NCBI GenBank assembly: GCA_963662335.2
Contig: CAXXVD010000005.1
Location: forward strand, 416,001-480,000
Length of the DNA: 64,000 nucleotides
Origin: Chloroflexota bacterium
Lineage (GTDB): Bacteria; Chloroflexota; UBA11872; VXOZ01
Direction: 5' to 3'
Shown here: positions 1 to 64,000 of the stretch, piece after piece
Layout of the letters: the number at the start of each line of letters is the position of its first letter
Position numbering within the stretch: the first letter of the stretch is position 1
Position numbers and translations under genes: made by a program
Notes under the pieces: generated by a model
What the model saw: only the letters and a program-made list of their open reading frames with translations
What the model was told of the DNA's origin: nothing
Database searches by the model: none

Positions 1-107
1 TACAAGCGTCGGTCAGGCGGCGTTGTGAGAAATGCAAGGTGGTACGACGCAAACGGGTGGTGCGCATCATCTGCGCGAATCCCAAGCACAAGCAGCGCCA
101 GGGCTAG
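1..107 (+). CDS. rpmJ: 50S ribosomal protein L36, 5'-truncated by the window edge
   Basis: Frame from nt 3 reads [34 protein letters not shown], with the Zn-ribbon C-x2-C...C...H; directly upstream of rpsM; not in the ORF track. Confidence 0.97.
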
Positions 108-163
108 ACCGGGGACGGCGAGACCAAAGTGGGCCGCACGTTGTTCACAGGAGGAGGAGCAGC

Positions 164-544
164 ATGGCACGCATTGTAGGCGTAGACCTACCGCGCGAGA
201 AGCACATCTGGGTCGGGCTGACCTACATCTACGGCATTGGCCGCACCACCGCCTACTCCATACTGGAGAGAGCACAGGTGGAGCCCGCCACGAAAGTGCA
301 GGACCTCACTGAAGACGAGGTGAATCGCATTCGCGAGGCCGTCGGCAGCCTCACGCTGGAAGGCGACCTGCGCCGTGAGGTACAGCAAAACATCGGACGG
401 CTCATCGAAATCGGCTGCTATCGCGGCATGAGGCACCGGCGCGGCCTGCCGACGCAGGGCCAGCGCACGCGCACCAACGCGCGCACCCGCAAGGGACGGC
501 CCAAGACTGTAGCCGGCCGCAAGCGCGCAATCGTCAAGAAGTAA
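164..544 (+). CDS. rpsM: 30S ribosomal protein S13
   Basis: [10 protein letters not shown]...[13 protein letters not shown]; GGAGG RBS before ATG 164. Confidence 0.98.
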
Positions 545-566
545 GCTCGAACAGAGGGAATGGTTC

Positions 567-956
567 ATGCCGGAGACTCGCACACGTTCACGTCGGCGCG
601 AACGACGCACCGTAGCGCGCGGCAAGGCATTCGTCAAGTCTACGTTCAACAACACGCTCATCACGATTACGGACATGAACGGGAATACCCTGTGCTGGGC
701 CAGCTCCGGCTCGGCCGGCTTCAAGGGTTCTCGCAAAGGCACGCCCTATGCCGCGCAAGTAGCGGCGGAAACGGTAGCGCGCAAGGCCGCGGACTTTGGC
801 ATGGGCCAGGTGGAGATCTCCGTGAAAGGGCCGGGTTCCGGCCGCGAATCCGCCATCCGTTCGCTCCAGGCCGGCGGCCTGCAAGTAGTGAGCATTACCG
901 ACGTGACGCCGGTGCCGCACAACGGCCCCCGGCCACCCCGGCGCCGGCGCGTGTAG
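567..956 (+). CDS. rpsK: 30S ribosomal protein S11
   Basis: [28 protein letters not shown] motifs. Confidence 0.98.
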
Positions 957-1058
957 CCGGCTTCTTGTGAGAGTGAAGCGACTTCGACCGAGTCGGCGAC
1001 TTCGACCAAATCGGCGTTCTTGACAAAGTAAGCAGAGCACGAGTTTCGAGGAGAATCT

Positions 1059-1688
1059 ATGGCACGTTACGTTGGCCCCGTGTGTCGGCTGTGCCGCCGG
1101 GAAGGGCAGAAGCTCTTCCTCAAAGGCGACAAGTGCTTCACGCCCAAGTGCCCCGTGGAGAAGCGCAAGAATCCGCCGGGTATGCACGGCCAGATGCGGC
1201 GCAGGCTGTCGGATTACGGCATGCGCCTGCGGGAGAAGCAGAAAGCCCGGCGCATGTACGGCATATTCGAGCGCCAGTTTCGCAAGTACTTCGCGCTTGC
1301 CTCGTCCCGGCCGGGCGTGACGGGCGCGACTCTCCTGCAGTTGCTCGAAAGCCGGCTCGACAACGTCGTCTATCGCCTGGGGTTCGCCTCATCCCGCGCC
1401 GCGGCGCGGCAGGTCGTGCGCCACGGCCACTTCACCCTCAACGGCCGCAAGTGCGACATTCCCTCGGCCCTGGTTGCCGAAGGCGACGTGATAGGCGTGA
1501 AGTCGAACAGCCGCAACAACGAATACTTCAAGCTCGTCACCGCGCGGCTCGACTCGGTAGCAGTGCCCAATTGGCTCGCCACCGACCGGGAGAAGCTGGA
1601 AGGCAAAGTGCTCGCCTTGCCAACGCGGCAGGAGATCGACGCCGACCTGAAGGAACAACTGATCGTCGAGTACTACTCCCGTCGTTAA
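1059..1688 (+). CDS. rpsD: 30S ribosomal protein S4 (Cys4 Zn-binding type)
   Basis: [16 protein letters not shown]...[13 protein letters not shown]...IVEYYSR. Confidence 0.98.
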
Positions 1689-1795
1689 GCGATCCGCCCG
1701 CTCCACCGGCGCATGGAAGGAGTGGGCCGCTTTTCGCGTTTTCAACAAAGTCAGCAAAGCCATACGCACGCCTGTGTACTGGGAGGTAATTCCCG

Positions 1796-2761
1796 TTGGA
1801 ACTGCAGGAAGTACAACCCGAAGTCAGAGTCATTGAACGTGAAGACAACTCCGGCCATTTCCGCATCGAGCCGCTGAAGCGGGGCTACGGCCATACACTG
1901 GGCAATGCCCTGCGCCGCGTGCTCCTCTCGTCGCTGCCGGGCGCCGCCATTTCATCAATTCGCATTACCGGGGTACTCCACGAGTTTGCCGACGTTCTCG
2001 GCGTAACCGAAGACGTAACGCAAATCATACTCAACGTCAAACGAATCCGACTTACGTGCACCACCGCTCAGCCGGTAGAACTCTACCTTTCCGTCAAGCG
2101 CGCCGGCGTAGCCACCGCCGCGGACATCCAGTGTCCGCCCGAGGTCAACATCGTCAATCCAGAGCAACACCTGGCAACGCTGGATGCCGACGACGCCGAA
2201 TTGGAAATGTACATGACGGTGGAACAGGGCATTGGCTTTACGCTCTCCGATACGCAGGAGGATACGCCCATCGGCGTTATCCCCGTGGACGCGATCTTCA
2301 CCCCAATCCGCCGCGTGGAGTACCGGGTGGAACACGCCCGCGTCGGCCAGGTAACCGACCTGGACGCGCTTATCATCCGCGTGTGGACCGACGGCACGCT
2401 GACGCCGGAGACGGCGCTGAGCCAGAGCGGCCAGATACTGTGCGACTACTTTGCGCTCATCAGCGGCTTTCACCCGCTTGCGCAACGCATCGAAGTGGGG
2501 ATCGCCCGGCCGGATCCGATTGCGTCAACACCGCTGGAATCGCTGCAACTCCAGAACCGCGCGTACAACGCCCTGCGGCGCGGCGGCATCAGCACCGTGG
2601 AGCAACTCCTGGCCATGGACGAAGACAGCTTGCTGAAGATTCAAGGCTTGGGCGAGAAGACTCTCTCCGAAGTCAAGGAGAAACTGGCGCAGAGCGACCT
2701 CTTCCTCACGGAATCGAACGGCGCAGAGGGCGCTGAGGAAGTAGAGGAGGTGCCCGTGTGA
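1796..2761 (+). CDS. rpoA: RNA polymerase subunit alpha
   Basis: IEPLKRGYGHTLGNALRRVLLSS, IPVDAIFTP, alpha-CTD RAYNAL..GLGEKTL; TTG start after GGAGG. Confidence 0.98.
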   Translation: MELQEVQPEVRVIEREDNSGHFRIEPLKRGYGHTLGNALRRVLLSSLPGAAISSIRITGVLHEFADVLGVTEDVTQIILNVKRIRLTCTTAQPVELYLSVKRAGVATAADIQCPPEVNIVNPEQHLATLDADDAELEMYMTVEQGIGFTLSDTQEDTPIGVIPVDAIFTPIRRVEYRVEHARVGQVTDLDALIIRVWTDGTLTPETALSQSGQILCDYFALISGFHPLAQRIEVGIARPDPIASTPLESLQLQNRAYNALRRGGISTVEQLLAMDEDSLLKIQGLGEKTLSEVKEKLAQSDLFLTESNGAEGAEEVEEVPV

Positions 2762-3111
2762 GAAAGCGAGTTTACGTACGCCGGCTCAACCGCGCGCAAG
2801 GCAAGCGCGAGGCGCTCTGCCGCAGTTTGCTGAGCACGCTGGTGCTCAACGGCCAGGTGCACACCACGTCGGCCCGCGCCAAGGAGGTTCGTTCCCGCGT
2901 GGAGCGGCTCATCTCTCTGGCGAAGCGCGGCGATCTGCATGCCCGGCGGCTGGCGCTCTCACGCCTTCCCGATCGAGAGGCGGTGAGCCATCTCTTCGAA
3001 GAGCTTGGCCCGCGCTACGCCGACCGGCCGGGCGGGTACACGCGCACCTTCCGTTTGGGTACGCGCCGCGGCGACGGCGCGCCCGTGATGATGGTGCAGT
3101 TGGTCGAGTAA
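2758..3111 (+). CDS. rplQ: 50S ribosomal protein L17
   Basis: TTSARAKE, RPGGYTR, RRGDGAP; 4-nt overlap with rpoA. Confidence 0.96.
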   Translation: MRKRVYVRRLNRAQGKREALCRSLLSTLVLNGQVHTTSARAKEVRSRVERLISLAKRGDLHARRLALSRLPDREAVSHLFEELGPRYADRPGGYTRTFRLGTRRGDGAPVMMVQLVE

Positions 3112-3211
3112 CACGCCGCGCGACCGTGCGCCAGGCGCTCGCCGGCGCGGCATGATGTAGAATAGGAGCAGGCCGAGAACGCAAGAGAAACGCACGCACG
3201 ACTTTGGGTCA

Positions 3212-4015
3212 ATGGCTCGCCCGGGAACCGGCGGCGCGCGCAAGTTTCGCTGCCGCGTGGCATACGACGGCACACCGTACAGCGGCTTTCAAGCGCAGCC
3301 CGGCCGGCCCACGGTACAGCAGGAATTGGAAGCGGCGCTGCAGCGCATTACGCGCCGCGCCACCCGCGTTGTACCCGCGGGACGAACGGACGCCGGGGTG
3401 CACGCGACCGGACAGGTGATCCACTTCCTCTCCGGCTGGCGGCACGAGGCAGCGGCGCTCGAGCGCGCGTTGAACGCCGTACTGCCGGAGACTGTGGCCG
3501 TGGCCGGGTTGGCGGAAGCGGACCCGGCGTTTCACGCCCGCTACAGCGCGCGCAGCCGGCGGTACCGGTACGACATTTGGAACGGCCCGCGCCGCTCTCC
3601 CATGCGGCAACGGTACACGCTCCACCGCGCCCGGCCGCTGGACGCGGGCGCAATGCACGCGGCGCTGCAACTCCTGGTGGGCACGCACGACTTTCGGGCG
3701 TTTGCCGCGGGTGAAGACGCGGCAGTGTGTACGGTGCGCGCGGTAATCCGCGCGGCCTGCCAACGCGAGGGCGAATTGGTGCGCGTCTACGTTGAGGCGA
3801 ACGCGTTCGTGCGCCACATGATGCGCCGCATTGTTGGCACACTATTGGAAATTGGGGAAGGACGCAAACCCCCAGCACATTTGGAACGAGTGGTGCGCAG
3901 CGGAGACAAGGCGCTGGCCGGCCCAACGGCCCCGGCCAGAGGGCTCTGCCTCATTCGGGTTTCGTACCCCGACGCGCCCGCCCTGGAGACGATGAAAGAG
4001 GACCACAAAGCATGA
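3212..4015 (+). CDS. truA: tRNA pseudouridine(38-40) synthase
   Basis: [35 protein letters not shown] motifs. Confidence 0.97.
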
Positions 4016-4476
4016 AAGCCCCGGTAACTTCCGTGACACGCGCCGGCGCGGTCGAACGCCGCTGGTACGTGGTTGACGCCGCCGGACAGACGCTCGGCCG
4101 GCTGGCGACTCACATTGCCCACGTGCTGCGCGGCAAGCATAAGCCGCAGTACGCCCCAAACGTGGACGTGGGCGACTACGTGGTCGTCGTCAATGCCGCG
4201 AAAGTCGCGGTTACGGGCCGCAAACGCGAGCAAAAGGTCTACTACCGCCACTCCGGCTACCCCGGCGGCATTCGCGGCGTGCTGCTGGCAGACCAGTTGG
4301 AGCGGCGTCCGGACCGGGCGATCGAACATGCGGTGCGCGGCATGTTGCCGCATACCCGCCTCGGACGCGCTATGTTCAAGAAGCTGAAAGTCTACGGGGG
4401 ACCCGAGCACCCGCACGAGGCCCAACGGCCGCAGCCACTCTTCGAGAGCCTAACAGGAGCGAACGCAGATGAGTAA
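4012..4476 (+). CDS. rplM: 50S ribosomal protein L13
   Basis: WYVVDA.G.TLGRLA, GKHKP, HSGYPGG, HPHEAQ. Confidence 0.98.
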
Positions 4477-4867
4477 AGATGGTGAGGCCGCGTACTACGT
4501 CGGCGTGGGACGGCGCAAAGAGGCCGTGGCCCGCATCCGCCTCTACAGCGGCGAGCGCGGCATCATAGTCAACGGCCAGCCGCTGGAAGACTACTTTCCG
4601 CGCATCCTGCACCAGAACGTGGTGCAGGAACCGCTCGACCTCGTCGGCGCCGGCTTTCGCGTCTCGGCGAAGGTGGTCGGCGGCGGCATCAGCGGCCAGG
4701 CGGACGCGATCCGCCACGGCGTGGCGCGGGCGCTGGTAAACGCCAACGAACAGTACCGCTTCACGCTGCGCAAGGCCGGCCTGCTCACCCGCGACGCCCG
4801 CGTCAAAGAACGCAAGAAGTACGGCCTCAAACGCGCCCGCAAGGCCCCGCAGTACACCAAGCGCTAA
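4469..4867 (+). CDS. rpsI: 30S ribosomal protein S9
   Basis: [36 protein letters not shown]. Confidence 0.98.
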
Positions 4868-4951
4868 ACGCAAGACACGCGGCGCCGCACACCCGCGGAT
4901 CGTTAGCAGCCGCGATCCCGCTTCCCTCCGCAGACCGTTCGCAGCCTTGCG

Positions 4952-4984
4952 CCGTTCGTAGTGAGCTTGTCGAAATACGAACGG
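4952..4984. repeat. Palindromic repeat, CCGTTCGT..TGAGC.TGTCGAA...GAACGG family
   Basis: Hairpin; a reverse-complement copy lies at 52092-52124. Confidence 0.75.
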
Positions 4985-5010
4985 CCCGCGCCGAACCTAT
5001 AAGCGCCCGC

Positions 5011-5559
5011 TCAGGCGCTCTCATCACGCTCAGCCTCAGCGCCGGTCAACGCGGCCAGGAACCGTTCCCGCTCCGGCAGGTCTTCCAAGCTGCCAAGCCC
5101 AAAGTGCTTGAGAAACTCGAAGGTCGTGCGGTACTCGATGGGTCGTCCGGGCGTGGGGCGCCGCTCGCCCGCGGCTATCAGTTCGCGGTTGAGCAGCACG
5201 GCCAACGTATGGTCCGAGTTCACGCCGCGCACGCGCTCGATCTCGGCGCGCGTCGCCGGCTGGTAGTACGCGACCACGGCCAACGTCTCCAGAGCCGGGC
5301 GCGAGAGTTTCTCCCGCCGGTGCACGCCCAGCAGCGCGCGAACGTACGGCGCCGCGTCCGGGTGCGAGACGAGGAGAAACGCCCCGTCCTGCTCCTGCAG
5401 CAGGATTCCCCGCTCGCGTGACGCGGCTTTGAGTTCCGCCAGCGCCGCCGCCACGTCACGCGCCGGCCTGCCCGTAATCTGCGCCATTTCCCGCACGGTG
5501 AGCGGGCGCTCGGCGACGAAGAGAAGGCCTTCCAGCACGGCGGTCAACGGCAACGGCAT
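5011..5559 (-). CDS. scpB: SMC-Scp complex subunit ScpB
   Basis: LEGLLF, LSRPALETLAVVAYYQPATRAEIERVRGV, TTFEFLKHFGL; start trimmed to MPLPL. Confidence 0.95.
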   Translation of the reverse strand: MPLPLTAVLEGLLFVAERPLTVREMAQITGRPARDVAAALAELKAASRERGILLQEQDGAFLLVSHPDAAPYVRALLGVHRREKLSRPALETLAVVAYYQPATRAEIERVRGVNSDHTLAVLLNRELIAAGERRPTPGRPIEYRTTFEFLKHFGLGSLEDLPERERFLAALTGAEAERDESA

Positions 5560-5566
5560 CCCGACG

Positions 5567-6406
5567 CTACCCTCCCTCCAACGGCGCGCGCGCGAAAGCG
5601 TCGCGGGCGTGCCCTTGATCCGTTGCCGGCGCGGCATGCACGGCCGGCGCAACGCCCACCGGCGGCGCAGCGCTCGCGGAGTCGGAAGAATTCGCGGCGC
5701 GCGCCGCGTCCGCGGGCAGGATGCGAATGTCGGCATAGAGCGCGTCCTGCCGCACCGCGGCCTTGCCCAGCCGCAGGAATTCGAGCACCGCCAGGAACGC
5801 TACCACAATCTCCTCCAAAGACTGGGCCGGTTCTATGACCTCGCGAAATCCGGTCCGGCCGCGCCCCGCCAGCAGCGCATCGATGCGTTCTAGGTAGGTC
5901 TCGATGTGCACCGTGCGCCGGGCCACGGTCGGCAGGTCGTCTTCCTTCTCTTCCAGCACCGCCGCCAGCGCGCCCACCAGGTCTGCCGGCGCGTAGCCGA
6001 CCAGCGCGGGCGGCGCGAATTCCGGCAGCGGCGTCGGCGCGGTGCGCTGATAGGAAGCGCCGCGCTCGTCCTGCCACGCGGCGACAGTCGTCATCAACTG
6101 CCTGAAGCGCTCGTAGCCGCGCAGTTGGTCTTCCAATAACCCGGCCGCCTCTTCCTCCGGTTCCGGCGGCTCGTGCAGCAGCGCCCGCGACTTGAGGTGC
6201 ATCAGTTGCGCCGCCACCCGCAGAAACGCCGCCAGCAGCGGGCCGTCGTCCGTACCCATGCCTTGCGCGTGGGCCAGGAACTGCCGGGTCACCGCCACCA
6301 GCGAGAGTTCTGTTATGTCAAGTTTCTGCTCTTGGATGAGCCGCAGCAAGACGTCAAGCGGACCTTGAAATATCGCCAGGCGGACAGAAGGCAGCGGGGA
6401 TCCCAT
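5567..6406 (-). CDS. scpA: Segregation/condensation protein ScpA
   Basis: FQGPLDVLLRLI, LKSRALL, FLAVLEF motifs; start at MGSPLP. Confidence 0.93.
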   Translation of the reverse strand: MGSPLPSVRLAIFQGPLDVLLRLIQEQKLDITELSLVAVTRQFLAHAQGMGTDDGPLLAAFLRVAAQLMHLKSRALLHEPPEPEEEAAGLLEDQLRGYERFRQLMTTVAAWQDERGASYQRTAPTPLPEFAPPALVGYAPADLVGALAAVLEEKEDDLPTVARRTVHIETYLERIDALLAGRGRTGFREVIEPAQSLEEIVVAFLAVLEFLRLGKAAVRQDALYADIRILPADAARAANSSDSASAAPPVGVAPAVHAAPATDQGHARDAFARAPLEGG

Positions 6407-6407
6407 G

Positions 6408-7112
6408 TCAGCCACCCAGGAGCAGGCCAAAGAGGAAGTTGACCGGAGGACCAAGAATTGCCTGGAAGATGCCGATGCGCAGGAACCAGGAGTCTAGAAG
6501 CACGATGATGAGGAGCAGGAACGGGCCCTGCAACTCAAACCTGGTTATGGAGGGCACGAGGTGCGGCGGCAGGAAGCGCAGCAGCACGCGATAGCCGTCC
6601 AATGGCGGTAGCGGGATGATGTTGAACACCGCCAAAGAGATGTTGATAAACACCACGTAGGCGAATATCGTCGCAATCGTGGCGCTCGTGCTGTCAGCCG
6701 TGAGGCCGCTTGTGGGCAGTAGGTTGCGGAGCGCAAACGCGATTACGGCCGCGGTCACCAGGTTCGCGGCCGGTCCCGCCGCTGCCACCATCGCGCCGCC
6801 CGAAATCGGCCCGTTGCGCAGGTTGGCCGGATTATACGGCACCGGCTTGCCCCAGCCAAAGCCGATGAGGAAGATCATGACCGTCCCCAACAGGTCGAGG
6901 TGCGCCAACGGGTTGAGGGTCAGCCGTCCCAGATCGCGCGCCGTTGGATCGCCGAGCCGGTTCGCCATCCAGGCGTGGCTATACTCATGCACGGAGATGC
7001 CCACGACAAGCGCAATCAAGAGACCCAGGAAAACCGCCGGATTACCGAGTTGGGCAAGCAACGCAGACCTCACGGGAGAAGGGGTGAATCGCGCGTAAGC
7101 AGACAGACTCAT
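6408..7112 (-). CDS. Site-2 protease (M50 family) intramembrane metalloprotease
   Basis: HEYSH, NPLAHLD, FNIIPLPPLDG; start uncertain. Confidence 0.92.
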   Translation of the reverse strand: MSLSAYARFTPSPVRSALLAQLGNPAVFLGLLIALVVGISVHEYSHAWMANRLGDPTARDLGRLTLNPLAHLDLLGTVMIFLIGFGWGKPVPYNPANLRNGPISGGAMVAAAGPAANLVTAAVIAFALRNLLPTSGLTADSTSATIATIFAYVVFINISLAVFNIIPLPPLDGYRVLLRFLPPHLVPSITRFELQGPFLLLIIVLLDSWFLRIGIFQAILGPPVNFLFGLLLGG

Positions 7113-7252
7113 CGTAGCATCGACCCCTTGCGGTGACAACTCTACTTGTCGCTGGTGAGCGAATTTGCTACGATGAGACGTAACTGGCCCGCTTGTGGGT
7201 TTTGCATTGTGGTGTCCTGGATTCATTGCGGCGTCAGGGAGGGGAGAAGTTC

Positions 7253-7579
7253 ATGCGCGCACGTGCCGCGCACGTCGATCCGATCGAGATGTTTGCGGGC
7301 GTGCACCGCAGGACGCTGGCGTATGGCGAGAACACCATGATCTGCCAGATCAGCTTCGCCCCCGGCGGCGACGTTCCCCTGCACCAGCACCCCAACGAAC
7401 AGTCGGGATACGTCATCGAGGGTACGCTGAAGCTCACGGTCGCTACGGAATTGCTGGTGCTGGAACCGGGCGAAACGTACGTCATTCCCGCCGATACGCC
7501 CCATGCCGCGACGGCGGACGAGCCGACGGTCGTGCTCGACATCTTTTCGCCGCCGCGCGAGGACTATAAGGACGACTAG
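7253..7579 (+). CDS. Cupin domain protein
   Basis: HQHPNEQSGYVIEG...IPADTPH, LDIFSPPREDY. Confidence 0.9.
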   Translation: MRARAAHVDPIEMFAGVHRRTLAYGENTMICQISFAPGGDVPLHQHPNEQSGYVIEGTLKLTVATELLVLEPGETYVIPADTPHAATADEPTVVLDIFSPPREDYKDD

Positions 7580-7595
7580 GCACCGTCTTGACTTC

Positions 7596-7621
7596 CGTAG
7601 CGCGGGGGCTTGTCCCCCGCC
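7596..7621 (+). repeat. GTAG-type REP family A (GTAGCGCGGGGGCTTGTCCCCCGCC)
   Basis: Further copies at 29742-29766 (reverse), 49174-49199, 54158-54211 (inverted doublet) and 62257-62425 (x4). Confidence 0.9.
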
Positions 7622-7704
7622 GCGACAACCGTACGCACCAGGAATGCACAGGCAGCAATTCGCAGCGCAAGGACAGCCCAGACAGACTAAGGAGGATTGG
7701 CGCA

Positions 7705-7947
7705 TTGCTTAAGATCCGTCTCGTTCGTATTGGCAAACGCAAGCAGCCCCATTACCGCGTCATCGTGGCCGACGCTCGCATGGCGCGCAATGGCCGCCAC
7801 GTGGACATACTGGGGCACTACAACCCGCGCACCGAACCGTCTACCGTGCAGATCGACACGGAGCGCGCCCAGGAGTGGCTCCAGAAGGGCGCGCAGCCCA
7901 CGGACCGCGTGCGCAAGCTGCTCAAAATCGCCGGACTGGAGGATTAG
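7705..7947 (+). CDS. rpsP: 30S ribosomal protein S16
   Basis: LKIRLVRIG.RKQPHYRVIVAD...GAQPTDRV; TTG start after AAGGAGG. Confidence 0.97.
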   Translation: MLKIRLVRIGKRKQPHYRVIVADARMARNGRHVDILGHYNPRTEPSTVQIDTERAQEWLQKGAQPTDRVRKLLKIAGLED

Positions 7948-7949
7948 CG

Positions 7950-8285
7950 ATGTATCAACGACGGCCCGGCAGGCCGCGTGACGGCGGACGGCGCGGTCCC
8001 CGGCAACGCGGCGGCAGAGAGCGCGACTACCGCGGTGACGGCGGCGCCGTGCCGGCGCTCACCGGCCTCATCGAGTTTGTCGCCTACGGCCTGGTGCGCA
8101 ACGTGGACGCCGTGCAAGTGCGCGAAATCGTGCGCTCCCAGGCGGTGGTCTACGAGTTGCGCGTCGCCGACGAGGACAAAGGCCGCGTGATCGGCAAGGA
8201 CGGCCGCATTGCGCAAGCCCTGCGCACGGTGATGCGCGCCGCGGCCGGTGAAGGAAGCCGCCGCGTCGCGCTTGACATCATCTAG
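7950..8285 (+). CDS. khpA: KH-domain RNA-binding protein (KhpA/YlqC) with Arg/Gly-rich N-terminal extension
   Basis: DKGRVIGKDGRIAQALR GxxG loop; canonical position between rpsP and rimM. Confidence 0.9.
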   Translation: MYQRRPGRPRDGGRRGPRQRGGRERDYRGDGGAVPALTGLIEFVAYGLVRNVDAVQVREIVRSQAVVYELRVADEDKGRVIGKDGRIAQALRTVMRAAAGEGSRRVALDII

Positions 8286-8287
8286 CC

Positions 8288-8836
8288 TTGAGCGGCAAAG
8301 GGGCGAGTGACGTAGAGCAGCACGACGCGTACGCGGGTTGGCTCATCATCGGACGCATCAGCGCGCCCCACGGCATACGCGGCGAGGCGCGGGTGGAAGT
8401 CCTCACCGATTTTCCGCAGCGCTTCCAATCGGTCAAGCGCGTCTATCTTGGCTCGCGCCACGAGTTGCGCGCGGTGGAAGCGGCGCGCTTTACCCCCAAA
8501 GGCGTTCTGCTCAAACTCGCGGGCGTCGATTCGCGGGATGCGGCCGCTGACCTGCGCGGCGCGTACGTGGCGCTGCCCGAAGCCGAGTTGCCTCCCCTCC
8601 CCACCGGCAGTTTCCACCACCACCAAATCAACGGCTTGGACGTCTACACGGAAGACGGCCGGCGGCTCGGCGCAGTGGCGGAGATACTCACCACCGGCAG
8701 CAACGACGTCTACGTCGTGCGCGGCGGCCAAGGCGGGGAATTGCTGCTGCCGGCCATCGCGGAGGTCATTCTCGGTATCGACCTGGACGCGCAGCGCATC
8801 ACCGTACACCTCATCCCCGGACTCCTGCCGGACTGA
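8288..8836 (+). CDS. rimM: 16S rRNA processing protein RimM
   Basis: IGRISAPHGIRGE, TGSNDVYVV, LLPAI. Confidence 0.96.
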   Translation: MSGKGASDVEQHDAYAGWLIIGRISAPHGIRGEARVEVLTDFPQRFQSVKRVYLGSRHELRAVEAARFTPKGVLLKLAGVDSRDAAADLRGAYVALPEAELPPLPTGSFHHHQINGLDVYTEDGRRLGAVAEILTTGSNDVYVVRGGQGGELLLPAIAEVILGIDLDAQRITVHLIPGLLPD

Positions 8837-8889
8837 GCGCAGAGCGCGCGTGTCTAACCGGACACCATAGCGAACCGCGAGCAGGCGTC

Positions 8890-9630
8890 ATGCTGCGCGT
8901 AGACATTCTCACCATCTTTCCCGATTACTTTCGCGGGCCGCTCGCTCATGGCACGCTCAGCCGCGCCGTGGCGCGCGGCTGCCTCACCGTCGCCGTGCAC
9001 AATCTCCGCAACTGGGCGGCGGGGAAGCACCGGGTGACGGACGACTACACCTTTGGCGGCGGCACGGGCATGGTGATGAAGCCGGAGCCTTTCTTTCGCG
9101 CCGTGGCGGAACTCACGACGCCGGGCGCGCACGTCATCCTGCTCAGCCCCGCCGGCAGTCTGCTCACGCAGCGGCACGCCGCCGGCGTGTCCGAGAAGCA
9201 GCACCTTATCCTGCTGTGCGGCCGCTACGAGGGCGTGGACGCGCGGGTCGCGGAACATCTGGCGCACGAGGAGATTTCTATTGGCGACTACGTCGTAAGC
9301 GGCGGCGAGTTGCCAGCTCTCGTCCTCCTCGACGCCGCGGCGCGCCAACTCCCCGGCGTGCTCGGCGGCGGCCCGACCGCCGTGGGCGAGGAGTCCCACG
9401 CCGCCGGCCTCCTCGAGTACCCGCACTATACGCGGCCGGCTTCATATCAGGGCATGGACGCGCCGGCGATCCTGCTCTCCGGCAATCACCAACAGATCGA
9501 GCGGTGGCGGCGGCGGCAGTCGCTCGCGCGGACCCGGGCGCGCCGCCCGGACTTGCTCGAGCGGGCCGACCTCAGCGAGGAAGACCGGAGTTTCCTCGCC
9601 AGCGAGGCAAATTGCGAAGTGCCCGAATAG
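8890..9630 (+). CDS. trmD: tRNA (guanosine37-N1)-methyltransferase
   Basis: GGGTGMVM, CGRYEGVDAR, SIGDYVVSGGE, LEYPHYTRP. Confidence 0.98.
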   Translation: MLRVDILTIFPDYFRGPLAHGTLSRAVARGCLTVAVHNLRNWAAGKHRVTDDYTFGGGTGMVMKPEPFFRAVAELTTPGAHVILLSPAGSLLTQRHAAGVSEKQHLILLCGRYEGVDARVAEHLAHEEISIGDYVVSGGELPALVLLDAAARQLPGVLGGGPTAVGEESHAAGLLEYPHYTRPASYQGMDAPAILLSGNHQQIERWRRRQSLARTRARRPDLLERADLSEEDRSFLASEANCEVPE

Positions 9631-9678
9631 TGTGCTACTGTAGCAAGAGTGAGCAAATGCTAGTAACGAGAAGCAAAG

Positions 9679-10023
9679 ATGACAACGACAATCGACGACA
9701 TCGTGCAAGCGCGGTTGAAAGCCGACCCGCCGGACTTTGCGCCGGGTGACACCGTGCGCGTAAACGTGAAAGTCGTGGAGAGCGGCCGCGAGCGCACCCA
9801 GGCGTTCGAGGGCGTGGTGCTGGCGCGCCGGGCCTCGGGCATCAACGAGAACTTCACCGTGCGCCGCACCACTCACGGCATCGGCGTGGAGCGCACCTTC
9901 CTCGTGCACTCGCCCCGCATCGAGAGCGTAAGCGTGGTGCGGCGCGGCCGGGTGCGGCGCGCCAAGCTCTACTATCTGCGGGACCGCGTGGGCAAGGCCG
10001 CGCGCATCAAGGAACGCCGGTAG
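9679..10023 (+). CDS. rplS: 50S ribosomal protein L19
   Basis: [30 protein letters not shown]. Confidence 0.98.
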
Positions 10024-10080
10024 CCGCCGCGTGGGAAAGGGACGCCCGCTTGCTTTCGTTCCGGCGGGCACTAGCGTGCA

Positions 10081-10920
10081 ATGCGTCTGAGACGAAGTTT
10101 GCGTACACCCGTTCGCATGGATAGCTTAGCCATTGAGCGGTCGTGGCTGGACCGCGGCGCCGCGTTGATTGCCGGTACGGATGAAGTGGGCCGCGGCGCG
10201 TGGGCCGGTCCCGTCGTGGCCGGGGTGGTGGCCGTAGCCCCCGGCCTCTACCAGTCGCTGCCCGCCGACCTGCGCGGCATCGACGATTCCAAGCTGCTCG
10301 CCCCCAAGCGGCGCGAGGCACTCGCTCCCCGCATCATGGCCCACGCCGCCGCCTGGGGACTCGGCGCCACAACCTCCCGCGAAATCGCCAGCGCCGGCCT
10401 GAGCGCGGCCGTACGCCTGGCCATCCGGCGCGCCTACGGCGAAGCAGCCGCCAAGTTCCCCCAAGCGCCCGACGTACTCCTTACCGACGCCGTCGCGCTC
10501 CCAAATGCGCCCGTGCCGGTAGAAGCCCACGCTAAAGCCGATCAGCGCTGCCTGGCGGTGGCAATGGCGTCAATTCTCGCCAAAGTGCACCGCGACCGTC
10601 TCATGCGCCGCTTCGCTCCGGTCTATCCGCACTACGACTTCGCCCGCAACAAAGGCTACGGCACCCGCAGCCATCACCGGGCGTTGCTGCGCTTTGGGCC
10701 GTGCGCCATCCACCGCGCGACGTTTCGTCCCGTCATGCGCGCGGCGTCCGCGCTCTCGCCGCCGTCCGGCCGCGTCAGTCCGGTGCGCGCACGGTCTACA
10801 CCCGAAGAGAAACCTGCTGCCCACGGCAGGGACAACATCCACGCTCCCAATCCTGTCGCGAGCGGCGCAAACGGCGCCGCATCGAGCGTGCAGCCTCAGC
10901 AGCGGAGCGGCGGCGCATGA
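10081..10920 (+). CDS. rnhB: Ribonuclease HII with low-complexity C-terminal extension
   Basis: GTDEVGRG.WAGPV, DDSK, ASILAKVHRD, NKGYGT; start may be 10117. Confidence 0.95.
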   Translation: MRLRRSLRTPVRMDSLAIERSWLDRGAALIAGTDEVGRGAWAGPVVAGVVAVAPGLYQSLPADLRGIDDSKLLAPKRREALAPRIMAHAAAWGLGATTSREIASAGLSAAVRLAIRRAYGEAAAKFPQAPDVLLTDAVALPNAPVPVEAHAKADQRCLAVAMASILAKVHRDRLMRRFAPVYPHYDFARNKGYGTRSHHRALLRFGPCAIHRATFRPVMRAASALSPPSGRVSPVRARSTPEEKPAAHGRDNIHAPNPVASGANGAASSVQPQQRSGGA

Positions 10921-11327
10921 GTCCGACGTCGTTGAAGACTGGGAATTCCGCCAAGAGGCCGAGCCGATACCGTCAGGCCGTTGGAAAGTGGGGAGAAGAA
11001 GCCGCCGCCCAGTACCTCGCCACGCGCCGCTACGCGATTCTCGCACGCAACTACCGGACGCCCGCCGGCGAACTGGACATCATCGCGCGCGACGCGGCAG
11101 CCATTGTGTTCATAGAGGTGAAGACCCGGCGCACGAAGCGTTTCGGCTTGCCGCAAGAAGCGGTAACGCCAGCCAAAGCGGCCCACATCATCGCGGCGGC
11201 CCAGCACTATCTGCAGGATACCGCCCAGAGCGACGCCGCCTGGCGCATAGACGTGGTTGCCGTATGCGGCAGCCCCGGCTCACACCCGGAGATCACCCTC
11301 ATTCGCAACGCAGTGGAGGGGAGTTAG
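10917..11327 (+). CDS. YraN family (UPF0102) endonuclease-like protein
   Basis: GKWGEEAA, RNYRTPAGELDIIA, FIEVKTR, WRIDVVAV; ATGA overlap with rnhB. Confidence 0.93.
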   Translation: MSPTSLKTGNSAKRPSRYRQAVGKWGEEAAAQYLATRRYAILARNYRTPAGELDIIARDAAAIVFIEVKTRRTKRFGLPQEAVTPAKAAHIIAAAQHYLQDTAQSDAAWRIDVVAVCGSPGSHPEITLIRNAVEGS

Positions 11328-11436
11328 TCCGTATCCAGATAGAGTGGGCATAGTTACTGGCTCTGATCCTGTCCCCGCGGTCAGAGGGTTGGCTCCAAGT
11401 CTGTCCACTCTCCCTGAGAGTATCTTTGCGTAATTC

Positions 11437-11464
11437 CGTCATTCCGGCGAAAGCCGGAATCCAG
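11437..11464. repeat. CGTC-type palindromic repeat (CGTCATTCCGGCGAAAGCCGGAATCCAG)
   Basis: Related composite copies at 15063-15109, 20678-20749, 58187-58258. Confidence 0.8.
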
Positions 11465-11499
11465 AAACTCCATGATTGAGTTGAAAGAGCGCTAGCGCC

Positions 11500-12573
11500 A
11501 TGCCAACGCTGTGGAACACACCCTATACGCGGGAAGAATTGCTCAGCCGGGTCGGCAGCATGGACCAGCTTGGCGGCGCGCGGCGACTCCGCTGGGAGGA
11601 GGGGCCGGAGGACGCCATGCTGGCCGCCGAGATGCGCACCGGTTCAGGCCTGAATCTCTGGATTGCGCCGTCGCGCGGCCTGGACGTGGCGCACGCCGAG
11701 TATAAGGGCATCCCGCTCGCGTGGCGTTCCCGCACCGGCGACATGCACAGCGCCTATTTCGAACCCGAAGGCATGGGCTGGCTGCGCGGTTTCTTTGGCG
11801 GTCTCATCACCACCTGCGGCCTCACCTACCTGGGCGCGCCCAGCCTCGATTGCGGCGAGGAGCTTGGCATCCACGGCCGCGTCTCCTACACCGCCGCCCG
11901 CAACGTCCTGGTCGACAATGACTGGCAGGGCGACGACTACGTGATGCGCGTGCAGGGACGGCTGACCGAGAGCGCCGTCTTCGGCAATACGTTGGTACTA
12001 ACACGCTGCGTCTGGGCGCGGCTGGGCGAGTCGCGCTTCTTCGTGCACGACCGCGTGGAGAACGTGGGGCGGGAGCCAAGTCCCTTCATGCTGCTCTACC
12101 ACGTCAACATCGGCTTTCCCCTGGTGCACCCGGCAGCGCGGCTGCTCTCTCCCACTGAGCACGCCGAGCCGCGTGACGCGGCGGCCGCGGCCGGCCGCGA
12201 CCGCTACGACCGGTTCGAAGACCCCACGCCGGACTTTGCCGAGCAGGTCTATTTCCATGACATGCGGCCCAACGCGGAGGGCCGCGTGCAGGCCGCGATC
12301 GTGAATCCGACGGTACATGACGGCATTGGCGTATATCTGCGCTACGATCCGCGCGAACTCCCCTGCTTTACCGAATGGAAGATGATGAACAGCGACGAGT
12401 ACGTCGTTGGCTTGGAACCCGGCAACTGCCTGCCGCTGGGACGCGCCGCCGAACGGGCCGCGGGCCGGCTGCGTCATTTGGCGCCGGGCGAGGCGCAGGA
12501 GTTTCACCTGGAGTTCGGGGTCTTAGACGGTCGTGACGCGATCACCTCCTTCGAGCAGGCAATGCGCGCATGA
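11500..12573 (+). CDS. DUF4432 / aldose 1-epimerase-like family protein
   Basis: RGLDV, GLITTCGL..GAP, GIHGR, LYHVNIGFP, YVVGLEPGN. Confidence 0.85.
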   Translation: MPTLWNTPYTREELLSRVGSMDQLGGARRLRWEEGPEDAMLAAEMRTGSGLNLWIAPSRGLDVAHAEYKGIPLAWRSRTGDMHSAYFEPEGMGWLRGFFGGLITTCGLTYLGAPSLDCGEELGIHGRVSYTAARNVLVDNDWQGDDYVMRVQGRLTESAVFGNTLVLTRCVWARLGESRFFVHDRVENVGREPSPFMLLYHVNIGFPLVHPAARLLSPTEHAEPRDAAAAAGRDRYDRFEDPTPDFAEQVYFHDMRPNAEGRVQAAIVNPTVHDGIGVYLRYDPRELPCFTEWKMMNSDEYVVGLEPGNCLPLGRAAERAAGRLRHLAPGEAQEFHLEFGVLDGRDAITSFEQAMRA

Positions 12574-13325
12574 AGCCAATCTCCATCCTCTGGTCCGACG
12601 GGGTAAGCGAAGCCGAGGTCAAAGCGGCCGTCACCGCCATGCGCGACTTCCTGCGCTGCGTGCAGGCCGTCGGTTTCGAACAAGACATCTGCCTCGCTCC
12701 CATCACGGTACGGCCCTTCGGCAACTGGATCATACAAGGCGCCACCGGCCGCGAAGCGTACCATTCGTTTCAGTGGTACTGGCAGACAAGCTTGGATGAA
12801 CGCTCCGGCCAGGTTTCCGCCGCCACCTTCATCGAAATCGTGCGCTACGAACCCTGGCAACAAACCGAGCCGCACTTCGACTTCGCCCTGCTGCACACCG
12901 ATTTGCGCGACGATATGGCCGGCGCCGCCGAAGGCGCGGAGACCGAGCGTGAGTACCCCTTGGTCTTTGCCTGCACCGAGCCCGACCTGGTTACGGTGAT
13001 TTCAACCTGCCACCTGGCGCAGATCGCCGATCGCGACTTGCGGCTCAAGTGCCTGCGCAGCCTGGTGATGCGCAACTTCGGCCGCCTCGTCGGCCTGCCC
13101 GGCGGTCTGCCGGCGCCCAGCCGCGTCCGGCCGGGGCAGTCCCCCGCGGCAAGCAAACCGCCTGCCCGGACCTGTGCGCCGCCTTGCGCCATGCACGAAG
13201 CGCGCTCCCTGGACGAACTGATGGGCCTGGCGGCGGCAGAGAAAGGCGATAAGCCGGCGCTGTGCGACCTGTGCAGAGAAGACCTGCGCTCGATTGTCTT
13301 TCGCCTGCACTTCTCTGAAAACTAG
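12570..13325 (+). CDS. Archaemetzincin (M54)-like protein lacking the HExxH motif
   Basis: TDL...LVFA...VTVIST...RNFGRLVGLP...CAPPCAM...LCDLC matches the archaemetzincin layout, with RNFGR at the HExGH position; ATGA overlap with the upstream gene. Confidence 0.6.
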   Translation: MKPISILWSDGVSEAEVKAAVTAMRDFLRCVQAVGFEQDICLAPITVRPFGNWIIQGATGREAYHSFQWYWQTSLDERSGQVSAATFIEIVRYEPWQQTEPHFDFALLHTDLRDDMAGAAEGAETEREYPLVFACTEPDLVTVISTCHLAQIADRDLRLKCLRSLVMRNFGRLVGLPGGLPAPSRVRPGQSPAASKPPARTCAPPCAMHEARSLDELMGLAAAEKGDKPALCDLCREDLRSIVFRLHFSEN

Positions 13326-13375
13326 CGAGGGCATCGCCGGAACGGGACAACTGGAAGCGAGACGGAGCAGCGTCA

Positions 13376-14308
13376 TTGACGAAGCCAGCCTCAGACACAA
13401 TTGGAAAACTCGACCGCTTTCGCGGCACGCTGGTCGGTCTCGCGACCGGCGAGTGTCTCGGCGCAGCCACGGAAGGCCTGACGCCCGCGGAGATTCGCGC
13501 GCGTTTTGGCCTCTTGCGCGACCTGCGGGGGCACGCCAACGCCCGCGCCGGTGAGATTGCCAATCAAGCCCGCTGCCTGGCGGAAAGCCTGGTTGCCCAG
13601 GAAGAATATGATCCCGAGGACGCGCTGCAGCGACTGGTCGCCTGGTCGTTCAGTTCGCAAGGCGTGCTCTCGCAGGACGTAACCAACCGCGCGCTGGCCA
13701 AGGTAGCCAGCGGCATGATGTGGGAGCACGCGTCGTCGCTCACGTATTGGGAGTGCGGCGGCAAGACCACCGGCAACCACGTGGTGGGCCGCTGCGCGCC
13801 GTTGGCGCTGCTGTACGCCCAGCATCCCGAGCAGAACATCGCCGCCACCTACAATAGCGCCCGGCTAACCCACTACGACCGCATGTGGAGTTGGGCCGCC
13901 GTTACCCTCAACCTGATCATCTCCGCCCTCATCGCCGGCAACAGCATCAAGGACGCCCTCCGGCTCATCGTTGATCACCTGGAAGACTTCGACGTGCCGC
14001 TGCCGATCTTGGAGCGCCTCTCAGAACTGGAAGCGAGTTCATATATCCAGCCGTCCACGATGGCGTTCGACGCCCTGGAAGCCGCCCTGGTGTGCTTGCT
14101 GCGCACGGAGGCCGCCGAGTCGGCTCTGGTGGAAGCCGTAAACCTGGGTGGCGCCAGCCGCACCACGGGCGCGGTCTGCGGCGCGCTGGCGGGAGCGGCC
14201 TACGGGCTGGCGCGTCTGCCGGACCGCTGGTGGCAGCGGCTCGATGACGTAGAGGCGTTCGTAGACCTCGCCGACAACCTCTGTGCGCTCGCCAGCGATA
14301 ACCCGTGA
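13376..14308 (+). CDS. ADP-ribosylglycohydrolase (DraG/ARH) fold protein with degenerate active site
   Basis: RFRGTLVGLATGECLG, LAESL, GN..GRCAP, SARLTH, AVNLGG...GALAGAAYG..LP..W; TDD and DxDT motifs absent. Confidence 0.85.
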   Translation: MTKPASDTIGKLDRFRGTLVGLATGECLGAATEGLTPAEIRARFGLLRDLRGHANARAGEIANQARCLAESLVAQEEYDPEDALQRLVAWSFSSQGVLSQDVTNRALAKVASGMMWEHASSLTYWECGGKTTGNHVVGRCAPLALLYAQHPEQNIAATYNSARLTHYDRMWSWAAVTLNLIISALIAGNSIKDALRLIVDHLEDFDVPLPILERLSELEASSYIQPSTMAFDALEAALVCLLRTEAAESALVEAVNLGGASRTTGAVCGALAGAAYGLARLPDRWWQRLDDVEAFVDLADNLCALASDNP

Positions 14309-15003
14309 AGTTTCCCGCTCCCCTGCAAGCGGCGCGCTTCATTGCCCGACCGAACCGGTTCACCTGCCTCGTGCAACTGCCGCACCTGCGTTCTCCCGCC
14401 AAGGCGCACGTGCCTGATCCCGGACGCCTGCGCGAATTGCTGCGGCCCGGCGTGCGCGTGTGGGTGGAGCCGAAAACGGGAGCGCTGCGCAAGACGGCCT
14501 ATCAAGTGTGGCTGGTGGAGAAAGACCGCACCCTCGTCTCGCTCGATACGCGGCTGCCGAACCTGCTCGTGCAGGAAGCGCTGGCGCAGGGGAGCCTGCC
14601 CGAGTTCAACCGCTACCCAACCTGGGAGCGCGAACGCCGCAGCGGGGAAAGCCGCCTGGACTTCTGTTTGTCCAACGCCAATGAGACGTGTTGGGTAGAA
14701 GTAAAGTCGGTCACTCTGGTGGAAGAGGGCCGCAGCCTATTTCCGGATGCGCCCACGGCGCGCGGACGGAAGCACCTCGCGGAACTCATCCGCCTGCGGC
14801 GCACCGGAGCGCGCGCGGTTGCGCTCTTCGTCGTGCAACGCGCCGACCCGCGGAGCGTGGCCGCCAATCGCAAGACGGATCCCGCGTTCGCCACGGCCCT
14901 GCGAGACGCTCACCGGCAGGGCGTGGAACTGCTCGCCTACACGTGCGCGCTTACCACAGAGCACGCTGCGCTGGCTGAGCAAATTCCCGTAATCGTAGAG
15001 TAA
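14305..15003 (+). CDS. sfsA: SfsA DNA/RNA nuclease (sugar fermentation stimulation protein)
   Basis: RPNRF, HVPDPGRL, SRLDF, WVEVKSVTL, FPDAPTARGRKHL; GTGA overlap with the ARH gene. Confidence 0.95.
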   Translation: MKFPAPLQAARFIARPNRFTCLVQLPHLRSPAKAHVPDPGRLRELLRPGVRVWVEPKTGALRKTAYQVWLVEKDRTLVSLDTRLPNLLVQEALAQGSLPEFNRYPTWERERRSGESRLDFCLSNANETCWVEVKSVTLVEEGRSLFPDAPTARGRKHLAELIRLRRTGARAVALFVVQRADPRSVAANRKTDPAFATALRDAHRQGVELLAYTCALTTEHAALAEQIPVIVE

Positions 15004-15062
15004 TCGCCATGGCCCTGCTTAGGCCACCCAGGGGAATGAAAACTGGGGGCCGGCTGCTTGAC

Positions 15063-15109
15063 CGTCATTCCCGCGAACACAGTGGATTCCCGCGTGCGCG
15101 GGAATGACG
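15063..15109. repeat. CGTC-type inverted repeat containing ATTCCC-N8-GGGAAT
   Basis: CGTCATTCCCGCG...CGCGGGAATGACG termini; between convergent genes. Confidence 0.85.
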
Positions 15110-15166
15110 GAGGCTATCGCGCCAATCTCAGGGTAAGGCGCGCTCTTCCCAATCAACCCAAGATGC

Positions 15167-15928
15167 CTACTCTGGCGCTACAATCGGGTTGGCGAGCGTG
15201 CCGATGTTCTCGATCACGACCTCCACCCGGTCGCCGACCTGCATCGGCCCGATGCCGCTGGGCGTGCCGGTGATGATCACGTCACCCGGCAGCAGGGTGA
15301 ACGCCTGCGACACGTAGTGGATGATGAAGTCGGGCTTGAAGACCATATCGGCGGTATTGCTATCCTGCTTGACTTCGCCGTTGAGTATAGTCTGGATGCG
15401 CAAGCCCACGGGATCGATCTCGTTCACCAGCACCGGCCCCAGGGGACAGAACGTGTCCATGCCCTTGGCGCGTGCCCACTGCCCGTCGGCGCGTTGCAAG
15501 TCGCGGGCGCTAACGTCGTTGGCACACGTGTAGCCGGCCACCACGCCGGGGGCGTCCTCCACCGAGACGCGGTGCGCCGTCTTGCCGATCACAATCGCCA
15601 GTTCACACTCGTAGTCCAGTTGCGTCGTCAGGTGCGAGTAGATCACGCCCTCTTCCGGGCCGATAATGGCCGTGGGCGGCTTCAGGAAGAGCATCGGCTC
15701 TTCAGGCACTTCCATGCCGCTCTCCGCGGCGTGGAGCTTATAGTTCAGGCCGACGCAGATGACTTTCGTCGGCGCCGCCGGCGGCAGGATGTGGAGGTCG
15801 GCCAGCGCCAGTGTCCGGTTCCGCGCCGTCCAACCGGTAATCGGATCGCCGTGCACCGCCGTGACACTATCGCCCTCGACGATACCCCATGCGTCCCGCG
15901 AGCCATCTTGATAACGAACGAACTTCAC
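15167..15928 (-). CDS. Fumarylacetoacetate hydrolase family protein
   Basis: KVICVGLNY, FLKP, DYECEL, NDVSARDLQ, AKGMDTFCPLGP, GDVIITGTPSG. Confidence 0.95.
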   Translation of the reverse strand: MKFVRYQDGSRDAWGIVEGDSVTAVHGDPITGWTARNRTLALADLHILPPAAPTKVICVGLNYKLHAAESGMEVPEEPMLFLKPPTAIIGPEEGVIYSHLTTQLDYECELAIVIGKTAHRVSVEDAPGVVAGYTCANDVSARDLQRADGQWARAKGMDTFCPLGPVLVNEIDPVGLRIQTILNGEVKQDSNTADMVFKPDFIIHYVSQAFTLLPGDVIITGTPSGIGPMQVGDRVEVVIENIGTLANPIVAPE

Positions 15929-16027
15929 GTGCTACACTCCTTTGCGTATGGGCATTCCTGCAATGTAGGATAGTGGCTCTCGCCTACAGATGCAACGCAT
16001 CGCGCCTGGTCAAGTTCGCCAAATTCG

Positions 16028-16972
16028 TCACGAAGACTGCGCCGCCAACTCTTCCCGAAAGTAGGCGATCGTCTTGCGCAGGCCCTCTTCCAATGACGTC
16101 ACCGGACTCCAGCCCAACCGCGCGCGGGCCTTCGCGATGTCGGGCCGCCGCCGTTGCGGATCGTCGGCGGGCAGCGGCTTGTGCACGATTGGCGCGTTGG
16201 TAGCCGTCAAGCGCACGATCATGTCCGCGAACTCGCGGATCGTGCGCTCGTCCGGGTTGCCGAGATTGAAGACCTCACCCTGCGTCTCGGGCGTGAACAT
16301 CGCCGCCGCGATGCCGCGCACCAGGTCGCCCACGTAGCAGAACGAGCGGGTCTGGGCGCCGTCGCCGTAGATCGTGATCGGCCGCCCGGCCAGCGCCTGG
16401 GCGATGAAGTTCGGCACCACGCGGCCGTCGCGCGGGTCGTTGCGCGGCCCGTAGGTATTGAAGATGCGGATGATGCGCGCGTCGAGTCCATACTGGCGCA
16501 CGTACTCCATGGTCAGCGCCTCGCCAAACCGCTTGCCCTCGTCATAGCACGCCCGCGGCCCAATCGGATTCACGTTACCCCAGTAGGTCTCGGACTGCGG
16601 GTGCGTCAGCGGATCGCCGTAGACCTCGGACGTGGACGCAAACAGGAATTTCGCGCCGTTTTCCCGCGCCAGTTCCAGCAGATTCTCCGTGCCCACGGAG
16701 TTCACGCGCAGCGTCGTTAGCGGATGCCGCAGATAGCCCTCGGGGCTGGCCGGGCTTGCCAGGTGAAATATCGCGTCGCCCCGCCACGCGAACGGCGCGA
16801 TGACGTCGTGCTCGCGCAGCGTAAACCGGCCGCTCGCCGCCAGGTGCGCGACGTTCTTGGCGCGTCCGGTAATGCCGCTATCGACCGCGGTGACGTCGTG
16901 CCCCTGCGCGAGCATGTAGTCACAGAGATGCGAGCCAACGAAACCCGCGCCGCCCGCTACGAGAACTCTCAC
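16028..16972 (-). CDS. UDP-glucuronic acid decarboxylase family extended SDR
   Basis: GGAGFVGSHL, HLASPASP, STSEVYGDP, YWGNVNPIGPRACYDEGKR, RIFNTYGP. Confidence 0.95.
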   Translation of the reverse strand: MRVLVAGGAGFVGSHLCDYMLAQGHDVTAVDSGITGRAKNVAHLAASGRFTLREHDVIAPFAWRGDAIFHLASPASPEGYLRHPLTTLRVNSVGTENLLELARENGAKFLFASTSEVYGDPLTHPQSETYWGNVNPIGPRACYDEGKRFGEALTMEYVRQYGLDARIIRIFNTYGPRNDPRDGRVVPNFIAQALAGRPITIYGDGAQTRSFCYVGDLVRGIAAAMFTPETQGEVFNLGNPDERTIREFADMIVRLTATNAPIVHKPLPADDPQRRRPDIAKARARLGWSPVTSLEEGLRKTIAYFREELAAQSS

Positions 16973-17215
16973 GGCTTGCCCTGCCTTGGTGTCTGCCCCA
17001 ACGCGCGCTCATTGTAACACGGGGCGGGCGCGCCGCCCGCGGGGCATGGACCTTATACATGATGAGTCCACCCCAAGTATTGTATGCCAATGCGCCAGCG
17101 GCCGGGCGGCGGGATGCGTAGGAGGAAGCTGCCGGACACGGCATGGGCAAACAAAGCGGCGAATGCCGACCCGCTACGGGGGGCACTCGCCGGTGGTTGT
17201 CGTGCTGGATGGGGA

Positions 17216-17240
17216 GTTAACAGGTAAAGGGTGATGAAGG
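17216..17240 (-). promoter_or_regulatory. 3' arm of the 16S precursor processing stem (RNase III-type)
   Basis: Complementary (24/25) to 18900-18924 in the 16S leader. Confidence 0.8.
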
Positions 17241-17290
17241 GGGGAAGTGGGGGAAGGAGAGCGGGTGTGGTCGTGTGGTGGCGTTTCCCT

Positions 17291-18826
<1,536 letters not shown>

Positions 18827-18899
18827 AAAACTGCTATCGTTCAGTTGCTAACTCACCACCACCCTACCTACCCCAGCTCTCTTCTTCCCGCTGCCCTTA

Positions 18900-18924
18900 C
18901 CTTCATCACTCTTTACCTGTTAAC
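18900..18924 (-). promoter_or_regulatory. 5' arm of the 16S precursor processing stem
   Basis: GTTAACAGGTAAAGAGTGATGAAGG pairs with the trailer at 17216-17240. Confidence 0.8.
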
Positions 18925-18956
18925 GTGCCCGGCGCTGACTAGCGCCATCTCTTTCT

Positions 18957-18986
18957 ACCCTACCACCGCGCCGCCTTCACTGTCAA
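18957..18986 (-). promoter_or_regulatory. Putative sigma70 promoter of the 16S gene
   Basis: TTGACA-18nt-TAGGGT with TG upstream of -10, about 30 nt before the processing stem. Confidence 0.65.
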
Positions 18987-19048
18987 CCCACGAGAGGGAA
19001 TCTCTCAATTCTGGAATAACGCGCAGCGCATAGACGAAGAGAACCGGC

Positions 19049-20560
19049 CTACCACACGTCCGGATCGCGCACCACCACGGTGCCGACCATCTTGTCGTGC
19101 CAGGTCTGGCCGTTCTTATCCCAGAAGGCCGACAGGAAACCGTAGGTAAGGGGCAGGCCGCTCACGAACTTGCCCACCAGTTCGCGCCGCACCATGGTCT
19201 TGAAATCAGGGTACTTCTGCCGTTCCAGTTGCACCACTTCCAGGCCGAACAGCGACTTGCCCGGCGTAGTGCCGCGAATCAAGAACGAGACGAAGAACAA
19301 GCCGTAGACGAGGGGCATGAAGATATATTGCCAGAAGATGGTGAGAAAGTTGTAGCCGTCCGCCGGATTGAAGCCGGTCAGCGCAAAGAGGAGGATTAGC
19401 CCTACCGGCACGCTCAAGTCCAGCGACGCCGCCAGGAAACGCGGGAAGAAGTGCGCCCGGTGGCCCAGGTCTTCATTCTGCACGAACGTCTTGCACTCCG
19501 CGCAGAACAGGCGCTCGTCGGGCACCGGCGCCCGGCACTTGGGGCACCGCAGCACGCCGGGCGCGCTCTCTTCCAACGCCACGTTCTCTTCGGCCTCTTT
19601 AACGGCGAGGTCCTCCACCTCCACTGCCGTCAGCCCCCGGATGCGCATGGCGCTCTCTTGCACGCGCTTCATCTGGTCGGGGTGCCGGAAGTAGCCCTTA
19701 ACACGGGCCACCATCGTTTCCGAGTTCACGCCCGCCGACATGAAAGTGGCCCCGGTAAGGTCCGAGTCTTCGCCCTGCAAGAGTTCCATCAGGCCGATGT
19801 TCCGGCGGAACCAGACCTGCTGGCCCACGCGCCGGTCCAGCACGCGCAGCATGAGGGGCCGCGAGTACGTCTGAAAGAGAAAACCGGCCTGCACCCACAC
19901 CGGCGTCAATACGATGGAAGCCGCCAACCCGGACGTAAGCGGCGGCGAGAACGCGGCGGTTATCGCGCTGATCGCCAGCACGTTGCCCCCCATAATCGAG
20001 AGAAAGGTGTGGGGCTCCACGTCGATCGTGAAGATCGAGGTGAAGTAGAGGCGCATGCGCTTCTCATGCTGCAGCGCGTCCCGCTGCACCACCGCCACCA
20101 GCAACCCCAGGATGCCGCCGGCCAGCACCACTACCCACATGCGGCCGATGAGCACCGGAATGCCGACTGCCATGCCAAGCAACATGCCGCCGGCATTGCC
20201 CAGCACGGACGCGCCGCCCGTATCCTCCATCACCGTCGCCATGGCGAAAACCACGACGAGCATCACGGCAAGGAAGATGCCCACAACGCGCGCCGACAAC
20301 AATTCCGGGATGAAGAACCCGGTGATGCCCAAGAACGCGATGAAGATCACGAGGCCCACGGCGGCAATGAGAATGCCAAACGCGAAGGGGCGCAAGAGTT
20401 CCCACAGGCTGGCAAAGACGACGGCCAGGCCGATGAAGGCGCTCATGACGCCGATGCCCGCCGCAAACCCCGCAATCAGGGTCGAGCGGATGTCCGACAC
20501 CATGATCAGCACGTCGTCTTCGGTCGCCGCTACGAGTTCTCGCCGATTGAAATCACGCAC
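19049..20560 (-). CDS. Membrane protein: multi-TM + BON-like + Zn ribbon + RDD domain
   Basis: Hydrophobic N-half; ARVKGYF...RIRGLTAVEV; CPKC...CAEC; RFLAASLD...GTTPGKSLFGLEVV...QTWHDKMVGTVVV; GTG start after GGAGG. Confidence 0.85.
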   Translation of the reverse strand: MRDFNRRELVAATEDDVLIMVSDIRSTLIAGFAAGIGVMSAFIGLAVVFASLWELLRPFAFGILIAAVGLVIFIAFLGITGFFIPELLSARVVGIFLAVMLVVVFAMATVMEDTGGASVLGNAGGMLLGMAVGIPVLIGRMWVVVLAGGILGLLVAVVQRDALQHEKRMRLYFTSIFTIDVEPHTFLSIMGGNVLAISAITAAFSPPLTSGLAASIVLTPVWVQAGFLFQTYSRPLMLRVLDRRVGQQVWFRRNIGLMELLQGEDSDLTGATFMSAGVNSETMVARVKGYFRHPDQMKRVQESAMRIRGLTAVEVEDLAVKEAEENVALEESAPGVLRCPKCRAPVPDERLFCAECKTFVQNEDLGHRAHFFPRFLAASLDLSVPVGLILLFALTGFNPADGYNFLTIFWQYIFMPLVYGLFFVSFLIRGTTPGKSLFGLEVVQLERQKYPDFKTMVRRELVGKFVSGLPLTYGFLSAFWDKNGQTWHDKMVGTVVVRDPDVW

Positions 20561-20677
20561 GTTGCGCGCCCTCCATGCAGAGTTCGTCACCGCGCTCTGT
20601 AAACGCTCACCGTTTACCTTACCACGAAAGTAGGGCAACTGAGTGCGTCATTTCCATGAAAATAGCGCCACAGCCTC

Positions 20678-20749
20678 CGTCATTCTCGCGCACGCGGGAA
20701 TCCATCTTCCCCGCGCAGCCGGTGGATTCCCGCGTGCGCGAGAATGACG
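20678..20749. repeat. CGTC-type composite inverted repeat
   Basis: Near-identical to 58187-58258. Confidence 0.85.
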
Positions 20750-20909
20750 ATCAGGGGGCCGTCCCACACTTTCATTGCTTTGGGTGACCGGCAGGCGGCC
20801 ATGGTGAGTACTCTAAGCGCCGCTTGTCCTCAATGCGCTCTGCGCATTTTGTGGGATATTATCCGCGCAGATTCGTCCGCAAACAGCGGGAGCAATCCGA
20901 CTGGACACA

Positions 20910-22415
20910 CTACCACACGTCCGGGTTGCGCACCACGATCGTGCGCATGAGCTTATCGTGCCACGTTTGGCTGTTCTTGTCCCAGAATGCCCAGAGGAAC
21001 CCAATACCGAGAACAAGCGCGCTCATGAGCTTGCCGCCAAGTTCGCGCAGCAGCAATTGCGGCAACCGTGGATACCGGTGATCCCGCAGGTCGATTATTT
21101 CCAGACCCAGCAGCGCCTTCCCCGGCGTCGTGCCGCTATGGAGCACCGACACGTAGAACGAGGCGTACAAAGCCGGCGCGAAGACGAACCGCCAGAACCA
21201 ATTGAGCGGGTGCGCAACGGCCCACGGCGTAACCGGCTGAATAATGAACATGAGAATGAGCGCAGCGGGAATGCCGGCGTCAATCGCAGCCGCCAGCAAG
21301 CGCGGCAAGAGATTGGCCTTCTTGCCCACGAGTTCGTTTTGCACGAAGGAATCGCAGGCGCGGCAGAACAGTTCCTCAGATTCGTAGGGCGAGCCGCACT
21401 CTGGGCAGCGTTGCGCCAGCAACCGCTCACGCTGCGCCAACGAGAGGTGATCAACCTCTACAGGAGCGCTTTGGGTAATCTCCTCCACGTCAACGCGCGT
21501 TACACCGCGCACACGCAGGGCAACTTCCTGGACGCGCCGGCGCTGGGCCGCATCCCGGAACTTACCCCGAATGCGGGCGGCGCCGGTCGTCGGATCAACG
21601 CGAATCCCGTGAAATGCCGCGCCAAGCAAAAGGACGTCCTCACCCTGGAGCGCTTGGACGAGTCCCATACTCTGGCGAAACCAGGCCGTCTGTCCAACCA
21701 GAGTGTCAAGCGCTGCCCGCGCGAGCAGCGTCCAGCCGTATACAAAGAGGAAACCCGACGGCGCCCAAAACGGCGAGAAGAAGACGATGGCTGCCAGGCT
21801 GTGCGTTGGGTAGTATTCCGCGGCAAATGCCCACATTACGACAAGCGGCACGCCAAAGACCGCCAAGAGGACGTGCGGGTCCGTGCGCAGCGTAAGGAAA
21901 GAGCCAAAGTGGAGACCCCAGCGCACGTCTTGCTGGAGCCCGCGCCGTTGCAAGAGGGCCATGAGCCCGCCGCACAAACCGCCCACCAGCACTAAGTGCC
22001 AGAGGCGGAAGATGAGCACCGCGGCCCCGCCCACCGTCCACAGCAAGCGGCGTCCCGCTTCCGCAAGAATCGCCACGTCCGAAACGTAGACGGAAACGGC
22101 GATGATGACGGCAACGGTCAACACGAGGCTGCCGGCTATGAACCTGGTGGTAGGGAATCCCGGGTAGAAAAAGCCCAAGAGACCGGCAAGCGCCGCAAGC
22201 ACAACGAAACCGGTGAGACCGACAACCATGCCGAAACGAAACGCCTCCAGAATGCCCCAAAGACCGGTGATCAGCACTAGCGACGCAATGAAGCCGGCGG
22301 CAACCGCGGCGCCGGCCACACTCCCGGCCAGAATCGTCGCACGGGTGTTGGCTACCATGGCCATGACGTCTGCCGGGCTCTCCGCCCGTATTTCTCGTTG
22401 TCTCAGTTCGCTCAT
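20910..22415 (-). CDS. Paralog: multi-TM + BON-like + Zn ribbon + RDD domain
   Basis: Same layout; CPEC...CRAC; QTWHDKLMRTIVV; both paralogs end in PDVW. Confidence 0.85.
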   Translation of the reverse strand: MSELRQREIRAESPADVMAMVANTRATILAGSVAGAAVAAGFIASLVLITGLWGILEAFRFGMVVGLTGFVVLAALAGLLGFFYPGFPTTRFIAGSLVLTVAVIIAVSVYVSDVAILAEAGRRLLWTVGGAAVLIFRLWHLVLVGGLCGGLMALLQRRGLQQDVRWGLHFGSFLTLRTDPHVLLAVFGVPLVVMWAFAAEYYPTHSLAAIVFFSPFWAPSGFLFVYGWTLLARAALDTLVGQTAWFRQSMGLVQALQGEDVLLLGAAFHGIRVDPTTGAARIRGKFRDAAQRRRVQEVALRVRGVTRVDVEEITQSAPVEVDHLSLAQRERLLAQRCPECGSPYESEELFCRACDSFVQNELVGKKANLLPRLLAAAIDAGIPAALILMFIIQPVTPWAVAHPLNWFWRFVFAPALYASFYVSVLHSGTTPGKALLGLEIIDLRDHRYPRLPQLLLRELGGKLMSALVLGIGFLWAFWDKNSQTWHDKLMRTIVVRNPDVW

Positions 22416-22522
22416 CAGACCACCCTCCTCTCGGAATCCTTCAGTTCGACTCTATTCTGAGGCCTCTACTCCACCGAGCCGCCGCGTATGCCTGGATGCA
22501 ATTCCAGGCACGGCGCGAGACC

Positions 22523-23911
22523 CTACTCATTTAGGTGCGTCTGCAACCAGCTTTGCGCCTGCTGCGCGGCCTGCTCCACGCTAATCTCACCTCGCGCTAG
22601 GGGCAGTGTCAGGTTTCTAAATAGCCAGCTATTGATGGCGTTGCTACTCGCCACATACGATGGATGCGCGGTGCTGAGAATGTCAAGAACGACTTCCCGC
22701 TGATGCTCGAGAAAGAGAAGATCGAGGTGTTCTCTAGACCCCGGCGAGGAAATGTGCTCCAGGCTAGACTTGACAGTCGGCAAACGACTGCGTTCACCAA
22801 AGTGCAGAGCCAGGGGAGCCAACACCTGGTACGAGAGATCAAGGTCTCTTGCGCCTGCGGGAATAGCGGTCACATCGAAGAGCATAAGCGGTGTTCCTGC
22901 CTTCGGCCCTGCAGGGATTGACGCCGCTTCACGGTCACCAGTACTGCTGATCTCAAAGGCAGTCTGAAAGAGGATGCCAGTCCGGCTGGCACGATACGGG
23001 CGCCGAATTCCCGGTGGGTGAGATGAAATCACTTGCCCATAGGGCATAATGCCGTGTACCCGTCCGAGTTCATCCCAATAGTGAAGACCGCGCAGCGCCG
23101 CTGGATCGGTCAGTTGAACGGCGCCGGTTTCCAAGTCAATTACGTCTTTGCCTGTCTCCTGCAATACGAAGGGCAGCCAGTCAGCATAGAAGTGGCTTAC
23201 GCCAAAGCCCCACTGGTCCACTGTGCCATCGCCATTCGTATCCTGCGTCAACTGCTTCGCGGCAGCGACAAAGTCTTCACGCGACCAACCCAGCTGCGGT
23301 GGGGCAACATTCGCCTGGGAGAAGAGGCCGGGTAGGTATTGGGTAACGCCAGCGGTTACCCTGGTTGGCAGTGCCATCGTTTGTCCCTGGTATCGTACAA
23401 GCTTGACGGATTGAGGGAAGAACTGTTCCAGAGGTTGGTTTGCGTCGTTCTGGATGAAGCGATCCAAGGGTTGCAGGAGATTGCTCTTGAAAAGCCACGG
23501 AAAGTCAACCTGCCAGGCAAAAACCATCAGGTCCGGCACTGTGCCTGCAGAGATTCTTGCGGAGAGGGCAGCAGCAAATGCATCCTGTGTGGCTTCTAGA
23601 TTTCCAGTGGTAGAAAACGTCAGTTTAGCCTCTTGCATTTCAATATTGGCTGGGACATCAGCCACTCTACCCTCATTCACATGACGAATAGCCTCCAACA
23701 TCGGGCCCTGCCTGCGAAACATGGCAAGCGTAAGAGTCTCTTTGTCTTTTGAGGGTTGCGGTACGGCGTCCTGTAGCGCAGTCGGCGCAGCACGCGCTTC
23801 CTGGTCGTCGTCTTCATCATCGCCGCCACAAGCAGCCAGCAAGAGAAGCTGAGCGCCGAGCAGCGCGCGTCCGAGCCATTCTCGCCTTGTCAATCGTTTA
23901 GCTGTAGTCAC
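22523..23911 (-). CDS. Extracellular solute-binding lipoprotein (sugar-type), Tat signal
   Basis: TRREWL...LAAC lipobox, PDL motif, LLQPLD, DTNGDGTVDQWG. Confidence 0.88.
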   Translation of the reverse strand: MTTAKRLTRREWLGRALLGAQLLLLAACGGDDEDDDQEARAAPTALQDAVPQPSKDKETLTLAMFRRQGPMLEAIRHVNEGRVADVPANIEMQEAKLTFSTTGNLEATQDAFAAALSARISAGTVPDLMVFAWQVDFPWLFKSNLLQPLDRFIQNDANQPLEQFFPQSVKLVRYQGQTMALPTRVTAGVTQYLPGLFSQANVAPPQLGWSREDFVAAAKQLTQDTNGDGTVDQWGFGVSHFYADWLPFVLQETGKDVIDLETGAVQLTDPAALRGLHYWDELGRVHGIMPYGQVISSHPPGIRRPYRASRTGILFQTAFEISSTGDREAASIPAGPKAGTPLMLFDVTAIPAGARDLDLSYQVLAPLALHFGERSRLPTVKSSLEHISSPGSREHLDLLFLEHQREVVLDILSTAHPSYVASSNAINSWLFRNLTLPLARGEISVEQAAQQAQSWLQTHLNE

Positions 23912-24076
23912 TTGAATCCTCCGGCTAGCATAGCCACGAAAGTAGCTGATCTAACTTTACTTCTCAAAGTGCGTTCAGTCGTCACATGGGAGTTCAGGAA
24001 CCCATTTGAAGCCGATGCACATTAGTACCCTGGCGCCTCATTGAAAGAGGATCAGATAAAGGACAGTCAAGACTAC

Positions 24077-25456
24077 CTATGGTTCACTCAAATAGGACTT
24101 CAGCCAATCCTGCGCCTGTTGCGCGGCTTGCACCACGTCCAATTCACCACGGGTGAGAGGCAACGTCAGCCTGTCGAAGAGTTCTAGTGTCATGTAGAAG
24201 CTGCTCGCTAGTTGCGATGGTCTGGCGGTATCGAGCAGATGGAAGACGAGCTCCCGGTCCTCTGGCGGCAACATGAGCTCCAAGTAGCCGGTGCTGGGTT
24301 TTTCAATGTGCTGCTGTCCCGCGATTACGGGCGGCATGAGGAGACGCGAACCGAGATCAAGCGCGAGAGGCATTAGAGTCTCGTAGGAAAGGGCGGGATC
24401 GGGCGCAAGGGACGGGATTGCCGCAGCCTGTGACACTGATAGCGGCGTTACGTCCCGCGGCCCGGCCGGCAATGGGGCTTGTTGGCCCGCCAGCATGTTG
24501 CTGGGAGAAATGTACCGAAAGAAGAGAATGCCGTTGAGCAGGGTTGTGAAGTCAACATCGAATTGGTCTGCCGTCACCGTCGCGCCATGGGGCATGATGC
24601 CGTGCACGCGCCCCAGTTCGTCCCAGAATTGCAGCCCGCGCAGCGCCGCCGGATCCGTAAGACGCACAGCGCCAGTGTGTGGGTCGAGTATATCCTTGTC
24701 CAGTTCCTGCAAGACAAACGGCAACCAGTTCACGAAGTATTTGTTCGGATTGAATCCCCACTTGTCCACTTTGCCGTCACTATCGGAATCTTCGGTCAGA
24801 TTTTGTGCGGCCGCGACAAATGCCTCACGGGTCCAGCCCTTTTCAGGAGAAGGCAGCCCGGCATCTGCGAATTGCTTAGGTTTGTACCGTGCCACGCCGG
24901 CCTCCAGCGCGATGGGCAGGGCCATCAACTGGCTTTGATAGCGGACCAACTCCAGGGCAGGGGGAAGGAACTCCTCTGAAGGCTCCGAGCGATCTTGCTG
25001 TACAAACCGGTCGATCGGCTGGACAAGCCCGCTGCGCAACACCCAGGGAATGTCGAGAAAGATGCTGACCATGAGCAGGTCCGGCGGCGTGCCGGCAGAA
25101 TCCTGCTCGCTCAGAAACGCCGAGAGTGCGGCCTGTGCGCCTTCGATGAGTTCCAATGGGTCGCGCGGTCTCGCGATGTTTATCCGGACGCGCTCCAATT
25201 GAACGTCTTCCGGCGCGCCTGGCACTGCACCCGCATTCCACCGCTCAATGGCATCGTCGACAGCCCTGGCGTGCCCGTCCGGCGTGGCGGCCAGCCGCAG
25301 CGTTACCGGCTCTCGCGAGACCTTTGGCACAGAGGCCTGCGGCGCCTCCGGCGCAGCACGCGGTTGATCGTCATCTTCATCATCGCCGCCGCAGGCAGCG
25401 ATGAGAAAGACCTGCGCACCAATCAAAGTGCTACCGAGAATTTCACGTCTCGTCAT
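24077..25456 (-). CDS. Extracellular solute-binding lipoprotein, paralog 2
   Basis: MTRREIL...IAACGGDDEDD, DSDSDGKVDKWG, DELGRVHGIMP. Confidence 0.88.
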   Translation of the reverse strand: MTRREILGSTLIGAQVFLIAACGGDDEDDDQPRAAPEAPQASVPKVSREPVTLRLAATPDGHARAVDDAIERWNAGAVPGAPEDVQLERVRINIARPRDPLELIEGAQAALSAFLSEQDSAGTPPDLLMVSIFLDIPWVLRSGLVQPIDRFVQQDRSEPSEEFLPPALELVRYQSQLMALPIALEAGVARYKPKQFADAGLPSPEKGWTREAFVAAAQNLTEDSDSDGKVDKWGFNPNKYFVNWLPFVLQELDKDILDPHTGAVRLTDPAALRGLQFWDELGRVHGIMPHGATVTADQFDVDFTTLLNGILFFRYISPSNMLAGQQAPLPAGPRDVTPLSVSQAAAIPSLAPDPALSYETLMPLALDLGSRLLMPPVIAGQQHIEKPSTGYLELMLPPEDRELVFHLLDTARPSQLASSFYMTLELFDRLTLPLTRGELDVVQAAQQAQDWLKSYLSEP

Positions 25457-25615
25457 GAGGTGAGACTCCGTATGTCTATATGGAACCCTTGCTTTGCCGC
25501 TGCAGCTTTGATATTAGATGCTTCTACCCCGGCTACGGGCACTACGCCAACTGGTGAACACCTCTCTGAGACCAGTTCCTTTGAGCCGGAGGGGTGCGGC
25601 AACTCTCACGGCGCG

Positions 25616-27082
25616 CTACTCGTTCAAATACGACTGCAGCCAGTTCTGCGCCTCCTGCGCCGCCTGCTCTACGACCATTTCCCCGCGGGCAAGCGGCAGC
25701 GTCAGCTTCTCGAACAGTTGAAAGTGCATCATATAACTACTGGCAAGCGGCGATGGGCGGCCGGTTTCCAAGACGTGGAACGCAAGCTGCCGGTCATGTT
25801 CCGGCAGCAAGAGATTGATGTGGCCGGACTGCGGATTCTCAAGGTACTCTTGTCCGGAAATCACCGGCGGGAGCAAGTAGCGCTCCCCGAGGTAGTTCGC
25901 CAGCGGGACCAGCGCCGCGTACGCCTGGGCGGTATCGCGGGCGCCAGCGGGTATCGCCAAAGAAGCCCCCAAAGTCAATGGCGTAACGTCGCGCGGCCCG
26001 GCTGGGAGCGGGACTTGCTTGCCCGTAGTGACGGCGCCGGGGGACATGAAATAGAAGAAGAAAGTGCTGGGATGCCGAGACCAGAATTCAAACCGGTAGG
26101 TGGCCGCTGTCACGTCGGGGCCATGGGGCATGACGCCGTGCGTCTTCCCCAACTCATCCCAGAACCGCAAGCCGCGCAGGGCCGCCGGCTCCATGAGCCG
26201 CGCTTCGCCGGTATTCAGGTCTACCACGTCCCGATCCGTCTCCTGCAAGACGAAGGGTAGCCAGTTCACGACGTTGTATATCGGACGAAAACCCCAATTG
26301 TCCACCTTGCCGTCGTCGTCGGTGTCTTGCGTGAGCCGCAGGGCGGCGGCAACGAAGTCTTCACGGGTCCACCCGTCGTCCGGGGCCGGCAAGCCCGCGT
26401 CCGCGAAGTGCTTGGGGTTGTACCGCGCGACGCTGGCGCCCAAGGAAACGGGCAACGCCATCATCCGGCCCCGAAAGCGCACCAATTCCAACGCCGCCGG
26501 CAGAAAATTCGCCAATGGCTCGTTGCCGTCTTGCTGCAGAAGGCGATCAAGCGGCTGGATGATGCCGCTGCGGAAGGCCCAGGGATAATCGAAGAGGCGA
26601 TTGACCATGAGCAGGTCAAGCGGCGCGCCGGCAGACTCTCGCTCGGCCAGGAATGCTTGCACTCGCTCTTGAATGTGCGCGAGAAGCTCCATCGGCGTGC
26701 GCCGCGAGGAGATCTGAATCGTGAGGCGCTCCAGCCGGATGTCCTGAGACCCGCCGGGAAACTCGCCCCGGTTCCATGCATCGACGGCTTGACCAACAAC
26801 CGGAGCAAATTCAACCAGCATCGAGGCAATTGTCAGTGTAGTCGGCTCTCGCGCCGGCGGCGCCGCAGCCGGCGGCGCCGTGGGCGCGGCGCGCGGCTGC
26901 TCCGCGTCGTCCTCATCATCGCCGCCGCAAGCGGCCAGTAGAACTGCCTGTGCGCCAAGGAGAGCGCCGCCGAGCAAGGCACGGCGTGTGAGTAGCTTCG
27001 CCGCGGTTGGCGGGGTCGCCGAATCCTCCGGTGATTCCAAAACCTCTGGATAAAGCAAAGCACACGGTCCCACCGCAGTCAT
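25616..27082 (-). CDS. Extracellular solute-binding lipoprotein, paralog 3
   Basis: TRRALL...LAACGGDDEDD; AAGGAG RBS before ATG 27082. Confidence 0.88.
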   Translation of the reverse strand: MTAVGPCALLYPEVLESPEDSATPPTAAKLLTRRALLGGALLGAQAVLLAACGGDDEDDAEQPRAAPTAPPAAAPPAREPTTLTIASMLVEFAPVVGQAVDAWNRGEFPGGSQDIRLERLTIQISSRRTPMELLAHIQERVQAFLAERESAGAPLDLLMVNRLFDYPWAFRSGIIQPLDRLLQQDGNEPLANFLPAALELVRFRGRMMALPVSLGASVARYNPKHFADAGLPAPDDGWTREDFVAAALRLTQDTDDDGKVDNWGFRPIYNVVNWLPFVLQETDRDVVDLNTGEARLMEPAALRGLRFWDELGKTHGVMPHGPDVTAATYRFEFWSRHPSTFFFYFMSPGAVTTGKQVPLPAGPRDVTPLTLGASLAIPAGARDTAQAYAALVPLANYLGERYLLPPVISGQEYLENPQSGHINLLLPEHDRQLAFHVLETGRPSPLASSYMMHFQLFEKLTLPLARGEMVVEQAAQEAQNWLQSYLNE

Positions 27083-27411
27083 GCGTATTCTCCTTGTTCG
27101 CGAATCGCTCTCCCGGGCGGGAGTTACCACCTGTCTTGAGTATCTAACAACACGAGCGTAAGGTCAAGAAGTGTAATGAACTGAGTTACTGGGCACCACC
27201 CTCGCGCTTTGCAGAGGCGCTACCGAAAGCTTGTTCAGCGTGAAAGGCATTGAACTTCCACAAGCCCTTGCATGGCGGCCGCGGTGGAGCCGCTGCCATT
27301 AACCGGCCTAGGAGAGTCGAGCAAAGACAAGCCGCTCGCGCTGAGGCTATCCGCGCGCGAACGGCTTGTCTCGCTCAAGAAAAAGGCTCTGCGGCAATCA
27401 AGCTAACGCAT

Positions 27412-28836
27412 TCAAGCGAGCGGCAGCGTGAACGTAAAGCGGCTGCCCTCACCCGGCGCGCTTTCGGCGCGGATTGTGCCCCCGTGGGCCTCGACCAATT
27501 GCTTGGCAATGGTCAGCCCCAGGCCCGCGCCGCCGGTGCTGCGTGCGCGCGACGGGTCGACCCGGTAGAGCCGGTCGAACACGTGGGGCAGGTCCTCAGC
27601 GGGAATGCCCTCACCGGAGTCGGCTACCGTCACTGAGACCATCCCATCCTCTTCTTCGACGGATACGTCGATGCGGCCGCCGGCCGGCGTGTGCGTCACC
27701 GCGTTTTGCAACAGGTTATTCATCACCTGCTCGATGCGCGTGCGGTCGATATGCACCAATCGGCCTGGCCCGCTGCGCCCTTCCTCTCCAGAGTCCCACG
27801 CCAGCGTGATCTCCTTTGCCTGCGCTTGCGGGCGAAACGCCTCGACCGACCGCGAAATCACGCCGGCCAAAGTTCCCGGTTCCAGGTCGAGCCGGAAGTC
27901 GGCCGCCTCCGTCTCCGCCAGCAGGCGCAGGTCTTCCACCAGCTTGGAGAGGTACATCGTCTGCCGGTGCATGTGCATGATCGTCGCCTGGTCGGCTTCC
28001 AGCACGCCGTCCCGCACCGCCTCCACGTAGCCGCGTATGTTGGAGAGGGGCGTGCGCAGTTCGTGCGCCACGTCGGCCACCATGTTGCGGCGCTGCCGCT
28101 CGGCGTTTTCAAGACCGGCGGCCATGGCATTGAACGTGCGCGTCAACTCCCCAACTTCGTCGCGCCCGGCATCTTCCGCCACCCGTTGCGAGAGGTCGCC
28201 TTTGCCCAACTTCTGCGCCGCGCTCGTGAGCCGGCGCACCGACCCCAGCAGCCGGCGCGACAGCAGCGAGACGAGCACAATGCCGCCCAGACCCGCGACG
28301 AGACCCGACCACAAGAGCGATTGAAAGCTGGTTTCGGCAAAGCGCCGCAGCGAAGGCTCCTGGATTTCCCGCCACGCTTCGCCGGAAGCCGGTATGCGCT
28401 CCGGCCCCCGATACGGCCTGAACGTGGGCCGCGAGGCAACGGGCCCGATCAGCACGTAGCCTACGTCCTCATCGCCCACGCGAATGCCGGACTTGTAGTA
28501 GCGCTCGCGGGAAGCATGCTCGCTTTCGCTGGCCCATCGCGTAACGACCAGGAGATGGCCGTGCTCATCCAGAATTGCGATGTCGCGCCCAGTGAGATAG
28601 CTCACCCGTTCGACGATGCCGGCCACACCGCTCCAACTGCCTCTACCCGTGTAATACTCCGTGAACGCTTCATGGATGCGGGCAAAGAGGGCCTCATTGG
28701 AGGCGGCGCGCATTTCGTGCACCTCGCGCTCCGCCGCCAGGCCGCTATACGTGCCCACCGCCGCCAGCGCCAGCACAAGCACGGCGGCAAAGCCGGCGAT
28801 GAGCCGGAATTGAAGGCTGTAGAACCACCTAGCCAT
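27412..28836 (-). CDS. Sensor histidine kinase (HAMP, BaeS-like)
   Basis: 2 [35 protein letters not shown]. Confidence 0.95.
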
Positions 28837-29533
28837 TGCGGTCTTCGTCCCAGACGCTGAACCGGTAGCCGACACCGTAGACCGTCTGAATGCGGCCCGG
28901 GCCGTCCGCCGGGCGAATCTTGCGCCGCAGATTGGCCACGTGGGCGTCCACCGTGCGGTCGAAGCCCTGGAAGTCGAAGCCGAATACCCGGTCGATGATC
29001 TGCTCGCGGGAAAAGGTGCGTTCCGGCTCCTTGATGAGCATGACGAGGATTCTATACTCCGTCGGCGTAAGCGCGGCCTTCGCGCCATTGGCGTAGACAG
29101 TGCGCCGGTGCAAGTCCACCGTTACGCCGCTGTGGGCGATCTCCGCCGGTCCGCGTTCCAACTCGCCGGTCGCGGTGCGGCGGAGCACGGCGCGGATGCG
29201 CGCCGCCAGTTCCCGGGGGCTAAACGGCTTGGTGACGTAGTCGTCGGCGCCTAAGTCCAGCCCCTTTAGCCGGTCCTCTTCCTCCACCCGCGCCGTGACC
29301 ATCACCACCGGCACCGTGGACTCCTTCCGCAACGCGCGGCAGACCTCGATGCCGCCCAGCCTGGGGAGCATGAGGTCCAGCACCACCAAATCGGGCCGGG
29401 CGCTGCGGGCCAGGCGCAAGCCCTCCACGCCGTCATGGGCGCTCACAACCTTGTGCCCGTCCCGCCGCAGGTAGAGGCTGACCAGCTTGACGGTGTCCGG
29501 ATCATCTTCGACAATGAGCACGGTGCTTGGCAT
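28829..29533 (-). CDS. OmpR-family response regulator
   Basis: [42 protein letters not shown]. Confidence 0.96.
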
Positions 29534-29672
29534 ACGTTCCTCGCTTTCGCACTTGCGCGACACGTTCTTATTCTAAAGCCCGCAGAGTCGTCACCATCCC
29601 AAGTTGCGCATCCGCCCGACCCCAATGCCGCCGCATCGAACGGAGCGACAGCAAGACTCGCGTACAAGACTT

Positions 29673-29698
29673 CCGGTAGCGCAGGTTTGCAACCTGCG
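29673..29698 (+). repeat. GTAG-type REP family B (CCGGTAGCGCAGGTTTGCAACCTGCG)
   Basis: Identical copies at 40666-40691 and 59115-59140; reverse variant at 49243-49268. Confidence 0.9.
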
Positions 29699-29825
29699 AG
29701 GCTGCGGGGTCAATCCTTTGCGAGTGCTTTTCTTTTGCTCTGGCGGGGGACAAGCCCCCGCGCTACTCTAATGCGACCGCATTGCCGCCCGATTCTCGCC
29801 CCTGCCGCGCGCTTCCCTGCCCTTA

Positions 29826-29857
29826 AGCATAGCAAGAACCATGAAGAAAATATGAAG
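29826..29857 (-). promoter_or_regulatory. Putative OmpR-type direct-repeat promoter for the regulator/kinase operon
   Basis: CTTCAT-N5-CTTCAT (11-bp period) 9 nt upstream of TATGCT; similar element at 30791-30823. Confidence 0.5.
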
Positions 29858-29865
29858 TCAGCCTG

Positions 29866-29902
29866 AAAAAGCGAACCCCCGGCAATTGCCGGGGGTTTGC
29901 TT
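29866..29902 (-). terminator. Intrinsic terminator downstream of the 29961-30743 gene
   Basis: AACCCCCGGCAATTGCCGGGGGTT hairpin with a U-tract on the minus strand. Confidence 0.75.
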
Positions 29903-29960
29903 GATTGTGCTGGGTCTGTGACGCCCGTGAGAGGGGGAGACGCCGCCACAGACCGTTTCG

Positions 29961-30743
29961 CTAGTTGTCGTCGTCGTCGTTGTCGTCGCTGTCACCGCCG
30001 TCGTCACTGCCCGCAGGCTCCGCGGTAGGCGAGACTTCAGCGGGCGCCGCCGGGACGGCTTTGTCCCGGTCGGGCGCCAAGCCCCTATAGTGGAAGTACC
30101 CCCGTTGGATCGAGTGTTGCCGGCTCCACTGCCAGCCATGGCCCTTGCCGCGTTCGAAGCCGCCACGTCTGTGGAAGCGCTCCGTCTGCGCGGCGAACCG
30201 CTCGCGAATCTCGCCGGCCTGCTCCTCGGTGAGTTGGCCGCCTTCAATCAGAGCTTCGAGGTGTTGGTCAAGTTGCTTTTCGATCAGTTCCGGCGACATG
30301 CCCATCTGCCCCATGGCTGGGAAACCGCCCCGGCCCTGGAACATGTGCCCCCGGCCGTCAAACTTCTGTCCCCGGGCCCGGCCTTCTTTCTTGCCGCGCT
30401 CGTGCCCGCCGGCCAGCCAGAAAGAGTCCGGGCGGCTGGCGTACCACTCGCGCAGTTCGTCCGCCTGCTCCTGGGTGATGCGGCCGCTCTCCACCAGCGC
30501 CCCGAGCCGCTGGCCGACCATCTCCTCGAACCGTTCGTCGCGCATTTCTTGCCGCGCCTGGTCAAACGCGTCCTGAACCTGTTGCTCCTCCAGCCCCAGG
30601 ATGTCGGCAACCCGGGTGATTAGCCCGCGAATGGGCTTTCCGGCGCCATTGCCGTTCTCCTGCGCCAATGCCGTGCCGCCGCCAATGCCAACGGCCAGCG
30701 CCAGCACGGCGACTATCGCAATGAGCCAATGCTTCTTCCTCAC
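29961..30743 (-). CDS. Secreted helical hypothetical protein with two L.AL(V/I)E.G.(I/L)T.EQA repeats and an acidic tail
   Basis: Signal peptide ending ALA-Q; GTG start after AGGAGG; upstream of the two-component system. Confidence 0.8.
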   Translation of the reverse strand: MRKKHWLIAIVAVLALAVGIGGGTALAQENGNGAGKPIRGLITRVADILGLEEQQVQDAFDQARQEMRDERFEEMVGQRLGALVESGRITQEQADELREWYASRPDSFWLAGGHERGKKEGRARGQKFDGRGHMFQGRGGFPAMGQMGMSPELIEKQLDQHLEALIEGGQLTEEQAGEIRERFAAQTERFHRRGGFERGKGHGWQWSRQHSIQRGYFHYRGLAPDRDKAVPAAPAEVSPTAEPAGSDDGGDSDDNDDDDN

Positions 30744-30948
30744 AGAAAACCTCCTGTGTGCTCCGGGCGGTTCGTTCCGCCTCTGATTCGAGCATAGGGG
30801 AGGAATGTCAAGGAAATACGAACGGCGCACGCGCTCCGCGAGAAACGGGCGTTTCCAATCCGGCGCGCCGGCGCCAAGCCGCGCTAGGAGAATCGGCGTT
30901 GCGGGCTGCTATACTAAAGGCGATTGGCTCGCGGCAAGGCGGAGAATC

Positions 30949-31188
30949 ATGGAAGTCAACGGAGAATTCATCGTCACGCTCGTCGTAACCGTCGGCGCCA
31001 TCGCGGCCTTGCTTTGGCGCTTGGAGACCCGCATTTCCGGCGTGGAGTCGCGCCTGGAGAAACGCATCTCAGGTGTGGAGACGCGGCTAGGGGGACGCAT
31101 CTCAGAGGTCTCCGACCGCGTTTCGCGCATCGAAGGCTTGCTGGAAGGATACTTCCTGCAGGCGCGGGGCAGCGACGACAAGAGCTAA
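30949..31188 (+). CDS. Small TM + coiled-coil hypothetical protein
   Basis: GGAGA RBS; N-terminal TM then RISGVE.RL repeats, ends RIEGLLEG. Confidence 0.7.
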   Translation: MEVNGEFIVTLVVTVGAIAALLWRLETRISGVESRLEKRISGVETRLGGRISEVSDRVSRIEGLLEGYFLQARGSDDKS

Positions 31189-31322
31189 GCCCGGCCTGAC
31201 CGGAGGAGACTTGGTCAACGACTTTGCCGTAGACGTCCGGGCGCTCAATCCTCTGCTGGAATAGCAGCGCGGCTTTCCGGCGGGCAACGCGCCCAGCGCG
31301 GCCCCAACCCAGCCATGAAAGC

Positions 31323-31360
31323 GCGAGAGCCCTTCCTCCAGCGAGGAAGGGCTCTCGTTT
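31323..31360. terminator. Probable bidirectional terminator
   Basis: CGAGAGCCCTTCCTC-loop-GAGGAAGGGCTCTCG hairpin between convergent genes. Confidence 0.7.
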
Positions 31361-31404
31361 CGCCGGCCTCTACCTGACGGCGGCCATGCCGCGCGCTCAG
31401 AGCG

Positions 31405-34400
31405 CTATTCCGCCACCTCTAACCGCTCGATAGTTGGCCTCCGCCGCTCAGAACGGCGGAAGATCCCGGGAATGCTCTGGTTGGCCAGCGTGTAGACCAC
31501 CGGCACCACCAGCAGCGTCAGGAACGTCGAACTCACCAGACCGCCGATTACCACCGTGGCCAACTCCGCGCCCAGAATACCGCCCGTGTCTTCGGAGAAC
31601 GCCGCCAACGGTATCAGGGCAAAGCTGGTGGTAATGGCCGTCATCAGAATCGGCCGCAGCCGGATGCGCCCGCCCCGCATCAGCGCTTCGAAGACGCTCA
31701 GGCCGCGCTCCCGCAATTGCTCGACAAACGAAACCAGCACCACCGCGTTCGTCACCACAATGCCGATCAGCAGCAGAATGCCCATCATGCCCGGTAGGCC
31801 CAGCGAGCGCCCGGTGATTGCCAGCGCCGCCAGCGCGCCAATCAAGGCCAGCGGCAAACTGGTAACGATCACGAACGGGTTTCGCAGCGAGCCAAGGCTG
31901 CCGACCATCACCAGATAGACCAACACTACGCCCACGCCCATGGCGATGAAGATGTCCTCGAAACCCTCCGTAATCTGCGAGAAGACGCCGGCGTTCGTCA
32001 CGGTCACGCCCGGCGGCAAGTCCAGGGCGTCGATCTTCGCCTGAATCTGCTCGCCAATCACCTGCGTGTCATCCACGGTGAGGTCGCCGCTGATGCTCGC
32101 CGAGCGCAGGCCGTCGGTGCGGGTGATGGTCACCGGCCCCGGCGCCACCCGCACGGTGGCGATCTCGCTCAGCGGCGCAACCCCCGCCGGGCCGGCGATC
32201 ATGAGCGCGCTAATTGTCTCGACGCTATTGATCCCCCTTGCGGCCCCGCTCAAGACTACGTCCACCGGACTGCCGCCCAACTCGACCTGCGTCACCGTCT
32301 GCCCCACCAGAAACTGGTTGATCTGAAAGGCGACGGTCTGGGCGCTCAGGCCCAGCGCCGCGGCCCGCTCCGGATCGACCTCCACGACCACCTCGTCCCG
32401 CGCCTCGCTCACGTCGCTCCTGACGTCCTCGACGCCGTCGATTGTTGCCAATTCGGCCTCGAGCGCGAGCGCGATGGGCGCAATGTCGCCGTAGTTGTTG
32501 CCCGTGATGCTAATCTCCAGCCCCGCCGCCGGGGGGCCGCCGCCTACGTCGTTGATGCTGATGCGGCGATCATCCGTGCTTGGCAGCCGTTCACGCAAAT
32601 ACCCCAATATGTCCTCGGGCGCGTCCTCCTTCAGGCTGATGAACACTGCGGCCTGGTTGAAGCTCGCCGCGAAACTCTGACCGCCGGAGCGGTTGGTCGC
32701 GCCCACGGTGCTGTCGTAGACGTCGGCTACTGGCGCGATTTCGCTCTCTATGTCGCTGACCGCGGCCAGGGTAGCCTCAGGCGGCGTGCCCGGCGGCAGC
32801 ACCATGTTGATCGTGACGAATTCCGTATCGCCGGCAGAGAAGAGATTGATCGGAATGAAGCGCAAGAGACCCAGACTGCCGACGGCAATCACGATGGCGG
32901 CCAACAGCGTGAGCGCCTTGTGCCTCAGCGACCAGCGCAGCATGGGCACGTAGATGCGCTGCATCCACGTCTCCGTCTCCGGGATTTCCTCTCCCTCGCC
33001 CACGCCCTCCGGCAGGTCTCCCGGCCGGAGCAGATACGCGCCCAGCACGGGCACGGCGGTAAGCGAGACCACCAGGGAGGCGATCAACGCAAAGCTGACC
33101 GCCAACGCGAACGGAAAGAAGAACGCCCCCACGAGACCTTGTATGAAAGCCAGCGGCGCGAACACGACAATCGTCGCCAACGTGGAGGCCGTGATGGCGG
33201 GGCCCACTTCCACCGTCGCTTCCAGCGCGGCGCGCCAGCGGTCCCGGCCGACCTCGATGTTGCGGTAGACGTTTTCCAACACGACGATGCTGTCGTCTAC
33301 CACCCTGCCGACCGAAATCGCCAGGCCGCCCAACGTCATGAAGTTCAGCGCAAGCCCCTGCCAACTCATGAGCAACACGGCGGTGAAGATGCTGAGCGGG
33401 ATCGAAAGCACGATCACCAGTGTGGGCCGCAGCGTGCGAAACACACCCCGCAACACGCTGGGGCGCACGGTGAGGAAGAACAGGAAGACCACAATCGAGG
33501 CGAAGCTCAGGCCCAACACCGCTTCGCGCTCCAGCGTGTCGATCTGGGCCTGGATCTGGGGGCCGTCGTTGTAGACGATCACCACGTCCACGTCCGGCGG
33601 CAGGATGTCCAGGTTCGCCACCGCTTCTTCAACGGCGGTCGTCACGTCGATGGTGTTCGCGTCCGGGTCCTTGAATAGGGAGACGTTGATGCTGGGCTTG
33701 CCGTTGGTGCGGGAGATGCTGCGCGCCAGGCCCGCGCCCAGCCGCACGTCCGCCACGTCGGCCAGCCGCACCGGCGGCTGCGGTCCGGCAGCCTGCGCCG
33801 GCGGTCCCGTGAAACCGCGCGGAATCACCAACTCTCGCAATTCATCCAACGACTCCAGCCTGTGCGTGGTCTTTACCGGCAGCACCTGGCCGCCGCTCGT
33901 TATCGCCCCGCCGGGAAACGTGATGTTGTTCTCCCGCAGCGCCTGCGAGACCTGGAAGAGCGACACGCCCCGCTCCAACAAGAGGTCCGGGTCTACCGTG
34001 ATGAGAATGCGCTGTTCGACGTCGCCGGTAACTTCTATATTCGCGATGCCGTCGATGCCGGTGAGTTCCGGCAAGATGCCGGTCTCGAGGATCTCTTGCA
34101 ACTCGACGATTTCACGCTCACCGGAAACGCTGAGGCGAATTACCGGGAAAGAATCCGGGTTGATGCGGCCGACGATCGGCTGGTTGACGCCGTCCGGGAA
34201 GCGCAGTCCACTCACCCTGGAGTTGATGATGTTCTCCACTTCCTCCATGTCCGTGCCAAACTCGAACGTGGCGATGATGACGGACTGGTTCTCGGTGGAG
34301 ATTGACTGCATGGTGTCCAGGCCGTCGATGCCCGCGACCGCGTTCTCCACCGGCACGGTGACGTTTTCGGCAACCGACTCCGGATTGGATGAGGGATAGA

Positions 34401-34566
34401 ACGTCGTAACCGTAACCAGCGGAAACTCCACCTCCGGGAAGAGCTCCACCGGCAGGCGGCCATAGGTGAATATGCCCGACGCCAGCACGAGAATGACGGC
34501 AAGGACCGTAACGGAACGGCGGCGCAAGGCGAGATTGGTGATGAACGCGATCAAGATAACCTCCAC
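31405..34566 (-). CDS. RND efflux transporter (AcrB/SwrC-like)
   Basis: 1053 aa; GRVVDDSIVVLEN, GIVVTNAVVL, RLRPILMT; no adjacent membrane-fusion protein. Confidence 0.96.
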   Translation of the reverse strand: MEVILIAFITNLALRRRSVTVLAVILVLASGIFTYGRLPVELFPEVEFPLVTVTTFYPSSNPESVAENVTVPVENAVAGIDGLDTMQSISTENQSVIIATFEFGTDMEEVENIINSRVSGLRFPDGVNQPIVGRINPDSFPVIRLSVSGEREIVELQEILETGILPELTGIDGIANIEVTGDVEQRILITVDPDLLLERGVSLFQVSQALRENNITFPGGAITSGGQVLPVKTTHRLESLDELRELVIPRGFTGPPAQAAGPQPPVRLADVADVRLGAGLARSISRTNGKPSINVSLFKDPDANTIDVTTAVEEAVANLDILPPDVDVVIVYNDGPQIQAQIDTLEREAVLGLSFASIVVFLFFLTVRPSVLRGVFRTLRPTLVIVLSIPLSIFTAVLLMSWQGLALNFMTLGGLAISVGRVVDDSIVVLENVYRNIEVGRDRWRAALEATVEVGPAITASTLATIVVFAPLAFIQGLVGAFFFPFALAVSFALIASLVVSLTAVPVLGAYLLRPGDLPEGVGEGEEIPETETWMQRIYVPMLRWSLRHKALTLLAAIVIAVGSLGLLRFIPINLFSAGDTEFVTINMVLPPGTPPEATLAAVSDIESEIAPVADVYDSTVGATNRSGGQSFAASFNQAAVFISLKEDAPEDILGYLRERLPSTDDRRISINDVGGGPPAAGLEISITGNNYGDIAPIALALEAELATIDGVEDVRSDVSEARDEVVVEVDPERAAALGLSAQTVAFQINQFLVGQTVTQVELGGSPVDVVLSGAARGINSVETISALMIAGPAGVAPLSEIATVRVAPGPVTITRTDGLRSASISGDLTVDDTQVIGEQIQAKIDALDLPPGVTVTNAGVFSQITEGFEDIFIAMGVGVVLVYLVMVGSLGSLRNPFVIVTSLPLALIGALAALAITGRSLGLPGMMGILLLIGIVVTNAVVLVSFVEQLRERGLSVFEALMRGGRIRLRPILMTAITTSFALIPLAAFSEDTGGILGAELATVVIGGLVSSTFLTLLVVPVVYTLANQSIPGIFRRSERRRPTIERLEVAE

Positions 34567-34857
34567 ACGGTGTGTTGGATTAATGTGCTCTTACTTCTAG
34601 TATACTCAACAATTCGCTTCTCGTGTGGCTTTCGCTATCGAGATTTCCCATTTCGGCGAACGCGCGGCGGGCCGGGAGCGCGGAGACGGCGGGCGCGGTG
34701 CTTGCGTCCGGCGGCGAGCGGCGAATGTCTAACGGTGTGGGCAACGAACGCGACTCATGCGAATGGACGCGCGACGCGGCGCGGGAATCGGTGGCGTTGC
34801 GGCCCGCGCGGAATGGCTCTATGTAGTGACCGGCTGCGCTGGAGGAGCGCGATACGC

Positions 34858-35631
34858 ATGAAGATTCTCTTGGACCCTGGACACGGCGGACGGGACCCCG
34901 GCGCGGTGGGCGCATTGCCCGGCGTCGAATCGGCGCAGCGCCTGCACGAGAAGGACGTTACGCTGGCGGTAGCGCGCCAGGCCGCCAAGCTGCTGCGAGA
35001 ACGCGGCTACACCGTGCTGCTGACCCGCGAGACCGACGAGTACGTGCCCTTGCACGCCCGCACCGGCCTGGCGCTGGCGGAGCAGGCGGACGCCTACCTC
35101 AGTATCCACGCCAACGCCGGCGGCGGCACGGGCTGCGAGGTCTGGTACCAGGAAGGGGACGATTCGTCGCGGGCCTTTGCCGCGGCCCTGGAAAAGGGCA
35201 TCCAAGACGTGGACGTGGTGCCCAACCGCGGCCTGAAAGCCGGCAGCGCCGCCACCCGCACCAACTGGTACACCTTCTCGCAACTGGCCAACGACGCGCT
35301 GCTGGAACTGGCCTTTCTCGACCACCCGCACGACGCGCGGCAGCTTGCGCAACACGCCGACCGCTTCGCCGAGGGCATCGCGAACGCCATCGAGGCGCAC
35401 CTGCCGCTGGTGGAGAAAGAGTATGCCGATTGGCAGACCGAGAAGCGGCAAATCATCGCCCAGCGGGACGCCATGCTTGCCGAAATCTACGCGGAACTGA
35501 TGGCCGACCGCACCGACCTGGCCTACGCCATTCGCCTGGCCAACGGCGGCGAGAACCCCGACGACCTGGGCGGCATGACCCGCGCCGAACGGCTGCGGGA
35601 ACTGAACGAGAAGTGGGCCGGGAAGATCTGA
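34858..35631 (+). CDS. N-acetylmuramoyl-L-alanine amidase (Amidase_3), no signal peptide
   Basis: LDPGHGGRDPGA, EKDVTL, LTRETD, SIHANA, LLELAFL; GGAGG RBS. Confidence 0.92.
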   Translation: MKILLDPGHGGRDPGAVGALPGVESAQRLHEKDVTLAVARQAAKLLRERGYTVLLTRETDEYVPLHARTGLALAEQADAYLSIHANAGGGTGCEVWYQEGDDSSRAFAAALEKGIQDVDVVPNRGLKAGSAATRTNWYTFSQLANDALLELAFLDHPHDARQLAQHADRFAEGIANAIEAHLPLVEKEYADWQTEKRQIIAQRDAMLAEIYAELMADRTDLAYAIRLANGGENPDDLGGMTRAERLRELNEKWAGKI

Positions 35632-35720
35632 GAGCGCCCCGAGACATCCATGCACGTCCGGCGCGCGGGCCGCGCCGGACACAACCTGTCGCGCCACATC
35701 CGACAGAGAGGAGAGAAGAC

Positions 35721-35990
35721 ATGACTGGTTTCGAATTGGCCGGCCTGGGCAGCATCACCGTGGGCGTACGCATCGTGGTTTCCGCCCTCAAGCACGCCGG
35801 GCTGCCCAAGCGCTACGCGCCGATTACGGCGGTGATTCTCGGCGCTATCGCCGGCACTATCGGCGGCAACCTCACCGGCGCGGAGTGGTTCACCAGCCTC
35901 GTGCTGGGCATTCTCGCCGGCGGGTCCGCCGTGGGCCTCTACGAAATCGGCCGCCACGCCACCAATCGCAACGCCAACCCACAGCCGTAG
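35721..35990 (+). CDS. Holin-like small membrane protein
   Basis: 89 aa, 3 hydrophobic segments, ALKHAGLPKRYAP...GILAGGSAVGLYE resembles phage holins; follows the amidase. Confidence 0.7.
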   Translation: MTGFELAGLGSITVGVRIVVSALKHAGLPKRYAPITAVILGAIAGTIGGNLTGAEWFTSLVLGILAGGSAVGLYEIGRHATNRNANPQP

Positions 35991-36180
35991 GGGCAGGCCT
36001 TGTGCCTGCCCCCGTTGCGCCTGCGCCTTGTGCCCGCCCATGTATTCACCGTAGGGGCAGCGCCTTGTGCCTGCCCTCCGTAGGGCCAGTCCCTTGTGCC
36101 TGCCCCGTTTCTGCCGTAGGGGCAGCGCCTTGTGCCTGCCCACGTAGCCACCGTAGGGGCAGCGCCTCGCGCCTGCCCCG
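35986..36180 (+). repeat. Cluster of five GTAG-type REP family C units (CGTAGGGGCAGCGCCTTGTGCCTGCCC)
   Basis: Units at about 35986, 36050, 36079, 36115 and 36152 plus a partial unit; irregular spacing. Confidence 0.85.
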
Positions 36181-36202
36181 AAACGACCCGGCACGCACAC
36201 AA

Positions 36203-36240
36203 AAGGCTTAGGGGCACGACATGTCGTGCCCCTAAGCCTT
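36203..36240. repeat. Perfect 38-bp palindrome (REP-like)
   Basis: AAGGCTTAGGGGCACGACA|TGTCGTGCCCCTAAGCCTT. Confidence 0.9.
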
Positions 36241-36391
36241 CGTGGTGGATATTCGCGTCCCGCAGTCGCCTCAACGATGTTCACAAAGTTGATAGGTCAC
36301 ACGCGCATTAGTATTGTCAAGAGCATCTTTGCTGTTGAGACTGCCATAGTGCTACTATGTAGTTGGATAGATTGACGTGCTATGAGCCATC

Positions 36392-36643
36392 ATGCGAAAA
36401 ATTCGAGCGACAGAATCAAAGGCGCATCTCGCCGCTCTCCTGCGCAACGTCGAGCGTGGCGAAACCGTCGCCATCACGCGCCATGGCAATACGATTGCCC
36501 ATCTTGTACCTGCCCATGCGCAAGACTCTGAATTGCGGCGGGCCGCCGTGGCGCGCTTCCGGCAGCGCCGGCTGCGGTGGCGGCGCGCAGCGATGACCAC
36601 ACAAGAAATACTGGATGCCCGGCATGAGGGTCATCGTTCGTGA
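36392..36643 (+). CDS. Phd/YefM family type II antitoxin
   Basis: MRKIRATESKAHLAALLRNVERGETVAITRHGNTIAHLVP; inverted repeat CATAGT-gct-ACTATG at 36345-36359 upstream. Confidence 0.9.
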   Translation: MRKIRATESKAHLAALLRNVERGETVAITRHGNTIAHLVPAHAQDSELRRAAVARFRQRRLRWRRAAMTTQEILDARHEGHRS

Positions 36644-36702
36644 GCGTCCTCCTTTTCAATTCGTCCGCGGCCGCGGCCGGCACTTCAAGGCAGAGACCAT
36701 AA
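36640..36702 (+). pseudogene. Possible remnant of a VapC/PIN toxin N-terminus
   Basis: GTGA overlap with the antitoxin stop; MSVLLFNSSAAAA then stop after 20 codons. Confidence 0.35.
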
Positions 36703-36802
36703 CGCTAGTTGACCCCGACTCCAGTGCCAAAGCGATGGAAAACCGCGGGGGAGCGCCGTTTTGGCCAAAGTCGCGGGCTTCATCTCGCGAACGGAGCGCA
36801 CA

Positions 36803-38668
36803 ATGGTAGAAAAGCATCGCCGGCGATCCTTCTTCCAACGCGTGCCGGAAACGTTGCAGCTATGCCGCCTGGCCGTATGGCTGGCGTGGCGGGCGCATCC
36901 GCCGCTGGCCGTCCTCACGTTGCTGCTGCTCGTGCTGCAAGCGGCGCTGCCGCCGGTGCAACTCCTGTTCTCCCAGGCCCTGGTGGAGCGGCTCACGTTC
37001 GACCTCGGCTTGACCGCGCAGATCCCGGATCTGGCGCGCCGGCTGCCCTTGGCCGCCTGGATTGGGCTCGCGGCCGGAGCGGTGGCGCTCGTCCAATTCA
37101 TCCAACCGCTTTCCGCCACGCTGCAATCCATCGCCAGCGATCGCATTACGGGTTTCGCGGCCGGCGAACTCATGCGCACCGCCAACCGCTGGCAGGGGCT
37201 GGCGCGGTTCGAGAACCCGGCAATTGCCGACGACCTGGCCCACGCCCGCCGCTACGTGCGCGGCAGCGGCATAACGATCATGAATTACGGCACCCGCGCC
37301 GCGCTCGCCGTGTTCACCGCCGCCGGCGCGGCGCTGGTGTTGGCAACGCTTCACCCACTCGCGCCGCTCCTGCTGGCGCTCTGCACGCTGCCCGCCCTCG
37401 CCCAACGGTGGGACTATGGCGACCGCATGGGCAGCCACCTCTACATGCAATCGCCGCAGGCGCGCCAACTCCAGTACTACCGCGACATGATGCTCACGCC
37501 TGAACCCGCCAAGGACGTGCGCTTCTACCACTTGAACGAGTTCTTCACCCGGCGCTACGCGGCAATCTTCGACCGCGTGATGACCGAACTTGACCGTCTG
37601 CGCCGCGCGCTCGTGCCGCGCGTCACCCTGGCCGGCTTGCTCGCGGCCTTGGCCGTTGGCGGCGTCTGGCTCTGGCTCGCCTGGCGCATCTATCTCGGTG
37701 AAGAGACGCTGGGCGCGTTCGTGCTCTACGGCGGCGCGGCGGCTCTTTTCCACCAGCAACTCCTGGCAATTGGCCTCGACCTGGGCTTCTTCCCCCTGGC
37801 CTTTGGCGCGTTGCGTCCGTTCCTGCGGATGCTGGAAGCGCCGCCGGACCTGCCCGCGCCAAGCCGGCCGCAACCGGCCCCGCGCCCCATACACCGCGGT
37901 ATCGTCTGCGAGGGCGTGCGCTTCGCCTATCCGGGCAGCGACGCGCCGGTGCTGGAGGATGTCTCGTTCCACCTGGAGCCCGGCCAATCCACGGCGCTTG
38001 TGGGCCGCAACGGGGCCGGCAAGACCACGCTGATCAAGCTGCTGCTGCGCTTCTACGACCCCACGGCGGGGCGCATCCTGCTCGACGGCGTCGACCTGCG
38101 AGAATACGACCTGGCCGACCTGCGCCGCGAGATGGGCGTGATTTTCCAGGATTTCGTCCGCTACGAACTCACCGCCGGCGAGAATATCGGCCTGGGAGAG
38201 GTAGACGCGCTCCACGACGCCGCGCGCGTAGAGGCCGCCGCCGCCCGCTCCGGCGCGGACGCGGTCGTCAGCCGCCTGCCGCAGGGACTTGACACCCAAG
38301 TAGGCCGGCAGTTCGGCGGGCGCGAACTCTCCGGCGGCGAGTGGCAGCGGCTGGCGCTGGCGCGCGGGTTCATGCGCGACGCCGCCCTCATCGTGCTGGA
38401 CGAACCCACCGCTTCTCTGGACGTGGAAACCGAGTATGCGGTCTACCGGCAATTCCACGACCTCACGCGAGACAAGATTACGGTTCTCATCAGCCACCGC
38501 TTCTCCACGGTGCGCATGGCCGACCGCATCCTGTATCTGGCCGATGGGCGCATTGCCGAAGCGGGCAGCCACGAGGAACTCATCGCCCAGGACGGCGAGT
38601 ACGCCCGCCTCTATCGGATGCAGGCCGAACAGTACGCCGCAGCAGCGCAAAAGGAAGACACCGCGTGA
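36803..38668 (+). CDS. ABC exporter, fused TMD-NBD
   Basis: GRNGAGKT, LSGGEWQR, LDEPTA, ISHRFSTVR. Confidence 0.95.
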   Translation: MVEKHRRRSFFQRVPETLQLCRLAVWLAWRAHPPLAVLTLLLLVLQAALPPVQLLFSQALVERLTFDLGLTAQIPDLARRLPLAAWIGLAAGAVALVQFIQPLSATLQSIASDRITGFAAGELMRTANRWQGLARFENPAIADDLAHARRYVRGSGITIMNYGTRAALAVFTAAGAALVLATLHPLAPLLLALCTLPALAQRWDYGDRMGSHLYMQSPQARQLQYYRDMMLTPEPAKDVRFYHLNEFFTRRYAAIFDRVMTELDRLRRALVPRVTLAGLLAALAVGGVWLWLAWRIYLGEETLGAFVLYGGAAALFHQQLLAIGLDLGFFPLAFGALRPFLRMLEAPPDLPAPSRPQPAPRPIHRGIVCEGVRFAYPGSDAPVLEDVSFHLEPGQSTALVGRNGAGKTTLIKLLLRFYDPTAGRILLDGVDLREYDLADLRREMGVIFQDFVRYELTAGENIGLGEVDALHDAARVEAAAARSGADAVVSRLPQGLDTQVGRQFGGRELSGGEWQRLALARGFMRDAALIVLDEPTASLDVETEYAVYRQFHDLTRDKITVLISHRFSTVRMADRILYLADGRIAEAGSHEELIAQDGEYARLYRMQAEQYAAAAQKEDTA

Positions 38669-38693
38669 ACATGCTGCAAAGAATGGCGCTCGT

Positions 38694-40589
38694 ATGAACA
38701 CGCTGCTGAGGAAACTACGGCAATTCTGCACCGCCCTCTTCTCCCTCTCCCGCTGGGAGAGGACCAGGGTGAGGGTCGGCAAGCAACTTCAGGACGTCCG
38801 GTCAACCACCGTGCTCCTGGCGCGGGGCCTGGCCATGGTGCTGTCGCCGGCGCCGGGCGTGGCGGCCCTCTACCTCTCGTTGGGGCTCCTGACCGCGGTC
38901 TTGCCCGTGGCGCAGGTGTGGGTGGGCAAAGTGCTGCTGGACCAGCTTGCCCTGGCAGTGGGCGGCGCCGCGATCGCGCTCTCCGCCGTCTTGCTGATCG
39001 CCGCGCTCTATGCGTTGACGATGGCCGCGCAGTCGGCGCTGGAGCCCGTGCAGGAAGCGCTCACCGCCTCGCTGCAAGACCGGGCGGTGGGCGGATTCGA
39101 CCGCCGCCTCCTGGCCGCCGGCGGCCGCCTGGTCGATCTCTACCAGGTTGAGCGCCCGTCATTTCAGGACAAACTCGAGCACGTCACCCTCGGCAGCCAC
39201 GTCATTCCCGGTCTGGCGCCGCTGCTGCAAAGCGGCCTGCGCCCCACCCTGACGTTGCTGGGTTTGCTCCTCCTGCTCGTGCCGCTCCACCCGCTGATTC
39301 CCCTCGCGCTCCTGCTCGTAACCGTGCCCTATCTGCTCAGCGAGCGGCGCATGGCGGACAGCCGCCAAACGGCCCTGGCCAAGTATTCGCGCGCCGCCCG
39401 CGAAATGGACTACTACTTCCAGGTTACGACCGAACCCCAACCGGCCAAGGAAGTGCGGGTCTTTGGCCTGGGCGGCTTCTTCCTGCAACGCTTTGAGGAG
39501 CGGCGCATACAGGCCCTGCGGGAACTTGATCGGGTGCGGTTCGTCCACCTGCGCAGCAGCGGCTTCTTTGGCGCGCTCTACGCCGCGGCCCTGGGCGGCG
39601 GCTTCTGGTACGTGGCGGCCCAGGCCGGCGCGGGAAACTTGACCATTGGCGACATTGCCCTCTATCTCGGGGCAATCGTCCAGGCCGAAGCCGCGCTCCG
39701 CCTCGTGAGCGTCTGGTCCGGCCGGTTCTACGCAATCACCCTGCGGCTGGAGACGATCTTCAACTTCCTCGACCACAGCCGGCCGCAGATTGCCCTGCCC
39801 GCGCCCGCGGCGGCGCGAGACGCCCCCGCCCTGCTGCAACAGGGTATTGCGCTGCGCGACGTGACGTTCCAGTACCCCGAGGGCGATTCCGACGTGCTGC
39901 GGGCCGTCAGCGGGACGCTGCCGGCCGGCAAGGTGACGGCCCTGGTGGGCGTCAACGGCGCCGGCAAGAGCACCCTTGTCAAACTCATCACGCGCATGTA
40001 CGACCCAGTGGATGGAGATATTCTGCTGGACGGCCAGCCCTTGCATGCTTACGACTTGGAGAGCCTGCGGCAGCGCATCGCCGTGGTCTACCAGGACTTT
40101 GCCCAGTTTGCCTTGAGCCTGGGCGAGAACATCGCGGTAGGCGAGGGCGGACTGGATGCGAACGACGAGCGCATGCGCCAGGCGGCGGCGTGGGCCGGGG
40201 CCGACCAGGTGGCAGCCAGTCTAGAGAAGGGCTACGACACGCAACTCACCCGGCGTTTTGCCGGCGGCGTGGAACTCTCCGGCGGCGAGTGGCAGAAGGT
40301 GGCGCTGGCGCGGGGCTTCATGCGCGACGCCGCTTTCGTCATCCTGGACGAGCCGACCGCCGCCCTGGACGCCGAGGCCGAGTACCACCTCTTCCGACGC
40401 TTCCGCGAATTGGTCGCCGGCAAGACCGCGCTTATCATCTCCCACCGCTTCTCCACCGTGCGCATGGCGGATCACATCCTCGTCCTGGAAGACGGCGCCA
40501 TCATCGAAAGCGGCTCCCACCCGGAACTCATGGCCGCCAACGGCCGCTACGCCGCGCTCTACGACATGCAAGCGAGTTGGTACCGCTGA
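38694..40589 (+). CDS. ABC exporter, fused TMD-NBD (likely heterodimer partner)
   Basis: GVNGAGKS, LSGGEWQK, LDEPTA, ISHRFSTVR; start uncertain. Confidence 0.93.
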   Translation: MNTLLRKLRQFCTALFSLSRWERTRVRVGKQLQDVRSTTVLLARGLAMVLSPAPGVAALYLSLGLLTAVLPVAQVWVGKVLLDQLALAVGGAAIALSAVLLIAALYALTMAAQSALEPVQEALTASLQDRAVGGFDRRLLAAGGRLVDLYQVERPSFQDKLEHVTLGSHVIPGLAPLLQSGLRPTLTLLGLLLLLVPLHPLIPLALLLVTVPYLLSERRMADSRQTALAKYSRAAREMDYYFQVTTEPQPAKEVRVFGLGGFFLQRFEERRIQALRELDRVRFVHLRSSGFFGALYAAALGGGFWYVAAQAGAGNLTIGDIALYLGAIVQAEAALRLVSVWSGRFYAITLRLETIFNFLDHSRPQIALPAPAAARDAPALLQQGIALRDVTFQYPEGDSDVLRAVSGTLPAGKVTALVGVNGAGKSTLVKLITRMYDPVDGDILLDGQPLHAYDLESLRQRIAVVYQDFAQFALSLGENIAVGEGGLDANDERMRQAAAWAGADQVAASLEKGYDTQLTRRFAGGVELSGGEWQKVALARGFMRDAAFVILDEPTAALDAEAEYHLFRRFRELVAGKTALIISHRFSTVRMADHILVLEDGAIIESGSHPELMAANGRYAALYDMQASWYR

Positions 40590-40845
40590 CAACTTCCTTT
40601 CTCCAATTTGCGCAGGAGCGCCCAACAGCGGGGAACAACCCGGCGCTCAACGCTCCCGGCCCTCTCCGGTAGCGCAGGTTTGCAACCTGCGTCCGCCGGC
40701 TGCGTTGCCGCAAACTCGCTCATGCGCGCGGTAGTTGACGACCGCACCCTACCCCGACGCCCGCGCGGAGGCCGCCGGTCAAGCGTCTCGCAAAAGGCGC
40801 GACAAAATAACTTATGAAAAATACCCCCATGTACCGCGTATTCAC

Positions 40846-40875
40846 TTGACGTATCTTCATAGCACATTTTATAAT
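40846..40875 (+). promoter_or_regulatory. Sigma70 promoter of the ABC-2 operon
   Basis: TTGACG-18nt-TATAAT followed by an imperfect inverted repeat ATCATA..AGTA..TACT..TATGAT. Confidence 0.7.
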
Positions 40876-40959
40876 CATAAAGTATCTACTTACTATGATG
40901 GATTGTGCGCTTGGCAATGCGCGAGCGCGCTGAGTTGAAAGCCATTGGCGGGAGCACAC

Positions 40960-41865
40960 GTGAGTCAACCCCTCATCGAGGCGCAGAACCTCACCAAGCA
41001 CTACGGCAAGACGATCGCGCTGCACGACGTAGACATGCGGGTGCGCGCCGGCATCACCGGCCTGCTGGGGCCGAACGGCGCCGGCAAGAGCACGGCCATG
41101 AAGCTCTTCCTGGGTTTGCTCAGACCCACGGCCGGCGCGGCCACGGTGCTGGGAGAAGCGCCCTACGACAACGTGGCCATTCGCATGAGACTGGGCTACA
41201 TGCCGGAACACGACTGCCTGCCCGACTTCCTCACGGCGTCCGAGTTTCTCAGCCACATGGCCCAGGTGAGCGGCATCCCGCCCAAGCACGCCCGCACCCG
41301 CGCCGCGGACATGCTCCGGCACGTGGGACTGGACGAGGAACGCTACCGCCACCTCAGAGAGTACTCCACCGGCATGAAGCAGCGCGTCAAGCTGGCGCAA
41401 GCCCTGGTGCACGACCCGGTCATGGTGCTACTCGACGAACCGACCGCCGGCCTCGATCCCGCCGGACGGGAAGAGATGCTAGGGCTCGTGCGGCGCACCG
41501 GCCAGGAATTCGGCATCAACATCATGCTTTCGTCCCACCTTATGGGCGACGTGGAGAGCACGTGCGACCGCATCATCGTGATCGAAGGCGGCAGCATCAT
41601 CGAGCAGGGCGACGTGTCTGAGTTCACGCAGGAAACCGAGACGTTCTACATCGATGTGGACGACCGCAGGGAGGAGTTGATCGCCGCGCTCCAGGACCTG
41701 GGCATTCAGTCGAGGATTGCCGGGGCGTCGGTTGCCGTCCGGTTGCGCAGTGAAGATCAGCTTGACGACATCCGGGACGCTCTCGCGCAGACGCAGGCTC
41801 GCTTGCGCAGACTTGCCCCCAGCCGCGGCGAGCTTTCAGACATCTTTCGGAGGAACACGGGGTGA
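40960..41865 (+). CDS. ABC transporter ATP-binding protein
   Basis: GPNGAGKS, YSTGMKQR, LDEPTAGLD. Confidence 0.95.
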   Translation: MSQPLIEAQNLTKHYGKTIALHDVDMRVRAGITGLLGPNGAGKSTAMKLFLGLLRPTAGAATVLGEAPYDNVAIRMRLGYMPEHDCLPDFLTASEFLSHMAQVSGIPPKHARTRAADMLRHVGLDEERYRHLREYSTGMKQRVKLAQALVHDPVMVLLDEPTAGLDPAGREEMLGLVRRTGQEFGINIMLSSHLMGDVESTCDRIIVIEGGSIIEQGDVSEFTQETETFYIDVDDRREELIAALQDLGIQSRIAGASVAVRLRSEDQLDDIRDALAQTQARLRRLAPSRGELSDIFRRNTG

Positions 41866-42818
41866 GCCAAGCGCAAGCCGAAATCTACGATCTTGGGTAC
41901 CAGCACTACGACGGGCCGCGCGGCGGCAGAACGCAGGCCTTCCGGTCGCTGTGGGTCAACAGCTTTCGCACCATTCTGGGACTGGGGCGCGGCGGACGCG
42001 CCAAGGTCCTGCCGGCGCTCATGGCGCTCTTCGTCATCGCGCCGCCGGCCGTCTTGCTCGTGCTAGCGGCAATGCTGCCCGTAGCGGAACAGGTGAGCCA
42101 CGCCGATCTCTACACGCTAACGTCAATGCTACTGCTGCTCTTTTCAGCCATCATCGCCCCGGAACTGCTCATACCTGATCGGCGAAATCGTGTCACTACC
42201 CTCTACCTGGTGCGACCGCTCACAGCCTTCGATTACGTCATTGCTCGTTGGTCTGCTTTTCTCACGGTAACGCTTCTGGTCACGCTATTCGGGCAAGTGC
42301 TCGTACTTATCGCTAACTCACTGGCGGCTGAACAAGCAAGAGCATTCCTGCAAGAAAACTGGCTCGACATACCGCGATTCATCTTGGCAGGCGTCATCAT
42401 TACCGTTTTCGTTACCACCATTCCCATGGCGGTGGCGGCGTTTACCGAGCGGCGCGCGTATGCCGCCGCGTTTGTCATTGCCGCCTTTGTGATCACTACG
42501 CCTATGTCGGGACTGCTCACGACCGAATGGTGCGAAAGCTCGGTCACGTTTGCCGTCGAAAACGGAGAGGTTGTCGAAGAGGCGGGTGCAGAAGAGTGCC
42601 GACGCGTAACCGGCGACTACGCCAAATGGTTCGTGCTGCTCGACGTTGGCCGCGCGCCCACGCATCTTGCCGACATGATATTCGACGATGACACCCCGGA
42701 TGACGCCTCCATCCTCGTGGCAGAACTGCCGCCGGCCGTGCCCATTGCCTGGTACGGTCTGCTGGTTATCGGACCGGGCGCATTGCTGCTGTGGCGGTAC
42801 CGGAGAATGAGCATATGA
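41862..42818 (+). CDS. ABC-2 type permease
   Basis: IYDLGYQHYDG, DRRN...LYLVRP, multiple TM. Confidence 0.88.
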   Translation: MSQAQAEIYDLGYQHYDGPRGGRTQAFRSLWVNSFRTILGLGRGGRAKVLPALMALFVIAPPAVLLVLAAMLPVAEQVSHADLYTLTSMLLLLFSAIIAPELLIPDRRNRVTTLYLVRPLTAFDYVIARWSAFLTVTLLVTLFGQVLVLIANSLAAEQARAFLQENWLDIPRFILAGVIITVFVTTIPMAVAAFTERRAYAAAFVIAAFVITTPMSGLLTTEWCESSVTFAVENGEVVEEAGAEECRRVTGDYAKWFVLLDVGRAPTHLADMIFDDDTPDDASILVAELPPAVPIAWYGLLVIGPGALLLWRYRRMSI

Positions 42819-43744
42819 CCGCCTCGCAAGACCCAGTCATTTCTGTGGAAAGCGTTTCGAAATGGTACGGCAGCGTTGTGGCCGTCAATGAGGTTTCGTT
42901 CGGAATTGAGCCGGGCGTCACCGGCCTGCTGGGGCCCAACGGCGCCGGCAAGACCACCCTTCTCAAGATGATCGAGGGCCTCGCCGCCCCGTCGGACGGC
43001 GCGGTGACCATCTTTGGCGAAACGCCGCGCAACAACCCGGACCTGTTTAGGCGCGTCGGCGTCATGTCGGAGCATGAAGCGGTCTACGGCTTCCAGACCG
43101 GCCGGCAATTTGTGGCGTGGTCCGCCAAGCTGCACGGCGTCACGGCCATTGCGGAAGCAACCGCCCGCGCCATCGAGCGCGTGGGCCTGAGCGACGCGCA
43201 AGACCGGCCGCTGGGCACCTACTCGCGCGGCATGAGGCAACGCATGAGACTGGCGGCGGCAATCGTGCACGAACCGGAAGCGATCATCCTCGATGAACCG
43301 CTGAACGGCACCGACCCGCGCCAACGCATCGAGTTCCACGACCTCATGCGCCAACTGGCGGACGAAGGCCGTACGATCCTGATCTCCTCGCACATTCTCG
43401 AAGAGGTCGAAACGCTCGCCGACCGCATTCTGCTCATGGTGAGCGGCAAGTTGGCCGCTTCCGGCGACTACCGCGCCATTCGCGCCAAGCTGGACGAGCA
43501 GCCTTACAACGTGCGCATCGTCTCCAGCGACCCGCGCCGGTTGGCGGCGGCGCTCATCGAGCTCGAGAGCATCGAATCGGTCGCTCTGGGCGCAGACAAC
43601 GACGTAATCGTCTTGAGCAAGAACGTGGCTGTCCTGCAACGCTCGCTCCCCCGCATCGCCAAAGACCGCGGCATTCGCCTCGAGCGGGTTGAGCCGCTGG
43701 ACGAATCGCTCGAGAGCGTCTTCAGCTACATCGTGGAGGGCTAG
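42815..43744 (+). CDS. ABC transporter ATP-binding protein
   Basis: GPNGAGKT, YSRGMRQR, LDEPLNG. Confidence 0.95.
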   Translation: MTASQDPVISVESVSKWYGSVVAVNEVSFGIEPGVTGLLGPNGAGKTTLLKMIEGLAAPSDGAVTIFGETPRNNPDLFRRVGVMSEHEAVYGFQTGRQFVAWSAKLHGVTAIAEATARAIERVGLSDAQDRPLGTYSRGMRQRMRLAAAIVHEPEAIILDEPLNGTDPRQRIEFHDLMRQLADEGRTILISSHILEEVETLADRILLMVSGKLAASGDYRAIRAKLDEQPYNVRIVSSDPRRLAAALIELESIESVALGADNDVIVLSKNVAVLQRSLPRIAKDRGIRLERVEPLDESLESVFSYIVEG

Positions 43745-44467
43745 ATGGCTGAGATATTTCTTCTCTCCCTGCGGCAGCTTATGGGGCGGTGGCGCGTGCT
43801 CGTCATCCTGCTGCTCGCCGCGCTGCCAACGCTCCTCGTGCTGCTGATCAGATGGATCGGCGAGGGCGATATTGCCTTTCATGAAGAGTTCGTTGGCCTC
43901 ATCATCGACGTCATGATCACCGGCGGCATCATGCCCATCGTGACCATGACGCTGGCCGCCGCGGCCTTTGGCAACGAACTGGAAGACAAGACGCTCTACT
44001 ACCTTGTCCTCAAGCCGGTTGCGCGGCTTTCGATCGTGGCGGCCAAGCTGCTGGCGGTGCTGGTGGTTGCCCTGCCGCTGGTGGTGGCGAGCGGCGTCGC
44101 GGCGTCGGCCCTGGTGGGCGCGGAGGCCCGCATCCTGGGCACGCTCGCGCTCGCGCTGGCGGCGGGCGTGACCGCCTACGCGACAATCTTCACCTTTGCC
44201 GGTCTCCTCACCCCGCGCGCGCTGGCCTACGGCTTGGTGTACGTGCTGGTGTGGGAGGGCCTGCTGAGCACCATCGTGAGCGGCGTGCGCTACCTCAGCG
44301 TGCGCGGCTATACGCTGGCGCTGCTCCACGGCCTTGACGAGACCGGCTTCAGCGACTTGGCGGAGCGCGTCATCGAATTTCCCGCCGCCATCGTCGGCAC
44401 CAGCGCCGTGATCGTGGTCTTCTTCCTGCTGGCGCTCTACCGCCTGCGCACCATGGACGTGCCTTAG
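43745..44467 (+). CDS. ABC-2 type permease
   Basis: ELEDKTLYYLVLKPVAR, 6 TM. Confidence 0.88.
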   Translation: MAEIFLLSLRQLMGRWRVLVILLLAALPTLLVLLIRWIGEGDIAFHEEFVGLIIDVMITGGIMPIVTMTLAAAAFGNELEDKTLYYLVLKPVARLSIVAAKLLAVLVVALPLVVASGVAASALVGAEARILGTLALALAAGVTAYATIFTFAGLLTPRALAYGLVYVLVWEGLLSTIVSGVRYLSVRGYTLALLHGLDETGFSDLAERVIEFPAAIVGTSAVIVVFFLLALYRLRTMDVP

Positions 44468-44592
44468 GGGCCGATGGGCTAGACGATGTGGCGTACCACA
44501 GCTTAGGGCTGTGAAGACTCGCTGTGTGTTCTGTCCGTTCAGTAATTGCTGGCTGCGGACCACGTCGCGCCGGAGATAACCAGTCTTCGCGC

Positions 44593-45312
44593 TCATTGCA
44601 AGAGATAGGGAGCTAATTCAGAAAGCGATGTGACTTCCAAATCAGGTTGAGCATCATTCTTGTTACGTACTGAACCGTCCCGATTCAGCCACACCGAGGT
44701 AAGACCGGCCCCATTCGCTCCAGCAACGTCAGCCGCCAGGCTATCCCCCACGTGCCATACATGCTTGCCGGATACACCAAGATCCTCAAGCGCAAAAGTA
44801 AACGCACGCTTGTCCGGTTTGGCTATGCCAGTCTCCCCAGAGATGGAGAAGGCGCTGAACAAATCGGCAATTCCCATAGCCTCGATCTTGTTTCGCTGTG
44901 TGTCGGCGGCGCCATTCGTCACCAGAGCTATTGGGACCCGTGCCTGCCGCACTGCCGCAATCAGTCCCGCTACGTCCCCGAATGGCTGATAAGAATCCCA
45001 GGCAAAGCGCACGTGTGTCTTGGCTGCAAATTGAGCGAGTGATTCCTCGTTGTAGCCACACGCCTGAAGTGTCCTGCGCCAGGTTTCAAGCGTGAGTTCG
45101 GCGCCGCTCAATCTGCCGAGTGTCCAAGCGCCATGGGTCTCTGGTCCAAAGGCGCTGAACACCGCGCGATTGGCCTCCTGCAGTCGCTTGGCCTCTAGTT
45201 CCGGCCGCAGCGACGCAAGCTCCTCGCACGTGCGAACGACGGATTGCGGAAATGAGCTACCGTCCAGCAGTGTATCGTCCAAATCAAGAAGAAGCGCGAC
45301 TATTCGTTTCAC
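44593..45312 (-). CDS. HAD-family hydrolase
   Basis: LDLDDTL, VTNG, KPD, HVGDSLAADVAGA; start uncertain. Confidence 0.92.
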   Translation of the reverse strand: MKRIVALLLDLDDTLLDGSSFPQSVVRTCEELASLRPELEAKRLQEANRAVFSAFGPETHGAWTLGRLSGAELTLETWRRTLQACGYNEESLAQFAAKTHVRFAWDSYQPFGDVAGLIAAVRQARVPIALVTNGAADTQRNKIEAMGIADLFSAFSISGETGIAKPDKRAFTFALEDLGVSGKHVWHVGDSLAADVAGANGAGLTSVWLNRDGSVRNKNDAQPDLEVTSLSELAPYLLQ

Positions 45313-45392
45313 GTACAGCCTCAGCGAGAACTCGCTCAAACTTCGTAGAGCGGAGGCACATCTCTCTACGGATCGCTCAACCCTGTACTATC

Positions 45393-46319
45393 TCACCCGG
45401 TCTCGATTCGACCGAAGTCCCGCAGCGTCCGCAGCGTCCGCAGCGTAATGCGCGCCTGCCACTCTCGTTTGGCAATCTCCCAGGCCGCCGGGGGTTGGTC
45501 TTCCCACGAGAAGGTGGGCGACCACGCGCCGTCCGCGCCCTGCTGCTCGAGCTCGTAGTCCAGGTTCATCGCCACCGCATCCGCCAGCCCGGCCGCCAGC
45601 GGCGCATCCGGCGACGGCGCCACGTCCAAGGGCCTGAGCACGTAGCCGCTCAATTGCTCCCGCTCCCGGGCGACGCCGCGCTCCGCGGCCGCGGCCACTT
45701 TCGCCCAAATGCGCTCGCGTAGAGACCGGGGCAGCGCTTCGGTCTGCGCCAAGCTGGCAAAGCAGAGCACGTCGTGCATCTCCATCTCGTCCGGCAGCGA
45801 GTCCAGGTGCGCGAAGACCGCCGCCGTCAACGTCTCGACTAGCGCCGGCGGCACGAGCGCGCTATAGTCGTGCAAGTACCCCACAATCTCAACCCGTGGA
45901 TTCACCAGGAATCCCCCAAAGCCCGCCGCGCTCGCCGCGTAGTCCCACCAGGGCGCATGGGGCGCGTCTTCAACTTCCGGCGGCACAATCGGCCACACCT
46001 GCCGGGACTCGTCGTAGGTTTCAAGCAGATACGCCATTCCCCGCCGCACCATCTCGTGCTCCGCGGGCACGCCCAATGACCGGAAGTTCTGAAACGCCAC
46101 CGTCGTCGCAATCACCGACGACGCCGGTGTCCTGAGATCCGGTTCCAGACCGTGCCCGAAACCGCCGTCCTCGTTCTGGTACGCCGCCAGCGCCGCGAGC
46201 ACGCCGTCCGCAGCCCCGCCATCGAAGTGGAAAGCCAAGAGCGCCCGGTCTAAGTCCCTTCCCTGTTCCCTGACGAAAGCCTTTGCTCGCTGAAATGCCG
46301 CCTGCGTCAGTTTCTGCAT
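45393..46319 (-). CDS. Hypothetical protein with prenyltransferase/squalene-oxidase-like repeats
   Basis: YQNEDGGFGHGLEPD, HAPWW, QGADGAW. Confidence 0.75.
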   Translation of the reverse strand: MQKLTQAAFQRAKAFVREQGRDLDRALLAFHFDGGAADGVLAALAAYQNEDGGFGHGLEPDLRTPASSVIATTVAFQNFRSLGVPAEHEMVRRGMAYLLETYDESRQVWPIVPPEVEDAPHAPWWDYAASAAGFGGFLVNPRVEIVGYLHDYSALVPPALVETLTAAVFAHLDSLPDEMEMHDVLCFASLAQTEALPRSLRERIWAKVAAAAERGVAREREQLSGYVLRPLDVAPSPDAPLAAGLADAVAMNLDYELEQQGADGAWSPTFSWEDQPPAAWEIAKREWQARITLRTLRTLRDFGRIETG

Positions 46320-46628
46320 CGTCCCTCCTTATCTCCACCCGCATGCCATCGAGCGCACAGTCTCAATTGCGTCCAAACGCATAACTTTGGAGAATGCGCA
46401 GCCGGTTCACTCCATAGTATCCTATCTTCCCTTGCCAAATGAACGCCCATAGGACACGCAGCCGCCACTAGTCAAGTCCTTGACAATTGCGCCGGCCTCA
46501 GTGTCGCTGCTATACTGCGGGCGAAGCGGCTCGATGGAGCGGAAGGAGGTGGCGTACAGCGCAGCGTGGGCCGCACAGAGACCAGTGTCTTTCCACAGAC
46601 GGTCTATTCCTCTTAGAGGAGGGTAACG

Positions 46629-47975
46629 ATGGCGAATACACTTTCTCGGCGCACAATCCTGCGCGGCGCGCTGGTGGGCGGCGCGGCCGCGTTTGCGGCG
46701 GCCTGCGGCGCGGTGCCGGTGGCGACGGAAACGGCGGAAGCCCCCGACGCGCCCAAGGCGGCGGAGGCCGCGCCCAAGGACGAAGGCCCCAAGACGATCA
46801 ACTTCCTGCACGTGCTGGAAGGCCAGAACGAGACCTGGCGCAACGGCTGGGCGGAGGTGGTAGAGACGTTCGAGGCGAAGAATCCCGACCAGAAGATCGC
46901 GATTGCCGACTCTGCGTTTGGCGAACTGCCGACCAAAGCGGCGGCGGCCCAGGCCGGCGGCATCAAGTTCGACATCATCTACGGCTACTTTGGCTGGGTG
47001 GGCACCTTTGTCGCGGGCAACATCGTCCAGCCCCTCGATCCCATCATTGCCACGGACCCCGAAATCGACCCCGCCAACTTCCACGAGGCCGCCAAGTGGA
47101 TCCACAAAGGCCAGAACTACGGCGTGGCCTGGTGGATCAACTCGCGGGAGATCTGGTACAACAAGAGCCTGATCGTCAACGCCGGTCTCAAGACCCCGAC
47201 CGAGCTCGAGGCCGAGGGCAATTGGACCTGGGATGCCGCTTTGGAAGCGGCCATCAAGCTGACCAAGGTCGAAGGCGATGAAGTCGTGGTAGGCGGCATG
47301 GGCACCCAGCCGCACGTTCCCTCTGTGCTGACGTACTACTCCTGGGCGTGGGGGGCCGAATTCTGGAATCCGGATTGCACGCAGGCCGGCTTCGGTAGCG
47401 ATGCCTTCCGCGAGGCGGTGCAGTTCCAAGCGGATACCTTCACCAAGCATCGCGTGCAGGGCGGCAACTATTTCGAGGGCAACACGGCTATCTATCACAC
47501 CGGTCACTTCCAGATCCGGCGCATCAACGAGCAGGTCACGCCGACGAACCTGTTCGAAGTCGGCATGGCGCCGACTCCAAATGGGCCCGGCGGGCGTAAA
47601 GCCGCCTATGCCGTGGTCGCCATCCACCTCGGTTCTCAGGCGGAAAACGCCGAGGGCGGCTGGGAGTTCATCAAGCACACGGTGATCGGCGACCTGCAGG
47701 AGATCTGGATCCCGCAGGGCGGCGGCCGCTACCCGGCGGACCTGCGCCGCGAGCCGATTACGACCAAGGACTATGAGGACGCCAGCGTCTATAAGACGAT
47801 GGCGGCAGTCGCCAACGCGACGCCCACGCTCATCCAACAGGGCGACTTCAACGACATCTGGCGCAACGAGACGTGGCCGGCAATCTTAGAAGGCGCTATC
47901 ACGGTGCCTGAAGCGCTACAGAAGACGCAGGACCAGGTCCAGGGTTGGCTGGACGACCGCGGTTGCCTCTGGTAG
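46629..47975 (+). CDS. Extracellular solute-binding lipoprotein, Tat signal
   Basis: SRRTILRG...AAAC lipobox; WYNKSL, WTWD. Confidence 0.9.
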   Translation: MANTLSRRTILRGALVGGAAAFAAACGAVPVATETAEAPDAPKAAEAAPKDEGPKTINFLHVLEGQNETWRNGWAEVVETFEAKNPDQKIAIADSAFGELPTKAAAAQAGGIKFDIIYGYFGWVGTFVAGNIVQPLDPIIATDPEIDPANFHEAAKWIHKGQNYGVAWWINSREIWYNKSLIVNAGLKTPTELEAEGNWTWDAALEAAIKLTKVEGDEVVVGGMGTQPHVPSVLTYYSWAWGAEFWNPDCTQAGFGSDAFREAVQFQADTFTKHRVQGGNYFEGNTAIYHTGHFQIRRINEQVTPTNLFEVGMAPTPNGPGGRKAAYAVVAIHLGSQAENAEGGWEFIKHTVIGDLQEIWIPQGGGRYPADLRREPITTKDYEDASVYKTMAAVANATPTLIQQGDFNDIWRNETWPAILEGAITVPEALQKTQDQVQGWLDDRGCLW

Positions 47976-47985
47976 ACCCGACGAA

Positions 47986-48021
47986 AGAACCAGGGGAACA
48001 CGGCCGTGTTCCCCTGGTTCT
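47986..48021 (+). terminator. Perfect 36-bp palindrome, terminator or mRNA-stability hairpin after the binding-protein gene
   Basis: AGAACCAGGGGAACACGG|CCGTGTTCCCCTGGTTCT. Confidence 0.7.
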
Positions 48022-48126
48022 CTGCTTAATGCAATACTCGTACTGGGCCTGCGGGCGCGCGTGCGCCGGCGAGTGAAAGGGGCCCAAACTGCGCCTGGCA
48101 CCTTTGCAAACAGGGAGAAGCGAACC

Positions 48127-49056
48127 ATGGCTCGCCTGGCAAACGTTGCGGTCTGCTCCACGCCAAATACGGTTCTTGGCGAGAGCGACGAAGAGCGTTA
48201 CGAATTCAACCTGAGTAAAGCGGAGGAACTGCTCCACGAGGCCGCCGCGCAAGGGGCGGACATCGCCTGCCTACCCGAGGCGTTTCCCGTGCGCGGCATC
48301 GCATCCGGCGGCACTGACGAACGCTGGTACGAGCCCGTGCCCGGCGGCGAGACCTACCGGCGCATGGCGGCGGTGGCGCGGCAGCGCGGCATGTACGTCG
48401 TGGCGCCCATTCTCGGCATGGAAGACGGCCGGCGCCGCAACGTGGCCATGGTCATCGACCGCAACGGCGAGTACGTCGGCGGCTACAACAAGGTCCATAT
48501 CACGGTCACAGAGGATGAAGCGTGGGGCATCACCCCCGGCGACTCCTGGCCGGTTTTCGACCTGGACTTCGGCAAGATCGGCGTCACCATCTGCTACGAC
48601 GTCTTCTTCCCGGAGGGCTACCGCATCCTCGCACTCAAGGGCGCGGACGTCATCTACCATCCCACCATGTACAGCATGTACGGCGAGGTGGGCTGGGAGG
48701 CCGTCATACAGTCCCGCGCAATCGACAACTGCCTCTACGTCTGTCCGGTGAACTACGGCTTCACCGACCATGAGCCCTGGATGCCGGGCATGTGCCTGAA
48801 TCGCAGCAGCGTGATTGGGCCGGACGGAATCTCCCTGGCCGACCGCGGCCGCTACTGGGGCGTGGCCATGGCCGCGCTCGACCTCGACCGCCCCCGCATG
48901 GTCTACCGGGGCGGCTCGACGGGCCTCGCCAGTTTCCGTGAAGACGCCTGGAACCACCGCCGGCCGGATACCTACCGGGAACTCTTGGACTACGGATATT
49001 GGGTAGACGGTCAGGGCCGGCAGGCGGCTGCGCAACCGGCTGAGGTAGAGGCCTAG
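48127..49056 (+). CDS. Carbon-nitrogen hydrolase (nitrilase family)
   Basis: Glu-Lys-Cys triad: LPEAF, YNKVH, ICYDVFFPE. Confidence 0.93.
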   Translation: MARLANVAVCSTPNTVLGESDEERYEFNLSKAEELLHEAAAQGADIACLPEAFPVRGIASGGTDERWYEPVPGGETYRRMAAVARQRGMYVVAPILGMEDGRRRNVAMVIDRNGEYVGGYNKVHITVTEDEAWGITPGDSWPVFDLDFGKIGVTICYDVFFPEGYRILALKGADVIYHPTMYSMYGEVGWEAVIQSRAIDNCLYVCPVNYGFTDHEPWMPGMCLNRSSVIGPDGISLADRGRYWGVAMAALDLDRPRMVYRGGSTGLASFREDAWNHRRPDTYRELLDYGYWVDGQGRQAAAQPAEVEA

Positions 49057-49448
49057 GTTCCCCGACTCGCCACCAGAACACCTGGGCTCGGTCGATGTAC
49101 TCTTGCCAGCGCGAGAGCGAGCCCCGCTGAAAAGCCGTAGCGCGAGGGCTTCTCCCCAATGGTGTCGCATTAACGTAGCGCGGGGGCTTGTCCACCGCCG
49201 GAGCAATTGAAACTGACACGTAAAGGATTGCCCTAACAGCTTCGCAGGTTACAAACCTGCGCTACCGGGGAATTTGGACGCGAGTTTTGCCGCCGTGCTG
49301 TTTAATGCGACAGCATTAGGGCTTGTCCCCCGCCTCTTAACGAGTGTGGCAAAGACCGTCTAAGGTTATGAGATCCGATCCCTCTTGTCGCGGCGGTTCA
49401 CAGCTGATGCCGCAGATGTAGCAATCTTTCTTGAAAGGAGACAGTCGC

Positions 49449-50117
49449 ATGCTCATCGACACCGACGATTTCGTCACACAGCGCATCGCTGCGGACGAAA
49501 CGCTTGAACCGGAGAAGACCGCACTCATCATCATCGACATGATGAACCGCTTCTGCAATCCGGTGTGGCTGGCGCAGGGCGACCACCAAAGAGCCGAGTG
49601 GTTCGCGCGCGAGCTTGATTGCGTGATACCCAACGTCACCGACGCGCTCCACACGTTTCGCGCGGCCGGCGCGCTTATCGTCCACGCCGTCTGCGCCCGG
49701 TGGACGCTGGACAAACGCGACGCCCCGCTGCACATGCGCGCACGAGACTATGACCTCTTCGATACTCCCGCCATGTCGGTGATCGACCAGTTAGCGCCCC
49801 TGCCCGGCGAAATCCTGATCCGCAAGACAACCGGCTCCGTCTTTACCGGCACGGGCCTGGAATACCTGCTGCGCCAAGCCGGCATCGAAAACGTGGCGCT
49901 CTGCGGCCAGTACGGCAGCGCCTGCGTCTTCTACTCCCTGATACAAAGCCGGGAATTCGGCTTCAAAAAGCGGCTCTGGCTGGAGGACTGCATCCTCTAT
50001 GGCAGTGAAACGAGTAAGCACCTCTTCCCCGCCCTGGTCGGCCAGCATTGGGCCACATTGGCAAACCGGGAAGAGGTAAGCCGCGCGCTCGCGCCGGTCG
50101 CCGCAGCAGCCGGCTAA
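49449..50117 (+). CDS. Isochorismatase / cysteine hydrolase family protein
   Basis: ALIIIDMMN, IRKTTGSVF, CGQYGSACV. Confidence 0.88.
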   Translation: MLIDTDDFVTQRIAADETLEPEKTALIIIDMMNRFCNPVWLAQGDHQRAEWFARELDCVIPNVTDALHTFRAAGALIVHAVCARWTLDKRDAPLHMRARDYDLFDTPAMSVIDQLAPLPGEILIRKTTGSVFTGTGLEYLLRQAGIENVALCGQYGSACVFYSLIQSREFGFKKRLWLEDCILYGSETSKHLFPALVGQHWATLANREEVSRALAPVAAAAG

Positions 50118-51135
50118 GCAAGGCAGGAACGGAGAAAGAGCTACCGGTGGATTCACACTGCAAGTGCAACACCTGTTTCAAGAACACTTCGGTTGGCGTT
50201 TGAAAGTCAAGACACTTGCGCGGGGTGTGGTTATAGGCCTGCACCAGTTGCGCAAAGCGGTCTGCGGAGACCGTCGCCAGGTCGGTCTTGCGGGGCAGCA
50301 CCCGCCGCAGGCGCCCGATGGCGTTTTCGACGCCTCCTTTCTGCCAGGGGGCGCGCGTGTCGCAGAAGAAGGTTTGTACGCCCAAGTCGTGGAGGCGGTA
50401 ATGGCGAGCGAACTCGGTGCCGTTGTCGAAAGTGGCGGTCTGCCGCCAGTCCGGCGGAACCAGCGCCAGCAGGTCGCGCATGGCGCTGGCGATCGGCTCT
50501 GCGGCCTTGCCGTTGGTGCGGGTGGCCAGCAGCAGGCGCGAATGGCGCTCGTGCAGGGTCAAGACCGCTTGACCGCCTCTGCCAAAGAGCATCAGGTCTA
50601 CCTCCCAGTGACCGGGTGTTTGCCGGTCCGCCGCCGCCGCGGGGCGCTCTGCCAAGGGCCGCCGGTGCGCGATGAACGAGGCCGGACTGCGTCTGCTGCG
50701 CTTGCGCCGCCGCCGCGCCGTCCGCCCCTGGGGCAGCAGGTCTGCCCACGAGTAGTCCTTGGTGCGCGCAATCTGCCCGTAGATGAAGCGATAGATGCTC
50801 TCGTGAGAGATCACCGGCGCGCACCTGTCATGCGCCAAGCGCCCCGACACTTCCTCCGGCGACCACCCCAATGCCAAGCGCTCCAGCACATCCTCCCGCA
50901 ATTCCGCGTCTCGCTCCAGCCGCATGCCGCGACAGCGACGTGCTTCGGCCTGCTCCTGCGCATACTCCGCTTGATACCCTGCTTGCCGCGAACTGTTGCG
51001 TTTTACCTCCCGCGAAATCGTCGACGGCGAGCGACCAAGAGCTGTAGCGATTTTGGCTTGCGTGAGTCTCGCGGCCTGAAGTCCGGCCAACTGACACCGC
51101 TCTGCATACGTGAATTGTGTGTATGATCTTCCCAT
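49963..51135 (-). CDS. IS30-family DDE transposase reading through its right IR
   Basis: HTH LGRSPSTISRE, SHESIY, GHWEVD, FDNGTEF, PWQKGGVEN, NHTPRKCL. Confidence 0.95.
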   Translation of the reverse strand: MGRSYTQFTYAERCQLAGLQAARLTQAKIATALGRSPSTISREVKRNSSRQAGYQAEYAQEQAEARRCRGMRLERDAELREDVLERLALGWSPEEVSGRLAHDRCAPVISHESIYRFIYGQIARTKDYSWADLLPQGRTARRRRKRSRRSPASFIAHRRPLAERPAAAADRQTPGHWEVDLMLFGRGGQAVLTLHERHSRLLLATRTNGKAAEPIASAMRDLLALVPPDWRQTATFDNGTEFARHYRLHDLGVQTFFCDTRAPWQKGGVENAIGRLRRVLPRKTDLATVSADRFAQLVQAYNHTPRKCLDFQTPTEVFLKQVLHLQCESTGSSFSVPALLSRLLRRPARARGLPLPGLPMWPNAGRPGRGRGAYSFHCHRGCSPPARAAF

Positions 51136-51179
51136 GGCAACACCTTAGCATGATGTTGCACTTCACCTGTGAGTCTACC
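50146..51179 (-). mobile_element. IS30-family insertion sequence, 1034 bp
   Basis: Imperfect 26-bp IRs (GGTGGATTCACACTGCAAGTGCAACA / GGTAGACTCACAGGTGAAGTGCAACA); 3-bp ACC duplication at 50143-50145 and 51180-51182. Confidence 0.93.
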
Positions 51180-51237
51180 ACCCTCTTGTGGCAGGACTGC
51201 CGCGAAACGATCAAGTGAACGAAAGGAGTTACCAGCA

Positions 51238-51906
51238 ATGGAACAAGCGTCTCAGTCTGAGGAGAAGATTTGGTCGCCAAGAATCTGTGAGTCGAAAATT
51301 CGAAAGGTCGGGTGCGAACCGTTTCACGTGGGCGACAAGAATGTCGAATTCACTATCCGCGACTACTGGCGCTGGGCACACTCCGACTTGTTGGATAACA
51401 CCGCACGAGGCGTTCTAGCTGAGTTCCTGGTCGCCTATGCGCTCAGGCAAACGAATAAGCTTCGTCGTGAGTGGGGCGCGTTCGACCTCAGAACCAAGAG
51501 CGGACATAGAGTAGAGATAAAGAGCGCAGCCTACGCCCAGAGTTGGCCACAGCGCAAGCCGTCAAAGATCAACTTCGATATCGCTCCTCGATCGGAAATG
51601 TGGGATCCAGAGACGAACACTTACTGCCAATTCTGCACACCCAAGCGTGTCGCGGACGTCTATGTCTTCTGCCTACTCGGCCAGTGCGACGGCCCCTATC
51701 CAGACCCCATGGACATAAGACAGTGGAAGTTTTACGTGCTCGCCAAGGAGGCATTGGACAAGAAGTCCATGAGTCAAAAGAAGATTGCTCTCAATCCGCT
51801 CAAGGCACTCGTGCGACGGCCGACAAAAGGGGGCGCGACCACGTTCGATGAGTTAGCGTGCGTCATCGAGGACGTGTCAAACGAAATATCGCCAACCAAG
51901 CCCTAG
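51238..51906 (+). CDS. Hypothetical protein with PD-(D/E)xK nuclease-like motif
   Basis: RGVLAEFLV...FDL......VEIKSAAY, ADVYVFC; AAGGAG RBS. Confidence 0.65.
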   Translation: MEQASQSEEKIWSPRICESKIRKVGCEPFHVGDKNVEFTIRDYWRWAHSDLLDNTARGVLAEFLVAYALRQTNKLRREWGAFDLRTKSGHRVEIKSAAYAQSWPQRKPSKINFDIAPRSEMWDPETNTYCQFCTPKRVADVYVFCLLGQCDGPYPDPMDIRQWKFYVLAKEALDKKSMSQKKIALNPLKALVRRPTKGGATTFDELACVIEDVSNEISPTKP

Positions 51907-52091
51907 GCCTTGGTTGACCGTCAAGTTCGCTTGCAACCTTTCGCACGGCCACAGACACCCGCTGAAGAGAGGGTGTAGAGAGGGTGCAGTAACTGACAAT
52001 ACCAAGCGATTCCAAGAGTCAGCCAGATATTTGGTGCAACTACATTTGCATCCCTATACCGCACTTGAGCTGAAACACCTTATGCCAGTAA

Positions 52092-52124
52092 CCGTTCATC
52101 CTTCGACAGGCTCAGGACGAACGG
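52092..52124. repeat. Palindromic repeat CCGTTCATCCTTCGACAGGCTCAGGACGAACGG
   Basis: Same family as 4952-4984, opposite orientation. Confidence 0.75.
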
Positions 52125-52145
52125 CTACTGGCTCACCTCACGTTC

Positions 52146-52475
52146 TTACTTCCACTCGTCGTCCGACGGCCAGATATTGGAACTCCCCGCGCCCGCGCCG
52201 GCTCCCGGCGGCCGCTCCTCCATCCAGTCCTTGACCGTATCCCGCCACGTGATGAAGTGGGGCGTCTGCAGGTGCGCCTGGAACGCCGCCTCGTCCACGT
52301 AGACCTCGTAGAGCCAGATGCGGTTCGGGTCGCCGCCGTCCTGGACCACGTCGAACCGCAGGCAACCGGGCTCGTCGTTCACCGAGCCCTTCGCGTCACC
52401 CAGCATCGCCTCGATGAAGGCGTCCTTGTAGCCTTCCTTGATCTGTATCGGCGCGACGATGATGTACATGCTCAT
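52146..52475 (-). CDS. ABM-domain protein (LsrG / putative quinol monooxygenase-like)
   Basis: EPGCLRFDV, LYEVY.DEAAFQAHLQTPHF. Confidence 0.9.
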   Translation of the reverse strand: MSMYIIVAPIQIKEGYKDAFIEAMLGDAKGSVNDEPGCLRFDVVQDGGDPNRIWLYEVYVDEAAFQAHLQTPHFITWRDTVKDWMEERPPGAGAGAGSSNIWPSDDEWK

Positions 52476-52727
52476 GCCTCCTTATGTAATCTACTCGCTT
52501 GGTCCCGCTGGCCGCAACTACGCCCATGATACCGCTTGCCGCGTGCCGCGTTCAAAGGCGAGTGGATTGCGGCCAAGTCTTTGACAACCGGCGTTTGCCG
52601 TACTAGAGTCATAGCAATTCCGCTTTACGTCCAAAGCAACCTAACAGCCAACGCTTGCGCGCAGGACAAGAGACTTAGTTTTGCCAGCCACGCCATTCTA
52701 CGGCACTAGAGGAGGTCACGATTCACC

Positions 52728-54110
52728 ATGATACGACTCACCGACGAGCAGATGCGCGACTTCATCCGCAACGGGTACGTCGCGGTCAAGACCGGGCATC
52801 CCCGTGAGTTCCATCAGGATGTCTGGAACCAGACGGAGGCCCTCTTCGAGGAGGACGGCAATCCCGGCAACAACCTGATGGCCAGGATTCCCGCCATCCG
52901 CCAGATCCTCGACGATCCGGCCGTGGACGGCGCGCTGGCCGGCGTGCTGGGCAACAATTACTTCGTTCACCCGCACCGCCACTGCCATTACCGGCCGCCC
53001 CACAGCGAGGGGCAGCAGATACACCGGGATTCCTTCACCCGGCGGCGGCACCGCACCCGCTGGCTCTTGGCGATGTACTATCCCCAAGATACGACGGTCG
53101 AGATGGGCCCCACCGGTGTGCTGCCGGGCACGCACTACTACAACTGGCTGGTAGGCCCGATCGGCTGCAACATGCGGCTGGACACCACCGAGGGCGAGGT
53201 GCCGGTGGTGGTGGAGGCCGGCACGGTATTGATGGTGCACTACGACCTCTGGCACCGGGGCATGGGCAACACCACCGGCAAGAAGCGCTACATGATGAAG
53301 TTCATGTTCGCCCGCATCGAAGAGCCGCGGGAACCGAGTTGGGATAGCCAGGACAGCGCGTGGGCCGACGATGACGAGAGCGCGCTCAACGGCGTCTGGA
53401 GCCACACGTGGCGCTGGTACACGGGCGCGGCCAACAACGGCGCGCCGTCCGCCAACGGCAACGGCTCCATACCGGAGTTGATCGCCAACATCAAGGTGGA
53501 CGACGAGACTACCTGCCTGGCGTCCGCCTACCAATTGGGCTCGCTGGGCGAGGCGGCCATTCCCGCGTTGATCGACACGCTCCAGCACGAAAACGAAGCC
53601 GTGCGCCGCAACGCCAGTTACGCCCTCAGCACTATTGGCGCCGCCGCCGTGCCCGCCTTGCTGGACGCCAGCCGGGACGCAAACGAGGGGACGCGCAGCA
53701 TGGCGGTGGAGACTCTGGCCGACCTCGGCTTTCTCGGCAATGAGGTCATGCCGTATCTCCGCGTGGCGCTGGAGGATGACTCGATCGAGGTGCGCCGCCA
53801 CGTCGTGGACGCGCTCGGCATCTGCCTGCAGCATTCCGACAATGGCGTGCCGGCCCTGATCGATGCGCTTAGCGATGAGGATGAGTTCATGCGGCGCGGC
53901 GCGGCCCTGGCGCTCTCACGCATTGGCGCGCCGGCGGCGGAAGCCACACCCGCCCTGGCCCATGCCCTAAACGACGAGAACCGCTACGTGCGCGGCAAGG
54001 CCGTCCACGCGCTCCAGCGCATCGGCACGCCGGAGGCCCAGGACGCCCTGGTGCACTTCCTGCTGACCTCCCAGTGGTGCTATTCCACCAACAAGGACAG
54101 CCTGTACTAG
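52728..54110 (+). CDS. Phytanoyl-CoA dioxygenase-like (PhyH) domain fused to HEAT/PBS-lyase repeats
   Basis: FIRNGY, IHRD, GPTGVLPGTH, LWHRG; repeated AIPALIDTL...VRR.A..AL. Confidence 0.85.
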   Translation: MIRLTDEQMRDFIRNGYVAVKTGHPREFHQDVWNQTEALFEEDGNPGNNLMARIPAIRQILDDPAVDGALAGVLGNNYFVHPHRHCHYRPPHSEGQQIHRDSFTRRRHRTRWLLAMYYPQDTTVEMGPTGVLPGTHYYNWLVGPIGCNMRLDTTEGEVPVVVEAGTVLMVHYDLWHRGMGNTTGKKRYMMKFMFARIEEPREPSWDSQDSAWADDDESALNGVWSHTWRWYTGAANNGAPSANGNGSIPELIANIKVDDETTCLASAYQLGSLGEAAIPALIDTLQHENEAVRRNASYALSTIGAAAVPALLDASRDANEGTRSMAVETLADLGFLGNEVMPYLRVALEDDSIEVRRHVVDALGICLQHSDNGVPALIDALSDEDEFMRRGAALALSRIGAPAAEATPALAHALNDENRYVRGKAVHALQRIGTPEAQDALVHFLLTSQWCYSTNKDSLY

Positions 54111-54157
54111 GCGCTGGACCGTACCGCCGGTATGGTCCCCAATGATGGTTCACTAAT

Positions 54158-54211
54158 GTAGCGCGGGGGCTTGTCCTCCGCCGCGCGGCGGAGGACAAGC
54201 CCCCGCGCTAC
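54158..54211. repeat. Inverted REP-A doublet forming a perfect 54-bp palindrome
   Basis: GTAGCGCGGGGGCTTGTCCTCCGCCGC followed directly by its reverse complement. Confidence 0.92.
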
Positions 54212-54265
54212 GGCCTTTCAGCAGCGCCTTCGATTCCCTCTCCCTGGCTGACAGGGGTAGGCACT

Positions 54266-54358
54266 TGTCATTCCGAGCGGAGCGAGGAATCTAAAGATGC
54301 TAGATTTGCATGGCGGTGCTCTAGATTCCTCTCTCCGCTGCGCTCCGTTCGGAATGAC
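54266..54358. repeat. TGTCATTCCGAGCG..GCGAGGAATCT composite inverted repeat
   Basis: Second copy at 59213-59282. Confidence 0.85.
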
Positions 54359-54446
54359 GAGTGAAGTCCGCTATTGAATGCATACCCACTTCAGTTCTCC
54401 CTTTGGGAGAGAGTTCGGGTGAGGGAAGACGCGGCGCCCGCAGCGC

Positions 54447-54881
54447 CTACGAACGGCCGCCCTCCTGCCAGAAGCGCCGTCCGATTAAGAGCGTAAGCAC
54501 CACCAAGAGCGCGTCCACGATGGGAAAATAGATGACGTGGGACGTAACCGCGTCGCCGGTTTCGCTTTCGATGTTGAGGCTCCAGAACCACTCCCAATAG
54601 AAGAGCATCGCCAGGACGATTGAGCCGTAGAAGGCAAGGCTCACGCGCAGATGCTCGATGGTGTTAGAGTCGCCCGCCTCCCGCGCGGCATGGTCGCGCC
54701 GCATCAGTAAACCCTTCACCAGCATGATCAGCGTAGCCAACGCCATGGGGTAATTGAGGACTCTCCATACCGGATAGTCCAGAGACCCGTCGTGGTAGAG
54801 CGGCGTCGCAATCAGGTTGGCCCATGCCAGGAACCCGACGGCCATGAGAAAGACGGCCAAGACCCGATGCGCCAGTGCCAT
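54447..54881 (-). CDS. Hypothetical 4-TM membrane protein
   Basis: AGGAGG RBS; four hydrophobic segments; follows the S8 gene in the same direction. Confidence 0.8.
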   Translation of the reverse strand: MALAHRVLAVFLMAVGFLAWANLIATPLYHDGSLDYPVWRVLNYPMALATLIMLVKGLLMRRDHAAREAGDSNTIEHLRVSLAFYGSIVLAMLFYWEWFWSLNIESETGDAVTSHVIYFPIVDALLVVLTLLIGRRFWQEGGRS

Positions 54882-54929
54882 TGTGCTTTTCCTCCTAGCT
54901 GGGCTGCCGCCGGATATTCCAGCGTCTCT

Positions 54930-56339
54930 CTAAACGGCCACCCCGCTTGCCAGACGCACTTCGCTCTCCAGGAACAGCGTGCCCTGCTGCCGCTGCCGCG
55001 CGGAGAGTTGGCCCCGCGGATCGCAGACCACCACCAGGCGCTCCGTGCCTTCGGGTATGCGGACGAGCACGTCGCACGCCGCCTGCTCGCGCCCGATCAC
55101 CGTGGGAACCAGCGCGTGGCCGATTTGCACGCCGCCGCCCGCGTCCAACGGCCCATCGAAGACCATCACCGCCACGTCGTGGGCGTCCGCCACGCCCCGG
55201 TTAGCCAGCGTCACCCGCGCGCGTCCAAGTCCCCGGTCTAATTCCGATATTTCAACATCAGCGATCTCCAGGTCGCACTCCACCCGTGCCACGGAGACGG
55301 CGGCGTGAGCGTCGATGAGGCCGTGGCCGAGAAACGGATTCCAGCCCGCGCCGCCCGGCTGATGGGCCGTATTGCGCAGCGCCATGCGCACCTCATCCGC
55401 GGTCAAGCCCGGCTGCCGCGACCACACGAGCGCCGCCAGGCCGGACACGTGTGGTATCGCCATGCAGCCGCCGGACCACTCCGCGTAGCCGCCGTGCTCG
55501 GCTGAAATCGTGCTCAGCACGCCATATTCGGCTTGGGGGTGCTCCCCGAGCGCCGCCGCCATCACGCGCTCCTCCGCCAAAGGCAGGATGCGCCGGGAAG
55601 GATCATTGGCGAGGTCGTAGTCGCGCCAGCCGGACGGCGCCGCCACTTCAGTCAAGTCGCCGTAGTCGCTGAAGTCGGCCATGCGCCCGCTCCTGTCGGC
55701 GGAGGCCACGTTGACCACGCCCGGACAGAGCGCCGGGTACTTGGCCACGTTGTGGGCCTGGTTGCCGCCGGTGGCGTTAACGATTAGCACGTTGTGCCGC
55801 TGGGCATAGCGACACGCCTCCGGCAGGTCTTCCGCATCCGGCGGCGTCCAGGCGCTGTAGAGCGTGGGCAGGCCATGCTTGATGGTGTACATGTAGCCCA
55901 CGTCGCTCAGGTTGATCACCCGCGCGCCCTCGTCCACCGCAAAGCGGATTGCCCGCGCCAGTTCCCGGTCGTCGTAGGTGTTCGCGCGCACCGGCAGGAT
56001 GCGGCACTCCGGCGCGACGCCGGCAATGCCGATGCCGTTGTCCGCCCGCGCCGCAATGATGCCGCAGACGTGCGTGCCGTGGTCGGTGGAGTCCTTGTGC
56101 GTGCGGGGCCGCGACGTGTCGTCGAGCGTATCGTCATCGTCCCACAGGTCCCAGCCCGGCAGAAACTGTCCCGCCAGGTCCGGGTGCCCCACGTCGATGC
56201 CCTTCTCGATGACGGCCACCACCACGTCGGGACTGCCGCGCGTAATCTCCCAGGCCTGGGGCGCATCGATGAGGTGTAGCCCCCACTGCTGTTCAAATAG
56301 GGGGTCATTCACAGGCGTCATGGCGGTATTCCTCTTCAT
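54930..56339 (-). CDS. S8 subtilase-family protein with Glu-His-Cys triad and C-terminal CARDB-like domain
   Basis: NDPLFEQQWGL, VAVIEKGID, HGTHVCGII, GIAGVAP, FSDYG, SGGCMAIPHVSG, GHGLIDA; DL.I...VTLANRG...DP. Confidence 0.9.
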   Translation of the reverse strand: MKRNTAMTPVNDPLFEQQWGLHLIDAPQAWEITRGSPDVVVAVIEKGIDVGHPDLAGQFLPGWDLWDDDDTLDDTSRPRTHKDSTDHGTHVCGIIAARADNGIGIAGVAPECRILPVRANTYDDRELARAIRFAVDEGARVINLSDVGYMYTIKHGLPTLYSAWTPPDAEDLPEACRYAQRHNVLIVNATGGNQAHNVAKYPALCPGVVNVASADRSGRMADFSDYGDLTEVAAPSGWRDYDLANDPSRRILPLAEERVMAAALGEHPQAEYGVLSTISAEHGGYAEWSGGCMAIPHVSGLAALVWSRQPGLTADEVRMALRNTAHQPGGAGWNPFLGHGLIDAHAAVSVARVECDLEIADVEISELDRGLGRARVTLANRGVADAHDVAVMVFDGPLDAGGGVQIGHALVPTVIGREQAACDVLVRIPEGTERLVVVCDPRGQLSARQRQQGTLFLESEVRLASGVAV

Positions 56340-56650
56340 TTGCAGGCGACGGCTTCTCTTCCAGCGAATCTCGCTGGCCTCGCAAGGCTAGGCGTGCCCT
56401 CACTATGGCCTGTGCAAGAGAGCGCGTCAATCCACGCACTCGAGTCTCGTGGCTCCACTTGACGGCAGCGTTCCGCATAGTACACTATCTGTGTGAGAAA
56501 CGGCGTTCCGCAGAGCGCCACCTCTGCACGCAGCGGAAGGAGGGGCAACGCAGACGGATTTGGCAAATCTGCACTTCGGCACGCCGCGCGGTTCGCGTTG
56601 GCTTGGATGTGCCGGAACGATGAATCCTAATCACACGAGGGGGATACGCA

Positions 56651-58096
56651 ATGCCATTTACTCGTAATCGCATGACGCGACGCCACATGCTGGCGGGTAC
56701 CGGCGGGGTGCTGGGCGCGCTCGCGCTGGCGGCCTGCGGCACGGCCATGCCGACGGGAGACGGCGACGCGCCGGCGGCGGAGGAAGAAGCGGCGCCCAAG
56801 GCCGAAGAACAGAAACCCATGGAGAAGGTCACGGTTTCCGTTAGGTGGATCTCCAACGACCTTACCCTGGTTGAGCCTTTCTACGAGAATCTCGTTGTGG
56901 CGCGATTCTACGAGAACTACGACAACATCGAGCTTGACTGGGTGGGCGACACCTACCGCGACACCATGAGCCAACTCAATACCCAGTTGGCCGCCGGGGA
57001 CGCGCCCGATGTCTTCCACAACGACGGTGTCTTCTTTGCGCGCAACCGCGACGTGGGCTACATTCGCTCGCTGACCGAGTACACCAAGCGCGACGGCGCT
57101 CAGCTTGAGGGCATCCGCGGCCCCGAGTTCTTCAGCGATGAGAAGCAGGACGTGTATGGCGTCTCCATGGGTGTTGGTTGCGCGGCGTTCGCCTACAACA
57201 CCGACATCTTCGACCGCTACGGCATCAACCGATTGCCGGCTGAAGGCATTGATTGGAACCCGGGCGACGGCGGCACGTTGCTGGAAATCGCTTCCGACAT
57301 TACCGCCAAGGGTCAGAACGAAGATCCCAGGATCTGGGGATGGTTCAATAACAAGCAGGCCACGTTCGACATCCTCGGCATGCTGCTCCAAAACGGCACA
57401 AATTTCCTTTCCGATGACTATCGCCGTTCGAGAGCGCACGAGGCAGAGTTCATTGACGTTATCCAGTTCCTGTGGGACTTGGAGTTCAAACATCGGGTCG
57501 CGCCAGATCCCGATGAACGCGCTGAGTTCAACGCTTCGATTCCTGAGGGCACGACGTATCATGGCCCGTTCGCCTGGCAGCGGTCAGCCATGATGAACCT
57601 CGGCCTCGGCCAGTCCGGCTCCTGGGGTTCGCCGGAACCGGAAAAACTGCCCATCGTCGCGGTACAGTACATCCAAGGTCCGGCGAACAACAAGGTGCCG
57701 GGCGGCGGACGCGTGGTCGAGATGTGGGGCAGCACCGAGGTGCCCGACGAGGCCTGGGAAGTCATGAAGTTCCCCTTGGTCGACCATGAGATTCAGGTGG
57801 GGGTCTTCTCTATCCTCCGCGACGGCTTGCCGGCCAACACCAACACGTGGGACGATGCGCGGTTGCTCGAGAAGAGCGGCCGTCCGCCGCGCGAGGTGGA
57901 AGCCTACATGGCCCCGCTCAAGGAAGGCCGCGGCCAGTACTGGCAGGTCAACGGCGTGTGGCTTGAGTGGTGGCGCGCGTTCCGTGGCAACATGAACCGC
58001 GCGTGGGCACTAGAGGTCACCGTCGAGGAAGCCATGCAGCAAGCAAGCAAAGAGTCTCAGGCTGTGCTGGACGAGTACTACGCCAGCCAGGACTAA
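56651..58096 (+). CDS. Extracellular solute-binding lipoprotein, Tat signal
   Basis: TRRHML...LAAC, AAGDAPDVF, AYNTDIF; TTGACG-16-TACACT promoter near 56459. Confidence 0.9.
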   Translation: MPFTRNRMTRRHMLAGTGGVLGALALAACGTAMPTGDGDAPAAEEEAAPKAEEQKPMEKVTVSVRWISNDLTLVEPFYENLVVARFYENYDNIELDWVGDTYRDTMSQLNTQLAAGDAPDVFHNDGVFFARNRDVGYIRSLTEYTKRDGAQLEGIRGPEFFSDEKQDVYGVSMGVGCAAFAYNTDIFDRYGINRLPAEGIDWNPGDGGTLLEIASDITAKGQNEDPRIWGWFNNKQATFDILGMLLQNGTNFLSDDYRRSRAHEAEFIDVIQFLWDLEFKHRVAPDPDERAEFNASIPEGTTYHGPFAWQRSAMMNLGLGQSGSWGSPEPEKLPIVAVQYIQGPANNKVPGGGRVVEMWGSTEVPDEAWEVMKFPLVDHEIQVGVFSILRDGLPANTNTWDDARLLEKSGRPPREVEAYMAPLKEGRGQYWQVNGVWLEWWRAFRGNMNRAWALEVTVEEAMQQASKESQAVLDEYYASQD

Positions 58097-58119
58097 GTTC
58101 CTGCTCGATTTGGCAAGTG

Positions 58120-58149
58120 AACGAGGAGGGTCGTACGACCCTCCTCGTT
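58120..58149 (+). terminator. Perfect 30-bp palindrome, probable terminator
   Basis: AACGAGGAGGGTCGT|ACGACCCTCCTCGTT. Confidence 0.7.
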
Positions 58150-58186
58150 GCGTTTAGTGCGCCTGTCAGACCTGCAAACGCTTATC

Positions 58187-58258
58187 CGTCATTCCCGCGC
58201 ACGCGGGAATCCATCTTCGCCCCCCAGCCGGTGGACTCCCGCGTGCGCAGGAATGACG
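58187..58258. repeat. CGTC-type composite inverted repeat
   Basis: CGTCATTCCCGCGCACGCGGGAATCC...GGAATGACG. Confidence 0.85.
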
Positions 58259-58374
58259 GAGGCTGCCGCGCTATCTTCAGAGCAATGGCGGAGTCCCCAA
58301 GCGCCCGTCCGCGCGCAAAGCTGATACCATAGCAAGTAGCGGCATCAGACTACAGCGAGAGGCCCGGCAGCAGC

Positions 58375-59088
58375 GTGACGCCAATCCTTACCGCCCTGAT
58401 CGCCCTTGGCGCCGGCGTCGCCTCATTTCTCTCGCCCTGCGTCCTGCCGCTGGTGCCGGCCTACGTCGGCCACCTGGCGGGCACAAGCGTATCCGAAGAG
58501 CGGGACACCCAGGCGACGCTGCGCACGGTGGCCCACGCCGCCTGCTTCGTGCTGGGGTTTTCCGCCGTCTTCGTGCTGCTGTGGACGTCCGTCGGCCTGG
58601 TCGGCTATGCGATACAGGGGTACACCTTCTACCTGCGCTACGTTGGCGGCGTCATCCTCGTCATCCTGGGCCTCCACGTTGCCGGCATTCTGCGGCTGCG
58701 CTGGCTGAACCAGGAGCGGCGCATCTACGTCGATCGCGGCCGCCCGCGCAACTTCCTCACCTCGTGGCTCGTGGGCGTCACCTTTGCCGCCGGCTGGACG
58801 CCCTGCATCGGGCCCATCTTGGGCGGCATCATCGCGCTTGCCGGGACGCGCGAGACCTTAGGCGAGGGCTCGCTGCTCCTGGCGCTCTACTCGGCCGGCC
58901 TCGGCATCCCGTTCTTGCTCACGGCAATCGGCCTGTCGCGCGCGGTCCCACTCCTGCGCTGGCTAAACCGCCACGCCCACACGGTCGAGGTGGCCAGCGG
59001 CGGCCTGCTCATCGTCATCGGCGTGATGATGTTCATGAATACCTTCGCCCAACTGGCGCGCTACTTCACCTGGATTCCGGTCTTCTAG
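58375..59088 (+). CDS. ccdA: Cytochrome c biogenesis protein CcdA
   Basis: SFLSPCVLPLVPAY, GWTPCIGPILG, YSAGLGIPF. Confidence 0.93.
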   Translation: MTPILTALIALGAGVASFLSPCVLPLVPAYVGHLAGTSVSEERDTQATLRTVAHAACFVLGFSAVFVLLWTSVGLVGYAIQGYTFYLRYVGGVILVILGLHVAGILRLRWLNQERRIYVDRGRPRNFLTSWLVGVTFAAGWTPCIGPILGGIIALAGTRETLGEGSLLLALYSAGLGIPFLLTAIGLSRAVPLLRWLNRHAHTVEVASGGLLIVIGVMMFMNTFAQLARYFTWIPVF

Positions 59089-59212
59089 CGGGACGCAATT
59101 GGGCATGCCCCACTCCGGTAGCGCAGGTTTGCAACCTGCGTCCATCGCGGAAGGAGATGACCCAGGCTTGCTAGCATCGCAGTGCGGAGTTCCCTGTCAT
59201 TGCTACCCTACC

Positions 59213-59282
59213 TGTCATTCCGAGCGCAGCGAGGAATCTAGGGTACAGGCGCCGTAGATTCCTCGCTGCGCTCGGAATGACA
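59213..59282. repeat. TGTCATTCCGAGCGCAGCGAGGAATCT inverted doublet
   Basis: Long perfect arms around a short spacer. Confidence 0.88.
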
Positions 59283-59390
59283 ATTGGGCGCTCGGAAAGA
59301 CAGCCGGTAAAACACTACCACCAAAAGAAAAACGCGGGACAACGATGTGTCCCACGTTTTCCCATTAAGCCCGCATTCTACACGCCGGGG

Positions 59391-62174
59391 TCACGGCACG
59401 CGATACACCTCCGCCGCCGGCTTCACCGGACGCGGCATCCACAGCGGCCGCCGCAGCGCATCGGAACCCTCAGCCGGCCGCGCCTTCTTCAGCCACTCCA
59501 AATAGACCTCGTGGGATTTGCCGGTATCCACGAACACGTCCCCGTATTGGTCGTCGGCGCCCGCCGTCTCCACCCGCACTTTCTGGTGCCAGCAGTGCAT
59601 GCCGCTCACCGGGTCCGGGTGCACCGGAAACGTCAGGTTCTGGTGCACGCCCGATTCCTTCCACCAGATGCGCTCGGAGTCCGGGTCGTCGCTTTTGAAC
59701 GGCCCCACGCCCTCGACTTGACGCATGAACCACTGCCCCGCGCCAACACTCTTCAGGTCCACGTGCGCCGTAGACCAGCGCTCGCCGCCGCTCTCCTTGG
59801 AGAGCCGCCAGCGCCCCAGGTGGTGCGAACAGGCCACGATACCGGGCCGGATGCCCTCGGTGACCCACACGCGAATGACGAAGTAGCCGATTTCGGTATT
59901 CACGCGTGCCAGGTCGCCGGTCGCGAACGCCAGCCGTTCCGCGTCCTGCGGATGCACCCACAGCGGATTGGTGTGCGAAATCTCGTAGAGCCACTTGGCG
60001 TTGCCGGCCCGCGTGTGGATGAGCGTCGGCAGGCGGAACGTGGGCAGCAGCACGTACTCGCCCTGGCTGTGGTCGATGTTCTCCCGGTGCACGTGGCTCT
60101 TGATGTACGTTGGCACGGCGTATTCCGGCCACTTGAAGTCCCGCAGCGTATCGGAAAAGAACTCCAGCTTGCGCGAGGGCGTATGAAAGCCTTCAACCGC
60201 CGTGCCGTCCACTTCCACGCCCAGCACCTCGCCGTTCTTCCGCACCTGCTGGGTCACCGGGTCGACCTCAGCGCCCTCAAGGTCCTCGTCTGACAGCGGG
60301 TTTTCATGCACCGCGTAGGTATCGCGCTTCACCTCGAACGCGCCGTACTTGCGCATGTACGCCAGCGGCGTTAGCTCCTCAGCGGCCGCCGCTTCCGGCA
60401 GACCGGGCACGCTATTCTCGAAGATCCATTGGTAGTATTCGCTGATGGTCAGCTTCTCACCGGGGCGGTAGGGTGATTCGAAGAACTCGCGCACGCCCAG
60501 GCTGCCGTCCGGGTCGATGCGCCACGAAAGCTCGATCCAGAATTCGTCCTCTTCCCAGACCTCGCCGGGATTCGCTTCGTAGGTAAACTCGACGGCATCG
60601 CCGTTCTTCTCGCGCGCCACCCGCAGCACCGGCTGCCGGAAGGCGATCCACGCGCCCGCCTGGGTCTCCTGGCTCATGAGGTCGTGGCGCTCCGCGCCGT
60701 TGCCCATGGGCAGCACGTAGTCCGCGAACCACGCCGTCTCGCTCCACACCGGCGTCAGCGCGGCGTGCACGCCGATTTGCTCTTCGTCGCTCAGCATCTC
60801 GATCCACGACGCGCCGTCGGGATTCGTCCACACCGGGTTGTAGACGCGGGTGAAGTAGGTGTCCACCTTGCCGCGCCCCTCTTTGAGGAAGTGCGGCAGC
60901 AGAATGCTCATCTCGTGGTGCGCCAGGGGGTACTCCCGCGGCCACAGAAGCTCGCTCCACACCTGCTGCGGCGGCGGTTTGATATAGGGCGCGGGGGCGA
61001 ATTTGTTCCAACTGTTGGGGGAGGTGCCGCCGCGCGTGCCGATGCTGCCGGTCAACACGCCGAGAAACGTCAGGCAGCGCGAGACCTGCCAGCCGCCTTC
61101 ATTGCCGGAGGCCGCGCTGCGCCACACGTGGCTGGCAAAGGCCGTGCCCGCCGCGGCAATGTCGCGCGCCACCGCGACGATCTGGCCGGCGTCCACGCCG
61201 CTCTCTTGCGCCGCGAACTCCGGTGTGTAAGAGGCGTAGAATTCCTTGATAGCGGCGATGAAGTTGTCGAACGTCGCATCCGTGCCGGGATGCTCGGCGC
61301 GCATGTACTGCTGCCAGTTCAGCCACTTCTCCATGAAGTCCCGGTTGTAGCGGTCTTCCTGCAAGATGACGTTCGCCATGGCCAGCAGGATCGCCGGTTC
61401 CGAACCCGGCCAGGACGAGAGCCAGTAGTCCGCGCGCGAGGCCGTATTGGAAAGCCGGGTGTCGATGACGGCGATCTTCGCGCCGGAGAGTTTGCCCTCG
61501 ATGATGCGCTGGGCGTGGGGATTGAAGTAGTGTCCGGTCTCCAGGTGGGCGCTGATCAGCAGCATGAAGCGGGAGTTGGCGTGGTCGGGCGAGGGCCGGT
61601 CCGCGCCCTGCCAGAGCGTGTACCCCAAGCGCGCGGCGGAGGAACAGACGTTCGTATGGCTGTTGTGGCCGTCCACGCCCCAGGCCTGGAGCACCCGGTC
61701 CATATAGCCGTCGTGGCCGGGACGCCCCACGTGGTACATCACCTCCGTGCGGCGGTCTTCCTGCAAGGCCGTGCGAATGCGCGCCGCCAACGTATCGAGC
61801 ACCTCGTCCCAGGTGGTGCGTTCCCACGCGCCCGACCCGCGCGGCCCGCTGCGCTTCATGGGGTAGAGGATGCGCTCCGGGTCGTGCACCTGGTTGATGG
61901 TCGCCGGGCCTTTGGCGCAGTTGCGGCCGCGGCTGCCGGGATGCGCCGGGTTGCCCTCGAACTTGCGAATGCGCATGTCCTCTTTGTCAATATACGCCAG
62001 CAGCCCGCACGCCGCCTCGCAATTGAAGCAGACCGTCGGCACCAACATGTAGTTCTTGGAGACGCGCCGCGGCCAAGCTTCCGGATCGTACTCGGTCCAG
62101 TCGTCCCACTGGTCTACCGGCGGGTAGTTCGCCAGTTGGCCCGATTCCGGAAACTGTGGCTTGAAGATCGACAT
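59391..62174 (-). CDS. Molybdopterin (bis-MGD) oxidoreductase catalytic subunit, no Tat signal
   Basis: CFNCEAAC...GRNCAKG FS0 cluster, RILYPMKR, HTNVCS, ETAWFADYVLP, HPQDAERL. Confidence 0.93.
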   Translation of the reverse strand: MSIFKPQFPESGQLANYPPVDQWDDWTEYDPEAWPRRVSKNYMLVPTVCFNCEAACGLLAYIDKEDMRIRKFEGNPAHPGSRGRNCAKGPATINQVHDPERILYPMKRSGPRGSGAWERTTWDEVLDTLAARIRTALQEDRRTEVMYHVGRPGHDGYMDRVLQAWGVDGHNSHTNVCSSAARLGYTLWQGADRPSPDHANSRFMLLISAHLETGHYFNPHAQRIIEGKLSGAKIAVIDTRLSNTASRADYWLSSWPGSEPAILLAMANVILQEDRYNRDFMEKWLNWQQYMRAEHPGTDATFDNFIAAIKEFYASYTPEFAAQESGVDAGQIVAVARDIAAAGTAFASHVWRSAASGNEGGWQVSRCLTFLGVLTGSIGTRGGTSPNSWNKFAPAPYIKPPPQQVWSELLWPREYPLAHHEMSILLPHFLKEGRGKVDTYFTRVYNPVWTNPDGASWIEMLSDEEQIGVHAALTPVWSETAWFADYVLPMGNGAERHDLMSQETQAGAWIAFRQPVLRVAREKNGDAVEFTYEANPGEVWEEDEFWIELSWRIDPDGSLGVREFFESPYRPGEKLTISEYYQWIFENSVPGLPEAAAAEELTPLAYMRKYGAFEVKRDTYAVHENPLSDEDLEGAEVDPVTQQVRKNGEVLGVEVDGTAVEGFHTPSRKLEFFSDTLRDFKWPEYAVPTYIKSHVHRENIDHSQGEYVLLPTFRLPTLIHTRAGNAKWLYEISHTNPLWVHPQDAERLAFATGDLARVNTEIGYFVIRVWVTEGIRPGIVACSHHLGRWRLSKESGGERWSTAHVDLKSVGAGQWFMRQVEGVGPFKSDDPDSERIWWKESGVHQNLTFPVHPDPVSGMHCWHQKVRVETAGADDQYGDVFVDTGKSHEVYLEWLKKARPAEGSDALRRPLWMPRPVKPAAEVYRVP

Positions 62175-62256
62175 TGCGAGAAAACTCCTCTCGCTTAGCG
62201 CCTTGACATAGTTAACGTGAGACCGCTAATGCGCCCTCGATACGTGTCATGCAATT

Positions 62257-62425
62257 CGTAGCGCGGGGGCTTGTCCCCCGCCTCTCGCTCGTCCGACAGT
62301 CCCGTAGCGCGGGGGCTCGTCCCCCGCCTCTTGGCACGTCCCGCTATCCCGTAGCGCGGGGGCTTGTCCCCCGCCTCTTGGCACGTCCCGCTATCCCGTA
62401 GCGCGGGGGCTTGTCCCCCGCCTCT
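62257..62425 (+). repeat. Tandem array of four REP-A units, period 46-47 bp
   Basis: Units at 62257, 62303, 62350 and 62397; linkers 2 and 3 identical. Confidence 0.92.
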
Positions 62426-62437
62426 TCGCTCAATCGT

Positions 62438-64000
62438 CTAACTCAACGGCTGCGCCTGTCCCGCGCGCACCCAAATATCCTCGAAGAGCAACAGCCCCAC
62501 CAGTGCGCACGCCCCGGCCGCAACGGCCGCCACCGGCGCCAGTCCCAGCGACACCGCAATCAGCAACGCCACCGGCGCCGCGTGTCCCAGGCCAACCACG
62601 CCGACCCAGAAACGCTGAGAATACCGGCCGCGCACGATCATGTGCACCGCTTTGGCGGCGTCGCGCGTGCCGTGGGGCAGCCAGAGTTCGCCCACCCCGA
62701 TGACGAAGAGATTGGCAATCAGACTCCACAGCAGCACGGTGCGCAGGAATTCTTCCGTTTGTGCGGTGGTCTCCACGACTGTCCCCAGAATTGCCAGCGA
62801 CGCCGCGCCCGCCAACGCCGCCTGCACCAGCAGGTGCACGGGCAACGCCGGACTCAGCCACAGGTCGCGCGCTTTCGACTGCGCAAAGAGAAAACCGGTA
62901 TAGATCGCGGCCAATATCGCCAACACGCCGCCCGGCCACCAGAGAACCTGCGTCAGGCCTCCTGCGCCGGCCAGCGCGGCCAGCAGGCTCAGGCCCACCA
63001 CCACCCCAAAGAACAGCAAGATATACGTGCCAATCGCAACCCACGACCGCCACTGCGGACGAGTGAGCAGCGTGTAGAAGCGGTCCGGGCGCTTGAGGTC
63101 CCAAATCAAGAGGCCGGCCGTAATCGCCAGAAAGATCAGGGCCAGGATGGGGCCGCCCCACGCCAGCAGGGGATTCTCGCTCACCAGGCCCAGCGCCAAA
63201 CCCGCGGCCGGCAGCAGGAACGCGCCGGCGGCGATTGATTTCGTCCAAATGTACGCGCTCACCTTCCAGCCCCACGGCGACGGGTGTTCCACGTCGTAGA
63301 CCGTCTTGGCGGACTTGGCAACCAGGTCTTGCAGCAAGGTCTCGCTGTCGGCCAGGCTCGACGCCCCGTTGCCGTTGGCGCTGCCATGGCCGTTGCTGCG
63401 GCCATCGCCGTGGCCGTTACCGTTGGCGTTGGGCATCTCGTTCCAGATGCCGTATTCTTCGGCCGGCGTCGCCGCCGACGGCGTGAGCGTGCTCTCGTCG
63501 GCGTCGATGTAGAAGAGCTTCGGCACGGTGCCCTTTTCCGGTTTGCGCACCTGCACCGGCTCGCGCGAAATCAGTTGCGAAATATAGGTCGTGGGGTCGT
63601 CCAGGTCGCCCGAAACGATCGCCTGCGTCGGACAGACCACCTGGCACGACGGCTCCAGGTTCATCTCCACGCGGTGGGCGCAGAAATTGCACTTGGCGGC
63701 GGTATGGGTGTCCGGGTCGATGTGCAGCGCGTCGTACGGACACGCCTGCAAGCACATCTTGCAGCCAATGCAGCGCTCGGGATCGAAGTCTACGATGGCG
63801 TCCTGCGTGCGCCGGTACAATGCCGTGACCGGACACGCCGTGATGCAGGGCGCGTCGTCGCAGTGATTGCAGCGCAGCACGGTAAAGTGGCGGCGGTTAT
63901 TGGGGAACTGTCCCGTCTCGACGTACTTCACCCACGTGCGGTAGACGCCCAAGGGCACGTCATGCTCGGACTTGCACGCCACGGTGCAAGCATGGCAGCC
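62438..64000 (-). CDS. Fused 4Fe-4S ferredoxin (NrfC/DmsB-like) + NrfD/PsrC membrane anchor, 5'-truncated
   Basis: GCHACTVACK at the window edge, CNHCDDAPCITACP, CIGCKMCLQACP, CNFC...CQVVCP; WGWKVSAYIW, DLKRPDRF. Confidence 0.93.
   Translation of the reverse strand, partial: GCHACTVACKSEHDVPLGVYRTWVKYVETGQFPNNRRHFTVLRCNHCDDAPCITACPVTALYRRTQDAIVDFDPERCIGCKMCLQACPYDALHIDPDTHTAAKCNFCAHRVEMNLEPSCQVVCPTQAIVSGDLDDPTTYISQLISREPVQVRKPEKGTVPKLFYIDADESTLTPSAATPAEEYGIWNEMPNANGNGHGDGRSNGHGSANGNGASSLADSETLLQDLVAKSAKTVYDVEHPSPWGWKVSAYIWTKSIAAGAFLLPAAGLALGLVSENPLLAWGGPILALIFLAITAGLLIWDLKRPDRFYTLLTRPQWRSWVAIGTYILLFFGVVVGLSLLAALAGAGGLTQVLWWPGGVLAILAAIYTGFLFAQSKARDLWLSPALPVHLLVQAALAGAASLAILGTVVETTAQTEEFLRTVLLWSLIANLFVIGVGELWLPHGTRDAAKAVHMIVRGRYSQRFWVGVVGLGHAAPVALLIAVSLGLAPVAAVAAGACALVGLLLFEDIWVRAGQAQPLS

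What the first reader, a model, noticed from the sequence alone, without database searches (positions are those of the whole stretch)
54930..56339. Candidate natural thiol-subtilisin: S8 fold with Glu-His-Cys triad, no signal peptide or propeptide
Seen: the Asp motif (canonical VAVIDTG) reads VAVIEKG (GAG, 56205-56207). His is intact in HGTH (56079-56081). The Ser motif (canonical SGTSMA.PHV) reads SGGCMAIPHV (TGC, 55464-55466), and the oxyanion-hole segment reads ATGGN rather than AAGN. The ORF starts at the thermitase-like mature N-terminus (TPVNDP) and is otherwise intact. Known: S8 proteases use Asp-His-Ser, and engineered Ser-to-Cys subtilisin (thiolsubtilisin, subtiligase) loses amidase activity but favours acyl transfer and ligation. 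Inference: two chemically conservative triad swaps, plus a Thr-to-Gly change next to the nucleophile, look like a redesigned active site rather than decay. It may be a cytoplasmic cysteine hydrolase or transacylase working with the downstream 4-TM protein and the divergently transcribed binding protein.
Basis: partly seen in the sequence, partly recalled or inferred. Interest (0 to 1): 0.82.

Follow-up and report, generated by a model that had tools for sequence, protein, structure and literature searches.

The report
Natural cysteine-nucleophile subtilisin family
This intact, well-conserved bacterial gene encodes a subtilisin-type enzyme whose catalytic serine is naturally a cysteine and whose aspartate is a glutamate, resembling the thiol-subtilisins that chemists engineered to join peptides.

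Summary
ORF 54930-56339(-) is an S8 subtilase (Pfam PF00082, E 8e-45). Aligned to thermitase it reads Glu45 for Asp32, His87 for His64, Asn193 for Asn155 and Cys292 for Ser221. It has Gly, not Thr, before the nucleophile and no signal peptide or propeptide.

This is neither decay nor a read error. All 30 database proteins of the full-length clade that cover the sites (94% down to about 39% identity) read Glu-His-Asn-Cys. Within the genus, median dN/dS is 0.08, and the Glu and Asn codons vary only synonymously.

The clade sits in a larger cysteine-subtilase group:
- A paralogue in the same genome keeps Asp-His-Asn-Cys.
- That paralogue's family spans several phyla. Cys is present in 121 of 121 rows, and the residue at subtilisin position 225 is Gly, Ala or Ser in 120 and never Pro. 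This echoes engineered subtiligase (S221C/P225A).

The proposed 4-TM partner is not supported. A sugar-type binding protein and a prolidase-like M24 gene recur beside paralogous copies.

Best reading (about 0.55): an active cytoplasmic Cys-His-Glu acyl-enzyme hydrolase. Activity, substrate and triad geometry were not tested. Eight literature searches found no report of a natural cysteine S8.

The parts
54930..56339 (-). ORF of the Cys-subtilase (469 aa as listed). The probable true CDS is 54930-56321, 463 aa from Met7. The stop codon is at 54930-54932.
   Evidence: start inferred from 13 orthologues and the AAGAGGA motif
56330..56336 (-). Shine-Dalgarno-like AAGAGGA, 8 nt upstream of the Met7 ATG (56319-56321)
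   Evidence: read; function as a ribosome-binding site is inferred
55320..56228 (-). Peptidase_S8 catalytic domain, residues 38-340
   Evidence: Pfam PF00082, E 8.3e-45. AF2 model with pLDDT 92.4. Foldseek best matches include thermitase 1tec/1thm, TM-score on the target 0.89-0.90.
56205..56207 (-). GAG = Glu45, at the Asp32 position of subtilisin
   Evidence: The codon is GAG or GAA in 14 of 14 orthologues.
56079..56081 (-). CAC = His87, equivalent to His64
   Evidence: invariant in alignments A2 and A3
55761..55763 (-). AAC = Asn193, the oxyanion-hole Asn155 equivalent, in ATGGNQ
   Evidence: invariant in A3. The codon is AAC or AAT in 14 of 14 orthologues.
55464..55469 (-). GGC TGC = Gly291-Cys292. 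Cys is at the Ser221 nucleophile position and Gly replaces Thr220.
   Evidence: TGC in 14 of 14 orthologues. No variant in run contigs.
55452..55454 (-). CCA = Pro296, the subtilisin Pro225 position. It is Pro here but Gly or Ala in many relatives.
54933..55286 (-). C-terminal Ig-like (CARDB-like) beta-sandwich domain, residues 352-469
   Evidence: Model with pLDDT 87.6. VIA-align best match 2l0d (Z 10.6, rmsd 2.7, 106 aligned); CARDB domain 3idu Z 8.6. No Pfam match. Atlas CARDB clusters at 0.85, a lead only.
56651..58096 (+). Divergently transcribed SBP_bac_1 solute-binding protein, a possible functional neighbour
   Evidence: Pfam. Syntenic in 12 of 12 related genomes. A 48%-identical paralogue sits next to a paralogous Cys-subtilase.

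Best explanation
The gene encodes a cytoplasmic enzyme of the subtilisin (S8) fold that uses a Cys292-His87-Glu45 triad and the Asn193 oxyanion hole in place of Ser-His-Asp.

Proposed mechanism (inferred):
- Glu45 orients His87, and His87 deprotonates or ion-pairs with Cys292.
- The thiolate attacks an amide or ester carbonyl to give a thioester acyl-enzyme.
- Water, or possibly an amine, then resolves the acyl-enzyme.
- Gly291 before the nucleophile, and Gly or Ala at the Pro225 site in many relatives, make room for the larger sulphur atom.

Proposed role (inferred from neighbours): cytoplasmic breakdown of an imported peptide- or amide-containing compound. It would act with a binding-protein-dependent importer and, in paralogous loci, with a prolidase-like M24 metallopeptidase.

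Shown here: the residues, their conservation, purifying selection, the fold and the recurring neighbours.
Inferred: catalytic competence, the chemistry and the substrate.
For: 1. Residues and fold. S8 domain E 8e-45. Thermitase alignment places Glu, His, Asn and Cys on Asp32, His64, Asn155 and Ser221. The AF2 model has pLDDT 92.4 and best Foldseek matches to thermitase and subtilisins.

2. Conservation.
- 30 of 30 clade proteins covering the sites read Glu-His-Asn-Cys, down to about 39% identity.
- The next relatives, P0032 and P0127, read Asp-His-Asn-Cys.
- His87, Asn193 and Cys292 are invariant in the 14-sequence alignment A3.

3. Selection. Across 78 within-genus pairs, median dN is 0.10, dS 1.1 and dN/dS 0.081 (range 0.053-0.159). 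The Glu codon is GAG or GAA, the Asn codon AAC or AAT, and the Cys codon TGC in 14 of 14.

4. Co-adapted neighbouring sites.
- Gly precedes Cys in 32 of 34 Cys rows. Thr precedes Ser in 242 of 252 Ser rows.
- The 225 site is Gly or Ala in 13 of 34 Cys rows. It is Pro in 240 of 252 Ser rows.
- In the paralogue's family (121 rows) there is Cys 121, Gly-before-Cys 121, Asn 121, Asp 119 and His 119. The 225 site is Gly 106, Ala 11, Ser 3, Glu 1 and Pro 0.
- Passages of PMC7921005 state that P225A relieves the crowding caused by S221C, and that small residues at 225 improve activity.

5. Phylogeny. The Cys group is one clade (SH-aLRT 99) and the Glu group one clade inside it (98). The acid changes once and the nucleophile twice.

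6. Location. No signal peptide or propeptide in any clade member.

7. Neighbours. An M24 gene lies directly beside three different Cys-subtilase genes, in two gene orders. SBP_bac_1 lies beside two.

8. Precedent in another fold. Poliovirus 3C protease has a chymotrypsin-like fold with His40-Glu71-Cys147 (passage in PMC8001691).
Against: - No activity data exist.
- Passages of PMC7921005 say engineered thiol-subtilisin has drastically reduced activity, so a Cys swap alone does not guarantee a good amidase.
- Purifying selection and invariant residues would also fit a non-catalytic binding role.
- The window's own protein keeps Pro at the 225 site.
- The substrate-strand loop (residues 116-131) is 16 residues, against a median of 20 in other S8 rows. 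Two insertions flank the cleft region in sequence. Canonical extended-peptide binding may therefore be altered.
- At about 60% identity (G398) the window's gene order is not kept.
- All context evidence comes from two related genera.
- The binding protein's nearest solved relatives bind oligosaccharides, not peptides.
Confidence: 0.55

Rival explanations
1. The chemistry is the same (Cys-His-Glu thioester acyl-enzyme), but the physiological reaction is acyl transfer. On this reading the enzyme is a natural peptide ligase, transpeptidase or cyclase, a natural counterpart of subtiligase, and not a hydrolase.
For: - Passages of PMC7921005 state that the thioester acyl-enzyme of S221C subtilisin is more prone to cleavage by amines. 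They also state that P225A or small residues at 225 raise the synthesis-to-hydrolysis ratio.
- The related family has Gly, Ala or Ser at that site in 120 of 121 rows and never Pro. 13 of 34 rows of the window's clade have Gly or Ala.
- A cysteine-dependent peptide cyclase thioesterase, MacB-TE, is described in another fold (abstract of PMC13288461, seen in the listing).
Against: - No RiPP, NRPS or precursor-peptide genes were seen near any copy examined.
- The neighbours are hydrolase and import genes: M24, CN_hydrolase, Amidohydro_2, polysaccharide deacetylase and SBP_bac_1.
- The PatA/PatG family model scores 60.6 bits against a cut-off of 421.
- The window's own protein keeps Pro at position 225.
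Confidence: 0.17
2. It is a catalytically inactive pseudo-protease that has kept the fold for binding, regulation or scaffolding, like the Csp pseudoproteases of Clostridioides difficile.
For: - S8 pseudoproteases with altered triads are known. The abstract of PMC7200643, seen in the listings, says so.
- Engineered S221C subtilisin has drastically reduced activity.
- The substrate-strand loop is shortened.
- Low dN/dS does not distinguish binding from catalysis.
Against: - All four catalytic positions are occupied by chemically competent residues. They are invariant or nearly so over long branches of about one change per site.
- The changes around the nucleophile (Gly before Cys, small residue at 225) match what relieves crowding in active engineered enzymes.
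- A pseudoenzyme has no obvious need for His, Asn and an acid all together.
Confidence: 0.2
3. It is a sequencing or assembly error, or a decaying gene: an ordinary serine subtilase with two chance substitutions.
For: None found.
Against: - The same codons occur in 12 other genome assemblies and in G398.
- They also occur in contigs of runs from two studies.
- The frame is intact and dN/dS is 0.08.
- The state is shared by proteins down to about 39% identity.
Confidence: 0.01

Closest known systems
Thermitase and subtilisins (MEROPS family S8, subfamily S8A; PDB 1tec, 1thm, 1dbi)
   Same: - Same fold and same order of catalytic positions.
- His64 and Asn155 equivalents are kept.
- The N-terminus matches the mature thermitase N-terminus.
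- Sequence E 2e-37; Foldseek TM-score on the target 0.89-0.90.
   Different: - The nucleophile is Cys, not Ser, and the acid is Glu, not Asp. Gly replaces Thr220.
- No signal peptide or propeptide.
- The 96-111 loop is 4 residues shorter.
- There is a 16-residue insertion after the SLG strand and a second insertion before the nucleophile helix.
- An extra C-terminal Ig-like domain is present.
Engineered thiol-subtilisin, subtiligase and peptiligase (S221C, S221C/P225A)
   Same: - Cys at position 221 in a subtilisin fold.
- Many natural relatives also carry Gly or Ala at 225. That is 13 of 34 rows in the clade, and Gly, Ala or Ser in 120 of 121 rows in the paralogue's family. Engineers chose the same site (passages of PMC7921005).
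   Different: - Natural, conserved and cytoplasmic.
- Thr220 is Gly. In the window's clade Asp32 is also Glu.
- The window's own protein keeps Pro225.
- Activity and synthesis-to-hydrolysis behaviour are unknown.
Picornain 3C (chymotrypsin-like fold, His40-Glu71-Cys147)
   Same: A serine-protease fold in which nature uses Cys as the nucleophile and Glu as the acid (passage of PMC8001691). This is the same pair of swaps as here.
   Different: An unrelated fold and clan, from a viral polyprotein. The resemblance is an analogy of mechanism only, with no homology.
Intracellular subtilisin proteases (ISPs; PDB 2x8j, 2wv7, 7xr8)
   Same: S8 enzymes without a signal peptide or classical propeptide. 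Sequence hits at E about 1e-23.
   Different: ISPs are listed in the PDB as serine-type subtilisin proteases. Their short inhibitory N-terminal extension is recalled, not tested here. They lack the C-terminal Ig-like domain and are more distant from this protein than thermitase.
Csp pseudoproteases (CspA, CspC) of Clostridioides difficile
   Same: S8-fold proteins with a non-canonical triad (abstract of PMC7200643 in the listings).
   Different: Those are described as pseudoproteases. Here every catalytic position holds a chemically competent residue that is conserved across the family.

Membership tests
Peptidase S8 (subtilase) fold family, Pfam PF00082 | Sequence match to the S8 profile above the curated cut-off, and the subtilisin alpha/beta fold | tested here: met
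   153.7 bits against a cut-off of 21.8. Foldseek best matches are thermitase and subtilisins at probability 1.00.
Peptidase S8 as a serine peptidase (MEROPS catalytic type S) | Catalytic triad Asp-His-Ser in that order | tested here: not met
   Glu45-His87-Cys292 lie at the aligned positions. The order and the His are kept, but the acid and the nucleophile differ.
Peptidase S8 | Oxyanion-hole Asn (Asn155 of subtilisin) | tested here: met
   Asn193 aligns with it and is invariant in A3.
Secreted subtilisins and thermitase (S8A) | Signal peptide plus an N-terminal propeptide (intramolecular chaperone) | tested here: not met
   The protein begins at the mature N-terminus. The open frame is only 485 codons. 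All clade members start the same way.
Subtiligase-type active site (engineered S221C/P225A) | Cys at 221 together with a small non-Pro residue at 225 | tested here: inconclusive
   The window protein has Cys at 221 but Pro at 225. Relatives have Gly or Ala in 13 of 34 rows. The paralogue's family has Gly, Ala or Ser in 120 of 121 rows. This is an engineered reference, not a natural family.
PatA/PatG cyanobactin maturation proteases and macrocyclases (NCBIfam TIGR03895) | Score above the family cut-off | tested here: not met
   60.6 bits against a cut-off of 421.05, over residues 87-228 only.
Type VII secretion mycosin (NCBIfam TIGR03921) | Score above the family cut-off | tested here: not met
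   213.2 bits against a cut-off of 278.75.
S8 pseudoproteases | Lack of catalytic activity | not testable with these tools
   This needs an enzyme assay. The residues are chemically competent and conserved.
CARDB / Ig-like beta-sandwich (C-terminal domain) | Fold match to solved CARDB-type domains, and a Pfam PF07705 match | tested here: inconclusive
   Fold matches: 2l0d at Z 10.6 and the CARDB domain 3idu at Z 8.6, among many Ig-like domains at Z 8-10. There is no Pfam match even at E 10. Atlas CARDB clusters score 0.85, a lead only.

The most novel reading that the evidence does not exclude
These proteins are natural peptide ligases or transpeptidases, nature's own subtiligases. Evolution would have arrived at S221C plus a small residue at 225, and in this clade also Asp32Glu. 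The enzymes would make or remodel amide bonds in the cytoplasm through a thioester acyl-enzyme. The several-phylum Asp-His-Cys family and the rarer Glu-His-Cys clade would then be a new catalytic type in clan SB and a ready source of ligation biocatalysts.
Probability: 0.17. Interest if true: 0.92.

Novelty: new variant of a known kind. Interest (0 to 1): 0.78.

Why it matters
Subtilisin is a textbook serine protease, and its Ser-to-Cys variant has been a laboratory creation since the 1960s. That variant is the basis of the peptide ligases subtiligase, peptiligase and omniligase (PMC7921005, passages).

A natural family with Cys at that position, under purifying selection, would matter in several ways:
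- It would show that clan SB, like the chymotrypsin clan, has crossed from serine to cysteine catalysis in nature.
- The accompanying changes (Gly before the nucleophile, Gly or Ala at 225, Glu for Asp) are a natural experiment on what makes a thiol work in this scaffold.
- The proteins could serve as starting points for ligation catalysts.
- Automatic annotation currently calls them 'S8 family serine peptidase' (source names). That label names the wrong nucleophile.

Tried and rejected
- **4-TM partner rejected.** tblastn found no copy next to the gene in 12 of 12 related loci. Orthologues (71-74% identity in 4 of 4 same-genus genomes, 53% in G398) lie 0.3-0.9 Mb from the subtilase gene.
- **Synteny at greater distance.** In G398 (59.5% identity) the window's neighbours are not conserved.
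- **Context of distant members.**
  - The metagenome scan returned 80 loci. Only L017 (1.7 kb) and L019 carried Cys; the rest were ordinary Asp-His-Ser subtilases.
  - The genome-contig scan gave only the 12 close relatives plus one ordinary S8.
  - 401 Planctomycetota genomes gave no clade member at 1e-60 apart from one hit inside a 1364-residue open frame whose triad was not read. They gave no member of the paralogue's family at 1e-70.
  - The plasmid collection gave no match.
  - Neighbourhoods outside two Chloroflexota genera therefore remain unseen.
- **Fused forms.** Of 40 longer proteins (822-2345 aa), none has Cys or Glu at the sites.
- **Curated families.** No NCBIfam model reaches its cut-off. 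There is no Pfam match for the C-terminal domain.
- **Expression.** No RNA holder was listed.
- **Habitat.** One run labelled sponge metagenome held 0.06 of the words, and nothing from it could be laid. No habitat claim is made.
- **Earlier notes of this scan.** Nothing found by sequence.
- **Literature.** Eight searches found no paper describing a natural Cys-nucleophile S8. Subscription journals and supplements are outside the library, so this is not proof that none exists.
- **Triad geometry.** The structure tool returns no coordinates, so distances could not be measured.
Full report
**1. The observation**

The ORF at 54930..56339 on the minus strand is intact and encodes 469 residues.
- Pfam places residues 38-340 in Peptidase_S8, E 8.3e-45, 153.7 bits against a cut-off of 21.8.
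- The best solved relative by sequence is thermitase (1tec, E 2e-37).

In that alignment:
- VAVIEKG lies on IAIVDTG.
- DHGTH lies on GHGTH.
- NATGGNQ lies on -AAAGNA.
- SGGCMAIPHV lies on SGTSMATPHV.

Asp32 is therefore Glu45 (GAG, 56205-56207) and His64 is His87 (56079-56081). Asn155 is Asn193 (55761-55763). Ser221 is Cys292 (TGC, 55464-55466), and Thr220 is Gly291.

Query residue 11 aligns with thermitase residue 4. The frame is open for only 485 codons, so there is no room for a signal peptide or a propeptide.

Thirteen orthologues begin M-x-x-V/L-N-D-P, and AAGAGGA lies 8 nt before the ATG at 56321. The true start is probably Met7.

**2. Not an error and not decay**

A word-indexed search of 5.8 billion proteins gave a sharply bounded set of full-length relatives. 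P0002-P0032 span 94% to 35% identity at 96-99% coverage for the complete ones. After them come ordinary subtilases at about 73% coverage.

An exhaustive HMMER search of 1.84 billion representatives added P0125, P0127 and P0132.

I aligned all 265 retrieved proteins to the query:
- Cys stands in the nucleophile column in 34 rows, all from P0001-P0032, P0125 and P0127.
- Ser stands there in 252 rows, and other residues in 7.
- All 30 clade proteins that cover the four sites read Glu-His-Asn-Cys. That is 29 rows reading E-H-N-C plus P0029, whose match was split in two.
- P0032 and P0127 read Asp-His-Asn-Cys.
- P0132, which has the same architecture, reads Asp-His-Asn-Ser.

Twelve Chloroflexota genome assemblies carry orthologues at 81-83% identity with the same residues. 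So does G398 at 59.5%.

Selection was measured over 78 within-genus pairs:
- Median dN is 0.10, dS 1.1 and dN/dS 0.081 (range 0.053-0.159).
- dS is near saturation, so the ratio is rough, but the direction is clear.
- The Glu codon is GAG or GAA and the Asn codon AAC or AAT. The Cys codon is TGC in 14 of 14.

Contigs of public runs from two studies show no other letter at either codon, although they show many differences elsewhere.

**3. A larger natural Cys-subtilase group**

The window's genome holds a second such gene, G000:C1:467926-469263(-), 446 aa. It reads Asp-His-Asn-Cys, has Ala at the position of subtilisin Pro225, lacks a signal peptide and has a C-terminal domain.

Its family is large. 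120 listed relatives at 48-85% identity include records that their sources name as Armatimonadetes, Verrucomicrobiota, Kiritimatiellae, Isosphaeraceae, Anaerolineae and 'Candidatus Pacebacteria'.

In the 121 aligned rows:

| Position | Count |
|---|---|
| Cys at the nucleophile site | 121 |
| Gly before Cys | 121 |
| Asn (oxyanion) | 121 |
| Asp | 119 |
| His | 119 |
| 225 site: Gly | 106 |
| 225 site: Ala | 11 |
| 225 site: Ser | 3 |
| 225 site: Glu | 1 |
| 225 site: Pro | 0 |

In the window's own clade the 225 site is Pro in 21 rows, Gly in 8 and Ala in 5, out of 34. Among the 252 Ser rows it is Pro in 240.

Passages of PMC7921005 say that S221C thiol-subtilisin is crippled by crowding around the larger sulphur. 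They say P225A restores activity (subtiligase), and that small residues such as Gly at 225 improve the synthesis-to-hydrolysis ratio. The natural proteins carry the same kind of change, plus Thr220Gly.

A quick maximum-likelihood tree of 45 rows shows the following:
- All Cys-type proteins and P0132 form one clade (SH-aLRT 99) apart from 13 ordinary subtilases.
- The Glu-type proteins form one clade within it (98).
- The acid changes once on the tree and the nucleophile twice. The two nucleophile changes are either a gain plus a reversal in P0132, or two gains. The deeper forks have support of only 82-90, so the order of events is not settled.

A metagenome contig (L019) encodes a protein of more than 1208 residues that reads Asp-His-Asn-Cys and has a signal-peptide-like N-terminus. 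The Cys state is therefore not confined to cytoplasmic forms.

**4. Distribution**

Among 401 sampled Chloroflexota genomes:
- The Glu-type gene was found in 12 of 12 genomes of the window's genus, counting its own, and in one genome of another family (G398).
- The Asp-type paralogue was found in the same 13 genomes and nowhere else.

In 401 sampled Planctomycetota genomes neither type was found at the thresholds used. One Glu-type protein is nevertheless named by its source as Phycisphaeraceae (P0029). These are samples, so the statement is 'not found in those searched', not 'absent'.

**5. Structure**

AlphaFold2 with a 60-sequence alignment gave pLDDT 92.4 and pTM 0.93. Foldseek matches thermitase and subtilisins, with TM-score on the target up to 0.90.

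The tool returns no coordinates, so triad distances could not be measured.

From alignments:
- The loop that corresponds to the substrate-binding strand around subtilisin residues 96-111 is 16 residues in the clade. The median elsewhere is 20, and 22 of 258 other rows are as short.
- There is a 16-residue insertion after the N-L-S strand (37 against 21 residues).
- There is a further insertion before the nucleophile helix (56 against 42 residues, but only 27 comparison rows).

Residues 352-469 fold as a seven-strand beta-sandwich (model pLDDT 87.6). Its best solved matches are Ig-like domains:
- 2l0d at Z 10.6, rmsd 2.7, 106 residues aligned.
- Glycoside hydrolase family 2 Ig-like domains at Z about 10.
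- The CARDB domain 3idu at Z 8.6.

This fits the CARDB lead from the Atlas (0.85). There is no Pfam match.

**6. Neighbours**

*The 4-TM ORF.* The ORF at 54447-54881 is a real gene. It is not next to the subtilase gene in any of 12 related loci. In 5 of 5 other genomes checked it lies 0.3-0.9 Mb away. The proposed partnership is therefore not supported.

*The binding protein.* The divergent SBP_bac_1 gene (56651-58096) is syntenic in all 12 close relatives, where a second paralogue at 57-59% identity flanks the other side. This alone could be shared descent.

*Three paralogous loci.*
- In G398 the Glu-type gene lies 64 nt downstream of a prolidase-like M24 gene. The only homologue of that M24 gene in the window's genome (54% identity) lies directly upstream of the Asp-type paralogue.
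- In G238 a third paralogue has an SBP_bac_1 gene directly upstream. That gene is 48% identical to the window's binding protein.
- The same G238 paralogue has an M24 gene directly downstream. It is 63% identical to the other M24 of that genome.

An M24 gene thus sits beside three different Cys-subtilase genes in two gene orders, and SBP_bac_1 beside two.

*What the neighbours resemble.*
- The nearest solved relatives of the M24 protein are proline dipeptidases (3q6d, E 2.7e-10). The residues it aligns to the D, D, H and HE motifs are kept. The identity of those motifs as metal ligands is recalled, not tested.
- The nearest solved relatives of the binding protein bind oligosaccharides (6rjy, E 1.1e-11).
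- Other recurrent neighbours are hydrolases and oxygenases: CN_hydrolase, Amidohydro_2, polysaccharide deacetylase, DUF3604, PhyH and isochorismatase.

All of this comes from two related genera, so it is a lead and not a demonstration.

**7. Interpretation**

The most likely reading (about 0.55) is an active cytoplasmic enzyme that forms a thioester acyl-enzyme. It would use Cys292, His87, Glu45 and the Asn193 oxyanion hole, and hydrolyse an imported peptide- or amide-containing compound.

The residues, their conservation, the selection, the fold and the neighbours are shown. Catalysis and substrate are inferred.

The main rivals are:
- The same chemistry used for acyl transfer or ligation (0.17).
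- A non-catalytic pseudo-protease (0.20).
- Artefact or decay, which is excluded (0.01).

A precedent for the same double swap exists in an unrelated fold. Poliovirus 3C protease is chymotrypsin-like with His40-Glu71-Cys147 (passage of PMC8001691).

**8. Novelty**

No curated NCBIfam model reaches its cut-off. The sources call these proteins 'S8 family serine peptidase' or 'hypothetical'.

Eight full-text searches found only engineered thiol-subtilisins and no natural one. The library omits most subscription journals, and supplements were closed.

I file it as a new variant of a known kind: the S8 fold with a natural change of catalytic type. It is not a member of the serine-type S8 peptidases in the strict sense, because the defining Asp-His-Ser triad is not met.

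Noticed in passing
G000:C1:467926-469263 (-) = L129:8927-10264; outside the window: The same genome has a second Cys-subtilase (446 aa, Asp-His-Asn-Cys, Ala at the Pro225 site). Its family of at least 120 relatives spans several phyla, with Cys in 121 of 121 rows and Pro at 225 in none.
   Followed up: yes
L019:594-4220 (+), metagenome contig: An ORF of 1208 aa has a signal-peptide-like N-terminus and an Asp-His-Asn-Cys S8 domain (SGGCMATPHV), followed by about 700 further residues that I did not analyse. It may be an exported multidomain form of the Cys type.
   Followed up: partly
P0132 (419 aa, database protein): This is the nearest relative with the same architecture that keeps Asp-His-Asn-Ser (SGQSAAAPHA) and has no signal peptide. 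It is either a reversal or a surviving ancestral state inside the Cys clade.
   Followed up: partly
window 54447-54881 (-): A 144-aa four-helix membrane protein has no Pfam or NCBIfam match. It is conserved (71-74% identity) in the genus but lies elsewhere in those genomes. In the window it replaces the second binding-protein gene found at that site in 12 relatives.
   Followed up: partly
window 52728-54110 (+): A fusion of a PhyH-type dioxygenase domain (residues 52-187) with HEAT repeats (460 aa in all). A stand-alone PhyH gene also lies next to the Cys-subtilase paralogue of G398.
   Followed up: no
L127:11046-12170, L129:10498-11679, L135:6874-7980, L136:9219-10352: Prolidase-like M24 genes (Creatinase_N plus Peptidase_M24), 54-63% identical to each other, each lie directly beside a Cys-subtilase gene, upstream in three loci and downstream in one.
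   Followed up: partly
window 59391-62174 (-), 58375-59088 (+), 48061-49056 (+), 49431-50117 (+): The surrounding genes are:
- a molybdopterin oxidoreductase with an Fe4S4 domain (927 aa);
- a DsbD/CcdA-type membrane protein;
- a CN_hydrolase;
- an isochorismatase-family hydrolase.
The region is rich in hydrolases.
   Followed up: no
P0001 residue 239 (window 55623-55625): Arg239, in the family-specific insertion just after the AAPxG motif, is invariant in the 14-sequence alignment of Glu-type and P0032/P0127 proteins. It is not kept in the G398 paralogue. It could be a substrate-binding residue, but this was not tested.
   Followed up: no
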